Assembly: GCA_964276515.1 (NCBI GenBank)
Contig: OZ193909.1
Location: 20,646,001-20,710,000, forward strand
Length of the DNA: 64,000 nucleotides
From: Gordius albopunctatus
Lineage: Eukaryota
Direction: 5' to 3'
Below are positions 1 through 64,000 of this stretch, in pieces. The notes under the pieces were generated by a model. That model ran no database searches and was not told where the DNA came from. It saw only the letters and a program-made list of their open reading frames with translations. Position numbers and translations under genes: made by a program. How positions within the stretch are numbered: the first letter of the stretch is position 1; each line of letters begins with the position of its first letter.

Positions 1-744
1 TTAGTCAAGAACTTGCTATGACTAAGCTCATGACACACCTCAACAATTCTCAACGCAACACATTCATTACATTTTGCGTCAAAATGTAGGCTTGACAGAT
101 GCATTAAAATTCAGTGATTTTTTTTCAAAATGCTGCAATTTATCAATAAATTAAAATATATGAACATAAGCTTTATTAGTACGAAATTATTTTATGCGAA
201 AATTAGTAATATATGAATTAAGTTAATACTTTGTTATGTATAATGGGATGTCACACTATAATAGAATTGTTTAAATTTATATTTAACAACTTTGATTAAA
301 TTATATATGTGCATTTAACGTAAGGTCTTAAAACTTTTATGTTCTTCCAGCAATAATGCCTATTTTATTATATTTGCAATCTTCAGATAATTACTTGTTT
401 TAAATAATGATAATATTTTTAAAAGTTACCCTCTCATTTTCGTCATTATTTCAACGTTATTATAAAAGATGTCAATAAATTCATTATGTTAAAATATGAT
501 GATATTATTAAACTTTATTCTTTTATTGAGCCTGAGTCAGGAAATAAAAGTTATTAATTAGCAACTTTATACCTTCGAGTCAAGTAGTTTATTACACCTA
601 TATTAATGATTCCTACCTTAATTTACTCATCTAGCTTGTGTTTTGGGGTTTGAGAAAAAAAATGGTTCCATTATGACCAATTTATATCTTACATACTAAT
701 TTATAAGAGAAAAAAAATATATTTGATATAATTATTTTTAAAAG

Positions 745-877
745 TCGAGACGAGACGAGAATTCTCGGTGAGACGAGACGAGATCGAGATTTTTCTAAGC
801 CGAGACGAGATTTTAATAATCGCACCCGAGACGAGACGAGATTTGCTTTCGAGACCGAGACGAGATTGAAACACTAC
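745..877. mobile_element. End of hAT-type MITE with (CGAGA)n subterminal repeats
   Basis: Many GAGACGAGA motifs ending in AACACTA (reverse complement TAGTGTT). Similar motif arrays occur at 22230-22297 and 54729-54866. Confidence 0.55.
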
Positions 878-1263
878 TCAGGGGTTGCGTTGCGATGGCT
901 GTTAAAGAAACTAATATTGGAGTTAGTTGAAGTACTTGATGGAAATGAGTTTGATATGGGGCAACAGTTATCACGGGGACCATGGATACTTCGCTTCACT
1001 TCTGTGCAAAATTTAATATGTGCCAAATCTAATATAGGCAAGGGTTAGGGTTAGATTTAGTGATTTATTTGATAATATGTATAGTATCCTTTTATTAGGT
1101 AGTTTTTTAGTACATATTACATGCGTATGAATATGCGTGAAAACCGATCTCAATTTCTAAAATGCGAATATTACATTATTAGATTTTGCACATATTACAT
1201 TTTGCACCAGATTCCTTCGCTTTCGTTTCGCGCACTAATTTGTCCTTAATTGCATGCGACTTT

Positions 1264-1559
1264 ATGGACGAGGATGAAAAATTTTTTTCCGAATTTTACA
1301 AAGAAACGATTTATGAAAAGCTCTTAAACTATTTGCTATTTATAGGAGCATTATTTCAAATCGCATGCTTGCTAACTCTTCTTTTGCCCGAACCTACGAT
1401 TGTAAGCAAATAAAATTGACACTTATATTTCCTAAATCTAAATAAATAATAAAATATAATGTTTTATAGAGTACTGATATAAAAATAGAAACATCTAAAT
1501 TAGAGAATGAAAATAGTAGAGTTTTGAGTTATGTCAGAAGAAGAAAGAAGCGACATTGA
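1264..1559 (+). CDS. MANBAL: MANBAL-like (UPF0239) small membrane protein, 2 exons, 75 aa
   Basis: Exon 1 (1264-1401) MDEDEKFFSEFYKETIYEKLLNYLLFIGALFQIACLLTLLLPEPTI resembles MANBAL (E-T-E-LL-Y-LF-GA-FQ-C). GT-AG intron 1402-1469. Exon 2 (1470-1559) STDIKIETSKLENENSRVLSYVRRRKKRH* gives the family's basic C-terminus. Confidence 0.8.
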
Positions 1560-2725
1560 TACTCTCAAATACACATATATTGTAATTGGAGGGGGCATTG
1601 CTGGAATTTCTTGTGCAGAAGAATTAACCACCCTTAACCCACATGCCAAAATTTTGATTATTACTCCACACCATTTGATTAAAAAAATATGCAATTATAT
1701 TAAGGTACATTAAGTCTACAACTTATGTTTTTATGTGATAATAGATAACCAATCACATAGATACTTTTGATGTAGTACAACAAAACTGTGATGAATACAC
1801 TAATAAATTTCCAAATATTAATATAGTTATAGATTCAGTCAAATCTATTGATACTCTATCAAACAAAGTAATATTTTTAATGATAGGCTTTTAAAAATTA
1901 GGTAATTACTCAATTGGCAGTGTATATCTATACCAGATCTATATGCCTTTGCTTAGGCAGCAGGCCAAACATCATAAATGTCAAACATCCATTAGTTATT
2001 GGACTTAGAGACAACTCTAGTGTGGAAGAACTTGGTTCATTACTTGCAAATGCTAAGCAAATTGTTGTGTGTGGGAATGGTGGTATAGTTACAGAATTGA
2101 TTTTTAAAATAGAAAATTGCCAAGTAAAAATTACTTTTTTTTTACACATCCCTAATATGTTAAATATATTTTCAATCAAGTTTGATTAAATAATGTATAA
2201 TATCTATGCAACTTGTTATTTTTGACATTAAATTTGTAAATGCTAGATCATATGGGTTGTAAAGGATGATTGCATAACAAAAAAGTTTTTGGATCCTGGT
2301 GCATCAGAATTCATCATATAACAACATTTAACAAAAAAATTAGAGTTCAAAAGTGATTATGTTTATATGATCCTTGTAAAATATTCATATGTTTTTTTAA
2401 TTGTAAATAATATAGAGTTTATTTTAGAGAATAATTTTTTGACAACAATAACAAAATTACCAATGACCAGCCCATTTCTTCTATGCCTCCAGCTTCTGCC
2501 TTGGGACCTAATTGGCATATTAATTTAAATTTAATCGGCTCTTTGGCTATAGCAAATCAAAATAATGATAGCAATCACAATTTGGTGCATATAATTTACA
2601 ATTGTCAAGTTATTGATGTACAAGATATACCCAAAACTGGTTCATTTCACAATTAAAATTAATTAATTAACTTATGAGATCGCCCATAAAATCAGAATAA
2701 CATTGCCATTTTCTATTGTTTTTGT

Positions 2726-5284
2726 TACGCCTCTTGAATTCGATTCGAGATTCGACTAATATTAAAATGAAGATTCGATTCGAAAAAAGTTAATGATTCG
2801 AAATCGATTCGAATATTTATTAAGTTTTTTCAATTATTAAAAAACACATTAAAAAGGCTACTATGAATTTTAATTTGAATATACGTTTGAAAGATATTTA
2901 AAAAAATAGACACATTAAAAATTAAAATATTAAAGGCGAACAAAAACTATGATATGTTTAAGACAACCAAGAACCGTTTTTAGCCAACTTTTAATGCAAA
3001 TTATCTTCCTAACACTAGTCTTCTTTAAACGAAATGGGTTCTGGTTAAAAATATTCTTTCGCACGGGCTAAATGATCTATATATAGAGAGAAGATTTTTC
3101 CCCAATATTTTGGATGGCTGCGAAACGACGTTCATCCGATTTCCACAATTGTACGGGCTCAACATTGGAGGCCACACGTGGTTTGTGCAAAAATGTCTCA
3201 AACGGAGACTTCGCGTTCATGTTGCTCTTAATAGACGATTTTAGTGTTTATACTAGTGGTGGGAAAACGCTTAGCACTAGCGCGCTTAGCACCTCCCCGC
3301 TGATGGGAATAGCCTATTAAATACGCTATGTCTACTAGCACATAGTCACTTTAAGTGCTATAAGCTATAGGAGATGGGAGGTTTGAGGTGCTAGAGCTAT
3401 GGGAGGTTTGAGGTGCTATGAGCTATAGGAGATGGGAGGTTTGAGGCGCTATGTGCTATAGGAGATGGGAGTTTGAGGTGCTATAGGAGATGGGAGGTTT
3501 GAGGTGCTATGTGCTATAGGAGATGGGAGGTTTGAGGTGCTATGTGCTATAGGAGATGGGAGGTTTGAGGTGCTATGTGCTATAGGAGATGGGAGTTTGA
3601 GGTGCTATGTGCTATAGCCGATTGCACTTAAATGCGCTACTCCTATAGCACCGGCGCTAACACTGGGAATAATTTCAATGAAAACAATAGAGTATAATAT
3701 GAACTCGTGTGTAATCTAATAAACAATTTTCCATTAAAAATATATTGTTCGAAAAAACAAAATTAAAAAAGGGTGTTATTTAACTGCTAAGTAAATAATT
3801 ACAAACAGACTGTCTGAGTACGCAAATGCATAAAAGTTCACTCAATAGTATTGTTTTCCTTTTAATTGAAACATATTAACTTAAGGAAAGGGGGAGTTTA
3901 ATTTTTTTATTCTCAAAAACATGGGCGTAGGGCATAACTAGGTTTTAAATTAAGGGGGAGGGGCAAACGGTTAAAATAAAAGTTGAATTAGGGAGGGGCT
4001 AAATAAAAAAAATTATTAATTTGTAAGGGTTTTTTTACATTGGAAAATTTTTTTTTCCGTCATTCAGAGGGGGGCGGGGCGAGTTATTGATAAAATAAAT
4101 GTAGAAGCAATGCAAAATAAAATTAGAGTCATACATTTAATTAAATTTATATTAAAATAAGTCGTAGTTAGATGGTAAGATAGGGCAAAAAAATTATATT
4201 CAGATGTATTTTAATATTTAATAAAATCAAAATAAACAATTAAAAAAATTATTCCCAGTGTTAGCGCCGGTGCTATAGGAGTAGCGCATTTAAGTGCAAT
4301 CGGCTATAGCACATAGCACCTCAAACTCCCATCTCCTATAGCACATAGCACCTCAAACTCCCATCTCCTATAGCACATAGCACCTCATACCTCCCATCTC
4401 CTATAGCTTATAGCACCTCAAACCTCCCATCTCCTATAGCTTATAGCACTTAAAGTGACTATGTGCTATAGCTTTAGCTCCTTAAAAACGCTATTTCCCC
4501 ATCACTAGTTGATACCTCGATAGTTGATACAAAATGGGGCTGACTTCCTATAGCAGTTTCCAAGTCATCTTTAATTTCTCTAAAGTGCCATTTACGACGA
4601 CACTCGCTAATAAGACTATCCCTTTATTGAGTGCCATATATCTTGAATTTTCTGTTTGGCCATCTTGACAGCATGATCTTCTGTGCCTGCTTGATAATAT
4701 ACCGGTAATACCAAGTTAATTGTGGGATTTGACCCCCGGATTTTAAATTAGTTGCACTGTAAAAGGGAAAAAGTATCAATTTAACCTTTCCAATTTGTTC
4801 CCATTCAATGTTAAAGGCCAAATGCAATGCTGCCTGCCTTACTAAAATACCTCCTTTTCTATCATTATATAGGTAATGTTCCACCTGACTACCTTGTCAA
4901 GTTTTGCCTTTATGTAATTAATTGGTGGCTCAAATTCTTAACATATAGCAGCCTTTAATCGTGAAATAACTTTTGTGCTATCTTGCAATTTTTATCAAAG
5001 AAGCCCATAATTAAATTAAATTGTGATCCTCGTTCTCCATAACTTATGTAAGTTTTAAAAATTTTTAATTAAACTTTTTCAAATTGTGTATCAGGAAAAA
5101 TAACTTAAATGCGGTAAGATAAAAATAGCTAAATATTTGAATCTCGTCTATTTAAATTAAACAAAAAAAATTGGAATTTTCAAGGATTCGATTCGGATTT
5201 TCGAATCCTAGCAGCGTAAATATTCGATTCAAAACTTACACATATGGATTCGAATCCGAATCTCGAATATTTCTTATAGGCGTA
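2726..5284 (-). mobile_element. Degenerate hAT transposon in a PYROXD1 intron
   Basis: TACGCCT...AGGCGTA termini with ATTCGA subterminal repeats and a perfect 8-bp TSD GTTTTTGT (2718-2725 / 5285-5292). Minus-strand transposase relics: VRWNITYIMIE (~4860-4890) and dimerisation-domain PVQLWKSDERRF..SPCERIF (~3050-3160). Confidence 0.85.
3254..4507. mobile_element. Foldback-like hAT MITE nested in the element above
   Basis: Termini TAGTGGTGGG / CCCCATCACTA, TSD GTTTATAC / GTTGATAC. The long inverted arms contain ~33-bp tandem repeats (CTATAGGAGATGGGAGGTTTGAGGTGCTATGTG). Confidence 0.85.
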
Positions 5285-6710
5285 GTTTTTGTATTTTAGT
5301 TGTAAACCTTGAATTAGTTTTATTGATAACAGCCTCTAATTTTATGAAACATTAGTGGGCTGCTTCACATCAACTTTTAATTATAACTAATTATTTTATA
5401 TGGCTAGATACCTCAAATTTCCCATTGAAAGTTACTCTTTCTAATAAGGAAATTTATGAATGTGATTTTGTCATAAGTGCTACTGGAGTTATACCTAATG
5501 CTGATGATACCTTCTAAAACTTTCCCACATAAAGTTTGTTATTCTTCTTTTTCATCCAATATTTATAGTTTTAGTTAGGTTAGAAGCAATAAATTAGGAA
5601 ATTTTTATTTTACCCTGTTGCTTTATAATCGAAAATAAGTGAATCTATATTGTTGACTTTATTAACTATATTATATATACAATTTTGTGTTTGATTAAAA
5701 TAAACTAAAATTTGGAAAAATAATTTGCATCTAATTAAACGTGGATATTGTTTCAGGTTTTGTACAACGGTTGATAACCGTGAATCAAATATGATGCCAT
5801 CTAGGACATATTTTAAATTAGACACTAATTTGACTAAATTATCCCCATCTCTTTTAGAATGTGACTTGTAATAAAAACAGACAGACATATAACGTTTTCG
5901 CTCTTATTGGATTTATATAATCAAAATATAAAACTTTAAAATTTGATGATTACCCAACAGCTGACTCTAGCAAAAAGTGATGGGGCCATTTTAGTTGATT
6001 CATTCATGCTCACTAATCTCCCCAAAGTATACGCTGCAGGTGACTGTTGTACGGTCGAAGAAGAATGCCTTGCCCCCAATTGGTTTCAAATGCGCTTATG
6101 ATCTCAAGCTTTTCACACGGCTACCGCAGCCGCCAAATGCATGGTAGAGGCAGATTCTGATCTAGAGTTTAACTTTTAAAAACTTGACCCTTTTTAATAA
6201 TAATTGTATATTGTTACTCTTACCATATTAACAATGATTACTTTTAACATACACATACCTAATAGCAAAATAAATAAGGCAAGCTAGTGTAACAACAACC
6301 AAACGATTGAGATGGCAGAAATATTGAAACATACTCGAAAGACGACAATTTAATGTATGATTGTAAAACACTTGTGTACAATCACTTTCCATATCAGATA
6401 AATACTTTTTGATAAAAATGTTGATTTAAATGTTTGAACGATAGGGATAGTAAAGAAGGCCCTAAAAACCCTAATTATAAATAGTTATAACTTGGTTATA
6501 TTTAACCTGCGAGCGAGAGTATTCGTGGCGGTGTATTTCTATACCCCACGCAAATTATAAATTAAAATATAAAACGACGCAATTTAAGTCTAATGAATTT
6601 GATCTCTTCAGTAGCTTAATATTTTATCAAGAACTAGGTTAGGTGAAAATTTCATAGGTTTTGGCCTAATACTTTTTAAGATATAGAAGCTTTTTTTGGC
6701 TCTTGGGGTA

Positions 6711-8330
6711 AAGAGTTGTTAAATTGCTAAGCAGCTTCAGCTAAAAACGCAAGCACGAACAGTAGCTGGGTAATATGCTAGTTTAGCAGAATGAGTGCTA
6801 ACGGTTCGGTGCGTTAGTTTTAACAGTAGCACATAAAAATGCTCGAGAAGTTAGTCGAAGCAGCAGCCAAATCTGTTAAAAAATTTAGCAGGAGCTCGAG
6901 CAGGAAATTGAAGCAGATAGCAGATTGAATTGCTTTTGTTAAACTTTTTTAGTTACTAACAAAATTTGCTCATGGTATATTATAAAGTTATTATATTATA
7001 GTTTTATAAGAAATTAAGCATGTTGAGCATAAAATGATGGATTGCACGATAATAAGATGAGATTGTCTATTTGATTTTTTACCCTACGTGTAATTATATA
7101 CATTTTGAGTTTTTAGGTATAAATATTTTGTACAGGTGGTTAAATAAATATATAGATGGGGTAAATGTCATAATCTATATTTATGATGCGATTTAAATTT
7201 TTTCTTCAAATTCTGACTCACTAAGAGTTAAAAAAAAATGTTTTTCACCTTTGAATTTAAGATTTTTAAAAGTTTAGCGGTCGCCCAGGTGACAAATGTC
7301 ATAATCCATATTTATGATGCGATTTAAAATTTTTTTCAAATTCTGACTCACTAAGAGCTTAAAAAATGTTTTTCACCTTTGAAATTAAGATTTTTAAAAG
7401 TTTAGCGGTCACCCAGGTGACTAATGTCATAATCCATATTTATGATGCGATTTAAATTTTTTCTTCAAATTCTGACTCACTAAGAGTTAAAAAAAAAATG
7501 TTTTTCACCTTTGAAATTAAGATTTTTAAAAGTTTAGCGGTCGCCCAGGTGACAAATGTCATAATCCATATTTATGATGCGATTTAAATTTTTTTTCAAA
7601 TTCTGACTCACTAAGAGTTAAAAAAAATGTTTTTCACCTTTGAAATTAAGATTTTTAAAAGTTTAGCGGTCACCCAGGTGACTAATATATTAATCTATTT
7701 ATGATGCGATTTAAAATTCTTTAATTTTAACTTATAGATGGCTAAAATAATACTAAAAATCGTCATGGATATAATATTTACAAATTTTAAGTTTATGAAA
7801 TCAATGATAAACATATAATAGAGGAAATTGTAACATATTTAGGCTGTAAAATTTATATTTCGCCATGATTTCAGGCACATCATATCGCGAATTGTAGTAG
7901 GTCATAACCTATTACGCCTCGCAGTTAGAATATTTCCGGCCACGGAAAACATCCGTTCACTTGGAACGGAGGTGGTGGACTGTGCCAAAAAATCTCTGGC
8001 TATTTTTCCCAATGCCGGGAACCGTGATTCATTTATCCTCCACCATTCTAATACTAATACTGTATTCGCTGCTAGTAGAGGAATATCTTTTTCATATTCA
8101 CTCATTTCGCCAGCATAATCAATATTATGTAAATTCACCAGGTTTTCATAATTTTCTAATAAAATATTAAAAATTATTAAGTGATTGAAATAGAGGTACC
8201 TGTAGTATTAATCGTTGAAGGTAACTTCTTTCCTGCTACATAAAAATTAAAGCGCTTATATTCTGGTATGTATTTCACAAATTTCCCCCTCATGGCTTCA
8301 CATTCTGTCTTCTTCCGCTGGAGACGATGA
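6711..8330 (-). mobile_element. hAT transposon fragment with C-terminal dimerisation domain
   Basis: ORF 7902-8138 LEWWRINESRFPALGKIARDFLAQSTTSVPSERMFSVAGNILTARRNRL. The left end AGAGTTGTTAAATTGCTAA matches the terminus of the MITE at 18938. Confidence 0.8.
7163..7715. repeat. ~130-bp tandem repeat, ~4.3 copies
   Basis: Units start at ~7163, 7294, 7422, 7554 and 7683 (AATGTCATAATCCATATTTATGATGCGATTT...TTTAGCGGTCRCCCAGGTGAC). Confidence 0.9.
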
Positions 8331-9946
8331 CCAAAAGAATCTCGTTATTCAAGATGGCGGCCATAAGGGCAAATTTATCCGAGGTGCCATTTTGGTTGGA
8401 GAAACTGGGTTGGAAGAGACGCTTGAAAATTTAATACTCAACAAAATCGACGTTTCACCGTTTGGCGATGAACTCCTGAATCCAAACATTGATATAGAAG
8501 ATTATTTTGACTAATTAAACAACATGATTTCATTTGTGCGAAGGATGTCAACCTTGATATATATATATATAAGACGGATATTATTTAATGAAATTTTCAT
8601 CATTCTTTTTGGGAGGATCCTAGAATCATATGAAGGTTTTAAACCTTATTTTGACGAATTACACGTAAGGTTTCGTCTGCGTTTCAATGTATATCAATGG
8701 CTGACGAAACACTAAAAGTAATGAATTGTAGCAATATATATTGAATAAATAAATATAGACGTTATTCCAGCTAAACTAGGTGCAATAATTTTGGTTTTTT
8801 TGCCTTCCCTTATTTTTGGGGTGAATATGATCCAAAACATTTTTAAAAAACTTCTTGAATTTCTCAACAAAAATTACCATTATTGTTATTTATTAATAGC
8901 GCTTTTAAGATTTGCCTTTGAGCATTTAGGACTATGAATACCCATGTCTACCAACGGAGTTTTTTGATGAATCCTTTATAAAAGTTCTTTTAAAGCAGGT
9001 TTTAATATAAAAATTTGCTTTTATTTTTTTAATTACCCCACTTTTACAATTGTTTTTTACACTTTAATTGGAGATTTTTCCTAATATTCTCACTTTTATA
9101 GGTTATTTGTTCTTTTTAGGGGCTCCTGAGCCATTTATAATCAAAGATGTCAAATAATTTTTAACTCAACACACAACTAAGTTCTTTTGTTAATGTTTCT
9201 ATTCTTGATACAAATAAAACGAAAACCATAGAGTAGTATTTTATCAAATTTAATGACCACATCTTAAACTACTTCATAAATTTCTTTTTATTAAATTTCC
9301 TTTTCTGGTGGTATATAATTGTTTCCACAAAATGCGAATCGGTGATTAAAGCATGAACCATAAAATTTAGAAAATATGAGTCGCTATAAGCCAAGTATAG
9401 ATGAAATTGAACATATTTAGTTTAATAGACATATCGAAACGTGCCATATTTAAAATAGCAATTTAAGCAAAAATTTAAAAACCGTTTTATTTATTCTAAG
9501 TATAAAAATGATTAAAATAATTTTATTTTTTATGATATTTGCTTTAAAAATTACCGTGTCCGGATTAAAGCGACTTGTTTCAACTTGATATAGATTTATA
9601 GCTTAAAAACACAATTTGTGATGGGACAAAAATGGCACTCGTTAATATAAATTAGAATTGCATATAAAAGTATATACAAAAATAAAATTTAGATTCATTA
9701 GTAATGTCGGTTTTAGATTAACTCTTATTTAAATCGTGAGCGTGACAAGCATTTGCAAACTTTGATTAACTTATACCAGAATCAAAGGATATTAAAACTC
9801 TTTTACATTAAATAATTTAAGTCTCAATCATAAGGACAACTCAATTCGTCAATATATATATAAGATATATAACAAGCGCAAATCTAAAAATCTCGTCAAT
9901 TTAACAACTTCGCCTGTACATATAAATAGCTATTGGACAAATTTAA

Positions 9947-12900
9947 TCAGGCTTCTAAACCCAGCTCCGTCAAGAGTTGATCTAAAAGGTGTAACTTAGC
10001 CTCGGCTTGGCGCATACTTTCGAACGTTTGAACGTGATTTGTAATGTAATATCTCACGTCATCCACTATAGATATACTATCCGTTTCTTGCCTATTTAAC
10101 ACTTGCCCAGCATCGCTCACTACCGTACCTCTAAAATCGTGGCGTCCTATCATCTGGCCAAATACATAATAAGTATGTTGTATGGTAAGCAAATCATATT
10201 TTTTCAGTAAATACAGTGGCAAAAATATTACCTTTTTTCAATATTTAACGGATCTTAATTATAAAAAAAGTATATTATTAAAAAACTTTAGCATCTTTAA
10301 CTTTTTTTATTAATTATTTCTTATACCAAAAAGAAAAAAGTAAGATCTATTATAACATATTCAACAGAAATATGATAATGTTAAGCAGAGGAATTCAAAC
10401 AAATTTACTATTCAATATACAATTAATGTATAAATCTTCGCAACAAATATAATGATCAAAATACTTTAAGGAATGCAAAATTTTGCAAAAAATATCATAA
10501 ATTCTAACAAATAGCTCCAAATTTCTTAAGATATTTAGGGGTTTATATAAAAAAAGTATCTAATTAAATTGAACACGGTAAACAATTTCCCAAATTTTTA
10601 CCCATAATTTGATTCGTTCGAGTCAAACTTTAAGACCGTTTGGAATAAGGGGTATTCTAGCGCACAATATTCTTACAAATAGTGAGCATTCGATTCAATA
10701 AAATTACTCGAGGTAGGTGATTGCATATGTATCGGGCGCAAGCGTCTTCAAGATTGGGCAAGTCATAGGTGCGAGAAGCTAGTAGGAGATTCACCACATT
10801 TTCAACCTCTAAGTTTGTGGCCATGATAGAGCCACACACTTTCTTCAGGCCCGGCAATAAAAACTGATCAGCAGCTTGGAGCACTTCAAACACTATTTCC
10901 ACTTCGATCTTAACACCATAAAGATATTTTTTAATCTCCGTCATCCGATAGAAAAATGTATCATCATCAGTCAGTATAATATTATACAGGCTATGATTCA
11001 AATTGACACATTAACTACTTAAAATGAGCCCCCACTTATATATGAGTTGAGAGATTATCGAGTTATATAATATTAGATATTTTTGGAGGATTATTTACAT
11101 TAGACCAATCTTGGTAAAGGTATTTTATAACGTGACTAAAGACTTGAGGTGTCAAGTGAGTTAATTTGAAAGCGGGAACGTGGCGATTGCTAGGTAATAT
11201 TTCTAATGAACTTTCATTTTCTGGAACTTTTGTCTGAGCTGTTGTAGAATCAATCTTTTCGGAGAAGGGATCTTCAAGCAAGGCTCTAAAATATTCACTT
11301 CTACCCACAAAAAATACCTATAAGGATGTTATAATAAATATACTGGCTGCAAAAATATTTTAATATGATGTTTTCATATAAATTAATTAAAAGGCAACTG
11401 ATTAATGGATATATGCTTCTCATAATATTTTTAATGGTATAAACATAAGAATGTATGAGTAAAAGGCTTTTCATTGTTTAATTTTAAAGTTGTTTTATAA
11501 TGTTTTTACTTAGTTTATTATAATTGATCTTGTCATATAATTCGTATTACTGCTACTGCCATTTTTATAACCATAGACTAGATAGACTACTCATCGACGT
11601 TAAATATGTGTATACTAGTGTTGTAAAAAACCAAGGTTTTAGATTCGTCGCCTGCAAGGGTTAGCCTTTTTTGGTTCACCCTTGGTGTATTGGCAAAAAG
11701 GTTCTTAATTTATTATTATTTTTTAATTAAAAATGATAAAACCCAACACGATATCGAGAGATTTTTAAAAGCCATGGCCATGGTGAAGGCTATATGCCGA
11801 TGCTATAGTACTAGATGAGGAGACAAAGGAGAAAGTATTTGAAGAAGCCTAAAAGTGGTGAAAGCACCTCTCTATCTAAATCAACGTGTATTAAAATTAA
11901 AAAATCTTCAAAGATATCAATTTTTTCAAACTTAAATAGGCGAAAAGATAAAAAAAATTATATCTTCCAAGAACAAAAAATGTTATATTTTACCATTAAA
12001 ATGAGTTAAGGATAATACAAAAAAAAAATTAATATTTAATTGGGGAATTTTTACTAAAAAAATCAAATTTTTTGAAAGGAGTTTCCCATGAAAATAAAAC
12101 TCTCCCGGGAAAATTTCCCATGGTGCTATCAACACTAAAGCAATATTATTGATGAGTAGGCAGCAAATTTATTGTAAATAATGATGATAAAAAAAATATA
12201 TAACTCATCTTACTAATCAATGGTGGAGATTATTCAATAGACTCATTGTAAACTTGATACTTATACTGCTATTATATTGACATTTATTATCAACTTGTTT
12301 AGATGATCTTAACCAAAAGTTAAAACATTTGTGTATAAAATATGATTGGAGCTAAAATTGTAAAGTAGATATTATATAAAAGACTTTGATAAAGATTACT
12401 CACCTTGTGGCAATAAAAAGATGTATTTTCCACAATAAATTTAACGTCTGCCAGGGGGACTGCTTTTTCAGGACCCTAAAATTATATTTTAAAAATAAAT
12501 AAATAAACACTTGTCCATCTTTACAGGCTCCGTGTTTTAGCAACATTCCCAAGTCACTCTTTAATTTTTCAAGTTCAGATTCATCATCAACTGCCAGGAT
12601 GAAACTTTGGGTGGCACACTTTTTGTATTTTCTTTTACGAGAGGTTTTTTGGGGCATACCATCAGAACTGTGGTTTGAAAGTGAACTAGATGTTTCTGGA
12701 AGTATATTAATTTTAATTAATAATAAATATGTGATAAGAAAAAGCTTAAATAAATTATAAAATTAGTACTAAATAAAGTAGTTAAGTGAGATGTGGAAAA
12801 CTGACTTTTTGAAATGTTGTAATCAAAATCATATGAATCTAATTGATAACCAAAAAGCATCTTCTTGTACAACACTTGTTTATGCAGATGATCCAAGTGA

Positions 12901-14061
12901 AGAGCAGATGTTAGTTCTAATATGTCATCAACTTCCTTTAATTCTATATTCAATTCACCTAGGAGACCAAATAAAAGCAAGGAGGGAAATTAAAATAAGA
13001 TAACATGTATTTTAATGTAATAGACATTTATTTTGATAAGTTAATGATGTTATAAAATGTAATATATTAAACAAATAGCCCAAAATTTTATCAAAAATTT
13101 TTAATTACCTAAGTATAGATATCTCAAAATCTTTGTAAGGCATTGGGGAAATGGCTGCAATATCAATATAGATATTTAATATATTTTTAAATAATTGATT
13201 ATAAAATTTTATCAATATTTAATTATATTTTGAAGATTTATAAGATAATTTAGATTATTTTGAGTAATTAAAAAATTAAATTGACAAAATTTCTTTATAA
13301 TTAATTAAAATTTAATAGAAAAATACCATTTTTGAATCAACTTTCTCATGCTTATCATTTTCTTCATTAACTTTTGTTAAGGATGCACAGTTTTTCAGGA
13401 ATAGATTATAGAAAAACCTTGATCTAGCTGCAAGGATACATTTATGAGACATTAAGGTATGTCCATCAGGATTTTCAATTGATTTTATGTCAGTTTGTTT
13501 TTCAGAAATAATATTTTGGCATTGAAACATTTGATTTCTAATATCTAGCATAATATCGGCACATATTTCATTTTCATACACTCTAAATTTAATAAAAATA
13601 AATCATTAGCAAGTTTAGAAATAATACTTTCTTAAAAACTCTTGATAAGGATCTCTTCTCATACAGTTAGATGTGACAATTTTATAATTTCGCAAAAGGT
13701 TTTTTATTGATGTAGTTAAAGCACCATATAAACACCTTTCACCTTGAAAAGTGTTCATCTCACATTTTGCTCCTATAACATGTAGTACTTTAAATTAAAA
13801 ATTTTATACCATTTTGCAACAGAAATTCAACTACATCATAATGTCTACATAGACAAGCATAATACCTGTCATGATAATAGATTTAAAAAATACAAATTTA
13901 AATTACAATGGTGTGCTATCAAAACTATCTTTTAAATTAGGATCAACATCTTTGTGGCTAAATAAATATCTTATTATTATAGAACACAATTGGAAAACTA
14001 GCTACTTAATTTTAAGCAGATCTCCATTTTTACAGCATTGAAAAAGTTTATTTATGTCCAT
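9947..14061 (-). CDS. ABTB1: Ankyrin repeat and BTB/POZ domain-containing protein 1, multi-exon
   Basis: MDINKLFQCCKNGDLLKIK|YLFSHKDVDPNLKDSFDSTPL|YYACLCRH..AKCEMNTFQGERCLYGALT. BTB motifs HKCILAARSRFF, FFVGRSEYFRALL, AADQFLLPGLKKVC. C-terminus RQETDSISIVDDVRYYI...LLDQLLTELGLEA*. Middle exon boundaries not all verified. Confidence 0.9.
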
Positions 14062-16629
14062 TAAAATTAAGGTGACATTTTTTGAAATTTAAGGATTTTA
14101 CCAGATGATTTTTCTAGACAATATGAATGCAGCCTAGAGCAGTTAGTAAAGAAAATCAGCTGGGAGATAACTGACAAAGTTATTTTGTTTTCCATTATCA
14201 AGTTCTTAAAAATAATGGGATTCATGAGTTAGAAAATTAAGGATGTATACTCCAAAAATTAATCGATCAAATTCAAAAGTAAGACATCTAAAAAACACTC
14301 ATGTTTTAAACTGAACAATAAATTTGTCTACCTTAATAAGTTTTTGATTTCTATTAATATGTTTATAAGCTAAAGAATTAGGGAAAAAATGGAAATAAAT
14401 CTTTAGCAAAAATATTAAATATAAGAAATAAGAGTTAAAAAATGTAAAATCTTTATGCTAGCTTTTTAATCGAATAAATTTTAGCATGTATAACACACTA
14501 TTGTTTGGAAATAAACGTCTACTATTTCTTAAAAACATTTCAAATAAATTAAACTAATCTAGGTAAAACAAAAACACATTTTGAGCCTTTTAACTCTAGG
14601 TGATTTTACCTTTTTTCCATCTATATAGATTCGTTTTCGTAGTATAGGATTCTAAACCCCCCCTCTAAAAACACCAAATTAAAAAAAAATTAATTGCATC
14701 AATAGGACACTTGTTCGGAGCTGATAGAAACAATTAATTTTCTTACTTTATTTGAAATTATATTTTAGATAATAAATTACCAATGCAAAATTTTTAAGCC
14801 CTAGTGAGTATATCAGACAAAGAAGCTATTGATTCTTAATTCCCTTAAAAAAAGATATTATTTTCCAAAACTAAAATATACAAACCAAATAAATATTAAT
14901 CGCGGTAATTAACAATTGAATTTTTCTAAATTTTTACCTTGCTGATTTAAACTTTATTTAAAAGGGATGCTCTTAGAAATTGAAAGCTTTAATACTAAGA
15001 GTAAAGAGTATGATATATTTTTAAAGCGCTTTGCATCTTCATAGATGCATACTTTTCTTAATTTACTTTAAAACTTTTCTTAGAAACTGAGTGTGATAAA
15101 TCCACTATAGAATTTGATGATCAAATTAAACCAAAAGTTAATATTCCTTATGGTTTGAAAACAAATAATTTTTAAATCTACGTTTAATCATGATATAACC
15201 AACTATAAAGCAAATGAAGTTGGCACGGCAAAGTTTAAATTGTAAAATTTCCCCTATAAACGTGCTGATTATGGCTGGGCTTTTTGTTTAAAAAAATTAA
15301 GGACTGGGCTGGAACGGGTTTTAAGTAACTAAACGGGCTCGGGTGGGACATAGCTATAGTAGGCCCACCCGACCATAAAAATTACTTAATCATGTTTTTG
15401 TATTTTAATAGTGGTTTTTATGCTTTATCAAATATTATTAATTGAAACCTTCCCTAAAGTTCCAATCATATTTGACATAAATGGTTTTATGCAGGTACAA
15501 GTTCTACTAGTGAAAGTTAAACGGCGGGTGGCTTGTTAAAAGAAATAAAAACTCGCTTGATTTAAACTTACTTTGTTTTTGAAAATTGCGAGCGTTAATA
15601 CTACTACAGAAAAGCGAACAATAAAATGAAATTAATTGGTCCTGAATGTATATGAAAATTTTGCAAAGATTTTGCACGCTTCATTCATGCATGCTTCATT
15701 CAAATTTACTTTAGAAATCTATTTTAGAAAATGAGTGTGTCAATTCCACCACAGAGGAGGTTTATAATCAAATTTGTCTAATAACTCTTTATAGTAAATT
15801 TACTATGTTTTAGATGATCATAACTATGCTAAAAGCAATAATGCTTCGTAAGGACAAAGTTAAAACTATTAAAATTAATTATAAAATCAAATATAAATTA
15901 TAACTTTCTTCTAGAATAAACACGTTGACTGTTACGCTGTTTTTTGATTGTTTTTACTGCTATCTAGCGGACGAGAGATACAACATTTTCGTATTTATTT
16001 ATTGTTATAGTGCTACCTACTGACTTAAAAGGTTTTCCAATATAGATTTGTCATTTGTGTCTCAATATTTTACTTAACTGATACTTTGAACGTCGCTGCC
16101 TGACATATACAAAGCTAATTCGATAAGCCGAGTATTCACTATGTTTATTTCTTCGCATGCTTTTAGTTAACGTCCGCGGTTTAACGTGTTTCCAGCATAA
16201 GTGGGCAACAGCGTTACACATCCGACTTTCCGTAGTGCAGACCAGCTATGACTTTATTAGAGCACTAGGTGTACCAGGTCACGTTGCTTTGGCATAGTCC
16301 TCAATAGAGATCTGCAGGGGCCAATATATTAAGTTGAGGCCCGGCCTAAACCCACACAGATATTTTCTTCGGGCCCGCAATAGCCTACACATTTAGCCAT
16401 GAAATTGCGTCACCAGACCCGGATTAATTTAAAAAATTTAATTTGTATACTAAGAAACGTTGTATCTAAAGTTACTAAAATTTACAATTTAAAATTGTGG
16501 TTTTAAAATAAAAATATTTTATTTAATTGGAACTTCATTTTGGTCCTTCCCTCTTTTATGAGACGAGTTACGTTACTAAATCATAATTCTCTACAAATTA
16601 TTAAATGTATTAAAATTTAAAATCCTAAA

Positions 16630-17260
16630 ATCACCTACGACGGTCACAAGTCGTGCAAAAAGTTGAAGGTTGGCGTCAGGTCGGAAAACGGCTATAAAAA
16701 CCAACTTCAATCATGATAATTTTAATTTCATAACAGAAAGCTAAGGCGTCCCACACAAACAACGCGCACTGCATACTCCACTCGTGCAACATAAAAATAC
16801 ACTAGGGTTACTATTACTACCCAACCGACAACGAAGGCCGTTAAGGAAATAAGTTATTGAGAATGCGAATAACATGCTGCTATGTGGGAACGTTTGGGAA
16901 ACAGCCTGAGGTTGTAAAAATTCTTTAAAAAAATGGCGAATGGTTCAAAGACAAGGTAGTAGAAGCTAAGCGTTGTTAAGATACGAGAAGATTGCAGATC
17001 AATGGGGCCTCCTAACCGTTATGTGCGTGTATGCTCCCCTAATCGGGTATATGAAATCAGACAATGCCAGATTCTTCGATTCATTGGAAATAAAATACAA
17101 GGAATGGGACATGAACAAAGCTCACGTAGAGGATTGCCTTGGGTACGAAAGAAATCATGGAGGCTGTCGGCAAGGTTTGAAGAACAAAGAAGGTGAAACA
17201 CTTCTCTAAGAATTCCAAGATGTCGATCGTTAACACCTATTACTGGAAAATCAAACCACA
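16630..17260 (+). mobile_element. RTE-clade LINE 5' fragment (APE endonuclease relic)
   Basis: Shares its 5' sequence with 31265 (CGACGGTCxCAAGTC..GGTTGGCGTCAGGTCGGAAA). Peptides VMCVYAP and GYERNHGG. Confidence 0.75.
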
Positions 17261-17443
17261 GTGATTTCCACTTAAACAGCAAGATTACCGAACATATTTG
17301 TAATGGTTATTATAAGAAACCATAGACACGCATTCTTAAATATGCTTGCGTTTACTAAAATAAATGGTAAGTGTAGCCTTAGCACGGATACTTTTTTTAA
17401 GTGTTTATAAAAATTGGAATAATATATGAGCTAAAATGATGTC

Positions 17444-17800
17444 ATGTCGAGATATGTATATGAATTTAAATTATGTGATAAGGTAACAATTTCTTTAGAA
17501 ATTATTATAAATAAATTATAGGAATCAAATATAGTTAAAAAATGTTTTATTACCAACTCCTACAATAAATCCTTATGCTCTAATGAGACAGTCAATTATA
17601 ACTTATGCAAACGTTTTTGGGTATAATTATAATATTTGCACATTTATGTAAACGTTTTGGACAAATTATAACCTTTATACACTGATGTTTAGGCAAACAT
17701 TATTAATGAAAGAATTAAAAATGGGACACAACCAATTGTACCATCTGAAGAGGAAAGATTTATTCTAAAAGAGAATTTAGTAAACAGTAGAAAGCCATAA
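17444..17800 (+). CDS. CHCHD7: CHCHD7/COX23-like twin CX9C protein, 3 exons, 81 aa
   Basis: Exons 17444-17482, 17522-17620, 17693-17800 with GT-AG introns. Protein MSRYVYEFKLCDKESNIVKKCFITNSYNKSLCSNETVNYNLCKRFWANIINERIKNGTQPIVPSEEERFILKENLVNSRKP*. It has two CX9C motifs and the CxRFW..R..NG..P..P...ER tail typical of CHCHD7. Confidence 0.88.
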
Positions 17801-18289
17801 TTGTACATATAAATTATTCTACTAATAAATCTTGGTGATAACTAATTATTTTAAACATTATTCAAAAAAATGTTATTTGTTAAGAAAAATAAAAGTTTTA
17901 GAATGGTGTCTCAGTTTCATATAAAATTTACAATTTGTGATAATTAATTGCATATTGTGAGCAAACCGTAAATATTAAAATTTTACATATAATTTATCTT
18001 GGTTTAAAAACAATTATATTGTCAATTTGTACAATATCAGATCCAATACAAATCAATCCATGGTATATATTAATTAGTATGATCACTAAATTTATTTGCA
18101 TTAAAAATTTAATAAAATCTGTCACCCCCAAATGGATATCCCCCAATCTCAAGTTATTTTATAGTCATCATTATAAATTGTGGAATAAAATGTGTGTGTG
18201 TGTAATATAATAGTAAGTTTACATACAAAAATTTGGGGATGTCATAATCTATGGGTGTGTGCTGAGTTAAAGGAATATTCTTAAGAAGT

Positions 18290-18860
18290 TTTACCATGTC
18301 TTCATCAGTTCCCATGTGTGAGTGTCAGCATGGGACCATATCCTTGAGGGAAGATTGGCTGGATTTTTGGTGGTAGTTATTAAAACATGGTCATTCCAAT
18401 AGATTCAATGATTTTACTTAAGGCTTCCTTCAGATGTGCTGCATGAGCAGAACCGTTTTTGTAGATGTAGAATGCAGTTTAAAAGTCTGTACAAATCTTG
18501 GGGGTAACATGTGTGAATTCACCAATTGCTGTAAGTAAGGCCAAAAGGATAGCAAGTAACTCAATAGCTTTTGGTTGACGTATAAATTTCTGGCAACCAA
18601 ATAGTGGGAGAGCTTTAGGAATTTAGATGGGCATCAACTTTCCTCGAAGAAGATACCACTACGTGAGATGGAAGTATCTGCAGAGGCCACATGATTTGGA
18701 GTGATTTCTAATGGGAATGGAAAAGTGAGAACCTCTTGCAGGTTTAACGATTTCTTGATTGGCCAACATGAATTGAAAGGGGGAGGGTTGTTACGCAAAA
18801 AACGATTTTACCATGAATATATGCACCTGCTCCATCATAAGAAGACATACTTGTACTACC
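18290..18860 (-). mobile_element. Possible RNase H relic of a non-LTR element
   Basis: Broken peptides DGAGAYIH and AIELLAILLALL resemble RNase H motifs. Heavily degraded. Confidence 0.3.
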
Positions 18861-18937
18861 AGGGGAGAAGTTTATCATTTGAATTGCAGTATTTATTTTA
18901 GAGAAGAACTTATCATTAATGGTTAGAGTGTGATTGG

Positions 18938-19138
18938 TAGAGTTGTTAAATTGCTAACTTTCTTTAAACTTCAGACGCGAGCACGCACTTTGAGTTGCTT
19001 AATATGCGCGTTAGCACAATATGTGCTCGCTGTTTGGTGCACTAGGCAGAGCAGTAGCATAAAAAAATGCTCGAGGGCCGAGCAGAAACTCGAGCAGATG
19101 GTAGCTGGAGTTTAAGAAAGTTAGCAATTTAACAACTA
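18938..19138. mobile_element. 201-bp hAT MITE
   Basis: TIR TAG(AG)TTGTTAAATTGCTAACTTTC at both ends and a perfect TSD GTGATTGG. Confidence 0.9.
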
Positions 19139-19220
19139 GTGATTGGGTAGATTTATGTTAATGCCCAAATATGACAATTTTTTTGATAATTAATACTACT
19201 AAACAAAATTTTATTAAAAT

Positions 19221-19500
19221 TATATACATGAGTGGTGTGGTGTTGCGTCCTATACCTCGCGGAGGTGTTGCGTCAATTAACGTAATTGTCTCATTTACAT
19301 TACCTTACTACTTCACGACGTTAATTGACCAATCAACCATACCTGGCGGAGACACCACTAAATTGATTTATTTATACCTCGCGTAATTGATTTATTTATA
19401 GACACCACTAAACTTGATTGATTTATTCAATTAATTCACGAGTATATAAAAGAGTTTAAAACTCTTTTTACTCACTTACTTTTCTTCCAACGATTTAATT
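19221..19500. repeat. Dispersed repeat, possibly LTR-derived, with an inverted copy at ~38060-38225
   Basis: CTCATTTACATTACCTTACTACTTCACGACG..ATTGACCAATCAA occurs reverse-complemented near 38165-38215. Confidence 0.6.
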
Positions 19501-19997
19501 TATATTATACAATAAAGTAATTATACTTTATCCTAACTAATAAACTAGCCCGAAATTAGTGACCCCGCTCGGGGGAGCCCATTTTTTTTTAAACTCCCCC
19601 TGAATGCGCCTTTAAACAACAACAACGTCTGCCGAACGCCCAACCAATGTTTTGCGCATGGCCCATCACAAAAACGATAACGCCACATGGCCTCTTGCAA
19701 CGAGCAAAGACTACGTTCGGCAAAGCGATACCACGACATGGTCTCTTGCAACGAGCAAAGACTACGTTCGACAAAACGAACAACCTACTACCAATGTTCT
19801 CACCACCGCTTACCGGTTTAGTTGATGACCGATTGCAATTCCAATATAGATACCTCTGCCCGCGGCATGGATCTTATTAATATATTGGATAGCATCACAA
19901 CAACATACACGCAACTCACACCTCGGTCACCTCACTAACAACCACGGTAGGCGGAGACAAAACTGGCTGGTAGTACGAACATCCTTTAATTTTGGAA

Positions 19998-21039
19998 GTC
20001 GGATCGGATCAACATTTTATTTTAGTCGGATCGGATTTTCAAATTTAAAATAAACAATAATAAGTTCTAATTAATTAAATTAATAATTTTTAGTAAACCT
20101 TTTCATAATTATCTTTGCATTGTTTTTTTACTTTACCATTTTTGATGCCCAATATCACCTTACTTACCCTAACATATTTATCAGTATTTCCCTAGCATTT
20201 TCCCCTAGCTAGACTTTGTTGTTTGGCGAGAAAGGAGCTAGTGTCAATGATAAATCAGCATCTCCCGTTTCCTTTTTAGCACACGCATCTCTTTCTATCT
20301 CGACTCAACTCCGAAAATCATCAATCACAATCTCCCCTTTCCTTAAAGCACACGCATAGCTCCTTTCTATTGTTTATCATATTAAAATCCGTCATGGAAG
20401 TAATAATAAAAAAATTTAAAAGAAATATGCTTTAACAAGTTAAAAAAGAAGACGGAAAAAGTCAAATTTGGAGTTACTTTGACCTTCTAAATAAATGTAA
20501 ATGATACATACACCGGTTATGTTATCTGCAAGAAATGCCATCATATCTACACATATAATTCCATTCGAGGTAGTTCCCATCTTTTGCATCATAAATGTAT
20601 TCCAAAAACTTCAACTAAAAATACAATTGACAAATTTAATACCAAACCTCTCGCTGAAATCACAAAATTAAAATTTTTTTTTGAAAAGCATCTAATTTAT
20701 TTTATTTCAGAAGATATTGGACCGTTTTCAATCGTTAACGAGATTCTTTATTATTTTTATATGATAATATGGAATTAGTCAAATAAAATTTTATATTTAT
20801 TTCAGGTCTATTAAAATTGCTATACCTTATTTTTATGTATTTTGAATTTAATCATCAATAAAAAGTTTTGTTCGTAAAATTTTAATTTAAAAGTTTCGGA
20901 TCGGATCAAATTTAGATTTTAAAAAACTCGAATCGAATAGGATCGGATTTAGATTTTAAAATACTCGGATCGGATGGATATAAAATTTTTCAAAAACCCT
21001 CGGATCGGATCAAAAAAATTTGATCCATGCACACCTCTA
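19998..21039 (+). mobile_element. Internally deleted hAT element with BED zinc-finger relic
   Basis: TCGGATCGGA subterminal repeats at both ends and right terminus TGCACACCTCTA. Peptides KSQIWSYF, VICKKCHHIYTYNSIRGSSHLLHHKC and EDIGPFSIVNE. Confidence 0.75.
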
Positions 21040-22799
21040 AGGCACAATTACCCTTAGGGGAATATTTTGTGTCAAACTATTTTGGTAAACAAAACTAAAT
21101 TAAAATTATATGCATTCAATATCAACCCATAGACTACACAGGCTGCTCATGTCATTGTACCATTAAATCCACTGGTGCCTTATCAACTCTCTGAAAACCA
21201 TCTTGCCGAATTCACCCTGGGAAATTAACTAACATCTCTCAATTATCATAAAGAAGGCCCTAAATTGAGTACCTTTTATAATAATTATTAAATATTAACT
21301 CTAATCCCAAATTGGATGATTAATATGCATTTTTGTTGGGTGACATTTTTTAACATTCTAATATTCAATTCGGTAAGATCGTTTTCGGCAAGTTGACGGA
21401 CCACCAAATCCACCATTTTGAATTTAACTATCTCTCATGTCTTTCTGCAGTGTGTGTGTGCCCCATTGTTAAACATAAAAAGTGAATTTAATTAGTTAAA
21501 AAATTCTAAAAAGAATTTTAATAAATGATTAATTAATAGATACAAACACCCGCTTTTATATTCCTCGAATGTTGACACGTCGTTTTTATAATGTTCTTAC
21601 GTTCAAATAAACAACATATAAAAAAAAATCCTCTCACTTCAGCCGAGCCACTAAAAATTTCAAAATTCTCCAAACTTAACAATACTATAATATTTTGTCC
21701 CATTGGGACAACATAACCACTCTCAGAACCTTTGGCACCAAGCCTAAAAATATTTAAAAAATACGTGAATGTATGTTTTTACTATACCATGATAATCGCG
21801 AATCGCTTTTTATAAGAAAGAAAATTGGCATTACTATCTGTAAATATATTTCATTAACAAAATCGGAATGTTTTCCAAATATTTATAATTCTTAATTTTT
21901 TATTTGTTTTTTGATATTCTCAAAATATGTATTTTTCTAGAATGAAAGTGGCAGAAAAATTGCTTGAACATCACAGTAATTTTTTTTCGTTTTAAAAACA
22001 CTTTAATTAACCAAAACTACTATAATCTATATTTTCTTCCCTTATATGTGCGCATTTCTAAATGACGGAAAAATGGTTCAATTATTTAAAGTTAATGAGC
22101 AGTCTATGTATCTACCATGGGTTTTTGATGAACAATGCGTTAATGAAAATTTCAGTAATATGTTTTTACTTAGAAAACGCATCAACAGTTAAATTATTTA
22201 TTTTTTGTGGCCCAATTCGATTTAAAAATTGAGTCGAGATCGAGACGAGAATTTTGACCTCAAGACGAGACGAAATTTGACATTCGAGATCTCGGCTTAC
22301 AATTTTTCATTGACCATCATAATCATATATACTTAATTTAGTTTACATTTGGATGATTCACATATAAAATGTTAATTTCAATTAAATATAATTGGGATTC
22401 CTTTAATATTGGATATTTGTAAACTACAGGTTTAAACATTAAATCTGTATCCGCTTAAAATATTAATACATATTTTTATCCTGAACATTAATATAATATG
22501 AACATAAATGAGTTCTGATAAAGTAGTAAGAGTTACTAAAGCATCTTCAAATTTCGCAACTATTCCACCATTCCGTCTGATAACATTACATTTTGAATAA
22601 TTAATTAAACAAAATATTTATATAAATTTGGCTAAAATGTCTAACTATTTATTTTGCACACCGGCGATTTTGTTACGGCCCGGCTCTATTTGCCTCTCGA
22701 TATTATTGATACTCCCCCTACTTTTTTGATTAATGCCACCGTCTATATAGAATTTTTTTCCTTTCGAAAAAATTCTTAATCGTTTAATTTTACTACCAT

Positions 22800-23780
22800 A
22801 CTTACCTATTCATAGCTTTGGCTCTTTTGGTCTGTCCTAGAACCCAAATCGCCGTTTCCTTAACTGCAGTTAGCGTCTTCCAATCGTCGTATACTCCCTT
22901 TCCAATCTCTCAGCACTCAAGAATATGGAAGCTTTCTCATGGTATTTATCGTTCTCGACATATCCTTTAGCCTTTTAGATCGAATTCGAGGTTCAGAAAC
23001 CTATCTTCTTTCGGGATATAGGTTCCTTTGAGATCCATAACGTGGACGATGTTATCTGGCAATTACTTCTCCCGCTATCCTTTTGTAATCCTTGATCCTC
23101 CATAAATCCTTTAGCCATGTGAGTATAGTCAATATGACTAAATTCTCACATCTATTGGTACAAAATTCTCGTTTTTGCAAATAGGTTTTTGTCGTATGCT
23201 TGACATACTTGGAAATCAGGTCTAAGATTTCGTTCATACCCAAGGCAAACTTCCTGTGTGGGCATTGAAGACCCCATAATTGGCTTCCTTTTCTCTCCTA
23301 TTTTTTCGATTTATCTTTCCAATGAATTGAACAATATGTCTATCACTGAGTCCATACATCCAATTTGCAGACCAAACGCGCACATAACTGTTAGGAGGTC
23401 TCTTTAATCTGCAATTTTCAGCAACATCAACCTGTCTATCAACACTTGACTTCCACAACCTTTCTTTTAACGATTTGCTTAGATACCGACCCCGTTTCTA
23501 CCATTAGGTAACACATTGTAGAATAGCTTGTATCCCCTTACTAACTCTCGAGCTTGGGTTCCCTTCCACCTGATCTCTTATGGGCAGGCGATGTATATCT
23601 TTCTTCTTTTTAACATTTGAGACAACGTGCCCACATTCAACACGTTATTAGCGATCTATCCGTAGCTAACTTTCTTAGAGGTCTCCGTTGTGAGTCAGGC
23701 AGTAACTTGGTATATTTTCTAAATGGAACCGACGGGAGATGCAATGAGCATCGTTTGTGGCGGACGCCCTAACTTTCTAT
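22800..23780 (-). mobile_element. RTE LINE fragment
   Basis: Reverse-complement homolog of 31400-32570 (IKDYKRIAGEVIAR vs IKDCKVIGGEEIAR). Confidence 0.8.
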
Positions 23781-24419
23781 TGTATTGTGTTATTTGAAAA
23801 TTTTTTTGAATTTTAGACTTCACGAATGCAAAAATCTAATTTAAAAGATACAGCCCATTTCATTTTTGTTGTATATTCATTTTCAACTTTGTACTCGAAG
23901 ATGGGCCTCGAAGCTTTGGGTTTCTTTCTTTCTTAATCCTTTTTCAGCCATACTGTTACTAAACATCATATCAATGGGTATCTTTGACTAGTCAACTTCG
24001 ATGCTAAGAAGTGTTAAGAATAGATTAAATAATACAAAAACTTAATCAGTGCTAATCTCATACACCAAGATAAGATTCAGCATTTTTGGCACTAGACCCT
24101 CACTGAGGAAATAAAGAAAGGGCGATATTTTTATTTGAACTGACAAAAGTAGGCAAATATTTTTATAAATTACAATTTTATCATGATTAATGTAGTAAGG
24201 ATTCACCCAAAAAAGAAGAAAACTCTCTATAGTCAGAGGCATAATAAAAAAATGTTACAGTGTTATTAGGTATATATAGAGAAAAAGAGAGCTGTGAGCA
24301 ATGGGTTAGTCTAAACCCTTTAGTGTAAAATTTGTATTATACCAAGGACATACTAAACCGTAAACTATTACAATAAAACTAGGGTCGGTTTGCCATTCAC
24401 TACCAAAATGCGATCGCCC

Positions 24420-24960
24420 CCCTCCCCTCAATATTTAGGTTAGGCCCACCGTTTTCTATCCAATTATTGTCCAATTTAGAGCTTATCATCATAACTGCTC
24501 AGAGTGTCGAGAGTGCCGTTTTCAAGGTGCCCAAATATAGTGCGAACTACAAGAGCATGCGAATTTCCGAACAGGGCGGCCAATGCTTCGTCAATATTTG
24601 TGATAGGGTTGAGGATGACGTATCTTCTAGTTTGAACACCTCCACCCATCATGTCCCTTTGTCTACCATTACAAATTGCAATCTGTCTCGCAGTGGGCCA
24701 AATAAATCCAAGTGCAGCTGGGTCCAAGGCTTTAGACTTTGTTCACACTCGATCAAGGGCGCTCTTTTGCTGCTGCGGCCATGAGTTGCACGCCCTGAAA
24801 CTTTTCGCTAGGTTTATAATGTTCAGGTGTTGACCACCACAGATACCCGCTACCTGTTGCATACCCTTTACGCCTACGTCCAGTTTCTCAATTTGTCTGG
24901 AACTACTACCACCCGAGCTCTTGTAAATTACAAGATCATTCTACTCAAGTAGGTGAATTA
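24420..24960 (-). mobile_element. Gypsy integrase fragment
   Basis: Homologous to the integrase at 42400-42800 (HLDLFGP..ICNG region and Zn-finger relic). Confidence 0.7.
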
Positions 24961-25762
24961 CTACTAATAATCCACCCAAACAATATAATTTAATGTGTAC
25001 AGGAGCAAAAATATTTGAGATCGGTCCATGATGGCACATATAACAGCAATGATAATACAATTATAAAATTTTATATTTCTATTTTAAGTTCATATATAGA
25101 GCATGAGAAATTTATAGTAGATGACCATCTTTTTTCAATTAAGGTTAGTATAGTATATTTAAAAAAATGTTCTAGGAGTAATTTAAATCCTTTAAGGGCA
25201 AACATTAAAATGCGATTTTATGCCAATTGTAACGAATTCTTTAGAGATTTAGCAGCTCTACAAAACACCGACACTTGGGCAGAGTTTTTAATAGTAACGC
25301 AGTATATGAGAAAGGTAAAAAAGAGTGATCTACATACTCAAACATATAAGCTCTACGTTTTGAAGTATAATATTCTACAAAAGGCTACAAAATATCGTAT
25401 TAGTGCAGGCACTTAGATATTTTTATTTAAAAGAAATATAACGATAAATTTATTTAAATAGTTTTTAACGTTTAAAGTATTTATTTAATTTAAATATTAA
25501 GATAAATTTGATACGTTTTTAGCTGCGAATAAAAGAACAGATTAATTGAAAACAAATTTGTATAAAATGAATAAAATTTTCGTTAAACAAAAATTAACTC
25601 CATAAAAACATAAAATAAAATAATAAATAGCCTTTTTTAAGTAAATAGGTTGTGTTTAGTAATTTTATTTTACTTGTTGCATACATTAATAAAATCTTGA
25701 CATAATACAAATCGATAAAATTCTATATAGAATCTTTCTTTCTAAACTTGCTTATCAATTTG

Positions 25763-25985
25763 ATGTTGACATTATTTCACGCCATTAAAGGCATTTTGTC
25801 ATACTTGAGGGCGACTCTAGTTCAAAATCCTCATGATTATTGCTTATGGGCTTATGAAAACTTACAAAGTGCAGATAAAGAGCAAAATGAAATGTTGAAA
25901 ATGTGTTTGACCCGGGAAGTTTTGGATCAATTAATCGATTTAAAAACAGAGAATGGAGCAACTCTAGCTGACTGCATAAAAATTG
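25763..25985 (+). CDS. Alternative (paralogous) first coding exon of arginine kinase
   Basis: MLTLFHAIKGILSYLRATLVQNPHDYCLWAYENLQSADKEQNEMLKMCLTREVLDQLIDLKTENGATLADCIKIG. Donor G|GTAA at 25985 is phase 1, the same position and phase as the main exon 1. The start codon is uncertain. Confidence 0.7.
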
Positions 25986-26140
25986 GTAAAACTTTACATC
26001 AATTTTAATAAAATGTTTGAAATTAAATTCATGCAAATTATCTCTTTTATAAAAACGGAGTAAAAAATAGGAATCTTTTATAAAATGTACAAAACTTTTT
26101 TAACAATTAATTGAAGAATATTTTTAATATGCTCTATGAG

Positions 26141-26394
26141 TAGAGCCCTGCACGGGCCGCCCGAAGCCTGTCCCGAGAAAGTTTTGAGTCTGGCTTGGGC
26201 ATAATTAAAGAAATTAATCGGGCATCGGGAATCGCAATCAATAAAATTCAATATATACATAAGATAAAATAATTTTCCTAAACCTTTGATTAAAAATAGG
26301 GTCGGGATCTTGTCGGGCTAAAGTATAAAATGCATTTTTGAGTTTAGCAGATTAAAAAACAATGTCCTTAAAAGGTTCATTTTGAAGGGCTCTA
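26141..26394. mobile_element. hAT MITE (TAGAGCCCT family)
   Basis: TAGAGCCCT...AGGGCTCTA termini and a perfect TSD TCTATGAG. Confidence 0.9.
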
Positions 26395-27622
26395 TCTATG
26401 AGTCAAATATTGATTTAATAATTAAATTCATTGACAATAAACAGAACCATACTTTTCTATTATTCTTGTATGGGATTTTTGTTTTATAACTTAAATATAA
26501 TCATAATAAATGTTAATTTATGTGCAGAATTAACATATGTTTTAGCATTTAACCGCTAAAAAACTAGTTTTTAGCCGTGCATTCATTCGCATACATGTAA
26601 TGTTTTATTGCGTGAAACAGTTGAGCTCAGGCGTTCATCTTTAAATTTATAGTCTGCAGTCTAATAAATATTTGCAGCGCATCATTTTGTTACCGATTCC
26701 ATATATAGAAATGTTAATAACCGATAATGTTATTAAACCCTCCCAAAACCAACCTAGCCAACCCTTCTCCCCCCCCTCCATCTATCCCAAACTCCATTTT
26801 GGAAAAAACCTCAGCTAATTTCTTGTTATATATCCCAAATTTAAAACACATTACTAAACGAATAGTGGAAATGCGGAAAACATCTTAATCCGATTAAATT
26901 ATTGTTTTTATCTATTTAGATTAGTCTCAAATGTAAATTAATGAATTTAAAGGGCAAGAAAATCTTTAAAGGAGTATTCAAGGCTCTTAAAAAACACATT
27001 TATTTGAGGGGAGATACAATGTTTATATACAATGAGAATTCATAAATGCATGTATTGTAATTGGCAAATTATTTTAGTTAATTATAAAAAGCAATCTCGT
27101 TAAGGGGGATTGTCATCGGGCCAATCAATGATTAGCGAAAATTGTTATTAACACGCAGTTCGTTTTTTGGTGCCCATTCTATTTATTTGGCTGAGAGGGC
27201 GATGCAAATAATTTTCGCTGACGTGAGTTCGTGAACGTGATAGCCTCTACCAATATTTTTTATTATCTATTATATCTATCGATTTTTGGATGGAAGGGGA
27301 GAGGGGGGAGCGGGCGGGCGGCCTGGAGAAAATACAGTCCGTACCAATAATTTTAGCCGGGGCTTGATAAGGGAATCGTAAAGAGCTGTAGCTTTATACT
27401 TTGATATTTTGGAATTCATAAATATTAACATAAAAATATTTTTCCCACGAAAGTAACTCATTTTTAGTCCCCATTTTTGTTACGGAAATCAAAATTATTT
27501 CCTACCTTTACTTATACCTTTGGGTGCCGGTCACAACATTTGTGGGCGAAATATTTGAAACTTTATTTAAACTATTAATCGGTCCACCCAAACGATTGCC
27601 GATTAAAAAGAGCGCATTCGCC

Positions 27623-30345
27623 ATGGCTGAAGAATATTTAACTGCGGCTTATCAAAAATTACAAGGCTTACCCCAATGTCATTCTTTGTTGAAACAAAGT
27701 TTGACTCCTGATGTTGTGGCACAATGTGCTTCTCTTAAAACTGAATCCGGTTGCACTCTTCAAGATTGTATCAAATCAGGTTAAATAATAATAAACTATT
27801 TTCACTCAAATTTTCAACTAATTAAAAAAATATTGTTTAAAGAGGTTTTCTCCAAATTTTATGAGCACGTGCTAATTCCTTAACCGGGAATTATGTAATA
27901 ATACTACATTAACTGTAATTTAAAGCTATTCTATGGCCTTAAAATGTATCATTAATTGTGATTTATATATATAGCAACGAGTGACATAAAATCATCTTGT
28001 AATATTTATCCGTTTTTTGAATAAAATAAATAGTTTTCGTTTGAATCTATCAGAATTCACATAAATAATTTACGTGTTGAATTTATATAAATTACTAACC
28101 GCTTGCGCGTTGAATTTGCACGCTTGCGACGCATAGCAACATGACAAGTGTGTAAAATAGTAACTTATCCCCTCTCCGGTTAATTTTTAAAGCATATAAA
28201 CCGAGGAAATTTGGACAAGAAAAAAGTGATCAATCGAAATAAATTTTGTATTCAATTTGTTGTTTTTTTCGAATAAACACATTTAGGTTACAATGTTCAT
28301 TTAGGTGGATTTAAATTTGTGATAATATTGTATAATAAACGAATATTTACGATAAATACTCATTTAATAATTTAATTAGACGTGAAAGTCGTAACGATCT
28401 AAAAAAATGAGGATTAAAGGATTATAAGTATGCGAGCCTTACGGATGCCTAGGCCCCCAAATAATCATTATTTTTATTCTAGGGATGGGTAAAGACCCCC
28501 CCTCCCCCTTCTTGCTTTACCTTTAAATCTAAAAATTCATATATGCCTTAATTAATTGTAGCTGCAATTTTAAAAAATTGCACTTCCCTCTATTATTGAA
28601 CAATAGGCCACCCTATAATCCTTATTCTGCCCAAATCTCAGCCATGCTTAACCTTAAACTTGTGCAAAGATATTTTTATATTCTCTCATTATAGATTAAA
28701 ACATAGAGTTGAAATGCGCTTAGAATGATGAAAGTGCATATTTATATATTAAAGGAGTAGAAAATCCGGATTCTTCGATGGGAGTGTACGCGGCTGATGC
28801 TGAATCTTATACCCTGTTTGCTCCCTTGTTTAAATCTGTGATCGAAAAATACCATGGATCTGTACATCATCCACCAAGTGATTTCGGAGATTTGGAGTCG
28901 ATAAATTTCCCTAATTTGGATCCCAGCGGAGATTTTGTGGTATCAACGCGTGTCCGTGTGGGTCGTAATGTACAAGGTTATCCTTTCACTGCTACCATAC
29001 CCAAAGAGGTACGTTTTGATACACCACACTCTATAATAAGATTAACGTAGTCGTCATATATTATAGCGACGCCTTTCCCATCTTTATGTGCAATTCACGT
29101 TTTATCAAATAAACCCGTTTTACTTAGAAACAAGAAGAGCTTGAAGCTAAAATCCAAGAGGCTCTCACTCATTTCGACGGGAATTTGCAAGGAAAATATT
29201 ATCCGCTGTATGGTATGGAGCCAGGGGTTAGGGACCAATTGGTAGACGATCATTTTTTGTTTCAACAAGGTGACAGGTAAAGGTTTGCAACCTACAAAAA
29301 TTTCTAATTATATTAATATATATAAATATAATTATATAGCAACATTTATCTACGCAGTAATATATATAATGTGCGAACATTGATGCATACAATACAATAG
29401 TTTGCTTAAATAATCGTTAGCTCCCGGAAATTTGTTTTAATGATTTGAATTGATTAGATTTTTGGAGAGTGCCGGCGGTTATCGTAATTGGCCGCATGGG
29501 AGAGGCATATTTTTTAATAACGAAAAAAATTTTCTCATTTGGGTCAATGAAGAAGATCACCTTAGAATTATTTCCATGCAAAAAGGGGCCGATTTGGATG
29601 CTGTTTACAAACGCTTGATCAGGGTAACTAATTATCACAAGCCAAATAATGATTCAGTGGTTGTAAGTGTTTTATTAAATCAAGTGGCAAAGAAGGGTCA
29701 CTGAAGTGTAAATAATAGAATCTTCTTCTTTGTCATGTATTTTGATCTCAAAGTCGTAGGGTTTGTTTTGATAATTTTTTTTCCATCTTGATCCAGTAAG
29801 AGCCATGTCCAGATTTTTCTTTTAACTTATCATAACCTTGTCCACTTCCTCTTTTCACGTAACACGACCTGTCACCTTCAGGTATAATACTGTTCGATAA
29901 ATTCTTAGTCTCCCTTCTTAGTACCATATTACTAACCATGAACTTTAATACTTTACATTACTTTTTAGGGTATCAAAATTTTGGAGCAATATGTAGCTTT
30001 CTATCGTGACAACGACTATGGATACTTGACTTTCTGTCCGAGTAATTTGGGAACTACTTTGCGAGCGAGCGTACACATTAAAGTACCAAAGTTATCGGCC
30101 CAACCGGATTTTAAAGAATTTTGTGATAGTCTCGGTCTGCAAGTTCGAGGTAACATTATGACTTAATCCTAAATTTAATTTTTACCATTTTCCAATACAA
30201 AGGGACTCACGGAGAGCACACTGAAACCAAGGGAGGAGTTTATGATATATCTAATAAGAAACGACTTGGCGTGACTGAAATCCAAGCTATCAACGAGATG
30301 TATAATGGTATAGCCAAAATTATTGAAAAGGAAAAATCTTTGTAA
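27623..30345 (+). CDS. AK: Arginine kinase (phosphagen kinase), 6 exons
   Basis: Exons 27623-27779, 28755-29008, 29128-29276, 29458-29623, 29969-30149, 30203-30345. Motifs [87 protein letters not shown]. Confidence 0.95.
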
Positions 30346-31264
30346 ACACAGAGGATCGCGTCCTATTTTTACAGAACATTTAATGCCCACGACGATTTTA
30401 TGTGTTTTTATCTTTTTTTAAACTAATTTTTAAACATACATAACACGCAACATTTTAAACATGTGATTCTTTTAAAAACTTTATATATTAAAACACCTCT
30501 TTTTATATTGCACAATAAAATTGTCAAGTTTAAATCTAGCAACATCCATAAAAAATGATAATATCATTAATAGTTACATTATAGCGAAAAATTCTTGCAA
30601 AAACTAATTAAACATGGGCGTTCGTTAAAATGTAAACCTAGCATTGGCATTCTAAATAGCGTTACATTAGCTCTGCCAAATTTTTAAACTCAGTTGTCAT
30701 TTTCTATGTGGCGCTTTATCAACATTTATATTTTGAGATTAAAATAAAATACTTAATATTTATTAGAAGGATGGTTAAATTTGTATGACTGTTCTTATCT
30801 TTCCAGATAGACAGTATTTTCTATTTTGGCTTCCATTTTTGCTTATTAGGCCATATGTTTTCAAATCTCGCTAAATAATTTTGATCTTACTCTTTCTCAT
30901 TCTTTTTGAGAGTTAAAGCTTTAATTTTGTATTAGCTAACTTTTAGTCTTTCCCCTAGACCTAATCATCCTTATTTGTTGGTTATAAGCTTTGCTTTAAT
31001 AGACGTGTGCCAATGTTTCTCTTCATTTTGTCATCTTGTTTTATGTTCTTTTCTTATCCCTATACCTCATTGCGAGTTTTATAACGTTGGACTGGACCCT
31101 CCAAATTGATATTAAGCAGTTGATCGACTCTGAAATCTTGAAACCTTAAAATTGTCTAAAGGATAAGAGGCACCAAAGCAATGAAATGAATCGCACTGTA
31201 TATCAAGATGAGTCTGCTTTTATAAAAACATACAAGGATTCGCTACCACTAAGATATTATGTAT

Positions 31265-33025
31265 CAAACACTACCCACGACGGTCCCAAGTCCGTGTCCA
31301 AAAAGTGGAGGGTTGGCGTCAGGTCGGAAACTGGCTATAAATACCAACTCCGAAATTATGATAGTTTCACACAAGATTTTAAAAGAGAAAGCTAGGGCGT
31401 CCTCCACAAACTACGCGCACTGCATACCCCGCCCGTTGAAAAATACACTAGGGTTACTGCCCAACTCACAACGCAGGTGGTTAAGGAAATTAGTTGTGGA
31501 AAGAATGCGAATAACGTGCTGGAATGTGGGAATGTTAACGGGGAAGAGCATCGAGGTCGCACAAATGCTAAAAAGAAGAAAGGTACACATCGCCTGACTG
31601 CAATCGACTAGGTGTAACGAAACAAAGCTCGAGAGTTAGGAAGCGAATCGTTCAAAAACAAGGTGGTGGAACAAATCCTACCATCGAATATATCATACGC
31701 AAAAATACCATGTTTAGTATGAAAATTTACATACTTAAAGACCTTTTGATATTATCAAATTTCGTTTTTATTAAAGCTTAAGATGGGATTTACGGTATAA
31801 ATTAATTTTATTATGTTTGCTAATTAATTGGCTTCCATTTTTCGTAAAAGAAGAGACTTTTCATAAAATAGTGTCCAATATTAATGGGCTAATGTAGGTG
31901 AAGATTGCAGATAGAGGTGGCATCCTAACCTTTATGTGCGTGTATGGTCCCCAAATTGGGTGTATAAAATTCGAGAAAGACATATTCTTCGATTCATTGA
32001 AAAAGGAAATACAAGGAATCGGACAGGAAGAAAGGCTAATCATTGGAGTGGATTTCAATGCTCACATAGTGAAAGATCGACTCGGGTATAAACGCAATCA
32101 TGGAGGCTACGGACATAAGAAGAGGAAATTATTTAATTATCCCAAGCATATGGCATGGCAATCTTTAACACCTATTTTCAAACCGCGAAGATCAACCTAT
32201 AGAAGTGGAAAGCATTTTAGTCAAATCGACTATTTGCTTATACGGCAAAGGATCTTCTGGAGTATCAAGGATTGCAAAGTAATAGGGGGAGAAGAAATCG
32301 CCAGGCAACATCGTCACCTTGTTATGGCTCTTAACAGAAGAGTATTTCCCCAAGGTAGAAAGGTCTATGAACCTCAAATTCGATACGAAAGGCTAAAGGA
32401 TACATCGACGAACGAAAAATACCATCAAAAAGTCTCCTTAAACTTGGGTGCAAGGAAGTTGCAAACGGACGTAGACGACGATTGGGAGACGCTATCTAAG
32501 GACATTAAGAAAACAGCGATTCGTGTTCTAGGACAGACCAAAGGAGGCAAAGCTATGAATAGGGAACTATGGTGGTGGGATCAATCGGTTAAAGATTTCA
32601 TCGAAAGAAAGAAAAATCTATATAGACGGTGGCCTAAATCAAAAAAGTCGGAGGATTATCAAGAGTACAGGTACGCAAAAAGGGCCGCAAACAATGCCGT
32701 TGCAAAAGCGAAGAATGCCGCGTACACCGAGATGGCAAACAAACTGGATCATAAAGGGGGCGATAGGCTTATGTACAAATTGGCCAAGATAAGGGAGAAG
32801 AAAAGTCGCGATGTCGGAGTTCTTAAAATAGTCAAAAGCGAAAAGGGAAAGAAGTGATGGAAAGGTGGAAAGGATATTTTAAGCAACTTAGAATATTGCA
32901 AATGACAACGAATCCATTCCCGATATTGAGCTTAACATAAGTATGGTCGAACTCTTCCATGAGGAGTTTGAAGTTAGGACACAAATGAACAAGATACAAA
33001 AGGAAAAGAAATGGCCTGGATGGAA
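31265..33025 (+). mobile_element. RTE LINE, 5' portion (APE domain), interrupted and truncated
   Basis: RITCWNVGMLTGK, CVYGPQIG, GVDFNAHI, SQIDYLL, WWWDQSVK. Confidence 0.9.
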
Positions 33026-33390
33026 ATCATAAATTTCATAACAATAAATACTAAAATTTATTATAGATGACGCTAATGTTTTTTGATAATAACATGATAC
33101 CTCCACAAGTATGTATGTGTTCATAAAAAATTTAACTATTTACTTTAAATTTATTTCACCGAACATAATATGTTATGAGGTCTTGTTTGGTGATATTAGC
33201 ATAATATAAATTTTGTTGAATTAATTGAATGTTTTATTATTATTTATTAAATACACTTATGCTTCCCGAAAATAATCGTAATATTATTCCACGAAAATAT
33301 CATGCTTTAATATCTAATAGCAAAAAAAAAACAAATTTTTTATTGCATTTAAAAACTAGTTAAAAACATTTTTCTTTAAGATTATTTCTA

Positions 33391-33749
33391 TACCCTAACA
33401 ATGCCCACGTTTATTTTGTTCCTCTACGGTTTTTAAACCGCCCATCAAAATATAATGTAACTCATTTTTCTATTTAATATCACTATAAATCTGCGTGATA
33501 CAAATATCAAAATTTTAATTTTGAATAAAAAATTTCGCTTAATTTTCTCAAATTAATTGTAAATCTATTTATTTTAAACACGAGAGTATTTTTAATCTGA
33601 CATTATTGAAATATTAAATGATATATTATTTGTTAAGCAGATTCATAGTGATATAAAATCGGAAAATGGGTTTAAACTTTGGTTTAATGGGCAGTGTAAA
33701 AATCGTAGAGATTTTTCCAGCTAAGTAAAAGTGGTCATAGTTAGAGTAT
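33391..33749. mobile_element. Degenerate MITE with ~60-bp imperfect inverted ends
   Basis: TACCCTAACAATGCCCAC..CTCTACGGTTTTTAAACCGCCCATCAAA is mirrored by TTTAATGGGCAGTGTAAAAATCGTAGAG..GTGGTCATAGTTAGAGTA. Confidence 0.5.
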
Positions 33750-34715
33750 AAAATATTTTTAAATAAAAATGCCTTCCAGTAACAAAATTATAATCGATTG
33801 GTATTGCCATACGTCATTGTCTTTGATCGATCAGCTTGTTTTGGGCAGTGCGATCCGGATGTGTGGGACGCCAATCCCATTAAGTACATCAATATACTCC
33901 AGCACAAGGCTTCTACCTATATTTATCTTAATTTAATCATTATCACAACGTTATCAAATCCGATAATAACCTTATTTCTCCTCGAGGTAGTAATTAAAAA
34001 CTATGAATTGCATACAAATCTTATTGCCCCCCCCCCCAAGACCCAACAAACATCCCGTTTGAAGAATTATGTTTAGTCCTAAAAAACTTCTATCCCCCCA
34101 AAATTAATACAATCGTGCAGCGCTACAAATTCAATAAGCTTTTCCAAATGGAAGATGAAACCATCTAAAGATTATTTTCGAAAATTTAATTAAAAAAATG
34201 AAATATGTATATTATCTTTTCAGGTGTTTATAAGTGTCTTAAAATATTTTATGCAACTGTACTAATTTTGGCAATGAAGAGAGGGGAAGGTGGAGGAATT
34301 TTGCACTTTCCCCCACCCCTTGGATACGCGCCTGTTGCATAGTGTTTATAAAATTATTTTGCAATTTTAAAGTCAAAATATCTTTTAAAGTGTAATGTTT
34401 ATGAAAAATGAGGATGTAATGACTTTTATTATCTGTCAGTGTTGGAAAAATATCCATTTGAACAAGTGTTTTGAGCCATAACTATTTTAGTCACTAAAAT
34501 AGTGAAAGACGTTAGTAGCCCAAAACCTGAGATTAGGGTTTAGTTAATTTTTTGAGGCATTTGGGCTGAGAAAAATTTTATTATGTAAAAGGATTTTTGG
34601 AAGGACAAGGCTCTAGTGTAATAGATACATAATGTGAGATGAATTAAAAGAATACGTTTTTAGTGCTAAGTTTCGGCAAGGTAAAACGAGTAAAACAACA
34701 TGAAGATTTTTTTTC

Positions 34716-37700
34716 CTATAGCAGTTTGTCACATTTAGTGGTCAGCTCCTTCAAGTAGGTTCTTAATGTATTCCTGCACTTACACCAGCTTCGGTTTAGC
34801 TCGTACCTTCTCAAGTCCATATCAATTTTATGCTTACATGTCACTTTAGGTCTCCCTCTCTTTCGCTTACCTTCGACTTGCACTTCCTTGATACGATATG
34901 CCAAGTGACTTTCCTCCCGTCTCTCCAAATGGCCATACCATCTCAATATTCTAACCACCAAATTTCTCTGAATTGGAACTACATTTAGTTTATCCCTTAT
35001 GTCCTGATTCCTTATATGGTCCTTTTTGCTTATTCGAAAGATCCATCTTAACATTCGCATCCTTTGCTCCTCTTTTGCCCTAATTGCCCAGGTTTCTGCT
35101 CCATACAATACCGTGGGTACAATAACGGTGTTATATAACCTTTCTTTCAATTTGAGTGGTATGTGCTTGTCACATAGGACACCACTCAACTCCCTGAATT
35201 TTAGTCAGCCTGCGTTTATTCTTGCCTTAATTTCGTTTTCCACACCTCCATCACATTGTAGCCTAGAGCCAAGATATTTAAATTCTTTCCTGGTGCTTAA
35301 ACACCAGTCATCTATTTGCAGGTGTGTTTCTCTGTATTCATTCCTGACTCCGAGCATACATATTCAGTTTTATTTCAGTTGACCCTAAGGCCTTTGCTTT
35401 CAATTCGTTCCATCCACACTTTTACCTGCTCTGCTAATTCCACGTTTGAGACTGCGCACAGGACGATATCATCCGCAAAGAGCATTGCCCAAGGTGATTC
35501 GCGTTTCAGGTCCTTCGTTATCGAATCCATTATTGTTATGAAGACCAATGGACTTAGGGCCGATCCTTGATGCACACCGACATTTATACTGAATCCCTTT
35601 GATCTGGATGTCCGAACTTAGGTTTTTGGGTTTCTATACATATTCTTTATTAACATTATATAAGCGTCGGGTACACCATTGGAACTCAGGCTATCCCATA
35701 TCAACTGCCTTGGGACTTTATCAAAAGCTTTCTCAAGATCGATGGAACACATGTGAAGATCCTTTTTTTCCTTATATAATTCCATAAGTCTCCTAAGATC
35801 ATGTATTGCATCTGAAGTCGACTTTCAAGGTATGAACCCAAATTGTCGTTCATCTATTGATATTATTTTTCGGATTCTAGCTTCTATAACCTTTTCACAC
35901 ACCTTCATTAAGTGACTGGTTAACTTTATCCCTCGATAGTTGATGCATTCTTGTACATCTCCCTTCAATTAACCTTTTCACACACCTTCATTAAGTGACT
36001 GGTTAACTTTATCCCTCGATAGTTGTTGCATTCTTGTACATCTCCCTTCAATTTATAGATAGGTATAACATAGCTTTCCCGCCACTCATCGGCATCATAC
36101 CACTTGCAAGTATTTTGTTAAACAGCTTTGCAAGTAGATGTACACCTAAGGGTCCTAGCATTTTCAAAGCTTCCATAGGTATATTATCAGGTCCCACCGC
36201 TCCACCCATGGTCATCTTTTTAACCACCTGGTCAACCTCTTCCTCTGTCACTTCTAACTATGGGTCATATTCATAGTTCTTGCTTTCGCAGTGGTCCGAA
36301 AACACATTTTCACTGTTTAATAATTCTTTATAGTGTTCTTCCCAACGATCTATGATTTGATGGTCCAGAGTTAGACTGATGCTTTCCTTGCTCTTTATAT
36401 ATTTCACGTTTACAACATCCTTTGAGTTCCTTGCTCTGGTCTTTGCGATTTTATAGATCATTCTTTCAACTTCTTTACTAGTTAATTTAGCATTCAAATT
36501 TTGGTAGACTTCTGTTTTAGCCTTGGCTACACAACGTTTTGCCTCGTTTTTAGCTTTCGCATATGTCAATCGTTCCTCATTTCTGTTGCCTGACCATAAT
36601 TTGTAAAGCTTTTTTTTCAACTTGACCAGGCGTTGCACGTCTTCGTTCCGCCACTATGTCTCCTTATCTTTTTGTATACCTGGTTTACCTTCTCCTAGAA
36701 CACATCTCGCTACTGATCGTACCCTGTTGGCTATGTTATTCCACATATCGTTAGCATTCTGCTGATTATCTCTTTGCAGTCATTCAACTATTTTATCATT
36801 GTAAATATCTTTCAATTTTGGTAGCCGGAACCATTTAATTTTCCCATTTAATCTCTTCAGCTTTTGTGTTTTCGCCTTGGAGATGGTATAGTCCATCACA
36901 ACAAGTCTATGCTGGGCTGCAATAGCTTCACCTGGTATCACCTTACAATCTCGTACATTCTTTAATTACTTTCTTGATATTAGGAGAAAGTCAATCTACG
37001 AAGATCCATTTCCACTTTTGTTCGTTATTTGGTGATTTATATTCTTTTTGAAGAAGGTATTTGTGATGGCCAAATCAAATGCTACGGCTATTTTCAATAT
37101 TTCGTCGCCTTCATCGTTTCTCGCTTTGCATCCATTTCCACCATGGTACCGTTCAAATCCTTTCTTTGTTTTGCCTACGTGTCCATTCATATCCGTGCCA
37201 ATTATAACTATCTCAGCTCTGGGTATCATTAGCAGCGTTTCGTCTAATTCTTCCCGAAAGTCCTCCTTTTCTTCATCTGTGCATCCTGCTTGCGGAGCAT
37301 ATCCGGAAATTACATTAATCATTTGACCTTCTATGCATAGTTTCAACATCAAGAGTCGCCCACTTTTTCTTTTTACCTCAATAACTTTATCTTGTAAATG
37401 GGAAGCTAATATGATTGCCACGCCATTTTTATTCGTTTCTAGGCCATTGAAGTAAAGTTTATAGCCTTCACCTATCATTCTTGCTTTTGCGCCTTTCCAT
37501 CTTGTTTCCTGTATACACGCTATATCAACCCGTCGCTTGCTGAGGGTGTCACCAACTTCTCGGCATTTTGCAGTCATTGCTCCAACATTTCGCGAGCCCA
37601 TTCTCAATCTCGTCCTTAGCAAACTAGTTTCTTTAATTACATCCGTTTGCGGAAGATGTAGTGACGCTCGTTGACTTCTCACGTGATACGGGTGCCTACC

Positions 37701-37870
37701 ATGCGCATCGTTTACGGAGGACGCCCTAGCGCTTTCATTATTACGACCTTTCATAGTATACATTTTGGTTTATATGGAATGAGGGAGTATTGATATCCCG
37801 ACCTTCCAAGCCTGACCGAACTATGTCAGATTTTGGCGCTTGACTACCTACTATTCTTTATGATGCAGCC
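34716..37870 (-). mobile_element. Near full-length degenerate RTE LINE (APE + RT)
   Basis: DIACIQETRWKG, YAPQAG, GPDNIP, HQGSALSP, LFADDIV, LYGAETW, LRWYGHL. Contains stops, frameshifts and an ~82-bp internal tandem duplication at ~35888-36052. Confidence 0.95.
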
Positions 37871-38686
37871 ATTTTGGTGAATTAAACTTTTCTTTAGACC
37901 ACTCTTATTGATAGGCTTAATCTAACGCTTCCATTTCACTAGTACTCCCTCAAAAAGCCCAGAAATTTTAGTGTGACCCTTCACCAAGAACCTTGCCAAT
38001 AGGGCGACCCCTTCAGTAACAAACACATAAGAATTTACTTTAATACTAACAAAAAAGGGAAACGAAAAGAGTTCGTAAGTTGGTAAGAAGTTTTTTAAAC
38101 TCCTTTATATAATCGCGAATTAATTGAATAAATCAATTACATTTAGTTGTGCATCCGCGAGGTATATTTGATTGGTCAATAAGCGTCGTGAAGTAGTAAG
38201 GTAATGTAAATGAGTCAATTAAGTTCCAAATCAATTAAGACAATGTATGCGACAATACAGACATACAAAGTTTATGCGCTAGTTAAAAAATTGGCACGAA
38301 TGAAGGTGTAGGAAAAGTGTTTAATTTTAACCAAAGGATATAATTGTATATCAGTTATTCAAAGTACTCCAACATAAAGGGGCGGGGAAATGGGGTTATC
38401 AATTCATTACAAAATATTTATTCCTTCAAAAATGTTATTAATTTAAATAGTTCAGGTTTTAGGTAAGGGCTTTAAAAATAGCTCCTTACAAAGTTTTGAC
38501 CCTGACCTTTATTATAAAATACTATAACCTTTATTATAGCTTATAATAATCAAAGGCATAGCTATACCCTTGCCCGGTTTATTCAATTTAAAGGCCAATC
38601 CTCTTTTATGTAATATCCCTTACAAATCTCACCTTTCTAAGTATATAGAAACATTAGGTTTTTATCAGCAGCATAGCCCTCAACCT

Positions 38687-39649
38687 TAGAGCCCTGCAAA
38701 GTCACTTTTTTCAACCCGAACCGAAAGCTTCTAAATTTTTCCAACCCAAACCCGAAAGCGTTTTGAATTTTTTAACCCGAACCCGAAAGCATTTTAAGCC
38801 AACCCCAACCAGACCTGAAAGTAAAAGAAGTTATTGGTGTAAAATTGATTTTGATGGTTTTAAATGGCGATAAATGTTATCTAATAAAACAACAACAGAT
38901 TTAACAAAATTTTAAAAGATGTTTGCCAGAAGTGAAAGCCCTAGAAAAAAGGTAGATTCTAATTTAGACATTTTTTAAGTATATTTCACCCAAAGTATCC
39001 CACTTTACAAGCCATTCATTATCTTCAGTAGGCACCATAAAAAAAGCAGATATTCTTAAACTTTTGTTAAATTAAAAAGACTCTGTCTTTATTATCAAGA
39101 AATTTTGATTTTAAGGCTAATAATGGTTGTGGCATTTGTGAGGAAATGAAAGGAGAAAATTGCTTATTTTTTTGAACACTTTAATTTTTTAAATCATGTT
39201 TTTATACATTTTAATCATTTGCTTAATAAATAATCACAATAATTTTATTTTATTCTAGTGTATATTATAGATGGTAAAGCAAATTGAGCATCAATATTTT
39301 AAAAAGGAAAATGGAGTTGACAAATTCATTAATAAGTTTTGCCATATTAATTATATGTTTATTATAATTTAATTTATAGCATAAATGAAGCCATTCTACC
39401 TTTCTGAGTTTTAAATTGCGCAAATCCAAAATTCAGATATAACTTATAAAATATTATATATAATGGCATTAATTTAAACGATACGCCTATTATACAATAT
39501 AGAATTCATAACCTTTAGCCCAACCTGGACCCGAGTTTAAAAATTTTAAACCCAAACCCAACCTGAAAGCATTTTAAAATTTTTAACCCGAACCCAAAGG
39601 CATTTTTAAATTTTCAACCCAAATTTGGGGTCACCCGTTGAGGGCTTTA
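38687..39649. mobile_element. hAT MITE (TAGAGCCCT family) with AACCCG repeats
   Basis: TAGAGCCCTGCA left end and AGGGCTTTA right end. Same family as 53367-53904. Confidence 0.7.
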
Positions 39650-40407
39650 TACACCTTGAGCAAACCAAAATATTTACTAATAAATAAATAATATATAGGG
39701 TTACAGATCATTACAAAATTTGACCATTGACTAAATAAGTTTTGGATTCACAGACATTTTTTATGACTAGGATTAGGAAAGGATTTTAGTATAAACTAAT
39801 TGTTATACAAACCCAAATTTATACCAGATAACATAGAAAAACTATGTAGCCATTTTCATTTTTCTAAAACTTAATTCTTTTCATTAAATGCAAAATGAAA
39901 TTTATATTATTTTTCAAAGGCCAAGGATATGTTACCAGCCCCTGTAAGTCTGTAATAAAATAAACTTCTTAATTAGTATTATAAACAAGCCTTTCCCCAT
40001 TTTCACTTTTATAATAGTTATGACAATATATTTTGTACTGAAATATTCTATATAAAGCAAATATGAAAAATTGATAAATGAGTGGCATTTTTAAATAGAT
40101 TCAATTAATTTAGTTATTAAAAGAAACTATCAGTTATTTTTAAGGAAACAAAAAACAAATAATTTGTAAAGCTTGTTATGATTAATTATTTAAAAATATA
40201 AAAATCTGCTTAGAAAAGCAATAGGACGATTACAATTTAAATATTTTTGATTAATTCATAATATATAAAATTTGACTTGAATGATAAATTAAGAGGTTTT
40301 TTTCAATATTATTTTGACATAGCTTCAATAAACAATTCAATAATTCTCAGATAGCTCATAAATATCATAATTTCTTTTCTTTTCAAAAAAATAATTGATT
40401 ACAACTT

Positions 40408-40827
40408 CTAATTGTCCGCTGCTATAACCTATAAAACAAACATTAATTTTTTATTATTATTAACCTCTTCAATTTTGAAAACACAATGATTATTATTATA
40501 ATTGCCAAAGAGGGTCAATGCTGCCCAGAACTTAATTTTATTTCTATAAAACATTAAAAGTATTTAGGTGTAAATATACTTCTGGTCAACTTTAATTATA
40601 GACTTGTGGGAATTCTGTTCATATTTAACAATATCAAAATTCATTGCTTCCCCACACTCTCCAAATAATTGTTTGAGGGCATGATTAGATATCAACGATC
40701 TATATTGTGGTTCGTTAAGGCGAATACTTTTGTTTTTAAACTTTCTATTATAATATTGTAATTACATCCGATCCACTTACAATTCTGAAAAGAGTAAAAT
40801 ATCATTTTGCTCTTTTTTTCTTTTCAT
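40408..40827 (-). CDS. RPP14: Ribonuclease P/MRP subunit p14 (Rpp14/Pop5 family), 4 exons, 103 aa
   Basis: Exons 40827-40781, 40744-40580, 40543-40465, 40428-40408 with three 36-nt GT-AG introns. Protein includes ALKQLFGECGEAMNFDIVKYE..IIKV..KFWAALTLFGNYNNNHCVFKIEEV. Confidence 0.88.
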
Positions 40828-41547
40828 TTACATAACACCTGGGAAAATTAGTTATACTGACTCACTACTTAACATCGAAAAACATAGAGAAGAAATGTGT
40901 AAAATCAGGGATTTATCATCTAATAACTTATTTATATACTTATGATGACAAAATTAAAAGATTATAATTTAGCAACTTGTACATAATTCCCAAAGTTTTA
41001 CATATGAAATATATCTAATCGCTGATTTTCAGGGCATTTCCTTAAATTGAACGCATTAAAAAAATAATCAATTAAAAATACTACAACATATTACTGTTTA
41101 AAGCAAAAATAAACAATAAAATTTAAGCCTGATAATTAAAAGTGTTTTTAGGTAGTTTAATTACCTCTACACCTACTCCATATTTAGAGGGTTGATCTGG
41201 AGTTAAGTTGAGGTCCAAGGTCTTGATTGATGTTGAGATCATATTAAGATTTTGTGATTGTAGAGTAGAGAATTGCACGGTGACCCGAGAGATCCGATAT
41301 TGGGTTGGGTTCGGGTTGAAATTTTTCAAATGTCTTCTGGTTGGGTCGGGTTCGGGTTGAAGATTATAAAATGTTTTCGGGTCGGGTTTGGTTCGAGTTG
41401 AAAAATATTGTAAATGGTTTTGGGGCGGATCAGGTTGGATTTAGTTGAGTCAAAGGTTATGAATCTTAAATTGCAAAATACACGGGACATATCTATTATG
41501 TATAATATTTTTTAATAGATATCCAAATGTATAATTGAAGATCTTTC

Positions 41548-44307
41548 TGTTACGCCTATTTTACTTTATTAGAAATCAATTCACGTTACAAGGAACACGC
41601 GCTCGAAGAAAACAAACGCGATCCAACACACGATAATATAAAATAAGGCGATAGGAAAGACTATATCACGTGTTGTTTATTTTTACTCCACCAGCAAAAT
41701 AGAACTTAAGCGTACATTACACATCGTCAATTATCCTCTACACTCTAGGTAGCTTGGGGCCTGTCGTACCCGGCGCGGGTATCTAACCTCAGGCGAGGCA
41801 TTGTTAAGCTCCGGAGCCATGGGAATGGCATTGTGTTCACCCGCTTCTGTAGCGGAATTGTCATTGAGAATTATTGGCGACTAAACACCGTTGGTAAGGG
41901 GCTTGCATTTATTGGCTCGTTTGCAATGAGACTCAATCGCGCGAGTGTATCCCGGTCCGGCCATCCATTTTTATATCCCACCATTCTCCAGTCCAATATT
42001 ATCCTTGGTCTCAACTGATCCAAATGTCGATGGTGGCTTTTCCCCAGGGCCCTAACTATGTAAGAGCGACTACCAAATTTGGCTGTTATAGATCCTTCTA
42101 GTTCTACCCATTTGTTGGGCCCCAAGAACATGCGTACCCACACATTTTCTCCTACACCGAACGTGTGCGATTTTCCGCTCTACTTCCAATGTTGCTCGGT
42201 TCGAATTTTCCGTTTTAACATTCCTTCTGCAGGAGTTATTCCAGTCGCTGGGTGGATAGTCGCCTTGTAATTTTCCAGGAATAAGCTTAAACCAATTTCG
42301 GAATTGTTGCGCACCACCGCCTCCTTTGCTAGCCGCACGTACCTTTCTGCCAATCGACGCGGGGTGATAGGGTGCTGACCAGTCTTGTTTTATCCCCCTA
42401 CGTCTACAAAATCTTCGGATCTCCTGGCTTCTAAACTGACCGAACCTGGCGAACACCTCCGCCAGCTTTGTTATTATGGTTGAGGTTGCCGTACCTTCTT
42501 ATTTTAAAATCTCCAACCATTTTGTTCCGTTAGCCACCAAGACTAAATACGACTTGCCGCGCTCCGGCCCAAACAAATCCACGTGTACCTGGCTCCAAGG
42601 CCTAAAGTTTTGCTCACTTTTGATCAACGGCGCCCTTTTTGCTGCCGCGGCCGTGTAGTTGCATGCCATGCAACATTTTGCTAGGTTTGCGATATCCTGA
42701 ATAAGTGTCGACTACCATACATATTGATCTGTCACATGTTGCATTCGCTTAACGCCCACGTGGCCCTTGTGTAATCGTTGTAGCATCGCCTACCTTAATC
42801 TGGCTGGAAAAAGGACCCGTCGTCTCTTGTAGTAAATAACATCATTGGACTCGTGTAACTTCCGCAGGTACTTTTCGTAGAGGCGCATAGTACCCACGAC
42901 TACTGTGCCATTCTGCGTCCCCCTTATCCATTCTTTGAGATCCCGTAACGTCTCGTCGCAGGCGGTGTACTGTAGTATAACGTCAAGTGAGATAAACGAG
43001 TTCGCGGTATTCTCTAGTACCTCTTCGGTAACTTGGAAAGCCTGCTCAATTATATCGTCATTAAGCCACTTGTCCAGTTCTTCACCACCTCCCTCCTCCA
43101 TGCTAAGGGTACTCGCCGTTCTGGGATAAACACCTGTTTGATTCCGTTTTCCCCTGGCCCGTCGACTTCAATGTCCCTCCCAGCTTGCGGATTTGCCCCC
43201 TTCTGCACCGTCACCCGTCGAACCATATCTTCGAAGTAACTATTGGTTCGTTCCAAGTAAAGGCGGTCCCTTTACATCCGCCACCAACAGCGGCAGGCGC
43301 TTTCGGGTGGAACCTAGACAGGCCTCGGCTGTTACGTCTCTGATAATCTTTATCTCCTTGCCGCCGAACGCATATACGGAAGGTCTCGGGTTTGTTTGCA
43401 CCGGTAAGCGCTCCTTCCACTAGTTGGCCTGCACGATTGTAATGGTAGACCCGTGTCCATAAGAAAAGTTATCAAGGTGTTATTAACATATAAATCAATA
43501 GTCAAAATATCTAATGCATGGCCGAACCTGGTCATACTCGGGCCCGTCCTCGTTGCGTCGACTGTAAATGCCTCGTCCACTGGCTGGTGCATTGTCCTTA
43601 GGCCTTCGCCGATTGCCTCTCGACCTAGGGCGATCTCCACGGCCTTGTCCCATTTGAGATCCCTCTCAGCCATCAACGAAGCTTGCACCGTTGGGTCGTG
43701 GAGTCCTAGAATCATCAGCTGATTGACCATCCTGGCCGATAATTCCCCAGGCTGAAAACCGCAGTCTTTTGATGGCTCCTTTAGCCTGCGAATATATCGC
43801 ATGAGTTCTTCCTCCGGCATTTGTCGAATATTTCTAAAAATAAATCTTTGCGCAAGCGGGCAGGTCTGCAATTTAGACGCTTTCTTTACTCTACTGGTCG
43901 CTTCTTCGAACAACCACTTGGAAGGGTTATCTGGGTACGCGTCGTCCGCGATAACCCTAAACGCCTCCGCCGATAAAGAACTTAGCAGCCTGCACGTTTT
44001 CTGGGTATCGGATAACGTCCCGGATTGTGCCTTAATGTTGGCCTCGAATTGAATTAGAAATGTTTCAATAGAATCTCCCACTTTGAATAATTCAATGTCC
44101 TTTCTAACGATTATTGAATTAGAAATGCTTCAATAGAATCTCCCCCTCTGAATAATTCCATGTCTTTTCTAACGATTATGGAATTAGAAATGCTTCAATA
44201 GAATCTCCCCCTCTGAATAATTCCCCGTAGGTTCTAACGATCCTACTCATGACACCAATGTTACGTCTATTTTACTTTATTAGAAATCAATTCACGTTAC
44301 AAGGAAC
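41548..44307 (-). mobile_element. Gypsy LTR retrotransposon, internally deleted (gag-PR-IN, no RT/RNase H)
   Basis: LTR end TGTTACGYCTATTTTACTTTATTAGAAATC repeated at 41548 and 44259. PBS TGGTGTCA(T)GA next to the 5' LTR (~44245-44257). Gag ORF 43350-44081, protease FLMDTG, integrase H-x-GH..CxxC and SAPYHPAS. The 5' LTR is cut by a MITE at 44308. Confidence 0.9.
44049..44240. repeat. ~62-bp tandem triplication at the Gypsy gag start
   Basis: AATTAGAAATGYTTCAATAGAATCTCC...GAATAATTC..TTCTAACGAT occurs three times. Confidence 0.85.
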
Positions 44308-44654
44308 CAGGGGTTTGTCCCGAACCCGAACCCGAACCGGGTAAAACCCGATGTTTTACAGAACCCGAACCCAAACCAGAACCCATTTTTAAAAATAACC
44401 CTAACCCTAACCCGATGAATACAAAAAAGGGTTCGGCTTCGACTTTCCAATTCAAAAATATATTGTGAATTGAATATCTCAGTTTTCTCTATCATGACAA
44501 TGTAACGAAAACCATACGATTTTAATTTCAATATTTTTATGTTTCCGGCATTTATCATTCATTAATCAATACTAATTATCTCAAGAATTATTTGTAATTA
44601 TTATATATATAATTGATATATATTAGTTATGGTATGGTTTTTAATTTTTTTATG

Positions 44655-45280
44655 GAGGTACCAGGGAAGAGAGGAAAAGCACGACCCCGTGTCACGTGAA
44701 AAGGGCAAGTCGATAAAGTTATGAAAACTAAAGAGATTAATCAAGATATGGCACTCACCCGGTCAAGATGGAAGAAACTTATCAAAACAAAACCCCACGA
44801 ATGTGGGACCAAATAACTGAAAAAGAAGAAGAAGATTGCCTGTAAGCCTCTATCGCGTGACCCTATAATGAATTGGCCTGTCCTTCTGTTTGGCAATTCT
44901 TCATTTCCGAATTTGCAGCTGTCGGCTGCGGCCTTGAGTTTATCCGCGTACACGTATATCGTCGCTCCCACCTATTGTCAAACCTTTGAGAACTCATATC
45001 TATTTGCCATCACACATAAATTTCTATATAATAATTTTCTTAGCTGTTTCTTAGTTTCTTGGTATAAATTCCTGTAAGATCTTGCGGTCTATAGTACTTT
45101 AATACTAACTGGAATGCCTCCCCATCGATGCTGTTTAAAGCAACGCCGCTTTTTGATCGTATGTCGCAGGCTTGATATTGCTCCGTAGGAATAGCTTAAA
45201 TTGGGTTATAAATGCCTCGATGCTATTGTTTAGCTTGTACTTCAGCATCAACACGTAAGTTTCTCCTTGAAGCTACTGCT
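44655..45280. mobile_element. RTE 3' tail (+) abutting a second Gypsy gag relic (-)
   Basis: GKRGKARPRVT-type RTE end with a (GAA)n tail at ~44822-44835. Minus strand: YADKLKAAADSCKFGNEELPNR..QFIIG. Confidence 0.6.
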
Positions 45281-45399
45281 ATGAGCGGAATAATATTTTT
45301 TTAATGTTAAAATGTCTTTATTAGGTAAAATTGATACATAAAATATACAATAAACGAGCATAAAATAATATTATAAATAAAAATTTATTCATAAGATTC

Positions 45400-46560
45400 G
45401 TCAATAGCCAACACGGGCCATGTGTCAGATAGAGATTTGTAAATATATTTAGCTATTAAAATGTAAAGCTAGGTCATTATTTTTGGGTGATCTGTTTCCT
45501 ATTGATTAAAAAAGTGCTAATGCTTTCTTGCCAAAACTAGTGGAACAGGAAGCTACTATTGGAATAAAAATTTTAGATTGATCAATGGCTCGGTATTTGA
45601 GTGTTTTACAATCTTCCGCACAGGAAAGTGGATTAAAATTATTATTAGTTGGTGCGAAGATATTAATGCAGGTAAAGTCCCAATCTAGGAACTTACCATC
45701 CTCCCAGGGAATCATAGAAACTCCGTCGGGACGAATTCTATCCTCTAAAGAAGGATCGGATGTTTTGAGAATGGAAGGAGTGCCGTCCTTTTTTAAAGCC
45801 GATTAAATCAAAAGGTAAACCTTTTGATGACGCATAAATCGATATTTGTTTAACTTGCAATGGAGTGGGTAATGAGCCCAGATATCTATTTCCTTGTTGA
45901 AAATTTTGCAGGGATATCCTATGGTAATCTTAATATCTAAACGGAGAGCTATTGCTTACGAACCTTCTGGATTTGAAAGCAGAAGTCCTGAGTGTTTTGT
46001 GATACATTCAAGCCATTCGTGACCAGAGTCGGTCGTAAGTGACCTGAGATTGAAATGCTTCCCAGTATCATAACTCAAAAGTAGGTAAGCGACGGAGCGT
46101 GATACTATACTGGCATCCCAATCTCGTTGTTTGGCCGACTCTGGAAGACTGGTTCCTGGTATTACGTTCTCATGCCAAGACAATATGGCCAATTCCGTTT
46201 CCGTTAAAAAATCATTTGATTGAGAGGTTAATTTAAAAACAAGATCCTTCTCAGATTTAAGGGACGAGAGAAAGGCGGCCACAAAGGAAATAGTCGGGGA
46301 CCTAATTCCTAAGCCCCCAAATTTGGTTGGAATGATGGCCTGCAGCTAGCTGGTATTATCTAAAGGTAGATTCAAAACTATTTCTATGAGATCTTTAATT
46401 GTAGATTCATATACTTTTAAAATATTTGTAAGTAAAAAAGCGGCAACTGATCTAAAACAGTGCTTAATTTTCGAGATGTTTAAAAGGTTTTTTATCATAA
46501 AAAAGCTCAATGTATTAATAGTGGTTTTAAAAATCTAATTTTGAGGCCCAAAAGGCTTAA
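45400..46560 (-). mobile_element. CRE-like non-LTR element relic with restriction-like endonuclease
   Basis: PTKFGGLGIRSP, AAFLSS, PDGVSMIPWEDGKFLDWDFTC, KTLKY..FIPIVAS..SFGKKA. Confidence 0.75.
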
Positions 46561-48253
46561 ATTCTTGTTTATAAAGCCTTGTAAACAGGAAGATCCACCT
46601 ATAGGCGAAGATTTTCATTATTCACAATAAAATATGTTTTAAATATGGAATTTTGATCAAAATTAGGAGGCTATAAAACTTCGCATTTGGCATCATTAAG
46701 TGTAAGATTTAAATATGTGTAATAGTCTTTAATTATATTAATGGCTTTGGCTACTTATAACCAACGTTAGGAAGTTATATAAAATCAAAATAATGATAAT
46801 CGTATATATAGAACAAAGATATACGTTAAAACCAATTAACGTTAATTTAATTGTCACTCGAGGCATTACTACATTTTCCAATTCGGTAATTTACGTATCG
46901 CCCGAGGCACTTCGCACTCCTATTACCCCTCTACACCCTGGATAAACCGTCATACTAGTGTTGTAAAAATATATGGGTTTTGTTTAATTGACCTTGGAGT
47001 TAGTTTGTTAAACAAACATTGCAGGTTTGGTTTTCATAGTCGACCTAATATGAGATTTGAAATACAGACCATACGATTTTGGACTGTTTTTGTAAAATCG
47101 AGCGTTAGCCATAGTGTAGCCAGGCGGTCTAATACATCCATTTTTTCCAACACGGCATACATAAAGCACCTAACCTGATAAAAAGACAACTTAACTTGAA
47201 TAAAATTCTGGGTATTGTTTGTAGAATTTTCAATCCCAATAGAATATCATACAAAAATCTGTGGATAAATGCATAACTACCCCCGTAAAAAATATTATAT
47301 TAACCAAGGAATGGAGATTTTTAGCCCATTAAGTTAAAATGGGAGGCATTAACTATTGTCTGTCTTTCCTGTTTTGGCGACCTCCTTTATGCGGGCAGCG
47401 TGTGTAATGGCAGTTTGCTTTACAAAGTATACCGCGACATCCAAACCCTTGCCAAGGACTGGACATTATTGCAAGCTATTAGGCATGACAGAAAATCATG
47501 GAAAAATTTCTTGAATAGTCAAGTTTCTCGTATTTTCACTAGGCCCGCTAATCTCTCTCTGTAATCTATTATATCATAATTAATGGTCATTACTACCTTA
47601 AATTACATTAATTTATTAACATGCATTTCAATGCATAATAACAAATTTTATTATTGTCGTATCCGGAGATTTGTCCCACCCCCCCTGTTTATTTAAAAGT
47701 TCCTTGATTACAAGATTCTTTTGATATTACGCGCCGGCCGTACAACATCTGTATTTCCACCACTATTCTTTTACATTTAATTTCTAGTACGCGTATGTTA
47801 TTCCCACACCCGACGCGCTTATACGTATTTGTTATTTCTTCCCCCGATATTATTATTGCACGCGTCATTGAATTCGATATACGCACAGTGTATCGAAAAT
47901 CATTTGATTATTAATTATTAATTTATTCTTGTTTCTCGGATATAAATAAAATATAATATCATGTAAAGCTATAAAGTCATATTTATTTAAAGGCTTTAAG
48001 CCCGGCCATCTCCCCCATATATCCAAATATCGTTCCTTATTCCTATTCCTTGATAATTACTCCTGGTGGTTCCCCTTCAAACTTTTATATTTCTAATCGT
48101 ATTCCCCTTTTTAGGAATACGATAATTATTACAAGAAAAACTACATAAGTTAGTAATATCGTGGACCTATGCTCAATTTGGCTTAAAAAGGTCTTCGGGG
48201 TAAAATACATACAGACATTTCAAATCATCTGGAAAATTATTTAAAACTTCATT

Positions 48254-51200
48254 ATGGAGCAACTTACGCCTCCATCTAGGCTTATACATTTTGGAAGTCT
48301 TGCTGAAAAGGAAGCTATTAGAATAGCATCAGGCGGCACTAGCGAAGATATCAAATTAGGAATTAAAGCTGGGAATATTAATATATCAAATGGTTAGTAT
48401 AATATATACTTGTTATAATTAGATTTAGCTGAAACTATTAATTTGGATCCTTCTCAGCCAACTGATAATCAAAAAGCACTTTTGGCTGAATTTGAAAGAA
48501 GAAAGAGGGTAATAAACATCTAAATATATATCTATGATATAATAGGCAAGACATATGAATTTAACAACTGATGATGCTGAAGTTCGTGCCTATTTAAGAA
48601 AACTAAAAAAGCCTATATGTAAGTACTAATTTTTTGTTTTTTGAATTATTTTTATTTATAAAGGTTTATTTGGGGAAGGACCGGGAGAAAGAAGAGAAAG
48701 ATTAAAACAGTATTTATCTCTGCTAGGAGATGATGTGTTAGCAAGACTTAAAGAATCTGTGGCATCTTCTACTTCTTCTGTTTCATCGTCATCTAAATTG
48801 GATATGCCAGAGGTATATTATATTTAAAACAATGAAAATATGAATAAATCATATAGAATGAAACATGGTATCACGAAGGACCTCCTACTTTAAGAGATTG
48901 TAGATTATGGCTTGCCCAATATTCTTTGCCCAGGTAAACTTGTTTTATACACTTTTTTAATTTTGATCATTTCCCTATCCATTCTTGACATGTATAATAT
49001 ATTGTAATTATAAATATTAGAGCAAGAGATAGACTTGAAAAGGCTAGGGCTGATTTAAGCATCACTGAAACCCAAAGGACTGCCCAAAAACAAAAACTAC
49101 ACAGAACAATCAATGTACGTGTTTATATTATAATAATTTATTTGCCTAAAATAGTCTTTTGCCTTATTATTCACCCAAATTGGAGATAATAGGCCCCTTT
49201 CTTCTTGTAACTTTAATGATGATTCCAGTCTGGTAGCTGTTTCGTCGTGGAGTGGTTTGTGTAAAGTTTGGACCACAGCTGATTGTACACTCAAACACAC
49301 CCTGCGTGGACATATAACTAATGTTGGAAGTGTGATATTTTATCCGGGTGCTACTTTTCAAGACCCATCCATTTTTGGGGAGTCTGCTAATCAAACATTA
49401 TCACTTGCTTCATGTGGCCACGATGGTTCCGTTAAATTGTGGAATATGAGCTCGTGAGTTTTGTGTTACCTTTTACCTAAAATTTTATTTGGCCAATTTA
49501 TACCTAACCATATTATGGAGGTTATGATTATTCTTGGTTTTGGGGGAAGTTTTCTTATTTGCTTAGTATGATGAAAAAAAATTTAAATTAATTTGAAGTT
49601 TTTTCCTCATTGCATTTTAATAATAATTTTAAAATTGGCATCTTTTCATTCATTCATAATAAATTATTACAGGGAAGAAGCCATAGCTGATCTAGAAGGT
49701 CACGAACCACATAGAGTGTCTCGTTTACAATTTCATCCATCCGGGCGATTTCTTGGGACCTGTTGGTAAAATTAACTCCCTCATATTTATATAAATCGGG
49801 GGGGGGGGGGGGGGTAGGGTGATGGATTTACTAGATATATTTTTTTGTTTTTTATGAAATATTTTAGCTCCTTTTATTTCGTTTAAACCCCATTTTTTAT
49901 TTTAATCTTTTAGTCTTTGCCACTTCTTTATAAATTTCAGTTTTTTGAAGGATTCACTCACTAAATTTAAGTGAATCGTTGGTTAGGACTAGTTTCTATG
50001 AAGACAATAATCATACACAATTTAGTGGTATTATTAATTTTTTCTATAAAATTGTAAACATAAATTCAATTTAACAAGTTATCCTATAGCCAGCATTGGA
50101 GTTAGAGGAGGGCAATAATGAGAGCAAAATGATTATATTTTGAAATTTTAGCCATAATTTTACCCAATTTATGGATTTAGAGGGGGCAGCCGCCCCTCCC
50201 TGCCCCCCCCCCCCGCCTTGGCTACGCCTATGCCTATAGCTGTATGTCATTATTGGTGGTCAGCCTAGAGATTGGGTGAGGGATGACACTAGACCATCTA
50301 GGTTTGACAGCCGTGGTGACCTATGTGACATCTTCCTTTAAAAGAAAGTGTCGTGGGCGAGATTTAATATTTATGTGGTGAAGTTGAAATAATCGGCTTG
50401 ACAATAGTTATAAGAGTAGAGACCCGCGCCGGTGACCCGAAACTCGACCCAGGTCGGGTTCAAGTTAAAATTAAAATGCTTTTGGGTCTGGTTCGGAGTG
50501 AAAAAATGTAACTTTGCAGGTGTCATGTTGGAGTCGGACTCCTTTAGCATAGGAAGGAGGAGGAGTGTTAATATTACTGTATATCGTTTTAGTTTCGATA
50601 CCACGTGGAGATTGTGGGACATGGAATACAGGGAAGAGATACTGTATCAAGAGGGACACTCTGACCCCGTCTTCGATATTTCCTTCCATCCCGACGGTTC
50701 TCTCTCTGCTACCGGGTATTCATAACCAGCCTTTTTTGTGAAGTTGCTATAACGATATTTAATCCCAGACTAATAATACTTAATAGACTGGTGAAGAGCT
50801 CATTTTTGTGACAAAATTTATTATGAAACTTAGGTCCCGCGCAATAAGTTATGGAAGAAAGCTTGAGAGCATTAAAGGATTATGCATAATATGTTGTTAT
50901 AGAGCGATATTATTACTTTGTCGTTATAAGCCTCAAACAAGCCTGCCTACACCACTCTCTTAATAATTATCAGCTGTTCGCCTCCTGTCTTTCGTATCAT
51001 TAGTCTATGTGTATTTGACCGATGATAATAATAATAGCAAGTTTCCTGGCATAATTTTAGGGGATTCGATACTTATGGTCGAGTTTGGGATTTGCGCACC
51101 GGGCACTGTATCATGTTCATGGAAGACCACTTGAAACCAATTTACACTATTGATTGGTCGCCGAACGGGTACACACCACGTACACTCTCTCTCAGCCATA

Positions 51201-52114
51201 TTAATATTTGTTTCTGTAGTTAAGTAGTTTAGATGCTATATGTTAGTCATTTGGATGTTTCATCAGGTATAACCTCATAACGGGTAGCCAGGATAATACG
51301 TGCAAAATTTGGGACATTAGACAAAGGAAATGCCTGTACACCGTCCCGGCCCACGACAATCTCATCTCCAAAGCCAAATTTTTGAGTAACCACATAAAGT
51401 TTTCTCATTTGTTTCACCCCTTGGGTCTGGAATGAATGTAAATTTATATATTAGATATGTATGATGTTATAAAATACATTCATCTTAAATCGCAGGGAGT
51501 AATGGAGAATGCATATTGACCGCCTCGTACGACGGAACCGCCAAGGTAATGTTATTATCATTAAGACCTAAACCATTGGTCAAGTTGAAATTAGTGACTT
51601 GAAGGGACATAGTTTTCAACTTATCGATTTGCTTAGAGTTTCCTTACTTAATAGGGTGCCTACACTTTTTATTTTATAGTTATAGAAACCCTAGTGTTAA
51701 AAAACGATATTAAATTCAACGAATCATACTAATATCAGCAGCCACTTATTTTCCTCGCGCGAGACTCCTTTTTTAAACTTATATATCTTCGAGAGAGATA
51801 AAAAAAAGTACTAGCGGAATGGCTATAATTCCGACGAAAAGTTCATAAATAGCTTTCAAGCTTTTTCTTATTTTGGCTCAAAGAAGTCAATTTTCTCATT
51901 TGATGGTATGCTAGTAGTATAAATATTTATTCCACAAACAAACATTATGCAGCTATGGGCTCACCCAGGTTGGATGCCTATTAAAACGTTGAAGGCTCAA
52001 GAAGGGAAAATCATGGGTGCAGATATTAGTAAGGACGGACATTTGTTAGTTACCTGCGGTTTCGATAAAACGTTCAAGCTATGGGGCCCTGACGATACGT
52101 TCCTTTCTTTCTGA
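48254..52114 (+). CDS. PRPF4: U4/U6 snRNP protein Prp4 (WD40), 13 exons
   Basis: [125 protein letters not shown]. All introns inspected are GT-AG. Confidence 0.95.
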
Positions 52115-53366
52115 TGCTCTTCATTACTCTCTCCATATTATAATTAGACTTGGAATATTGTATATGATATTTTCATTTCATCCTTCTCTATATTCTTGCT
52201 ACCGTTATAATTGTAAATTTGAGAGTGGTTATCGTTTATTAGTACTAAAGGGTAATAAATCTAATAGCCCCCTTCATTTATATTTTTTATTCTGTATAAA
52301 CTTGGTAATATGTTTTGCTTGTATATTTTGCGAGTGGTTACTGTTAAAGATGAATTTAAGATTCGTACACTATAATAAATAGGGAATATCGACAGAACTT
52401 AGTAATATACTTTTTATGGAATTTGGGTGATTTGGGGAGAACAAAAGAATAGTCAATTATCATAAATTGCGATTTCTTCGTTTTTGGGGGGAACAATTTA
52501 TTTTATGATCCATAAATTTTCGTGTGGGGGATATATAATTTTTTTCGAGAGAGTAAAATTCTATATATATTTAGTGTTTTTTCTTTTTAAGTAAGTGGAG
52601 TAGGCTCAGATGTGGTGCGCGCCTCTAGGCCCGTGTGTCTATTCAATCCAAAAGTAATTACACTCGTTAAGAAATATTGCTTGATACTGTTATCGCTTGC
52701 ACAGAGTTTTAGTTTTTTTGCAATTTGATTTAATTTAGACTATGAAATATTTACATTGCTTACGCAAATTTAAACATTGTCATAATTTTTATAGCTTCGA
52801 TTACAAGAACGGAAGCAAGAATGTAATATATGCGATAAATTATCAATATATAGGGAATAGCGCGGGAATCATAGGTGTACTTGTTAAAATATGGGAAGGT
52901 CAACTTGTTTACAAGTACGGAACTCAAATGATGGATGATCTAATCCTAACGTCTAAAAACTAAGAGGGAAAAGAACTAATGAGATAATTAATGGGTGAAA
53001 GTGTGTGAAAATCAAGGAGATAGTGAGGTGAGTTACAGAAATAATCTTAAAAATGAAAGAAAAATATAATAAAAACCAGGGCCGGGGAGGGGGAAGGAGG
53101 AACGACACTCATCTATACTCCGTATAAACGTAGCATATTTGCTATGCAATTTATGGGCGTGAAAGGTTGAAGGGGCGAGAATGCCTATAGGGGGGTATAA
53201 AATGCAAAATGATTAGTTAATTAAGTTAAATTTTTGTAAAACCTTCTATAAAATATTTATTAATACTTTATTTATTGAGGAATATCTTATTTATCAACTT
53301 ATAAATAAATCATAATGACGAAAGGAACGCAAATAGAGGCTATAACCTGGAAAAGCCAATAGTCAT

Positions 53367-53904
53367 TAGAGCCCTGCACGGGTGACCCGACGCCCGGGTG
53401 GGTTCGGGTTGAAAATTTTAAAATACCTTCTGCTCGGGTTGAAGGTTATGAATCTTATATTGCATAACAAACATATCTTTCAAATTAATGCTATTACATA
53501 TAAAACATTTTTTAATTAATATCGATATATATAATTAATTAATCTCATTCATTCATTTAATTGATTTCCTTGTAATTCACTTCTTATTTTTGTATCTGGC
53601 CAATTTCAAACTCTACATAGGTAAAATATATAATAACTATAATATTTATAATTAAGTGAATTATTATGGTTCCACATAAATTACAGAAGCTGATTGACAA
53701 TAAAATCTTTAGAGTGGAAAAGAATTTGGTGGGTAAATCCAAGGTTTGGCAATTATTCCATTTCATATATGACGAAAATGACAAGAAAATAGACGTTGTT
53801 AGATGCTCAACCTGTTTTCGTGTCTGGTCGTTTTTGGGTTGAAAGTTTTTTAAACGTTTTCGGGTCGGGTTCGGGTTGAAAAAATGTGACTTTGCAGGGC
53901 TCTA
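53367..53904. mobile_element. hAT MITE (TAGAGCCCTGCA TIR)
   Basis: 12-bp perfect TIR, TSD ATAGTCAT / ATATTCAT. Confidence 0.88.
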
Positions 53905-54054
53905 ATATTCATCGAGTTTTTTGATACTGTATAAATTTAAACAATTTTGTGTAGGCGACTCATAATTTGAATTATGATGACTAGACTCTATTCAAATCAT
54001 GCGCATATGTATAGTATAAACAAGATATTAAGAAAACAAAAAAAAATTCCAATC

Positions 54055-54510
54055 AGACCTTGGCCATTGGTCAGTTTTTCCATCACTTTGACCAGTGGTC
54101 ATTTTTTCTAATAGTTAGCAGACAGCCAAATAAATAGCCTATAATTATAATCTAGAAAAAAAATCGATTTTAATCTCACTTTGGCCAGTGGTCATTTTTC
54201 CATTGGTCAGTAACCAGCAGAGTACCAAATACTGGCCAATAATTATAAGCTAGAAAAACAATTTATCTTAATCTCACTTTGGCCAGTGGTAATTTTTTTA
54301 TTGGTCAGTAGCCAGCAAACGGCCAAATAGCCTATATAGAAAAAAATTTTGCTACACTTTAGCCAGTGTTCATTTTTTTCATTGGTCAGTAGCCAGGACA
54401 CGGTCAAAAACGATATAAATACATAAAAGACGAGAGAAAAAATCGATTCACAATTTGGCCAATGGTCATTTTATTCATGGGTCAGCAGCCGGCGGACGGC
54501 CAAATTAACA
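54055..54510. repeat. Degenerate ~90-100-bp tandem repeat
   Basis: Recurring TTTGGCCAGTGGTCATTTTT..ATTGGTCAGTAGCC. Another unit lies at ~55745-55800. Confidence 0.75.
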
Positions 54511-55078
54511 AGAACAATATATTAATTTAATTTTAAAAAAACTTTGCCCTCTCCCGGTATCGAACCAGCAATTAAGAATTTGCCCTCGCCGGGATTCGAA
54601 CCCACATCAGTAGAGGCATATGCTTTTGTAGGGGTGGGGGGCACAGGGGCCCATATCAGTAGAGGCATAGGCCCTTCTAGGAGAGGGCATAGGGTAATTA
54701 TCAATGTTAACCTAATATACCAATTAATAGTGATGCGGAAAAACCGAGAAAAATCTCGGTCTCGAGAATTTGAAAAATTGAGTCGAGACGAGAATTTGAA
54801 AAATTGAGTCGAGACGAGAATTTTTACTTCGAGACGAGACGAGATTTTATCAGCGAGATCTCGGCTTTAATTTTTTTTTACTATTAGTCTTAATTTAGCT
54901 AATTAGAAATTTTTATTTCATGAGATTTACATTTGGGATATTAAATGCAAATAAATTCAATTTAACCATAATAAGGATTACTATAGCCTTTACCCTACTC
55001 AAGTTAATATGGTATTAATACCCAAAAAAATTTTCAGTTAACCTAGATGCTTCAGAAAATGTAAGCATCTAACAGTTA

Positions 55079-55375
55079 TCTATATATATAAAGTAAAGTC
55101 TATGTATGTATGTAAGGGCTAAATTCTGAAACTACCGGCCCGATTCGCGTGAAAATTTAACCATAGATGCCCAGGGCGGCCAGGGGTAAAATAGCTTTTT
55201 CAGAATCCTAAAATTCCTTTTAGTTTTAAAAATATGGGCTTTTAGTTTTAAAAAATGGCTTAATTCTGAAACTACCGGCCCGATTCGCGCGAAAATTTAG
55301 CCGTAGATGCCCAGGGCGGCCAGGGGTAAAATAGCTTTTTCAGATTCCTAAAATACCTTTTCGTTTTAAAAATAT
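55079..55375 (+). mobile_element. Helitron-like 5' end with an internal direct repeat (~140-bp period)
   Basis: TCTATATATATAAA start, GTAT microsatellite, then GGCTWAATTCTGAAACTACCGGCCCGATTCGCG repeated at ~55117 and ~55257. Confidence 0.55.
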
Positions 55376-57526
55376 CGGAGATTTCCCGGCCAGTTTCATT
55401 TATAGCAGCATATACAATAATGACGTCATACATACAAGGCTGAAGTTTTCTCGAATTAGATATTTAAAAGTATAATAAAAATGTTACAGTATACGGTCAA
55501 AATTATTGGGATTTAACAAACTATTTAAATCAAATAAATAATATTTAAATTATTATCACGTGGTCGATCATGGAAGCATATTTTTAATAATTATCCATCC
55601 TTCAATTAATTATTTTATTATATTAAAGAAAATTGTATTTCAAATTAATCAGCTAACTAGAAAAATAAAATAATGGTATTATTGTATAATAAGCAGGTTT
55701 TGAATTAGAGGGGGGGGGGGCAGATTTTTAGAAAAAAAAATTCACAATTTGGCCAATGGTCATTTTTTTCATTGATCAGTAGCCAGGACACGGTCAAAAA
55801 GTCATATTATCAATGGTATTAACAAGAACAATAAATTAATTTAATTTAAAAAAAAAATTTCCCCTCTTCGAGTATGGAACCAGCAATTAAGATACATGTT
55901 GGACTGACGGACAACAAAAACCGAGCCCATAAATTGCATAGCAATTAATAAATGCATGCTATGAAAATTAAAAATACGATAGCCAAAGATAAAACAAGTT
56001 TTATTATTAACAAATTAAGTAAAATATAACATTATTAATTCTCTAGATTTTAAGAGGAAATGACTTATCCAGAATTGGCCAAATATTGCCTCTTTCCTAT
56101 TTAAAATACATAGTCACGCTCTTGATTACATAAGACATGATTCGCTAGTAGCACTGGACCCAAAAACATTATATATTGCTGTTGGTAATTATATTATGAA
56201 GATTTATAATTAAAACGAATACTTCTCATTTTGGTCATTAGAAGAAATATCTTTAAAAAATGAATTAATTTTAAATATTTGTGGTTGCAATACCACCTTA
56301 ATTTAGAGTGTCACCTCAAGGAACAAAGTCTGTTCCACAAAGGCATAAATTATTTAGGATTCGTGTGAACGGGCATGTTACAATGTAGAAATCCTATATA
56401 TAGAAGGCAGTTGGTTGATTTTTACGAAAACTATAGGCCGCGTATATTTATTCTGTGTAGAAAGCTTAAAATTTTAATTAACCATAGGCGAAAATCAACT
56501 TTATCATCGGACAAAGGGTGGTTCGATTGATGAGTGTGATAAATAACTGACTACTAACTTTCTATTTTTTATTTATTTATGATAAGATACACACCTAATT
56601 TTAAAACTTGTCTTTAAGACACAGTAATTACGAATAAATAAACAAATCAGTCTCGGTATCTGACTGAAATCGACATTAATGAAATTAAATTAGGCGCCAA
56701 TAATCCAATTAGTCTTATTGAATAAAATTAATTATGTTGAATCCCAATTTCACACTAAATCATCGCGTGACTACAATCAACAAATTAATTCCCAAATACC
56801 CGAGGAATAGGTATAACAAGATGCGCATTGTAATAATTCAAGAAAAAACATGCAAATTAAAAGGAGGATTTCATTATTGTCATGCTCAAAATAATTGCTT
56901 TTTACGATTGCGTAAATCTAAGCTCTAATTTAAGTTATTCTATAGGTTTAAGAGGAGGAGATTTTACTATAATCTTTCTTATACAATATATTAAGGATGT
57001 CAGGCCGCCTAATCTAAAAAGCTAGTCACATTTTATAGCTGATGCAAAAATCTTATACTATGGTAAGCTCATAATTTTGTTGCCTAGTTTTATATAGTAT
57101 TCCCTTTTTAATAGCTGACCTATCATTCACCAGTTTAAATTGGTAATTATATATCGTGTCATCTAATGCTAAAAAATCATTATGATTTGTTTTATAGACG
57201 GATCTTAAATAGGAGAATTGACATAAAAGCCCAAAGCATCTGTACAATTAATCTACATATAATAATTTCCTGGCAATTTTAATATTGTTCATTATTAGAT
57301 ATAAATAAAGGTGAGTCATATTACGCCTGCGTCAATCTATATTATGACATCCTAATATAATCTAATTGAACTAATTATATTAAGTATTTATTATACACAT
57401 ATGACTTTATTTTGGACATTATTCCTTAATGTATAGTATCCCATATTTAATATTGATTGGAGGAAGGGTACATCATATATCTATCATTAATTTTTTTTCC
57501 TTGATAATACAACCTCGTCTCTAACA

Positions 57527-58768
57527 ATGTTGTTGGGTTACAGACAAGATCCACTTTATGAATCAGTTCATAAATCTGTTAAATGTTATTATACCTTTAT
57601 CCTACCATTTCAATCTTTGTTAGGTTTGATGTGCGATGCCTTAATTTTATATACTAAGAAGCGATATCCATTGTTGTTCGTTCACCCTCTTTACCTTATC
57701 ATAATACAAATAGTTTGGGCTAATTTGGGATCAAATATCTGCCTAATTATACAAAGTTTGGATTACATCGGACGACACAAAATTCCAGTGTGGTGGAGTC
57801 ATTCAAATCCCTGGATTTATTACATATTTCACACAAATTATTACCTAGTCGAATGTTTTACCCGAGCCTCTTTATTTTTTTTAATATTCGTATCTATTAA
57901 TTTGACCATCATGCTGGTTGCGCCATTGAAATATCGTGTGATAGTCACAAGGAAACGAATTATAATTGCCACTCTTTGCAGCTATCTACTAATTATGATC
58001 CTTAATTTTCCATCGATTTTTCAAGCTCACGTGGTTTTGTTATCCTCACAAGATTATTATTTCGGGCGACGTAACAATGCGACTGAAAATTCGTTGAGCT
58101 TAGAAGACCATCCTCACCTTAATACAACGGAGTTTATTAATTATGATGGGATTTACCGAAAGCCGTGGAAGGAAATTACGTTATCGGCATTTCCATTATG
58201 TACTATTATAATTTCGTGCGCAATCAACATTATGCTTTTGAAACACAAGGTGAAGTGTCAAAGATCTGAAAGCGATACAAGTTGCAAAACTGTAAGTACC
58301 AGTTTGCAAAATAATGATTCTTCAACGACTTCATTAAGTGTTAAAGGGAAAGGTGTTAAGCATTTGATTAACTTAACGAGGAATGATATAAACCTTAAAT
58401 TAATATTCCATATGGCCCCATGCAATTTAAAGAATATCCCGTGTGCAGGTGTAAGAAAGAGCCGTGGATTGGATGATAAGAAGATAAGAACCTATATTTT
58501 ACTTTCCCTATTTATCGTTGTCTTGAATGCTATCCTAATTACACCGAACTGTGTTGTAACTTGGCTCAAAGTTAATGAAGCAACCTTGAAAGTTCCAATT
58601 TCCAGCCTGACATTATTTTATGTGTTGAGCAAAGTGTCTAACGTTTTATACAACCTCGTTAGTTTCATAAACTTTTTGATCCTAATAGTCAGCAATAATT
58701 CATTTCGGATTTTTTTGTTTAGAGAATTGTGTCCAAATCACCTGTTTAACAGATTAAAGCGTTTTTAA
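57527..58768 (+). CDS. Intronless 7TM class A-like GPCR (peptide/chemosensory receptor-like)
   Basis: 413-aa ORF with seven hydrophobic segments, ..VAPLKYRVIVTRKR after TM3 and SFINFLILIVSNNSFR at TM7/helix 8. Confidence 0.8.
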   Translation: MLLGYRQDPLYESVHKSVKCYYTFILPFQSLLGLMCDALILYTKKRYPLLFVHPLYLIIIQIVWANLGSNICLIIQSLDYIGRHKIPVWWSHSNPWIYYIFHTNYYLVECFTRASLFFLIFVSINLTIMLVAPLKYRVIVTRKRIIIATLCSYLLIMILNFPSIFQAHVVLLSSQDYYFGRRNNATENSLSLEDHPHLNTTEFINYDGIYRKPWKEITLSAFPLCTIIISCAINIMLLKHKVKCQRSESDTSCKTVSTSLQNNDSSTTSLSVKGKGVKHLINLTRNDINLKLIFHMAPCNLKNIPCAGVRKSRGLDDKKIRTYILLSLFIVVLNAILITPNCVVTWLKVNEATLKVPISSLTLFYVLSKVSNVLYNLVSFINFLILIVSNNSFRIFLFRELCPNHLFNRLKRF

Positions 58769-60619
58769 AAATGTTAACGAAATGTTATATATATTTGTAA
58801 ATATCTTTATTCGTTAATTCCAACTTTTTTATACGATATTGTATGCAGGCGGGTAGCCAGGATTTTCTCTCGGAAGGAAAGAGGGGGGGCGGGAATTTCC
58901 AAAAAATTTTATAACATTTTTATTTCAACATCAAAATTATAAAATCTGGTATAAAACATGAAAAAGTCATTATAAATAATTAACTTGGTCAGTTACGTTG
59001 CACAAATATAAACTTTAGATATAAAATATTTTTTTTATAAAAAATCTGTGGGGGCCCCGTCATTTACGCCATTATTTGTATGTGATTTCATTTTTTTTTA
59101 TTTAGTATAAATAAACCTTAATGTATTTATAAGTCGTTTTAGTATATTTTCATTCAATTACATCTTATTAATTCATTTGCAATCGTCCATCGGACTTTTG
59201 TAAATTCACGAGAATTGTTTTTTTAAATGATGTTTTATAGAAATAGATCAAATTATAATTTAGGCGCAGTAATATAATTTTCGTTTGAAATCTCTACGAC
59301 TTGTAAATAAGACTTCTCTTGCTTGAGTTAACTTCAAGTTTCATACTTTAGGATAGCTTTAGCTATGTATGTGCTAATCTTATTTAATCATCGTTTTAGG
59401 GGCATAAGTGTAAACTGTTAAAGAAGTTCTAGAAAATTTGAAAACGTTATTGTATTGAAATTTATAAATTTTAATGTATAATAAAAGGGTGCGTGAAAAG
59501 GTTGTTAGGGCTTTTGCAGATGTAGCATTCCACTATATGACCTGATGCACACATCGTGTACAAGAATGATGAAAGCAACGACGCCTACTTGTAGTACCGA
59601 ACGCCATAATTTTTTTCATATTATTACTAAGCAAAAAACTTGAGTAGATATTTATTGGCTAAAATTATTATTAATTAGAAGGAAAGCACTTGCAACTACA
59701 TCTTTTGATGGCTTGATAAAACGTGTGTTAATCAAAATGATATGTTGTTGTTATACAACTGATTATACCAAATTTCAAATCATTTGTGTTGTAACCGCAA
59801 ACTACTTATTTGCCTATTATGTCATCCACTGGCGCCGCCACTATTTGACATCTCTTATTTTACCGTTAAAATAAGGTATAAACGTATCTTTTAGTGTAAG
59901 CGAAGAGATTATTTTGGTACATTTCGTAATCCTATTACATACACATACACCCAACTCTATTTTAATCCTAATTTGTAAGTGATAATTCATCATTTTAGAA
60001 AACGCTATTAAACAATTTAAGATTTAAAAAAATGCAATTTCTAATAAAAAGGCATCGCAAAAGTATACTAATTTCAGAGGCTCGGGTCGGGTGTACTTTT
60101 ACCTACTTTCACATTTTGTTGGTGCCAACAAACCTTTTTTTCGAGAAAAGAAATCCATATACATTTACCAAATTCCTATTATTAAAGGGAAAAAAAATTA
60201 TTGAAAAATTAATATAGCTGTTTTTTGGCACATGATTTAATGAAAGAGATTTAATAATCAATAAATTGCATTTTATAACCACAAAACTTTATTAGTTTAT
60301 TCAGTATAAAGTCAAAAATTTATGTGAATGCCAAAAGGAATATATTTTAAGCACTGATAAATATGTTACAAATAAAATTTTGGCCTTTTAAAAACAATAA
60401 CCCCACTATTGTTAACACTGTTAGCTTTAAAATTCATGGAGTTTGAAAACTGATTCACTTTTAAATCTAGTAGTTTGTTATAAGAGAAGGATATCGACAT
60501 TTTAAATACATATTTCTACTCTTAATAAAAATGATATAATCCATACATTGCAATAATAAGGATCAATAATCTATAAACAATTGTTATGTTTTAATTACTC
60601 TGTTGGGACTGGGAATCTT

Positions 60620-61112
60620 TATTTACTAGGTTCATGTATTGACATGTGTCGTAGATATGCTGCTGACGTAGGTGAATACTTGACTTCAAAATTCCCTTGA
60701 ACCACTACTCAGTGACCTTGGGTATCGGGTGGTTGACCCAATTAACCTCTTTACAATGGTACACATGGTCTAATATTTTTCGGTCGTCTGAAGCGTTGAA
60801 GGGAAATAGGTCGTAACCAAAAGTGATCGTGAGAAAGGAGCGCTTAGTAATCAACGCATGTCGGTGTCCGAAGTCACATAGTAGGCAGTCATGTTAAGGT
60901 GACGAAGGTACACCGCATAAGCCGTCATGACCCATCTCTGATTACATATTCCCACCGCCCTGTATGTATGCTACCATGTCTGACATCAAACAATATATAA
61001 TCGCACGTATTAAAATCAGCTATGTTATAAACCCCTGAAGCCCCGCCTGCATGTCGTAAGTAGCCTGGTATATTGGATAATTCCTCTATTGCCCCGGCGC
61101 GGGAGCTACGTC
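60620..61112 (-). pseudogene. Degenerate, truncated N-terminal part of totivirus RdRp ORF (EVE)
   Basis: The -1 frame after the capsid reads *RSSRAGAIEELSNIPGYLRH..ADFNTCDYILFDV. Across frameshifts it continues AYAVYLRHLNMTAYYV, FGYDLFPFNASDDRKILDHVY and TSAAYLRHMSIHE, which resemble toti-like Pol N-terminal motifs. No GDD core is present. Confidence 0.7.
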
Positions 61113-63599
61113 AAAATTCTCATTTTGTAAGTCGTATGTCGCCCTAATGTAGGCTGTATACTGAGCTGTTCCTGTGTCAGGTACAGTAGTAAGTGCATTG
61201 TGAGTAGATCTGGACCCCTCACTGCTTGGTGGTATGGGGCGATCTTTATAGTTGTTACCCTCTAATAAGTATACCGCGTTGCGCTGCCAGCAATACCACA
61301 AATCCACGTTTTCGGCTAGCGGGGGTTGAGTCCCAAAGCAGTGTTCCCGTTCTTGTTGGTCTATGACAACGTAGGATAACATCTCGACGTTGTCAGTATA
61401 TGCTGGAGGGTGTGCAATCTCAGTCTTGTTTGGTGCCCACATAGTGAGCGATGTATTGTTACCTGGTGCGTAATAGCTTATGTCGAAGCCTTGCCATCGC
61501 CCGACCACCCCGTGCGCCCACAAGTCGTAATAATCAATACCAATGCATAGTCTACCTTTGTACGGCTTCCTCGCAAGCGCTCCGCGAATAAAGACGGTGT
61601 ACAGTGGGGTTCCTTTGAGTAGACTACCTTCGAGCCCGGCAATCATGGGGGTGCCACTCGGTTGAGGAAGCTTCTTAAAAACGAGGGTTCTGGTACAGGA
61701 GTTATATTCATACCCGTACGATGTGAAGTCGGCACTGGTCGAAGTTAGTTGTAGCCCATCGTTAATCACATTGTCGAGGCCCTTCTCTATCATGGGGTCA
61801 GGGCACCGGAAGATGCTAGTCCTGGCTGTCCTACCAGTGACAGCAGTGATAAGGGCTGTGGCACGATACTGTTCCTGAATTCCTGAAATAATATCAAGTT
61901 CTTTTTGTAAAAGTAGGTGTGCGGAGCACTGCCTATTTATCATGTAAATATATTCTCCGTGACACCATGCTGCATTTATAAAGTTTGACACAGTGTACTG
62001 AGTCAGTAGACTTGTATTTAATCCATAGAAGAAGTTTATGGCATCTTGACTTATACTGACATGGTCACACCTCGCTAATTGGGCCACCACTGCTCCGCGC
62101 ATACCTAGTGTGGGTAGACTGAGCATTTTGGTAATCCTGGGCCAGAATCGTCCCTCAACTGAGTCATGCATGGGTTGGGCTATGAACCACATAGCCTGTT
62201 GCATCCCGTGCATGAAATCTTCGTACACGCGGTGATTTATTGTAAGCTTCTCGATCACCGAGATAATTAATTGCTGCGTTACATTGACCTCAAACTGATC
62301 CGGGATTATGGGACAATTGACAGCCCCTATAATGTCGGTCGTTCGCTTACCGTTTGGTATTGGTTCAATAAGTACAATATCCTGGTCTATAAAGAATGGT
62401 GTTGACCTTGTATTGCCTTTAAGTGCATAAGCAAGCACAGCTACTTGTTGATGGCTGAACCCCCTTAAGTTGACGTAGTATTTGTAGTCAACAAGGGTCT
62501 TGTAGGCTGTCTCGTCCTGAGGCCAAATTGTTTTGATTGGGCCGAAAAGTGACGTCGACGGGTCATAAGTGTATTTGAATCGGTTAGCATCAATCGGGAA
62601 GTAACCGTTTGTGAATCCATAATCGATACCCCCTGCTGTCCGATCAATTACTGTATGGCAGTCTTCATATATAGGGTATGCCCAACACGATGTGTGTAGT
62701 GTGAGGGGCAGGAGCATCGGTGATGCGATTAGGTTATGGTATGTCGGATCAACTGGTAATCCGTCAGCTAGTCGGCCTGTGTCGAAGTACTCACGTTCAA
62801 TAGCTGTAGGCATGTACCGATATGGTAGGCCATCTGCTGCCGGTTGTTCTTCTGGTTTTAGTGCGCGCTCGTGAGCTCGCACTCTGTTCAGGTAACCATC
62901 AAGGTGGTTCTTGATTGTAGCTGCGTGTTGGTTCCAAATCGAGTGGGTAGCTGGGATGGGTCCAAACTGCAGAACTATGATTGGTGTGAGTTCTGTCACA
63001 ATAAGCGAGTTTTGGAGGTGGAGACAGGTGTTGAGAAACGGGATACTCAACTGGGTTTCGACATTATGCCTAGAGTTTTTTGAAAACATGTCTAGCAGGT
63101 AAACCTGTTGTATTAACATGGTGAATAGTGCAGAGTAGTTTTCATATGCGTCACGCATAAATGTGTCGTTGAAAAATTTATCAAGATACGGATCTCGATG
63201 ATAGTATTCTGTGGTTATGGCACGCAACAACCCGAAATTGGAGTTGGTACTGAGATTGGCCTTCCAGATGCATGGTGGGCCATAGATGTTAACGTTTGTA
63301 ACTGTCATGACTGGGATTCGCTCTTCTAGCCTTCTGTTGAGTACGTCGTTATACTCAGATTTGACTTCATACCTCCCGCCTTTTTTAGCGAGGTCAAGAT
63401 TTCCAACTTTCTCCAAGTCTCCAGACCGATCCGCTTTATAACATAGACCGAACGTTGCCTGTCCCTTAGCTACTCCGCAGGCCTGTAAGTCAAGGTCTAC
63501 CCTGATAAGGGCCGACCCATCAACAAAGAAGTTTGGTCTGACATTGTGAGGCACAAAACCTTTAACGTTGAAAGGATCAAATATATAGGGGTTTGACAT
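61086..63599 (-). CDS. Totivirus (ScV-L-A-like) major capsid protein, endogenous viral element, 837 aa
   Basis: Collinear matches to recalled L-A Gag: YENYSALF~YDNHVALL, PIYEDCH~PMYHDGH, YVNLRGFS..TRSTPFFID~YLDVRPLT..HRRTNLAID, NHRVYEDF..QPMHDSVEGRFW..LSLPTLG~HNRLYNQF..KPVPNCAEGYAW..VNIPKFG, DLWAHGVVGRWQGFD~EAWKLAWALRVAGYD. Intronless and GC-rich against AT-rich flanks. First ATG at 63599 in ACCATG context; the ORF track starts at an upstream GTG. Confidence 0.9.
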   Translation of the reverse strand: MSNPYIFDPFNVKGFVPHNVRPNFFVDGSALIRVDLDLQACGVAKGQATFGLCYKADRSGDLEKVGNLDLAKKGGRYEVKSEYNDVLNRRLEERIPVMTVTNVNIYGPPCIWKANLSTNSNFGLLRAITTEYYHRDPYLDKFFNDTFMRDAYENYSALFTMLIQQVYLLDMFSKNSRHNVETQLSIPFLNTCLHLQNSLIVTELTPIIVLQFGPIPATHSIWNQHAATIKNHLDGYLNRVRAHERALKPEEQPAADGLPYRYMPTAIEREYFDTGRLADGLPVDPTYHNLIASPMLLPLTLHTSCWAYPIYEDCHTVIDRTAGGIDYGFTNGYFPIDANRFKYTYDPSTSLFGPIKTIWPQDETAYKTLVDYKYYVNLRGFSHQQVAVLAYALKGNTRSTPFFIDQDIVLIEPIPNGKRTTDIIGAVNCPIIPDQFEVNVTQQLIISVIEKLTINHRVYEDFMHGMQQAMWFIAQPMHDSVEGRFWPRITKMLSLPTLGMRGAVVAQLARCDHVSISQDAINFFYGLNTSLLTQYTVSNFINAAWCHGEYIYMINRQCSAHLLLQKELDIISGIQEQYRATALITAVTGRTARTSIFRCPDPMIEKGLDNVINDGLQLTSTSADFTSYGYEYNSCTRTLVFKKLPQPSGTPMIAGLEGSLLKGTPLYTVFIRGALARKPYKGRLCIGIDYYDLWAHGVVGRWQGFDISYYAPGNNTSLTMWAPNKTEIAHPPAYTDNVEMLSYVVIDQQEREHCFGTQPPLAENVDLWYCWQRNAVYLLEGNNYKDRPIPPSSEGSRSTHNALTTVPDTGTAQYTAYIRATYDLQNENFDVAPAPGQ

Positions 63600-64000
63600 G
63601 GTAGGAGTAAATTGAGAAGTCGAATAATTATCTGGCAAGTTGGGGAGGAGCAAATATTTTCCCAACCTTCTCGTCAACACGTTGAGTTATCGACGCTAGT
63701 TTTGGAAAACTTTTTTTCTTATGTTTCCGCGATAACCGCGTTTTTGATACGACTATACATACTCTGTTAATGCGGATGCGTCGTACGCATTCCGATGCGT
63801 TTATCTTCTTTGGTTTGTCCCCCTAAAAAATATTTTTTTAACAAGTTTGTTTATTTATTTGTAGAAATAAACACTATAAATAAAAACAGACATAGAATAA
63901 AAAGAATAATATATTATGTATACATAAATATTTATCCGAGTTTGAAGGCTGGTCAGAGATCACCCAGGGATTTGAAATTCTATTTAGCAATATTAGGATG

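Follow-up and report, generated by a model that had tools for sequence, protein, structure and literature searches.

A 64-kb window, the whole stretch of DNA analysed here, carries an endogenous viral element, non-retroviral in type, that is joined to host DNA and exists in more than one copy. Judged from its sequence, the main open reading frame (ORF) of this element encodes an L-A-type totivirus capsid, and it is followed by a broken remnant of the viral polymerase (Pol). Co-option of the capsid by the host is plausible on the sequence features described below.

Identity of the capsid gene

The capsid ORF occupies the minus strand from an ATG at 63599 to a stop at 61086 and its 2,514 nt translate into 837 residues with no internal stop (Table 1). 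The GC content of the 61–63 kb interval is 0.47–0.48, compared with about 0.29–0.33 in the flanks. Translation and base composition thus confirm the 2,514-nt capsid frame without stops in a GC-rich insert described in the original prediction. The capsid had also been called intact, which holds for the unbroken ORF but not for the C-terminal tail, as this comprises 9 residues against 28–53 in 47 of 48 homologs; by this comparison the protein falls slightly short of full length. The shortening, of ~100 nt, is probably an in-frame loss that keeps the virus's own stop in frame, because the position of the capsid stop relative to Pol is that of the virus of L001.

Table 1 Features of the viral element, in window coordinates.
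Feature	Position	Strand	Evidence or remarks
L-A-type (Totivirus) major capsid protein, intact 837-aa ORF	61086..63599	-	translation, homologs, profile, predicted fold
CpG-rich upstream region, candidate promoter/5' UTR	63611..63824	-	214 nt; CpG o/e; identity in organism B
Decapping (cap-snatching) loop, residues 311-315	62655..62669	-	alignment; loop description in PMC13756089
Dead frameshift region	61086..61119	-	non-canonical heptamer; -1 frame shut by stop just downstream
Pol remnant	60622..61128	-	Pol profile HMM, four blocks, three frames
AATAAA hexamer, possible poly(A) signal	60618..60623	-	sits where viral homology ends; sole one in remnant

A full HMMER protein search returned 56 homologs at 22–40% identity with E-values up to 0.001; the full-length ones measure about 790–860 aa and are 24–33% identical to the window capsid, while the best by E-value is 33% identical. 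Records were looked up for 30 of the 56 and 10 bear a virus name: seven are totivirus coat proteins from rusts or powdery mildews, two come from plant-associated totiviruses and one from a viral metagenome; no named virus derived from an animal occurs among these 30. No totivirus cognate to the host animal was found, the best homolog by E-value standing at that 33%. PF09220 (LA-virus_coat) is matched by 37 of the 50 members of the capsid alignment, although the window protein itself has no direct Pfam match, and the alignment profile recovers the solved L-A coat 1m1c with an E-value of 3.3e-54 and L-BC with 5e-13, in agreement with the earlier assignment to an integrated totivirus with a Gag-type capsid. 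Pfam, PDB sequence, word-based protein and ESM Atlas searches made directly with the window protein gave no match. Scans of viral and metagenome contigs with the same protein, or with the proteins P0002 and P0003, also gave none. All these blanks are weak evidence, as one word-based search overlooked known relatives.

The window capsid is predicted to adopt the L-A capsid fold. An alignment-based AF2 model reaches a pLDDT of 83.8 and leans on the homolog alignment, single-sequence folding giving a pLDDT of 31. In Foldseek comparisons the L-A capsid 1m1c (E 6.6e-20) and the L-BC capsid are the top solved structures (TMq 0.52), and the leading predicted structures are mildew totivirus capsids (Podosphaera totivirus F CP, TMq 0.76). 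A rapidly computed tree with 45 rows, from which five rows below 590 aa were excluded and in which long branches are placed unsurely, puts the window capsid on a long branch (2.02) within a 28-row clade that includes the rust and mildew viruses (SH-aLRT 99). Conservation is lower than in most close homologs, which match 88–98% of the 85 conserved alignment columns, the window protein matching 69 (81%). In the decapping loop the Tyr, the Asp and the terminal His are retained and two of the five positions are changed, one of them near-invariant among the homologs; both changed positions depart from the three viral loop forms set out in the accessible text of PMC13756089.

Genomic setting and copies in two organisms

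Public contigs from six runs (X1–X6), representing two organisms (A and B) and two studies, were compared with the window. X1 and X2 derive from organism A and from one study, which may be connected with the material behind the window (the X1 flanks are 0.6% different), and they cover 30 of 30 bins across 56–64 kb. Both boundaries of the element are bridged by X1 contigs, the 3' one at 60342–60659 with 2 differences and the upstream one at 63729–64000 with none, so that assembled sequence spans the junctions on which the original prediction had staked the integration. A second copy in organism A is represented by X1 pieces that are 11.6% diverged from the window at the same places, and a copy about 12% diverged indicates that the insertion is not young. 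One X1 contig continues from the upstream region into 165 nt of AT-rich flank, and a duplication of the locus after insertion is thereby suggested. Organism B holds a close copy, covered by an X4 contig over 61676–62782 that is 6.3% diverged (~94% identical) and by two pieces in X5. X3 and X6 provide nearly no cover of the ORF, and absence cannot be read from them because the filter discards records.

The CpG-rich region upstream of the ORF has a CpG o/e of 1.73 against 0.93 for the whole window. Its 214 nt, compared with about 35–70 nt for the 5' leaders of relatives in the contig starts inspected, recur at 89% identity in all four organism B runs and also in further organism A copies. At the opposite end of the element the AATAAA hexamer is a possible poly(A) signal, for which DNA this rich in AT makes the motif weak evidence. 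The capsid copy of organism B, at 6.3% from the window, is closer than the neighbouring GPCR gene (10.5%) and the upstream region (11.2%), although it looks frameshifted. Its closeness could reflect gene conversion or introgression, or the GPCR contig compared might be a paralog. In X1, X3 and X6 there are 1.7-kb contigs that match the upstream region at 63611–63885 only and extend 1.2–1.4 kb beyond it on the ORF side, where they are less than 80% alike. Contigs of 1.5–1.6 kb in X3 and X4 share just 41 nt of the ORF (62197–62237). Both sets may be more distant members of the family.

About 2 kb from the viral element, a 413-aa intronless class A GPCR-like ORF lies at 57527–58768 on the plus strand. 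It has an Atlas score of 0.97 with 7tm_1/Srw-type clusters from molluscs, nematodes and flatworms and no match in a Pfam search. As this neighbouring ORF groups with animal class A GPCRs, the host is most simply taken to be an animal. The stretches 31898–37769 and 42073–44129 contain what is left, in decayed form, of LINE-like elements (endonuclease domain) and Gypsy-like elements (gag, integrase), with every Pfam match weak and under the cut-off. A short and probably MITE-like repeat at 58840–59050 occurs in very high copy number, in hundreds of contigs in each of X1, X2, X4 and X5, and a 140-nt unit is tandemly duplicated at 55117–55375 (1.9 copies, 94% matches). Neither a target-site duplication nor a terminal repeat was conspicuous, a profile scan of the 64 kb revealed no second capsid or Pol piece, and an Rfam search gave no match.

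Polymerase decay and possible selection on the capsid frame

A Pol profile HMM, built from the Pol ORFs of 11 of 12 near-complete IMG/VR viral contigs of the same clade as the window capsid, matches the ~500 nt that follow the capsid in four colinear blocks that are spread over three frames, and therefore require three frameshifts, and that include in-frame stops. The match stops at model position 203 of 853, before the GDD near 575. The best block has an E-value of 5.7e-6 in a local search, and the blocks range from 0.001 to 0.62 in a window-wide search. One X1 contig across the remnant displays a one-base indel relative to the window, so that one of the Pol lesions may reflect misassembly or variation between haplotypes. 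The decay of Pol that had been predicted is thus upheld in its blocks, frames, stops and early end, with a question over that single lesion. The distance from the heptamer to the capsid stop is 31 nt in the window, in contrast to 124–160 nt in nine of nine relatives examined. The element possesses neither a working −1 frameshift nor a complete Pol with GDD, as a replicating totivirus would, and so is incapable of replication.

The capsid ORF displays no lesion in 2,514 nt while the Pol remnant accumulates about 5 in 490 nt. Assuming both parts to be equally old, the Pol lesion density predicts ~26 lesions in the ORF, and the contrast highlighted in the original prediction is, for parts of the same age, far beyond chance. 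If only nonsense changes are counted, the probability of the ORF still being open is 0.12, 0.04 or 0.005 at a lineage divergence of 2%, 3% or 5%, respectively. Among the gapped ORF pieces listed for organism A the net changes are −3, −6 and −15 nt, so that the frame is kept in three of three; apart from the window ORF, no copy was covered over its entire length. The close copy of organism B has net changes of −2 nt (X4) and −4 nt (X5) and is probably broken, gaps near the alignment ends being the other possibility. The 28 amino-acid changes relative to the X4 copy fall in less conserved columns (conservation 0.29 vs 0.39 at random, P 0.003, a post-hoc comparison). Their BLOSUM scores are not significantly conservative (P 0.12), and the lack of stop-making differences among the 40 listed is not significant alone (P 0.26).

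Over codons 492–620, the 9 synonymous and 31 non-synonymous differences from the X4 copy give a dN/dS of 1.07–1.25 (CI 0.49–2.93), an estimate that covers 129 of the 837 codons and rests on the 40 listed of the 70 X4-contig differences, in the more divergent part. Divergence from the X4 copy is indeed uneven along the gene, with 40 differences in 385 nt and 30 in the other 720 nt. The 24 differences common to X4 and the second X1 copy give a dN/dS of 1.35–1.57, and because these two share the non-synonymous excess it is not confined to the branch of organism B. In the near-identical X1 contig three of three differences are synonymous, as are 7 of 16 among all ORF differences listed. Plain purifying selection, as originally proposed, is thus not shown: a dN/dS near 1 had been set beforehand as the result that would speak against it, and this is the value observed over the measurable codons. 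What stands of the proposal is the frame kept in the three organism A pieces and the sparing of conserved columns; the dN/dS and the apparently frameshifted copy of organism B do not agree with it. The pattern would fit a frame and core that are kept with fast change elsewhere, or relaxed selection, and the data do not separate the two.

Possible origin and role of the capsid gene

Totivirus capsid paleogenes, cp1 and cp2 of Debaryomyces hansenii, were reportedly described by Taylor and Bruenn in 2009. By analogy with such genes, we tentatively favour the explanation that the capsid gene has been kept by its animal host and that its product would be a counterfeit capsid, poisoning the assembly of related dsRNA viruses. 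A host retroelement, to judge from the LINE and Gypsy remnants present in the window, would probably have reverse-transcribed a 3'-truncated viral transcript and inserted it. The locus would then have been duplicated together with its flank and the frameshift signal lost, with selection preserving the reading frame and conserved core and allowing rapid change at variable sites. The putative promoter in the CpG-rich upstream region, perhaps with the AATAAA that closes the remnant, would give a capsid-only mRNA. Its product would co-assemble with viral Gag into dead particles, the negative complementation demonstrated for D. hansenii cp1. The cp1 protein cures L-A in this way without forming particles, and L-A N-terminal fragments of at least 475 aa cure as well (PMC6166632).

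The retention in the window protein of the predicted fold and of the loop His is consistent with a counterfeit capsid. Against it stand the dN/dS of ~1, the probably broken copy of organism B, the retention of just 69 of the 85 conserved columns and the lack of a cognate virus among those found; moreover, yeast viruses with 27% identity showed no capsid interference with each other (PMC6166632). The STORM capsid copies evolve fast under relaxed selection with their ORFs and fold kept (PMC13756089). A bolder extension, which we regard as doubtful, is that a fungal-type L-A capsid has become a small fast-evolving animal gene family with a conserved upstream region, whose protein would assemble and decap as a restriction factor or an RNA-handling particle, and that such viruses infected the germ line.

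The dN/dS of about 1, the apparent frameshift in organism B, the loss of near-invariant residues and the uneven divergence of the X4 copy would all be expected of a neutral EVE, or of one formerly selected and now relaxed, whose ORF is open by chance or through recent gene conversion between copies. Toti-like EVEs are also common, with 5,686 in 593 of 1,188 arthropod genomes in the accessible text of PMC10636211. This explanation is nevertheless somewhat unlikely, as indels keep the frame in three of three pieces, conserved columns are spared, the lesion contrast with the adjoining Pol is strong and the insertion, with a second copy about 12% diverged, is not young. The open 837-codon frame beside a broken Pol, together with the frame-keeping indels, would also be left unexplained if the locus acted solely at the RNA level by supplying piRNA or siRNA directed at totiviruses. 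Such a role is established for arthropod EVEs (PMC6166632, in the part available) and the window is rich in TE remnants, but here it seems decidedly improbable.

A domesticated capsid could alternatively perform a non-antiviral cellular job, either forming T=1 particles that carry RNA or decapping mRNA via the loop His. The whole fold is predicted at high confidence, the loop Tyr, Asp and His are kept, and planthopper development involves a toti-like EVE derived from a CP (PMC10636211). The decapping loop, however, is altered at two of five positions, the available text of PMC6166632 describes the yeast paleogenes cp1 and cp2 as lacking particles, and rapid change at variable sites would fit conflict better than housekeeping; we consider such a job unlikely. 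An assembly artefact, in which an RNA virus or fungal DNA was joined to an animal contig, is by now hardly credible and largely refuted. It could draw on the fungal or plant-associated nature of the named relatives and on X1 and X2 coming from one study with the kind of data not on record. In contrast, both boundaries are bridged, pieces of the ORF and of the upstream region occur in a second organism from a different study, and a replicating virus would not fit a dN/dS near 1 and a broken Pol.

Co-opted totivirus EVEs have already been published, as is evident from the accessible portions of PMC6166632, PMC13756089 and PMC10636211, on which the following comparisons also draw. The D. hansenii cp1/cp2 genes (Warner et al. 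2018, PMC6166632) are likewise long intact nuclear L-A-type capsid ORFs in more than one copy, but reside in a yeast that holds a complete viral genome copy. In contrast, the window locus has an animal host, a capsid of the rust/mildew clade, a Pol that is broken and cut short and a role that is proposed only, by analogy. STORM TLC1–4 of Scheffersomyces (PMC13756089) are totivirus capsid genes that have similarly been duplicated and that combine unbroken ORFs with fast and relaxed evolution and a retained fold; TLC4 retains the decapping loop and STORM moves between species. They form a tandem array of four in yeasts and their transcription is demonstrated, whereas the window holds no second copy, its host is an animal and its loop is changed at two positions. 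NlToEVE14 of planthoppers (PMC10636211) is likewise a toti-like EVE that comes from a capsid and has stayed protein-coding in an animal, as is probable for the window capsid, but it is a fragment that forms the C-terminal end of a host ORF with several exons and is kin to an insect toti-like virus, while the window capsid is stand-alone, intronless, near-whole and L-A-type. The EVEs of an ant (PMC6540820) and an isopod (PMC4231630) belong to arthropod toti-like clades, by the accessible text of both papers.

The capsids of the rust and mildew totiviruses (Phakopsora pachyrhizi mycovirus, Erysiphales associated totiviruses 4/5/6, Puccinia striiformis totivirus 4 and Uromyces fabae virus) and L-A Gag (1m1c) resemble the window locus in length (~800–830 aa), 28–30% identity, Gag-then-Pol order and stop position. 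The window locus differs from these totiviruses in its long branch, shortened tail, lost frameshift signal and broken Pol, and in being DNA-borne. The novelty lies in a capsid of the fungal type that is present whole in an animal. The accessible literature yielded no account of an animal retaining a complete gene for an L-A-type capsid, although subscription papers and the supplementary lists of 5,686 EVEs in PMC10636211 may hold cases.

Antiviral use of a dsRNA-virus capsid at the protein level has been shown in yeast, and the tested animal toti-like co-option that was found is a fragment in a host gene. The window locus, an ORF kept open with fast protein evolution, offers a directly testable case. 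If neutral, it would still be a host-range fossil for a virus group in which none of the 30 homologs with consulted records is a named virus of an animal. If the proposed explanation is true, an animal germ line would have been entered by totiviruses of the rust/mildew clade or of one sister to it, and if a whole L-A-type capsid has been kept open in an animal, counterfeit-capsid immunity would extend to animals.
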